A stretch of DNA of 24,510 nucleotides from a virus (Duplodnaviria; Heunggongvirae; Uroviricota; Caudoviricetes), in IMG/VR virus record IMGVR_UViG_2579778952_000010; one strand, written 5' to 3'. This document shows, piece by piece, positions 1 through 24,510 of the stretch. The first letter of the stretch is position 1, and each line of letters opens with the position of its first letter. A program made the translations under genes and the position numbers. A model generated the notes under the pieces. It saw nothing but the letters and a program-made list of their open reading frames with translations, was not told where the DNA came from and searched no databases.

Positions 1-1284
1 TTACAGACTTCTTGAAGGTTGCGCAGCTGTTACAACACGCGGTTGATCTTCCGCGGCATCTTCCAGTGCACTTAAATCACGGTCTTTCACTTCTGGCATT
101 TTCAGCGCAGAGATTAAACCAATCACTGAATATGCCATGATCATAATGGCGATCGGATACCAGGATTCCGTCATGGTGCAGAAAATCCCCGCCAGGATAG
201 GACCAAAACCGGAAGCGATAAGACCACCAATTTCTTTAGAAATGGCCATCCGGGTAAAGCGATTTTTACAGCCGAACATTTCTGCCATGGTAATGTTTTC
301 CAGAGCAAATAATCCCAGCACCGCACAGTTATGAATCACAATCAGTGCAACCATAATGGTGCTCGGGGCATAGCTTTTATCTACGATGATAGAAAGCATT
401 GGCCACGCCAGCACAATCGCAGAGGTATTCATAATAATATACGGGATCCGGCGACCAATTTTATCGGATAACCAACCAAGGAACGGAATGGTCATAAAGC
501 CGAGAATCGAACTGATCATCAATGCATCTGTTGGAATTGCTTTGTTAAACAATAACGTCTGCACTAAATAGCCTGCAAGGAAAGTCTGAATTAAACCTGA
601 GTTACCCGCCTGACCAAAACGCAGCCCTGTTGCCAGCCAGAAGGATTTGCTCTGGAACATGCTACCAGCAGGTGCAGGTTTTGCTGTCGGTTGGTTGCTG
701 TCGTTAACCTTCTCAAAGACCGGGCTTTCTTTCAGATTCATACGCAACCAGATAGCAAAGACCATCACGACAACGCTCGCCAGGAACGGTATACGCCATC
801 CCCACGCCAACAGTTCCTCTTTACTGAGAATGAAGAACATAAAGGCCCAGATTGCCGTTGCGCTCAAGGTTCCGCAGTTAGTCCCCATAGCAACAAATGA
901 GGAGATAATTCCGCGCTTACCTTTTGGCGCATATTCCGCCAGCATCGTACCGGCACCGGAAATTTCCGCGCCTGCCCCCAGCCCCTGAATAATACGCAGC
1001 GTCACCAGCAAAATTGGCGCAAACACACCAATTTGTGCATAGGTCGGCAGCACACCAATTAAGGTGGTACAGATCCCCATCATAGTGATGGTAATAAAGA
1101 GCACTTTTTTACGCCCGATTCTGTCGCCCATTTTGCCGAAAATAAATGCTCCGACAATACGCGCCACATAACCTGCACCATAGGTTCCCATTGCCAGAAT
1201 TAACGCCATTGCCGTTGATGATTCAGGAAAAAATATTTCATGAAACACTAACGCTGCGCCGAGCGAATATAACTGGAAATCCAT
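1..1284 (-). CDS. ydfJ: MFS metabolite:H+ symporter-type transporter, 5'-truncated host gene (N-terminal part of TM1 missing)
   Basis: 427-aa ORF with multiple hydrophobic helices and the MFS loop motif G-D-R-I-G-R-K-K after TM2. It begins MDFQLY..ALVF..FFP, i.e. inside the conserved EW[YF]DF..Y motif of TM1, and an in-frame TGA lies 3 nt upstream of the ATG (1288..1290). The sequence matches my recollection of E. coli YdfJ; identity not verified by search. Confidence 0.8.
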   Translation of the reverse strand: MDFQLYSLGAALVFHEIFFPESSTAMALILAMGTYGAGYVARIVGAFIFGKMGDRIGRKKVLFITITMMGICTTLIGVLPTYAQIGVFAPILLVTLRIIQGLGAGAEISGAGTMLAEYAPKGKRGIISSFVAMGTNCGTLSATAIWAFMFFILSKEELLAWGWRIPFLASVVVMVFAIWLRMNLKESPVFEKVNDSNQPTAKPAPAGSMFQSKSFWLATGLRFGQAGNSGLIQTFLAGYLVQTLLFNKAIPTDALMISSILGFMTIPFLGWLSDKIGRRIPYIIMNTSAIVLAWPMLSIIVDKSYAPSTIMVALIVIHNCAVLGLFALENITMAEMFGCKNRFTRMAISKEIGGLIASGFGPILAGIFCTMTESWYPIAIMIMAYSVIGLISALKMPEVKDRDLSALEDAAEDQPRVVTAAQPSRSL

Positions 1285-1675
1285 GATTCATAGATATTTT
1301 TTGCCATCCTGTGGATTTTTTGGTGTTTTCTGAGTTTTTTCAGATAGTTGTATTTTTTCTAAAAACTCCCGATCTCGATTTTACTGTTTGTCTGAGGTCT
1401 TTTTATGTCCCATATATGTCCCAAGGTGCCCCATGTAAATCCAATTCAACTCAACGCGTCCCTGCTCAATATTTTTACAAGGGGCTGGCATATCAGTGTT
1501 TTTATTGCGTAACGTCAAACGCTCGGATTAAGCGTGAATCATCAAGATTATTCAGTTCTTCCTTCATCTCCCGCTGACGTTGATAAATCTCGTGATTGCG
1601 ATCGACCTGCGCCTGCGCCATCTGTCAGCGCACCTGATATCACTACAGACATAGTTTTTCTCGCGATAAATTAAA
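1285..1675. other. Non-coding AT-rich region between host gene junction and tail fibre assembly gene; probable location of the prophage/host junction (att core)
   Basis: No convincing ORF. The host gene reading frame is broken immediately upstream of its ATG. The region is AT-rich with regularly spaced T-tracts. Confidence 0.35.
1297..1358. repeat. Array of four T6 tracts spaced about 19 bp apart
   Basis: TTTTTT at 1297-1302, 1316-1321, 1335-1340 and 1353-1358 on the + strand, read directly from the sequence. Confidence 0.6.
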
Positions 1676-2221
1676 TCAGGAAGAGGCTTCCGGAGAGACG
1701 GGCCATTCAATGGCGTTATATGAGGTTTTATCAGTGATGGGGCTGAAATCCATCGCCTGCAGCGATTTCGCGTAAATGCGGTACGCTTTCAGTTTTTCCC
1801 TGTCTTCGTCACTGATTAATCCCAGCAGCAGGTCTTTTTCCCATTCGCTGGTCATGATGCTGACCTGTTTTAACAGGGCATCACGCTCATCTTCCGCTTT
1901 AAGTTTGTAGTCAAAAACAAACTCACCACTGCGGTAAAACCAGTATCCCGGTACGGTGATACGGCGGTTAGCGGTAATATCCGGGAATTCAATGATACTG
2001 ACGTTAGTGGGTTCGATACCTGTCACATCCTTACCGACCCACACCACGCGCCCGCTGTCGTTATAGGCTGCTTTTATGGTGTCGCTGGCAAAATTCTTCT
2101 GTTCTTCATACCAGTTTTTGCCATCTTCCGAAAAAAGCCAGACAATACTATGCCGTTTTGTCATCTGATATTGCTCTGCCGTTTTCGGATTACCCGCAGT
2201 GATATTTTTTAAATGAAGCAT
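1676..2221 (-). CDS. Tail fibre assembly protein (Tfa family chaperone)
   Basis: 181-aa ORF immediately downstream of the tail fibre gene (fibre stop TAA, 2 nt, then ATG). C-terminus ...IEWPVSPE is typical of Tfa/Mu U-type fibre chaperones. Confidence 0.8.
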   Translation of the reverse strand: MLHLKNITAGNPKTAEQYQMTKRHSIVWLFSEDGKNWYEEQKNFASDTIKAAYNDSGRVVWVGKDVTGIEPTNVSIIEFPDITANRRITVPGYWFYRSGEFVFDYKLKAEDERDALLKQVSIMTSEWEKDLLLGLISDEDREKLKAYRIYAKSLQAMDFSPITDKTSYNAIEWPVSPEASS

Positions 2222-2223
2222 TG

Positions 2224-3234
2224 TTATACACTCGCCGCGTTATACCAGGTGCCATTAATTAATTTCTGAAGGGGTCTTGAGTACAGCTTTAATGACGTTG
2301 AAGGATGCACATCACCACCAACCACGACATACCCCGAAGGAACGGTAAAATCATCATCATAGTGTCCGTCGACCCTCTGGCCTCCCAGCCGGATATCCTC
2401 CACGCCCTCCGTCCTCTGCTTATAGCGGGCATCAAAATTTGCGTAGTCTGACGGTGTTACCCGCCCTGTAACGTTTACTGCTTTATTGCTCTGAATGCCG
2501 CCACTCTGAAAACGCAGCACATGCTGGTTATTCGCATAAACATCCAGAATGCCGTCACCATTCTGTTTCAGGCCGGTATCGTTATCCCCGAAAGCAATTG
2601 AGTTTCCGCCCAGCGCGTTCTGAACGCCGATACCCAGCGCACCATTGACCTGCGAACCACCGCCAACAGACACTTTATGCGACATGGATATTTCACCCGT
2701 CCGCAGATTAATAGTGAACGGGCGAAGTGGACCAATATCGCCATTCTCGCCCTGACCTTCACTGGTAGGGATAAGGTGCAGGCACTCTTCCGAGCGACGA
2801 AAAATCAGACCAAAGGCTTCGTTGAAAATCCTCAGTGCATTAACACCACGGATTTTCAGCTCCCCGGTCATGGTGTCTCCATCACGCTGAACAGCATTTT
2901 TTGCCTTGTCCACCGCAGGTTTTAATCCGAGGTTTTCAACAGCCTCATCACTGTCTTCGACATCCGAAAGATTATTTTTTATCAGCAATGCCTCTTCGTT
3001 AATCGCACTGCCAACCAGTAATAATATGGCTTTATATAACTGGTCGTGTTCCTCTTTATTCAGTTCTATCCCGGCCTTCTCAATGACACCACAGATTTCC
3101 TCCTGAAGGGCATCCCACATGGCACTGTTCAGCCAGGTGGCATGACGCCCTGTACGAATATTCCCGTCAGTAAATCCGTTCTTGCCCGGGCCAAATTTAT
3201 CTTTAACTGCTGTCGGAGTGTCAATTCTGTGCAT
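2224..3234 (-). CDS. Tail fibre protein
   Basis: 336-aa ORF with strong SD (GGGAGG, 6 nt, ATG). The N-terminal region ...ATWLNSAMWDALQEEICGVI... matches the conserved N-terminal domain of Mu S/lambda Stf-type fibres. Gly/Asn/Ser-rich beta-type C-terminal part. Confidence 0.8.
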   Translation of the reverse strand: MHRIDTPTAVKDKFGPGKNGFTDGNIRTGRHATWLNSAMWDALQEEICGVIEKAGIELNKEEHDQLYKAILLLVGSAINEEALLIKNNLSDVEDSDEAVENLGLKPAVDKAKNAVQRDGDTMTGELKIRGVNALRIFNEAFGLIFRRSEECLHLIPTSEGQGENGDIGPLRPFTINLRTGEISMSHKVSVGGGSQVNGALGIGVQNALGGNSIAFGDNDTGLKQNGDGILDVYANNQHVLRFQSGGIQSNKAVNVTGRVTPSDYANFDARYKQRTEGVEDIRLGGQRVDGHYDDDFTVPSGYVVVGGDVHPSTSLKLYSRPLQKLINGTWYNAASV

Positions 3235-3264
3235 ATTAAACCTCCCGTGAATGAAATATCAGAA

Positions 3265-4314
3265 TTATGTCCTTGCCTGATTAAACAATTCCGCTGTGAA
3301 AGTCAGTTCACCCTTTGTGAAGGGAGTGTTCCCTCCTGGTTGGGTCATAAAACTCTGTGAGACAGTCGTCCAGCTGTTTGTGTCGCTTTGTACGCCATTC
3401 TCTGTAATCGTTGCGCCTGCATGGCTGCCATTTTTCACTTTCCAGGCCAGGCGGTTATTGGGGGCATCAGCACCGCGGTAAGTGACCGAGGCCATAACAG
3501 CCACAACATCACTGTTGCTGTTATCCACCGCACCAAACGTGGCCTGTGCTGCATTCAGGGACGGCGAGAGCATCAGATATCCGGCCTCGCTGTCAGAGGT
3601 GTTCAGCCCCGTGACAATATCTTTATTCAGTGAGTTTTTGGCGCTTCCACCGGTAAATGCCATTACCGGGCTGTATCTGACCTCAATACTTCCGAGCAGG
3701 GCGGGTTCCGCGCTGTTATTTTTTCCGTATGCCACTGTTCCACAGTACATATCACCCAGCATTAACGTGCCGGATGCACCCGATGAAAAAATATTGTCAC
3801 CACTACCAATACTCACCTGAATTTTGTCAGTCCGGTCATCTGATACATAAAACGATGTATTTCCAACTAATGAGCGGTTGCAGTACAGACTGGCTGAGAC
3901 ATAGCCGTTTTCGTTTCGCGTTGCGAAAATTTCATAGTAATAACTGGCTGCTTCATCAGGATACGGGGTTGTAAATGAATAGCCATTAATCCTGATGTGG
4001 GATGGCGAAGATGAATATTTCTTTCCCGCACTTAATGTCAGACGAAATCCCAGCTGCACAGCTGAGGCTTTTAAGTCCGGAAGTGTGCTGTACAGTGTGA
4101 CATATGAGGGTGTCGTGAAAATCAGCCCCGTTCTTTCTACAGTATTTACGGCCTGAGTGCCACGACAGACGGATGTTACAGAACCGGACATATCATTGAT
4201 AAGCGTGACACCGTTTTCGTTCAGTGCTGAAATAATATTTGTTGAATAATAGTTCTCGCACAATCCCTCATTCGCCGGAATTTGTCGAAAACTTTCGAGT
4301 TTAATAATATTCAA
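3265..4314 (-). CDS. Hypothetical protein, Ser/Thr/Gly/Asn/Tyr-rich; possibly a second fibre/receptor-binding or accessory tail protein
   Basis: 349-aa ORF with TTG start preceded by AAGGAG (7-nt spacer), located between the gp48-like gene and the tail fibre gene. No family recognised by eye. Confidence 0.6.
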   Translation of the reverse strand: MNIIKLESFRQIPANEGLCENYYSTNIISALNENGVTLINDMSGSVTSVCRGTQAVNTVERTGLIFTTPSYVTLYSTLPDLKASAVQLGFRLTLSAGKKYSSSPSHIRINGYSFTTPYPDEAASYYYEIFATRNENGYVSASLYCNRSLVGNTSFYVSDDRTDKIQVSIGSGDNIFSSGASGTLMLGDMYCGTVAYGKNNSAEPALLGSIEVRYSPVMAFTGGSAKNSLNKDIVTGLNTSDSEAGYLMLSPSLNAAQATFGAVDNSNSDVVAVMASVTYRGADAPNNRLAWKVKNGSHAGATITENGVQSDTNSWTTVSQSFMTQPGGNTPFTKGELTFTAELFNQART

Positions 4315-4337
4315 AGCGGCTCTCCTTTTATTTTATG

Positions 4338-5297
4338 TCATTCGGACGTGACCACAGCAAAATGCAGTCCCGGGTGATTAATCAATAACGGTTCACGGGT
4401 TCTGCTGGCTGTCTGCAACTGCATACTGTTAACCGGTACGGGGGAGCGGGTCCTGTATCCCGTCTGCAACTGTGCGCTGTTCATGGTCATGGGGTCCGTT
4501 GTCGGCAGACCTGAGTGCAATTGCGCCCTGCTGAGTACCAGTGGTTCTGCCATCGGACGGGCGGCATAAAAGTTAATCCGGTTAATTGTCAGCGGCTTAC
4601 CTGTCAGTGCCGGAACAACCGCAAAATGAACACCTGTATGATTAATCGCTAATGGCTCAGTCGTCTTGTGTCCGGCCTGAAAGGAGAGGCTGTTTATAGT
4701 CAGGGCAGCTTGTTGCCCTTCACCAGACTCATCCGGATATGCAAAAAGGACAACAGTATGCGACGGACATAATTTATTAATCACGCACTCCGCAACCGTA
4801 TCACCCCACGTCCGGATCGGTGTGTTACAGGTGTCCGAACATGTCTGCCACTGAGCACCGGCATCCACCGGCAACGTCACACGCCAGAAATAACGCCAGC
4901 GATCACCCCATTCCGGATCGGGGCTTGCATCCAGGTGCTGGAACTGTTCGATCGTCACGCCGGTATATCCCAGCGCCTCAAGCTGCTCCAGGAAGAACTG
5001 CTCATTTATGCCACCAGCCACATTGGCTTTTGCTTCCAGCCGTTGCTGACGCTGGCGTAATGTCTGGGCTCCAACAGGAGAACAGGTGTCAGGTAAACCA
5101 TACAATTCTTCATAACGTTCAATCAGCTCTGTTGACTGACCAGGATCGATTTCAGCCATCAGTTCATCAGCCCGCTGATGAACACGTACAAGCGATGGTG
5201 CCAGACCATCAAGCACGCCGTCGGTATCGCTCCATGCAGGCCCCGGCGGCATCAGTCCGTACAGCAGCTTTTTATAATCATCCTGTAACGAATCCAT
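4338..5297 (-). CDS. Mu gp48-like baseplate/tail protein (DUF2313, YmfQ-like) with C-terminal repeat extension
   Basis: N-terminus MDSLQDDYKKLLYGLMPPGPAWSD... resembles DUF2313 tail proteins. Position immediately downstream of the baseplate J-like gene matches Mu gene order. Confidence 0.65.
   Translation of the reverse strand: MDSLQDDYKKLLYGLMPPGPAWSDTDGVLDGLAPSLVRVHQRADELMAEIDPGQSTELIERYEELYGLPDTCSPVGAQTLRQRQQRLEAKANVAGGINEQFFLEQLEALGYTGVTIEQFQHLDASPDPEWGDRWRYFWRVTLPVDAGAQWQTCSDTCNTPIRTWGDTVAECVINKLCPSHTVVLFAYPDESGEGQQAALTINSLSFQAGHKTTEPLAINHTGVHFAVVPALTGKPLTINRINFYAARPMAEPLVLSRAQLHSGLPTTDPMTMNSAQLQTGYRTRSPVPVNSMQLQTASRTREPLLINHPGLHFAVVTSE
4341..4661 (-). repeat. Imperfect intragenic direct repeats encoding the C-terminal about 107 aa of the gp48-like protein
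   Basis: Protein repeats EPLAINHTGVHFAVV / EPLLINHPGLHFAVV and NSAQLQTGYRTR / NSMQLQTASRTR; corresponding DNA repeats near 4358-4395 and 4619-4656. Confidence 0.6.
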
Positions 5298-6379
5298 TAT
5301 TTACTCCTTGCCGGGTCATAAGCCTGCCAGGTGATCTCGCCGAGCACCGGAAGCTCGGTCTCCCCCAGGTCAATATCCGATGAAGGGACGATTAACCGGT
5401 GGGCCACTTCACCAGCAGACAAACTGATGGCCTCACTGATTCTGGACAGATACATACGCCCCTCTGGCACACCATCCCGTAACATCAGTGCATTCAGCTC
5501 TGCTTTTATTGCAGTCCTGATCTGCGGTGTGTCTTTCGATAATGCAATCGTCATCGGGATGACTTTTTCTGTGGCACCGAATACATACAATCCGCTTCCG
5601 GCAACCGGTGTCAGAGGAAGAATGTGCTCTCTGACTGCATTAATGACGCTTTCATCCGGAGCCGGATGTTCCGGATCGTTTGTCGCCACCATCACCCCTA
5701 CCGTTCCTATTCCTCTCCAGTGACGGTATGTCCATGCGCGCGTAATACCAGGCACTTCTTTAGCCCAGACGACATAATCCCCGTCAGCCCCGCCCTGAGG
5801 CGTCCAGTAATACCGCTCAATGACGCGGGCGCGCCACGTTTCCAGATCTTCAGTATCGAATCCGCCGGTCAGGGTATCAGCCACACCAGACGACGGCAGA
5901 CCATTCACCGGCGTGACCAGGATTAATGCCGTACCGTCGTCAGCATTACCGACCGCACCTGCAGTTGAGCAGGCGATCGGCACGCGCAGGACACCACCGG
6001 AGCTGGTTGCATCGGCAGTTGCTGTGTACTGAACCAGGTCATCGCGCTGAATAACACTCCCGGCGGTCACCTTCAGGTCATCGCTGACATCTTCCCAGCG
6101 CATATACCCGCTGGCAGCCGTGGCCCCCTTGCGCGGACACCGTTTCATCGCAGCATGTCGCGCCAGCCAGGATTCATTACACCGGTCAGGCAGTATGTTC
6201 ATTGCCAGATAATCGATGTAACCGTAAACCGTATGCAGCGCCGCCGCATACACCTTTGCCCGCACGTCTTCATCCATGCGCCGGAGTGGGTCACTGACGT
6301 CCAGCCTGGCGAATAAATCGTTACGGAGCATACTGATATTTTCTGCCAGCGTCGGGCGCTGAAATTCACTGTCCGCCAT
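5297..6379 (-). CDS. Baseplate J-like protein (Mu gp47 family)
   Basis: 360-aa ORF; size, position between gp46-like and gp48-like genes and overall sequence character fit the baseplate J family. Start/stop overlaps with neighbours indicate translational coupling. Confidence 0.75.
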   Translation of the reverse strand: MADSEFQRPTLAENISMLRNDLFARLDVSDPLRRMDEDVRAKVYAAALHTVYGYIDYLAMNILPDRCNESWLARHAAMKRCPRKGATAASGYMRWEDVSDDLKVTAGSVIQRDDLVQYTATADATSSGGVLRVPIACSTAGAVGNADDGTALILVTPVNGLPSSGVADTLTGGFDTEDLETWRARVIERYYWTPQGGADGDYVVWAKEVPGITRAWTYRHWRGIGTVGVMVATNDPEHPAPDESVINAVREHILPLTPVAGSGLYVFGATEKVIPMTIALSKDTPQIRTAIKAELNALMLRDGVPEGRMYLSRISEAISLSAGEVAHRLIVPSSDIDLGETELPVLGEITWQAYDPARSK

Positions 6380-6794
6380 GCGTTATCGCACTCCACAGAT
6401 TATCAAAAGAAATCATTACCGGTCCGTCACGTCGCCAGAGAGTGATACTGTTACCCAGTTCATTAATCCCGGTGCGGCGGATATCCAGATCAATACGGGA
6501 CACCACACCGTCATCAATCATCCATTGCAGGCATTCGCGGATATACCCCCTTACCGTCTGCACCAGCTGATTGGTCAGTTTGCTGCGCTGAAGCAGCCAC
6601 AGTCGGGAGCCGTAACGGTCATTCTGTACCGCAGGCCAGGTATCCCCCCACCATCCCATCGGGACGTCGGCGTTGTCATCAGGCTCCGCCCGCCGCCAGG
6701 TAAACAGGGAAATCACCACGGCGCGGGTCAGCGGGTCCAGCGGTGCGCTGGCACTGGTGCGTTTGCCGTTCACCGTCAGCCACAGTTCCATCAT
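6366..6794 (-). CDS. Mu gp46-like baseplate protein
   Basis: 142-aa ORF between the gp45-like and J-like genes, overlapping both; size and position as in Mu-type baseplate modules. Confidence 0.6.
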   Translation of the reverse strand: MMELWLTVNGKRTSASAPLDPLTRAVVISLFTWRRAEPDDNADVPMGWWGDTWPAVQNDRYGSRLWLLQRSKLTNQLVQTVRGYIRECLQWMIDDGVVSRIDLDIRRTGINELGNSITLWRRDGPVMISFDNLWSAITHGGQ

Positions 6795-7339
6795 GCCTCC
6801 ATCGCTTTATCAGGTTTGTCGGTGTTACTGCCCTGACCGTTCTCTCTGTGACGATGCCCGTTATAGGCAAGCCGCATCGCTGACATGGTGGTGCCGCCGG
6901 AGTCGCACAGGTCTTTCACCTGTCCTGTCACTTCCAGGTCCATTTCAAAACGTGCTTCAGGTGCATTGCGAAACGTGATCGTTTTACCTGCACCGTCCAC
7001 CACGATCCCCTCCCGGGTCAGCGTCACGGACTGCCCCTGATCGTCATAGACAGCCACCTCACCCGTCTTCAGCCCTTTCAGGCGGTAGCGCCGATCCGAC
7101 ACCGTAACAACCACCGCATGAGAACGGTCGCCATCCGGAAACAACACCACCGCTTCCGCACCGCTGTTTGCGCTTGCGGTAAAACCGTAGGGTTCAAGAT
7201 GTTCAACCCCGGCTTTGGGTTCACCTGCAATCAGGGACACATCCACGGTCTGACATTTCGTGGCGGCACTGATGCTTTTCACCACGGCCCGACCAATCAG
7301 GCCGAGGAGTTGTCGCTGCATGACTTCAATCGTCCTCAT
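6791..7339 (-). CDS. Baseplate assembly protein V / Mu gp45-like spike-hub protein
   Basis: 182-aa ORF in conserved position upstream of the gp46-like gene; stop overlaps the next start. Confidence 0.65.
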   Translation of the reverse strand: MRTIEVMQRQLLGLIGRAVVKSISAATKCQTVDVSLIAGEPKAGVEHLEPYGFTASANSGAEAVVLFPDGDRSHAVVVTVSDRRYRLKGLKTGEVAVYDDQGQSVTLTREGIVVDGAGKTITFRNAPEARFEMDLEVTGQVKDLCDSGGTTMSAMRLAYNGHRHRENGQGSNTDKPDKAMEA

Positions 7340-8418
7340 CAGAACGGGTCCTCCTGTACTCTGGCTTTTTTCTTTTTCCGCGCGCCGGGAGCCTCGGGTT
7401 CAGGCAGATAAGCATCAGGCGGGCCGACACGGATTTCCGTCAGGGTGCCGTTCTGGTCCTGAGTAAACGTGACTTCCGAGACAAGCAGTTCGGTATTGTC
7501 GAAACCACAGACCGGATCAAAAACAATCACCCGCTGGTTGGGCTGCCACAGCGTACCGTTACCCTGTCGCCAGCCCTGCACCACATAGGTGGTTTCATCC
7601 GTCCGCGCCGCCCGTTGTCGGGCTTCAAAGTCAGCACGGGCAATACAACCTGCCCCCGTAGCCTGCCCTGTCTGCCTGATATACATCGGACGGTAACGGG
7701 CAATAAATGCGTCCTCTGTGCGGGCCCTCAGCGCGGTGGTGGTGGCCTCACCGAAATCATCGTCGTTTCCGGCACGCTGCCCCGCCACCTGGTAAACAGA
7801 AAACCGCTCCCGGATACTCTTCTCCGTATCGCAGGAAAGGATGTTTTCCCCGAGCACCAGCGCAGTATGCGCCCGCGTTGAGCCAATACCGCCAATCACC
7901 AGCCTGCCGTGCGGGTCGTCGTAAGCCAGTGCCTGCTGCTGACCGAGTATTTTGTTGATTACCTCAATCACCGTTTCACCATGATCGGGCTGGACGTCAG
8001 GAATAACACCCGACGGCGCACCGCTGTTCACCACCTCAATGCCGAAGGGCGCAGCAAGCGCCTGCGCAATCTGTACCAGCGATCGTCCGTTAAACTGTGT
8101 CGGTTCGGCTGCACAGTCAATCAGGTCAGCAGTCAGACTACGTCCGGCAATACCGGTGCTGACCGAACGGGCATCGTAACGAACGGGGGTCGCCTCCACC
8201 CAGCCGGTGATCACCAGTTCATCACCAATCAGCACCTCCACTTTTGAACCGTTTTTAATGCGCGGCTGAAGCGTGGTGATACCCTCACCCCCCGGCCACT
8301 GGCGGGGGATCTCCACACTGAAATCCCGTGCCAGCCGTTCAATACCGGCACCGATGCGCACCGATGTCCAGCCATTCCACTCCCGGCCATTTACCCGTAG
8401 CGTGACATTGTCGTTCAT
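7339..8418 (-). CDS. Mu P-like tail/baseplate hub protein
   Basis: 359-aa ORF between the N-like and gp45-like genes; order matches Mu N-P-gp45. Confidence 0.6.
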   Translation of the reverse strand: MNDNVTLRVNGREWNGWTSVRIGAGIERLARDFSVEIPRQWPGGEGITTLQPRIKNGSKVEVLIGDELVITGWVEATPVRYDARSVSTGIAGRSLTADLIDCAAEPTQFNGRSLVQIAQALAAPFGIEVVNSGAPSGVIPDVQPDHGETVIEVINKILGQQQALAYDDPHGRLVIGGIGSTRAHTALVLGENILSCDTEKSIRERFSVYQVAGQRAGNDDDFGEATTTALRARTEDAFIARYRPMYIRQTGQATGAGCIARADFEARQRAARTDETTYVVQGWRQGNGTLWQPNQRVIVFDPVCGFDNTELLVSEVTFTQDQNGTLTEIRVGPPDAYLPEPEAPGARKKKKARVQEDPF

Positions 8419-9785
8419 TGCACTGGCACCTTCAGAGGGATCACCGGCACAAAGCCGGGATGCGTAATGGCATTACGCCGGATAATGTCCTCGTCACGCG
8501 CCGCGTTATCAAACCAGGTCGCCGCCAGCACCAGCGCGGGTAAAACCTCATCCGGTGTGCGCTGAATGATCCGTGCAGACTGTTCAAGGCGCGTGTTGAT
8601 ATCCGCATTCAGATCTGCTTTCACCCGGCGCAGCGCCAGAAACAACGCATCACTGGTTGTACGGGACAACTCCTTATCAATTGCCGTATTCAGTGTGTCG
8701 CGAATGTCGGTCAGTTCTTCCCACGTTGGCAGGTCAACCGTGTTTTTCACCGCCGGTGCATTGTTCAGTGCCGGATGCGTGACGGAAGGCCAGCCAGTGC
8801 TCTGCGCAGGTGTTGTTGCCTGCCCCACTGTGGCATTCTGCATCACCGCGGAAGTTGTTGGCGCAGGCAATCGGGTGACGGCATACGCCGCTTCGCTGAT
8901 TGCGGTCGTACGAAGGGTGCTGGCAACCACGTTACGCTGCTGCGTCGCCGTGGCGGTGGTTTTACTGTCCGTTTTCCAGATGCCGCGCGGTTGCAGATCG
9001 CTGCCGAGGCTGACACCGGAAAGCGTTTTGATCATGGTGACAAGGTCGCTGGCGTTACCATAAAGGCGTTTCCCGGTACGCCACATTTTCTGCACCTGCT
9101 CAACGAAATTTTTGCCTGACGATGGTGGCGGCAGAAGTACCGAGATATCCCCCTGCAACAGCCTGGCAGCATCCGATACGGCAGAATCCACCACTTTCAT
9201 CGCATCAGAAACATACCCAAGCATTGTGCTGGCATTACCGACGACGTCGTTCTGCACAAAATCTGCCACGCCATCGACACTGAAACCACTGAAACTGTCA
9301 CTGATGCAGTCATCCAGTGCAGAACAGGATGACATCAGCGTCTGCGCCGTCGCCGCACCTGATGTGGGGTAAGAGAGTTCTCCCGCTTCGACAAACTTCA
9401 GGTCAAAGCGGACAATACGCCCTTCACTCTTCGATGTGCTGACCCGAACCTCCCCGTCAACACAGACTTTCAGCTCACCGTATGTCGGATGGACAAGCGT
9501 GCCGGGACCGGGTTTATTCAGCGCGTCAATCAGGCGATCGCGCTGGTCAAAGCAGTCATCTCCCACCACATAAGCCGTGATGGACGGGCGGAAAGTGACT
9601 TTTCCCAGATCTTCGGTATAGGGTTTGTCGCGGTTCGGGTATTCGTGCGTTTCCACACGGCGACCGGTTCCCGCACTTTCTTCTTCAACCTTAAACGGTA
9701 CGCCGCGAAATGACGCATCCTGAAGCCTGTCTTTCCACGTCATATAAACTCCGTACATAAAAAATCCCACCGGAGTGGGACTCAT
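8415..9785 (-). CDS. Mu N-like (DNA circularisation protein family) tail protein
   Basis: 456-aa ORF directly downstream of the tape measure gene, as in Mu-type tails. Confidence 0.6.
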   Translation of the reverse strand: MSPTPVGFFMYGVYMTWKDRLQDASFRGVPFKVEEESAGTGRRVETHEYPNRDKPYTEDLGKVTFRPSITAYVVGDDCFDQRDRLIDALNKPGPGTLVHPTYGELKVCVDGEVRVSTSKSEGRIVRFDLKFVEAGELSYPTSGAATAQTLMSSCSALDDCISDSFSGFSVDGVADFVQNDVVGNASTMLGYVSDAMKVVDSAVSDAARLLQGDISVLLPPPSSGKNFVEQVQKMWRTGKRLYGNASDLVTMIKTLSGVSLGSDLQPRGIWKTDSKTTATATQQRNVVASTLRTTAISEAAYAVTRLPAPTTSAVMQNATVGQATTPAQSTGWPSVTHPALNNAPAVKNTVDLPTWEELTDIRDTLNTAIDKELSRTTSDALFLALRRVKADLNADINTRLEQSARIIQRTPDEVLPALVLAATWFDNAARDEDIIRRNAITHPGFVPVIPLKVPVQ

Positions 9786-9803
9786 TAACAGATTAATTTT
9801 TCA

Positions 9804-11639
9804 TTACCTGCAAAAGCGCGTATAACCAACATCATGGCTGACATCAAAACCGCTGGATCGCGTTTCCATAACCCGCATACCCGGAGGCGAGTTCACAAAA
9901 GAGACCTTGATCTCACCATCAACTTTTGGCGCAGAAGCTTTGTTAATCATGAAGGGATTCGGGCCTGTGGCACCGGAGGCGTTGTTTGACTGAGCCGGAT
10001 CTACCGCCGGATAAGGTGTGTATCCCCGCGCCGGTATTCCCGTCCCATAAGCATCATAAGCACCCACGCCCCACTGCGCAGAGTTAATGGCATCGACCGT
10101 GTCACCGGAACTGTCGGTAAACCACTCAATAATGGGCTTCAGCTTGTCCCACATATCCTGAAACCACTTAACAACCGGTCCCCAGTTATTGATCACCATT
10201 CCCAGCGGCGACCAGGCAAAAACTTTCTTCAGAAGTTCCCAGCCAGCCTCAAAATAAGGACCAATGGTTTCCCAGAGCTTCTTGAAATAAGGTCCGACAA
10301 CATCCCAGTTGGTGATAATTAATCCCGCAGCCAGGGCTATCGCCGTCGCAATCATGCCAATCGGCGTCATCGACATGATCCTGCTGACGATACTGATGGC
10401 ACTGCCCACGCCCATCAATCCCAGTTTCAGAATCGCAAGACCGGCAGCAAGCCCGACGACGCCGCGAATAACCCGGGGATTTTGATCCGCAAACTTCGTG
10501 AATTTTTCCCCCAACTCCCCCAGCCATTGCGTGATATTTTTGGCGTCACCAGAAAATGCGCCGCCAATAGCCGCAAGGCCGTTAGTTGCGGTCCCTGTCA
10601 TTGCCTCCCACAGGTTGGACAGCGTACCAAGCTGTGCCTGAACACGTTTATTCAGGCTGGCCTGTTTATTCATCTTCTGCTGGATCTGATCGTAACCATC
10701 CTTTCCTTTATCGATCAGGGCATTGACCACCTGAAGGGTTTCGGCATCATCACCAAATATTGCCTTAAGTACACCTGTTCGCTTAACGTCGGTCAGTTTT
10801 CGCAGCTTTGCCAGTTGCCTGAACATGTTATCAAGACCGCCAAAACTCCCTTTGCCGTCAGTAAAATCGAGCTGCACTCCGAGTTTCTGGCGGGCCATGA
10901 TTTTATTGACGTCCCTGATTTTCTTAACGCTTAATCCGGACTGGATAACTTTTCGCAGGGCGTTACCTGCCGACTCCCCGTTCATCCCCATCTGATCCAT
11001 CATGACGCTGATGGGGGCAAGGCTCTGTGCAGCCTGAAGACCGTCCTTGTTCACCATCTTCAGAACAGAGCTGGTTTTAGTGAAGAAGGACAACATGTTG
11101 GTATCGTCAACGCCCAGATAAAACGCCTTCTGGATAGTGTCGAACAGCCCCATCATGTCTTCTGACGCCGTTCCGGTAGCATCCTGCATCTTTGCGGCAA
11201 ACTCGGCAGCCGCTTCCGGTGTTTTTTTCAGTTGTACCGCAAGATAAGCTGTCGCTTTACCCACACCGCCAAGAATGTTTTCTGCCGGGATCCCCTGACG
11301 CACCAGCATCTGCATCATGTTCTGGAAATCAGCCGTTGTACCGGGTAGCTGGTTACCCAGGCCAATAGCCAGTTTATTGATGTCCTGAAAGCGCTTTCCA
11401 ATCTCGCCGTTCGCATCCATCATGGCGACTTTCAGCCCGGTGGCGGCGTTTTCCTGATCGGCATAAGATTTCAGGGAAAGCGTCAGACCCGCTGCCAGTC
11501 CGCCACCAAGCGCCAGCCCACCCTGTGACGCTTCTTCCGCCTGGCGTTTAAATCCCCGGATTTTCTTTTGCATTTTCGACAGCGCGGGAGAAAGCCTGTC
11601 GACACCGGTGATCAACGCCTTAAGCTCAAATTCAGCCAT
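9804..11639 (-). CDS. Tail tape measure protein
   Basis: 611-aa ORF, Ala/Gly/Leu-rich with a hydrophobic segment and Trp-rich C-terminal part; lies directly downstream of the chaperone with its programmed frameshift. Confidence 0.8.
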   Translation of the reverse strand: MAEFELKALITGVDRLSPALSKMQKKIRGFKRQAEEASQGGLALGGGLAAGLTLSLKSYADQENAATGLKVAMMDANGEIGKRFQDINKLAIGLGNQLPGTTADFQNMMQMLVRQGIPAENILGGVGKATAYLAVQLKKTPEAAAEFAAKMQDATGTASEDMMGLFDTIQKAFYLGVDDTNMLSFFTKTSSVLKMVNKDGLQAAQSLAPISVMMDQMGMNGESAGNALRKVIQSGLSVKKIRDVNKIMARQKLGVQLDFTDGKGSFGGLDNMFRQLAKLRKLTDVKRTGVLKAIFGDDAETLQVVNALIDKGKDGYDQIQQKMNKQASLNKRVQAQLGTLSNLWEAMTGTATNGLAAIGGAFSGDAKNITQWLGELGEKFTKFADQNPRVIRGVVGLAAGLAILKLGLMGVGSAISIVSRIMSMTPIGMIATAIALAAGLIITNWDVVGPYFKKLWETIGPYFEAGWELLKKVFAWSPLGMVINNWGPVVKWFQDMWDKLKPIIEWFTDSSGDTVDAINSAQWGVGAYDAYGTGIPARGYTPYPAVDPAQSNNASGATGPNPFMINKASAPKVDGEIKVSFVNSPPGMRVMETRSSGFDVSHDVGYTRFCR

Positions 11640-11814
11640 GTGTGCGTTTCTCCTGCTCTATCCTGTTTGCCTGACTGACCAGCAAGGGAATTTCACTGAT
11701 CGACATATTCAGCAATTCGAAGGGATTAATGCGCCAGTAGCTGGCGCAGTCAAAGAAGCGATCAGTGAGGTATTCAGCCGTCAGGCCTGGAGGAAAAAAC
11801 CAGCCACAAGCCAC
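11632..11814 (-). CDS. -1 frame extension of the tail assembly chaperone (C-terminal part of the G-T type fusion product)
   Basis: ORF in the -1 frame overlapping the chaperone 3' end. It is entered at the slippery heptamer T_TTT_TTC and ends 8 nt inside the tape measure gene. Confidence 0.7.
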   Translation of the reverse strand: MACGWFFPPGLTAEYLTDRFFDCASYWRINPFELLNMSISEIPLLVSQANRIEQEKRTHG

Positions 11815-12050
11815 GCCGCTGCATTCAGGTCTGCCGGAGACATCTGGTCGACAGAGCTTTGCGGCACTTTCGCCAGCCGCACAATGTATTTCGACACCAC
11901 ATGCGCCAGAAGTCTGACGGACTCATCCTGATTCATCTGGTAGGGATACCCCAGCTCGCGGACATCCTTCCCGGTGGGCTCATCAAACTCCAGTACGGAG
12001 AGTGTCTCGCCATGAGCAGTAATCGGTTTCTTTAACTCAAGCTCTTTCAT
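11781..12050 (-). CDS. Tail assembly chaperone (Mu gp41-like)
   Basis: 89-aa ORF between the tube and tape measure genes; carries the frameshift site near its 3' end. Confidence 0.75.
   Translation of the reverse strand: MKELELKKPITAHGETLSVLEFDEPTGKDVRELGYPYQMNQDESVRLLAHVVSKYIVRLAKVPQSSVDQMSPADLNAAAWLVAGFFLQA
11793..11799 (-). promoter_or_regulatory. Programmed -1 ribosomal frameshift slippery site (T TTT TTC on the minus strand)
   Basis: Canonical X_XXY_YYZ heptamer with TTT and TTC as zero-frame codons, three codons before the chaperone stop. The -1 frame continues open for about 52 codons. Confidence 0.7.
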
Positions 12051-12406
12051 TACTGGTAATCCCCTTCTTCACCGTGGAACTCAAGATCAACCGTGCCTTC
12101 TTCGGCATTATGGTTCGCTTCGCCGTGCAGCCAGGCAGACGACAGTACATAGACCTGACCGTTCGCCAACTCGGCAGTGATGGTCATCTCATCAGACGAG
12201 GTGATTTTGCTCACCGGAAAATTCTTCGGCACCTTGAAGGTCCCTTTGACATAAGGCGCACGGTGAGTTTCCTTGCGGTCCACTGAACCGTCCAGGCCGA
12301 TGATGTCATCATTGACCGTCCTGTTCATGGGCACCTCAATGCCGCCGGTCAGCGATAGCTGCTGACCGTCAATTTTGAAATAACAGGTTCCCCCGATACG
12401 GGCCAT
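12050..12406 (-). CDS. Tail tube protein (Mu-type)
   Basis: 118-aa ORF immediately downstream of the sheath gene (overlapping stop/start); size and position as for Mu-like tube proteins. Confidence 0.75.
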   Translation of the reverse strand: MARIGGTCYFKIDGQQLSLTGGIEVPMNRTVNDDIIGLDGSVDRKETHRAPYVKGTFKVPKNFPVSKITSSDEMTITAELANGQVYVLSSAWLHGEANHNAEEGTVDLEFHGEEGDYQ

Positions 12407-13902
12407 TATGCAGACTCCTCTGAATACTGAAGACGGAACTGGTTAACCACGGCAAAGACACGCAACTGGTTAACATAGTCAGGCGGGAACAGCGTGTTCA
12501 GGCGGTTCGGATCGCTGGCATCACGCTCCACAACCAGGTACTGCTTAAACAGTTCGTAGTTTTCCACGATCCCCGCACGCTCGAGCTGACGGTAGGTTGC
12601 CAGCAGTTCCCCTTTGATCACCGCCGGGGTGACAATCGCCTGACCGGGACCAAAGCGGGTACCGTCACTGGCAAGCTTGTGACGCCCGTACTTACTGGTA
12701 ATGACGGATTTCAGTTTGCGCAGTACATACGCGCTGGTATGCAGCGTCTCGCTGTCGAGGTAGCTGTTATCCGCAACCCCGTAAGCGTTTTTCCTGTACG
12801 TGGTGACATCACGCTGAATGCGCAGCACCCCGCTTTCGACATACGCCGTTGCCACGCCATGAGACAGCAGGGTCTGCTGCTCGGTCATCGTGAACCGTTT
12901 CCCCTTCGGCGCAGGCAGCATACCCACCAGCTCACCGGTCTGCGTGGGACGTGCCGGATCGTTGCGGATAAACACTGCCGCGCGGGCGGTACGGCTGGCT
13001 GCCAGCTCGTCGGCAGGCGTCTGGGTTTCTTTTTCGTACCCCGCCAGGGTGATGTGCTGCTGGTTAAACTGGTCACCTGCGTTCACCAGTTCTGACAGTG
13101 TGCCGGTCTTTGCCGTATACACATGACCATACAGCTGACGCGCATAGCTCCAGCGACCGCTGGTATCGTTCATCTCGGTCACCAGCGTGTTAACGGAGGC
13201 CGTGTCGTTGAACGGCAGACCGATATAATCAAACGGCTCATCCGCCATTGCAGCCACCGCGCCGGTGAGAACCGGAGCGCCCGTTCCGGCGGTCCCCGTC
13301 GCCACGGCAATCTGTACGCCCGCTGGCAGCACTTCGCCCCCACCGAAGCCGTAGTAATTGAGGCTGACAGGAATTTCATTCCCGCAAAGCCCCTTATGAC
13401 GCGCGGTCAGCGTGACAACACCAGCCGAAGATGAAGCTGTAAACGGCAGAGTCGGAACGGCATTGATGGCATCCTGGATACTGCTGGCAATCATCGTGAC
13501 GTTATCGCCATTGGTCACCGGTGCCTGCACGCGGGTACGTCCCACATACACATTCACCGTGCCGGTTTCGGTTGCCGCCCCGGTCACCGTCAGCGTAACC
13601 GTTGCCGCCGCGCCCGTGGATTCAGGAACGGCAATCACATACAGCTCACCAAACGGGTCGGTCTGGCGATAAGCCTCGACCATACGCGCCAGCTGACTTC
13701 CCACACCACAAATCTGGCGTGCATAGTCTGCCGACGGCATCAGCACCAGACTGTTGGCAACAATCTCTGCACCGTTATTGGCATGACCAATCAGCAGCGA
13801 TGCTCCGCTGTCCTGTGCAGTATTCGCCGCCTGGTTATCCATTTCCGCATAAAACAACGGAACCAGCGTATTCGACGGAATGGTGTTAAAGCTTATCGTC
13901 AT
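12406..13902 (-). CDS. Contractile tail sheath protein
   Basis: 498-aa ORF; size, composition and position upstream of the tube gene fit a sheath protein. Confidence 0.85.
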   Translation of the reverse strand: MTISFNTIPSNTLVPLFYAEMDNQAANTAQDSGASLLIGHANNGAEIVANSLVLMPSADYARQICGVGSQLARMVEAYRQTDPFGELYVIAVPESTGAAATVTLTVTGAATETGTVNVYVGRTRVQAPVTNGDNVTMIASSIQDAINAVPTLPFTASSSAGVVTLTARHKGLCGNEIPVSLNYYGFGGGEVLPAGVQIAVATGTAGTGAPVLTGAVAAMADEPFDYIGLPFNDTASVNTLVTEMNDTSGRWSYARQLYGHVYTAKTGTLSELVNAGDQFNQQHITLAGYEKETQTPADELAASRTARAAVFIRNDPARPTQTGELVGMLPAPKGKRFTMTEQQTLLSHGVATAYVESGVLRIQRDVTTYRKNAYGVADNSYLDSETLHTSAYVLRKLKSVITSKYGRHKLASDGTRFGPGQAIVTPAVIKGELLATYRQLERAGIVENYELFKQYLVVERDASDPNRLNTLFPPDYVNQLRVFAVVNQFRLQYSEESA

Positions 13903-14056
13903 CGGTATTCACCTTTTTATTCACGCGCCGGATATCACCCGCTGCTTCACGGCGCAGCCAGTAGTTGTTCTCATCAACATTTCGCCCTTCGGCGGGCAAA
14001 AGGTCGCCGCGGGCAGGATCAGGAACTGACCGCCCTTTAACAGGTTTGACAAACAT
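13886..14056 (-). CDS. Small protein upstream of the sheath gene (DUF2635-like)
   Basis: 56-aa ORF MFVKPVKGRSVPDP... with SD GAGGA 5 nt upstream of the ATG, overlapping the sheath start by 17 nt. Not in the supplied ORF track (below its length cut-off). Confidence 0.45.
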   Translation of the reverse strand: MFVKPVKGRSVPDPARGDLLPAEGRNVDENNYWLRREAAGDIRRVNKKVNTDDDKL

Positions 14057-14064
14057 GAGGATCC

Positions 14065-14625
14065 TCAGGAAGGAAGGGTTATTTCGGTGTGATGTTCGAT
14101 ATCGCCGTCAGGTCCGTTACCGGGCTCGAGATAATCAACATCAATCGCCAGCGTTTGCAGTTCATCCAGACTGTTCAGGTCATCCTGCTGGCGGGTATCG
14201 TCTTCGGTCAGCTCACTGATGACCGAAAAATCGAACTGATAAATCAGCTCATGACGATTCAGATCCAGCAGCGTGCCGCCGTCATAGGTAATCGGGTTAC
14301 CGCACGCTTCCGGGTTCCAGCCCAGCAGGGCCTTAAAGAGCATCTGCCGGACATCGTCCACCACATCATACGAGGCAAACTGACCGCGCTCATCACGCCC
14401 GTTACTCAGTATGACAACCACGGAGAAGCCCTCTTTCAGCTCCTGCCAGTAGTCGGTCTGGCTTTTGTTTTCTCCCGGAGAGTCATCCCCCGGTACCACA
14501 TACGCCGCCGGGAGTCTCAGCTTTCCGACCTCCGGCAGATTTTTGAACTGGGCCGCGCCTGCCACCCGGTTTTCAAAATACGGGCAGCGGGCACGCAGCG
14601 CAGCAATAACAGGCGTCAGTTTCAT
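14065..14625 (-). CDS. Tail completion/terminator-type protein (Mu gp37-like, tentative)
   Basis: 186-aa acidic ORF between the head-tail joining genes and the sheath gene; assignment by position only. Confidence 0.4.
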   Translation of the reverse strand: MKLTPVIAALRARCPYFENRVAGAAQFKNLPEVGKLRLPAAYVVPGDDSPGENKSQTDYWQELKEGFSVVVILSNGRDERGQFASYDVVDDVRQMLFKALLGWNPEACGNPITYDGGTLLDLNRHELIYQFDFSVISELTEDDTRQQDDLNSLDELQTLAIDVDYLEPGNGPDGDIEHHTEITLPS

Positions 14626-15128
14626 CTGCGTCGTCGCTCCGGCTTCAGTGATTTACGTAATTCCCGCGCCAGAAAATAGCGTGTCCAGCTGCGGTTCTTT
14701 TCAAGCGTTTCCACCATAAAGTTATTACGTGGAGCCAGCCGCCAGCCGCTGCCACCAGATGCACCACGATGATGACTACGACGACGTTTTGCTCCTCCCC
14801 GGACACCAAAAAACAGAAACGCCGGATAGAAGTCACCAGAGATCATCCGGTTCCCCTTCCCGTTGCGCTGGTTAGGGGCAATGCGTGTCATAAAACCGGC
14901 TCGCTTTTTACTGGCTCTGGGTACCATGTAACCAATCGAACGAGCCAGGCGTCCGGTCTGATAACCGGGGTTTTCACCCGGTGCCGACCGCGCACGGCGC
15001 ATCACCAGCCGTCGGGCATCACGCATATGACGCTGACCAATCGTGACAAACGCCCGCCGGACACGGGCGCGGTTAAAGCGCATCTCCGCGGGCTGCTGAA
15101 CATCAACGTGCAAAAAGGAAGTCGCCAT
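14622..15128 (-). CDS. Virion morphogenesis / neck protein (tentative)
   Basis: 168-aa very basic (Arg-rich) ORF in the head-tail joining region. Confidence 0.4.
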   Translation of the reverse strand: MATSFLHVDVQQPAEMRFNRARVRRAFVTIGQRHMRDARRLVMRRARSAPGENPGYQTGRLARSIGYMVPRASKKRAGFMTRIAPNQRNGKGNRMISGDFYPAFLFFGVRGGAKRRRSHHRGASGGSGWRLAPRNNFMVETLEKNRSWTRYFLARELRKSLKPERRRR

Positions 15129-15513
15129 TGTTGCCTCCGTGACTCTGCGTAAATTCGCCCAGCTCCGTACACTCCAGCAGCAGAAAGCGCCGCGCTCCGT
15201 TCAGATCGCGCTGACGTTTCACCCGGTACACACTGTCACCGCAGACCACCTCATAATCAGCGGTGATCCCCCGGCGGTAACGAATGGTGATGTAATGGGT
15301 GATGGCGTCCCCGGTCTGCGCGGTTTCCTGCCAGGTGGTGGCACTGGTCTGGATAACCTTCGCCCATGTCCGGAACGTAACCGGGTATTGAGGCTCCACG
15401 CCAAAGTTATCCGCGGGCATATCCACCCGCTGGCGGATCAGGACGCGTTTATTCAGTTCACCGGGGTCCGGCAGAATGTAGGTTGCGCTGGTCTGCGCCT
15501 GGCGAATTTTCAT
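15103..15513 (-). CDS. Head closure / head-tail adaptor protein (tentative)
   Basis: 136-aa ORF in the second position after the major capsid gene, as in HK97-like head modules. Confidence 0.5.
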   Translation of the reverse strand: MKIRQAQTSATYILPDPGELNKRVLIRQRVDMPADNFGVEPQYPVTFRTWAKVIQTSATTWQETAQTGDAITHYITIRYRRGITADYEVVCGDSVYRVKRQRDLNGARRFLLLECTELGEFTQSHGGNNGDFLFAR

Positions 15514-15833
15514 TGCGGGAAATACCTGTACGGGCCGACAAGCCAGTTAAAGCTCATTGGCAACTCCATTTTCTCAACGTCTGTAACCGACGAGCGATTT
15601 TCGTAAAAATGGCTGATAAGCATCAGCATCCCCAGACGAATATCATCCGGCAGGTGCAGCCCGTCCGGATCGCTGTCCGGAATGGTTTCATCCGGAGCAT
15701 AGAGCTTCCGGTTCAGATACGTTTCCGTCCGCTTTTGCGCCGCACAGGCCAGCAGTTGCAGATGGCGGTTATCAGCATCGAAATCCTCATCCAGCCGGAG
15801 TTGGGCTTTAATCTCTTCCATTGTCAGAAGCAT
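15510..15833 (-). CDS. Head-tail connector protein (gp6-like, tentative)
   Basis: 107-aa acidic ORF in conserved position downstream of the capsid gene. Confidence 0.5.
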   Translation of the reverse strand: MLLTMEEIKAQLRLDEDFDADNRHLQLLACAAQKRTETYLNRKLYAPDETIPDSDPDGLHLPDDIRLGMLMLISHFYENRSSVTDVEKMELPMSFNWLVGPYRYFPQ

Positions 15834-15835
15834 AC

Positions 15836-16036
15836 TCAGCCCTCTTTACTGGCCGTGGCTTTTTTCTCTTTTGCCGCTTTACTGCTTTTTGCACTGGTTC
15901 CGCGCTCTGCTAACCCGGCCTGAAGTGCAATCTCCTGCACCCGGGCAGGAAGCGCCCCGTCGTCATACTCACCGGCCCGAATGACCTCAACACGCATACC
16001 GTCCGGTGACCATTTCAGATCTTGTTTCAGGATCAT
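15836..16036 (-). CDS. Hypothetical small protein with Lys/Ala-rich C-terminus
   Basis: 66-aa ORF directly after the capsid-gene stem-loop; ATG preceded by GGTGAAG. Confidence 0.4.
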   Translation of the reverse strand: MILKQDLKWSPDGMRVEVIRAGEYDDGALPARVQEIALQAGLAERGTSAKSSKAAKEKKATASKEG

Positions 16037-16056
16037 GATTCTTCACCCGTCAGAAC

Positions 16057-16079
16057 AGGGGGCGCGGTTCCGCGCCCCT
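16057..16079 (-). terminator. GC-rich stem-loop immediately 3' of the major capsid gene (possible partial terminator or mRNA stabiliser)
   Basis: Inverted repeat AGGGGGCGCGG / CCGCGCCCCT with a 2-3 nt loop, read from the sequence; no T-run follows on the coding strand. Confidence 0.4.
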
Positions 16080-16085
16080 GAATGA

Positions 16086-17291
16086 TTACGCCGCTGCAAT
16101 CTTCAGCAGTTTGATGGCCTGCGAATCGACCAGCATCCCGCCGGTGCGCTTGGTGGTATAAAAACCGACAAACGGTTTATTGGTGTACGGGTCACGCAGA
16201 ATGCGGGTGCCGATACGGTCAACGATGGTGTAACCCCGTTTGAAGTTACCAAATGCAATGGCTTTCGCATCAGCGGCGATATCCGGCATCTGTTCGTTTT
16301 CAGCGATACCGTAACCCGCCAGAGAGGACGGCTGCCCCAGCTCCAGCCCCGGACGCCACAGATAGTTACCCTCGCTGTCTTTCAGCAGACGGATGGCAAA
16401 CAGGCTGTTGTTGTTCATCATGAACTTCGCGCCGGTGCGGTGTGCCTTACGCAGCGTGTAAATCAGTTTGATAATGGCGTCTGCGGTCACCGTCGTCGCT
16501 TCACCGGATACAATATGTTGAAGTTTACCGAACGCACGAACCTTATCGGTTTCATCCGTGGATTCATACGCCAGGAACCCTTTTGGCTTCTTGGTGCCAT
16601 CGCCGGTGGTAAAGGCAATTTCTTCCTGTTCGGCAAATTCGGTTGCCAGCTCGCTGTTGATCCAGGCTTCCACGTTGAAAAAGGCATCATCCAGCATTTT
16701 CTGGGTAGCCTGCGGGTTACCGTAGATTTCCCCCATGAAAGGTTCAATCAGGCCCAGTTTTGAGGTGGCAGTCTGGGAGCGCGCGTCAGTCTCGCCAACC
16801 CATCCGGAAGCCGTGCCGCCCAGATTCACCAGTTTTTTGTAGTCGGAACCACCAACGGTGATCACCGTGGCTTCCTGGCGCATCACCACTTCATCTTTCA
16901 GCAGGGTGAGAATGTTGCGATCCAGTGCTTCCGGCACGGCATAGCCGCCGTCTTCATCGGTGCCCACCTGCAATGCCTTGCGCTCCAGATCGCGCAGACC
17001 GTCTTCACGGCCTTTACGCAGAAAGCCCACAAACGCCTCTTTGTGCTCGGTGGCCAGTTTATTTTGCGCACCACCTGCCGGACGTTTCAGCTCAAGCAGC
17101 TCTTTTTCAAGGTCGCTTTTGAGGTTTTCCAGCTCGCTGAGTTTTCCGTTCAGGGTTTCCACCTGCCCGGCAAGTTTGCCTTTTTCCTGCTCAATCGCCT
17201 CAACGCGCTTGTCGTTCTTTGCTTTGAAGTCGTCAAACTTCTGCTGCAGCTCCTGCGCGACCTGTTCGACATCTTTAATATCAACCGCCAT
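16086..17291 (-). CDS. Major capsid protein, HK97 fold, with N-terminal coiled-coil scaffolding (delta) domain
   Basis: 401-aa ORF; the N-terminal 70 aa are strongly coiled-coil-like (K/E/L heptads), followed by a typical HK97-type capsid body. Lies directly downstream of the prohead protease. Confidence 0.9.
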   Translation of the reverse strand: MAVDIKDVEQVAQELQQKFDDFKAKNDKRVEAIEQEKGKLAGQVETLNGKLSELENLKSDLEKELLELKRPAGGAQNKLATEHKEAFVGFLRKGREDGLRDLERKALQVGTDEDGGYAVPEALDRNILTLLKDEVVMRQEATVITVGGSDYKKLVNLGGTASGWVGETDARSQTATSKLGLIEPFMGEIYGNPQATQKMLDDAFFNVEAWINSELATEFAEQEEIAFTTGDGTKKPKGFLAYESTDETDKVRAFGKLQHIVSGEATTVTADAIIKLIYTLRKAHRTGAKFMMNNNSLFAIRLLKDSEGNYLWRPGLELGQPSSLAGYGIAENEQMPDIAADAKAIAFGNFKRGYTIVDRIGTRILRDPYTNKPFVGFYTTKRTGGMLVDSQAIKLLKIAAA

Positions 17292-17305
17292 CGTATTTCT
17301 CCTGA

Positions 17306-17956
17306 TTAGAAGTTCAGATTTTTCAGTGCATTCAGTGCAGAGCCCACATCCTCAGCGTCGCGCAGGGATAGTGCGCCATAGCCCCCGGCCATGAATGCTT
17401 TGGCCTGGGTACGGGAGAGTCCGACATCACGCAGGACTCTTTCGATTTTTTTCTGTTCGGGGATTTCCCCGCGGGCCAGTGCGTTCTTGACGTCGCTGAT
17501 CCGCGCCTCGTCGTTAGACGGGAACGTCACCAGGCTGACTTCCCAGAGGTCGATTTCTTTCAGCAGAAAGGCTTCTTTGCTCCGGTCGTATTCCCAGTCT
17601 TTCAGGACGTACCCAATAGAAAGGCCGGTTAACGAACCGGCCTTCATGTGTGCATGTGCGCGTTTTGCGAGGGGATCATCATCAATAAGCAACCGTCCCC
17701 TGACGTAAAGCCCGACATCGTCTTCCTTCATTTCGGTGTAAACACCGATGGGTTCATCCATGCGGTGCTGCCAGAGCAGCGCAGGTAACGCTTTTCTGTC
17801 ACTCCACGCCCGCAGGGAAGCAGCAAATGCCCCGGACATCACCACATCATCGTGGCTGTCCTTTACACCAAAGACGGAGCCATACCCTTCAAACTCACCG
17901 GAGTCACTGACAGATTTCAGACTCAGCGGTACATCAAGACGTTGTTTCGTCTGCAT
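17306..17956 (-). CDS. Prohead maturation protease (HK97 family)
   Basis: Contains the N-terminal motif GEFEGYGSVFGVKDSHDDVV..GAF typical of HK97-type prohead proteases. Start placed at the internal ATG (17956) preceded by AAGGA, rather than the upstream ATG (17992) that lacks an SD. Confidence 0.85.
   Translation of the reverse strand: MQTKQRLDVPLSLKSVSDSGEFEGYGSVFGVKDSHDDVVMSGAFAASLRAWSDRKALPALLWQHRMDEPIGVYTEMKEDDVGLYVRGRLLIDDDPLAKRAHAHMKAGSLTGLSIGYVLKDWEYDRSKEAFLLKEIDLWEVSLVTFPSNDEARISDVKNALARGEIPEQKKIERVLRDVGLSRTQAKAFMAGGYGALSLRDAEDVGSALNALKNLNF

Positions 17957-24510: not shown

Follow-up and report, generated by a model that had tools for sequence, protein, structure and literature searches.

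The gene for a 349-aa protein between the baseplate and tail fibre genes of an Escherichia coli prophage belongs to a two-part cassette, of which the second part is a tandem-repeat extension at the C-terminus of the preceding baseplate protein, gp48. The host range of phages is set by their tail appendages, and the engineering of phages and tailocins needs knowledge of how such appendages are attached. If our interpretation is right, the cassette would represent a compact and portable attachment, in which a peptide-repeat tether and a globular lectin-fold head are placed behind at least four unrelated anchors. It would also provide a testable function for PHROG 8291 and, by fold, for proteins of ~350 aa in the virions of Casjensviridae and other siphophages. 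Should the binding model prove wrong, we would be left with an ordinary, uncharacterised accessory gene of the tail. The synteny evidence presented below is solid, and the mechanism is inferred.

The window, the whole stretch of 24,510 nucleotides that was analysed, is an E. coli prophage with a Mu-like tail, integrated in ydfJ. The nearest complete genomes are those of human-stool E. coli, largely of the ETEC type. On the minus strand, the genes are arranged in the order gp45 (6791-7339), gp46 (6366-6794), gp47, gp48, the 349-aa gene (3265-4314), the tail fibre gene, the Caudo_TAP chaperone gene and the ydfJ remnant. The gp47 product is a Baseplate_J wedge protein (5297-6379, minus strand; PF04865, E = 1.7e-53) and the gp48 product is a YmfQ-type baseplate wedge protein of 319 aa (4338-5297, minus strand; PF10076 at residues 13-187, E = 7.3e-25). 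The fibre has 336 aa and an 'MHRIDTPTAV' N-terminal domain (2224-3234, minus strand; phrog_6859, E = 5e-183; PF20744 gp37_trimer), and the fibre assembly chaperone, hereafter TAP, is encoded at 1676-2221 (minus strand; PF02413 Caudo_TAP, E = 4.6e-22). Gene calls, Pfam and PHROG bear out the Mu-type order of the preliminary description, in which the 349-aa gene was placed between the gp48-like and fibre genes. In the annotation, a truncated ydfJ (MFS transporter; 1-1284, minus strand) borders the prophage, and a fragment of a tail-fibre-chaperone-related DUF4376 gene is located 3' of the TAP gene (1502-1621, minus strand). These two features mark the attachment site and the relic of an earlier fibre-module exchange.

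The 349-aa open reading frame is a real gene under constraint. It extends on the minus strand from a TTG start at 4312-4314 to a stop codon at 3265-3267. A Shine-Dalgarno sequence, AGGAG, can be read at 4322-4326 (minus strand), 7 nt before the start, and 44% of the residues are Ser, Thr, Gly, Asn or Tyr. The TTG start, strong Shine-Dalgarno sequence, length and residue bias noted earlier are all confirmed. Residues 1-349 of the protein align to profile positions 1-349 of 349 of phrog_8291, a group of unknown function (E = 8.6e-243). The protein has 26 homologue clusters, and comparison with nine homologues of 41-99% identity gave dN/dS values of 0.18-0.23, indicating purifying selection. The gene is regarded as real because of this full-length PHROG match, the homologue clusters and the low dN/dS. 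Searches of Pfam, NCBIfam, PADLOC and PDB sequences with the protein returned no match, and the PADLOC defence models gave 0 families at E values up to 1. Around the gene, which is packed tightly in the tail cluster, a promoter and a terminator were sought and no convincing one was detected. Both the TTG start and the Shine-Dalgarno sequence are kept in 9 of the 10 enterobacterial homologues checked. Conservation of the TTG (window 4312-4314 and the homologous loci) persists across 50-60% protein divergence, which suggests that a particular level of translation, probably a low one, is selected for.

A related E. coli prophage without the cassette (L070) encodes a gp48 of 196 aa that is followed directly by the MHRIDT fibre. 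By blastn, window positions 5903-4728 correspond to L070 5395-6570 at 88%, and positions 3244-2501 correspond to L070 6568-7311 at 92%. The 1,483 bp between these two matches (3245-4727) comprise the repeat extension and the 349-aa gene, and are a single clean insertion at the exact gp48/fibre junction. The description of the gene as an extra one therefore holds against a prophage that lacks it. Its insertion between gp48 and the fibre also stands, except that the gene did not come as a stand-alone unit, since the inserted segment includes the last third of the gp48 ORF. The GC content of the gene is 44-52%, compared with 57-60% for the baseplate genes. The distal tail genes as a whole (the 349-aa gene, fibre and TAP; window 1600-4800) have 44-53% GC against 57-60% in the baseplate core (5600-8000), with the mosaic boundary roughly at the junction between the gp48 core and its extension.

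The extended gp48 consists of a core, from residue 1 to about 190, and the repeat extension, 319 aa in all. Its PF10076 domain (88 bits against a cut-off of 37.4) and its position after Baseplate_J identify it as a Phage_Mu_Gp48/YmfQ protein; the domain does not reach into the C-terminal 122 aa. Of the 119 YmfQ homologues found, nearly all (~95%) have 193-196 aa. Among them are E. coli orthologues of 196 aa, 92-93% identical over the shared part, which are without the extension. According to our unit parsing, the extension (residues 198-319; 4341-4706, minus strand) contains seven tandem units of 17-20 aa. The consensus of 38 distinct units is E-P-L-V-I-N-R-A-Q-L-Q-S-[A/G]-x-x-T-x, and an end-type unit reads P-L-L-I-N-H-P-G-L-H-F-A-V-V. 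Two such 'HFAVV' end-type units are present in gp48, at residues 215-228 and 303-316. TRF detected no tandem repeat in the DNA of the module; the repetition is conserved solely in the protein sequence, where a dN/dS of 0.25 indicates purifying selection. No Pfam model matched the extension. In the AlphaFold2 model the extension has a pLDDT below 50. This would fit a segment that is disordered on its own and folds only on a partner, and it is weak evidence because the whole gp48 model is poor (pLDDT 54.6).

In PGAP/RefSeq, the extended gp48 bears the label 'YmfQ family protein, incomplete, missing C-terminus' (window 4338-5297, minus strand; L001 11018-12000). The protein is thereby called a truncated pseudogene and the repeat region is left unannotated, yet the ORF is intact at 319 aa. 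The closest cluster to the extended gp48 is 99% identical, also 319 aa long, and holds 179 member sequences. The pseudogene call looks like a systematic mis-annotation that arises from the non-family extension.

For 32 loci, drawn from IMG/VR, E. albertii, Raoultella and E. coli, we read the gene that precedes the homologue. Apart from two contigs, this gene encodes 4-7 repeats at its end, and 12-30 nt separate it from the start of the homologue. The two exceptional contigs have the order gp48 with repeats, fibre, TAP and homologue, the repeat-bearing gp48 being two genes upstream. A repeat module lies near the homologue in every relative for which upstream sequence is available. The repeat-bearing anchors are Phage_Mu_Gp48 (four subtypes), Tail_P2_I, phage_tail_N (lambda Stf) and Phage_tail_fib (P2 gpH). 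The repeat module accompanies the homologue across at least four unrelated virion anchors.

Two prophages with more distant homologues, found by profile search, illustrate the arrangement outside the Mu-like context; their repeats are diverged. P2 gpI usually has about 176 aa. The gpI (Tail_P2_I) of a P2-like prophage has 300 aa, with an extension made of four copies of VPVKAINGTxINAGNVLS and an end unit, and is followed by the homologue, a gpH-type fibre and TAP. In a lambdoid prophage, gpJ and Lom precede an Stf-N protein that ends in four copies of EPLSINRLYLQSGAKTQ, and then the homologue follows. A further lambdoid prophage, of E. coli TD225-C4 (L075, 7007-10863), has gpJ, Stf-N with repeats, the 349-aa protein, a Mu-type 'MHRIDTPTAV' fibre and TAP. 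This type of fibre normally docks on gp48, which is absent from that siphophage-type tail.

The remote homologues (15-40% identity) are accompanied by diverged repeats, which are either fused or encoded as free ORFs of 64-90 aa. Free-standing repeat-only ORFs of this size lie directly upstream of the homologue in three contexts (L002, L076 and L080), and they show that the repeats do not always form a tether to an anchor. A 257-aa Stf-N protein of E. coli (L002, 7002-7775) and a 776-aa collagen-like fibre from a metagenome (L076, 2661-4991) have a similar C-terminal domain, '...F(T/I)xLPAGRAM...GG...W...'. Both are encoded upstream of a free repeat ORF and the homologue; these follow immediately in L002, and after a 229-aa ORF in L076.

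As the converse test, IMG/VR was scanned with a degenerate DNA pattern requiring three units in register. Where the contig reached far enough, no genuine repeat module was found on contigs lacking the gene. Pattern matches on L039, L042, L045, L046, L049, L057, L064 and L067 were discarded on reading as unrelated repetitive proteins. When homologues were searched with the repeat module alone, one fragment was returned. Near-identical copies of the protein (90-97%) sit behind gp48-type modules and behind Stf-N/gpH-N-type modules, the repeats of which are ~38% identical, so any docking code would have to be loose. The number of repeats is polymorphic. Two near-identical gp48-type anchors (L024 4788-5978 and L025 4839-5978) differ by exactly one 17-aa repeat (396 versus 379 aa), and in a third (L026) the units are combined differently.

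The family is very small and has a narrow distribution: 59 of 5,426 complete E. coli genomes have it, often as 2-5 copies in different prophages, and a scan of genome contigs added E. albertii only. The hosts of its Mu-like, P2-like and lambda-like prophages are E. coli, E. albertii and Raoultella. Distant homologues were detected only by profile search, with 19 matches among 1.84 billion representatives. One candidate, the cadherin-like repeat protein P0043, was rejected as a spurious profile match. A tblastn search with the protein and two remote homologues against 50,697 phage genomes gave no match, and two metagenome scans also returned nothing. Family members are annotated everywhere as hypothetical, and literature searches for the family or its accessions found no paper. 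The pairing of repeats and protein is likewise absent from Pfam and NCBIfam and is not mentioned in the papers searched.

An AlphaFold2 model of the protein was built from a 24-sequence alignment. The model is confident and all-beta, with a pLDDT of 89.3 and a monomer pTM of 0.89. The beta-rich regions span roughly residues 40-195 and 215-349, and parts of the model match ConA-like jelly rolls, having the predicted curved beta-sandwich of that fold. The protein is thus predicted to be a phage tail protein of lectin-type (sugar-binding-type) fold, and the fold alone is no proof of sugar binding. No sequence similarity is detectable between the two halves of the protein. The most conserved segment of the family is the N-terminal MNIIxLEGFRQIP. 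Residues R91, Y125, Y126 and E128 are conserved, and K99 is invariant in 24 close members; the invariant set further includes D188, Y190, N238, Y246, N287 and W315. The K99 of the enterobacterial clade is absent from the remote homologues P0030 and P0034, and the family has no invariant His. No fibre or spike domain of Pfam or PHROG was found in the protein, and the model, built as a monomer, is a compact all-beta protein that does not suggest a trimeric fibre or spike. The fibre is the neighbouring 336-aa protein matching phrog_6859. The protein also differs from the Tfa/Caudo_TAP chaperones, having no PF02413 or PF16778 match and 349 aa compared with about 150-200 aa. In the preliminary description, this point of the Mu gene order was viewed as one where alternative receptor-binding proteins or host-range determinants are typically acquired. 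This view is partly supported; the feature is not confined to the Mu order, as homologues occur behind other anchors in lambdoid and P2-like prophages.

Foldseek searches against predicted viral structures returned matches over the whole length of the model, with E values of 1e-14 to 1e-9 and TM scores of 0.55-0.67. The matched proteins are mostly uncharacterised siphophage proteins of ~350 aa in phage tail clusters, including those of Serratia phage JS26, Providencia phages Kokobel1 and Stilesk, Cronobacter phage JC01 and Proteus phage Saba. The best match, A0A7T3PGU3, agrees in length (352 aa) and in product name with AchV4_0026 of Achromobacter phage vB_AchrS_AchV4 (Casjensviridae). At the distal end of that phage's tail cluster, the gene is flanked by two paralogues. 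AchV4_0026 has been found in virions by LC-MS/MS, with 14 peptides and 35.5% coverage (PMC7996906). The N-termini of the three paralogues AchV4_0025-0027, which read MTLLHMDGFDQF, MIRFMDGFDQE and MAIIDLEGFERL, echo MNIIxLEGFRQIP. The paralogues share with our family the N-terminal pattern M-x-I-I-x-[LM]-[ED]-G-F and the collinear motifs YYYE...LY-x-N and GD-x-Y. By profile comparison, AchV4_0025-0027 show no significant similarity to the family (hhalign E 0.29; hmmsearch E above 60), and the link is one of fold-plus-motif similarity, not proven homology. AchV4 differs from the prophages described here in that it is a lytic siphophage with three tandem paralogues and without a fusion to a gp48 or Stf anchor. 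Directly after these paralogues comes AchV4_0028 (578 aa; L079, MW269554, 19255-20991). Nearly the whole of this protein is made up of short tandem repeats, of which there are three kinds: 'QFAQVL' (x5), a ~16-aa unit '(T/A)RVTxTSxxLLxxL' (x6) and a ~22-aa unit '(F/W)PDPxxPxS...' (x10). AchV4_0028 may be a repeat scaffold that parallels the E. coli module.

The nearest functional parallels of the cassette are branched or adaptor-mounted receptor-binding systems and lactococcal baseplates. The former are known from the T5-like phage DT57C (LtfA/LtfB) and, as anchor-and-branch tailspike systems, from G7C, CBA120 and Klebsiella phages. The cassette resembles them in that a virion-anchored protein would dock a second, separately encoded binder and the pair is exchanged as a module. 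Those systems use folded docking domains, the T4 gp10-like domain for example, and trimeric fibres or spikes, whereas the cassette would use disordered 17-aa repeats and a globular jelly-roll passenger. No gp10-like domain was detected here. In the lactococcal phage TP901-1, BppU holds several BppL receptor-binding proteins, and CBM-type accessory modules offer a further point of reference. The likeness to TP901-1 lies in a scaffold protein with multiple small beta-sandwich, saccharide-binding heads at the tail periphery. The two systems have no sequence or domain relationship, however, and BppL, a trimer, is bound to a folded domain of BppU, in phages of Gram-positive hosts. Mu gp48 (BW3) with its fibre gp49 is a further close system, and the upstream protein here is a bona fide PF10076 member. 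Mu gp48, like about 95% of the YmfQ homologues found, has 193-196 aa and is without both the repeat extension and the extra gene. In the Mu wedge, gp46 and gp48 are present once each and gp47 twice, and a loop of gp48 (residues 133-155) is the docking site of the trimeric fibre (PMC11915804).

Because each wedge has one gp48 and the fibre docks on it, a gp48 extension is a natural place for a second appendage that does not disturb the fibre. We propose, with moderate confidence, that the repeats tether the 349-aa protein to each baseplate wedge, where it would serve in accessory adhesion. The 122-aa array grafted onto the C-terminus of gp48 would act as the tether, and six gp48 would be present per baseplate. 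While unfolded, the array would capture the jelly-roll protein, and the contact would probably involve the highly conserved N-terminus of that protein (MNIIxLEGFRQIP) and the hydrophobic end-type units ('xFAV'). As a result, one or more lectin-like heads would be present on each wedge besides its normal fibre. These heads would confer extra, probably glycan-directed, host adhesion, by which the host range would be modulated. The repeat extension could in this way explain how a protein without a fibre-type anchor domain stays on the tail. We infer the binding of the protein to the repeats, its presence in virions, its ligand and its stoichiometry; virion presence rests on the fold analogue AchV4_0026, as no isolated and sequenced phage carries the family. 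The free-standing repeat ORFs speak against this reading, and the conserved weak TTG start makes many copies per anchor unlikely.

The repeats might do more than tether a single partner. In a bolder version, to which we give rather little weight, the array would be a multivalent scaffold. One lectin-fold monomer would be bound by each unit, or by each 'xFAV' unit, for instance through addition of a beta-strand, and the result would be a bottle-brush of glycan-binding heads. As a mere linear peptide repeat, the docking element could be transferred by recombination to any virion anchor (Mu gp48, P2 gpI, lambda Stf-N or P2 gpH-N) or exist as a free peptide, and would thus form a general plug-in. 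Contractile and non-contractile tails may share such a device, of which AchV4_0025-0027 with AchV4_0028 might represent an elaborate form.

The protein might instead be a tail-borne polysaccharide-degrading enzyme, such as a jelly-roll lyase or glycanase depolymerase acting on capsule or O-antigen, and not a passive binder. We consider this doubtful. Jelly-roll polysaccharide lyases (PL7, PL14 and PL36) have a catalytic set in a cleft, made of a Tyr acid, a His or Lys base and Arg/Gln neutralisers. The structural matches to enzymes have 5-13% identity and are no stronger than those to non-catalytic CBMs and lectins, and no enzyme family is matched by sequence. The missing invariant His and the absence of K99 from P0030 and P0034 point in the same direction.

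About equally doubtful is a role as a non-virion assembly factor, that is, a chaperone that would fold or protect the repeat extension, or help in mounting the fibre, and be released before maturation. The strict synteny with the repeats would fit a dedicated chaperone just as well as it fits a tethered protein, and the apparent disorder of the repeats on their own and the conserved weak TTG start are compatible with it. A length of 349 aa and a two-part jelly-roll model are, however, unlike known fibre chaperones, and the prophage already has a gene for a Caudo_TAP chaperone. The closest analogue by structure is found in virions (PMC7996906). Moreover, in several lambdoid contexts the homologue is the last tail gene after an Stf N-terminal anchor, with no distal fibre, so that under the chaperone reading the anchor would carry nothing.

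Slightly less probable again is that the protein serves as a connector or hub, which would bridge the repeat tether and the 'MHRID' fibre on tails without the gp48 docking loop. The gene order of TD225-C4, where there is no gp48 to dock on, is what favours such a bridge, but that order could simply come from a co-transferred block. In L070, a fibre of this type comes directly after an unextended gp48 of 196 aa and is thus independent of the protein. In addition, the gene has no fibre after it in many contexts (L002, L006, L035 and L082). A tethered accessory adhesin remains the reading we prefer.

That the gene is a moron, lysogenic-conversion or defence gene that merely lies in the tail operon is very improbable: it was acquired by insertion, is found mostly in human ETEC-type strains and has a GC content below that of the baseplate genes, but the lower GC is also seen in the fibre and chaperone genes, searches for a promoter or terminator belonging to the gene and for a PADLOC match gave none, no signal peptide is evident from reading the N-terminus, and the gene is always co-oriented and linked with tail-anchor proteins in myo- and sipho-type prophages.

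The prophage without the cassette, L070, carries a different modular side appendage on its contractile tail. After the fibre and TAP genes, positions 8358-10179 hold the gene for an Stf-N coiled-coil protein of 311 aa and two further ORFs, one of 100 aa and one of at least 195 aa.
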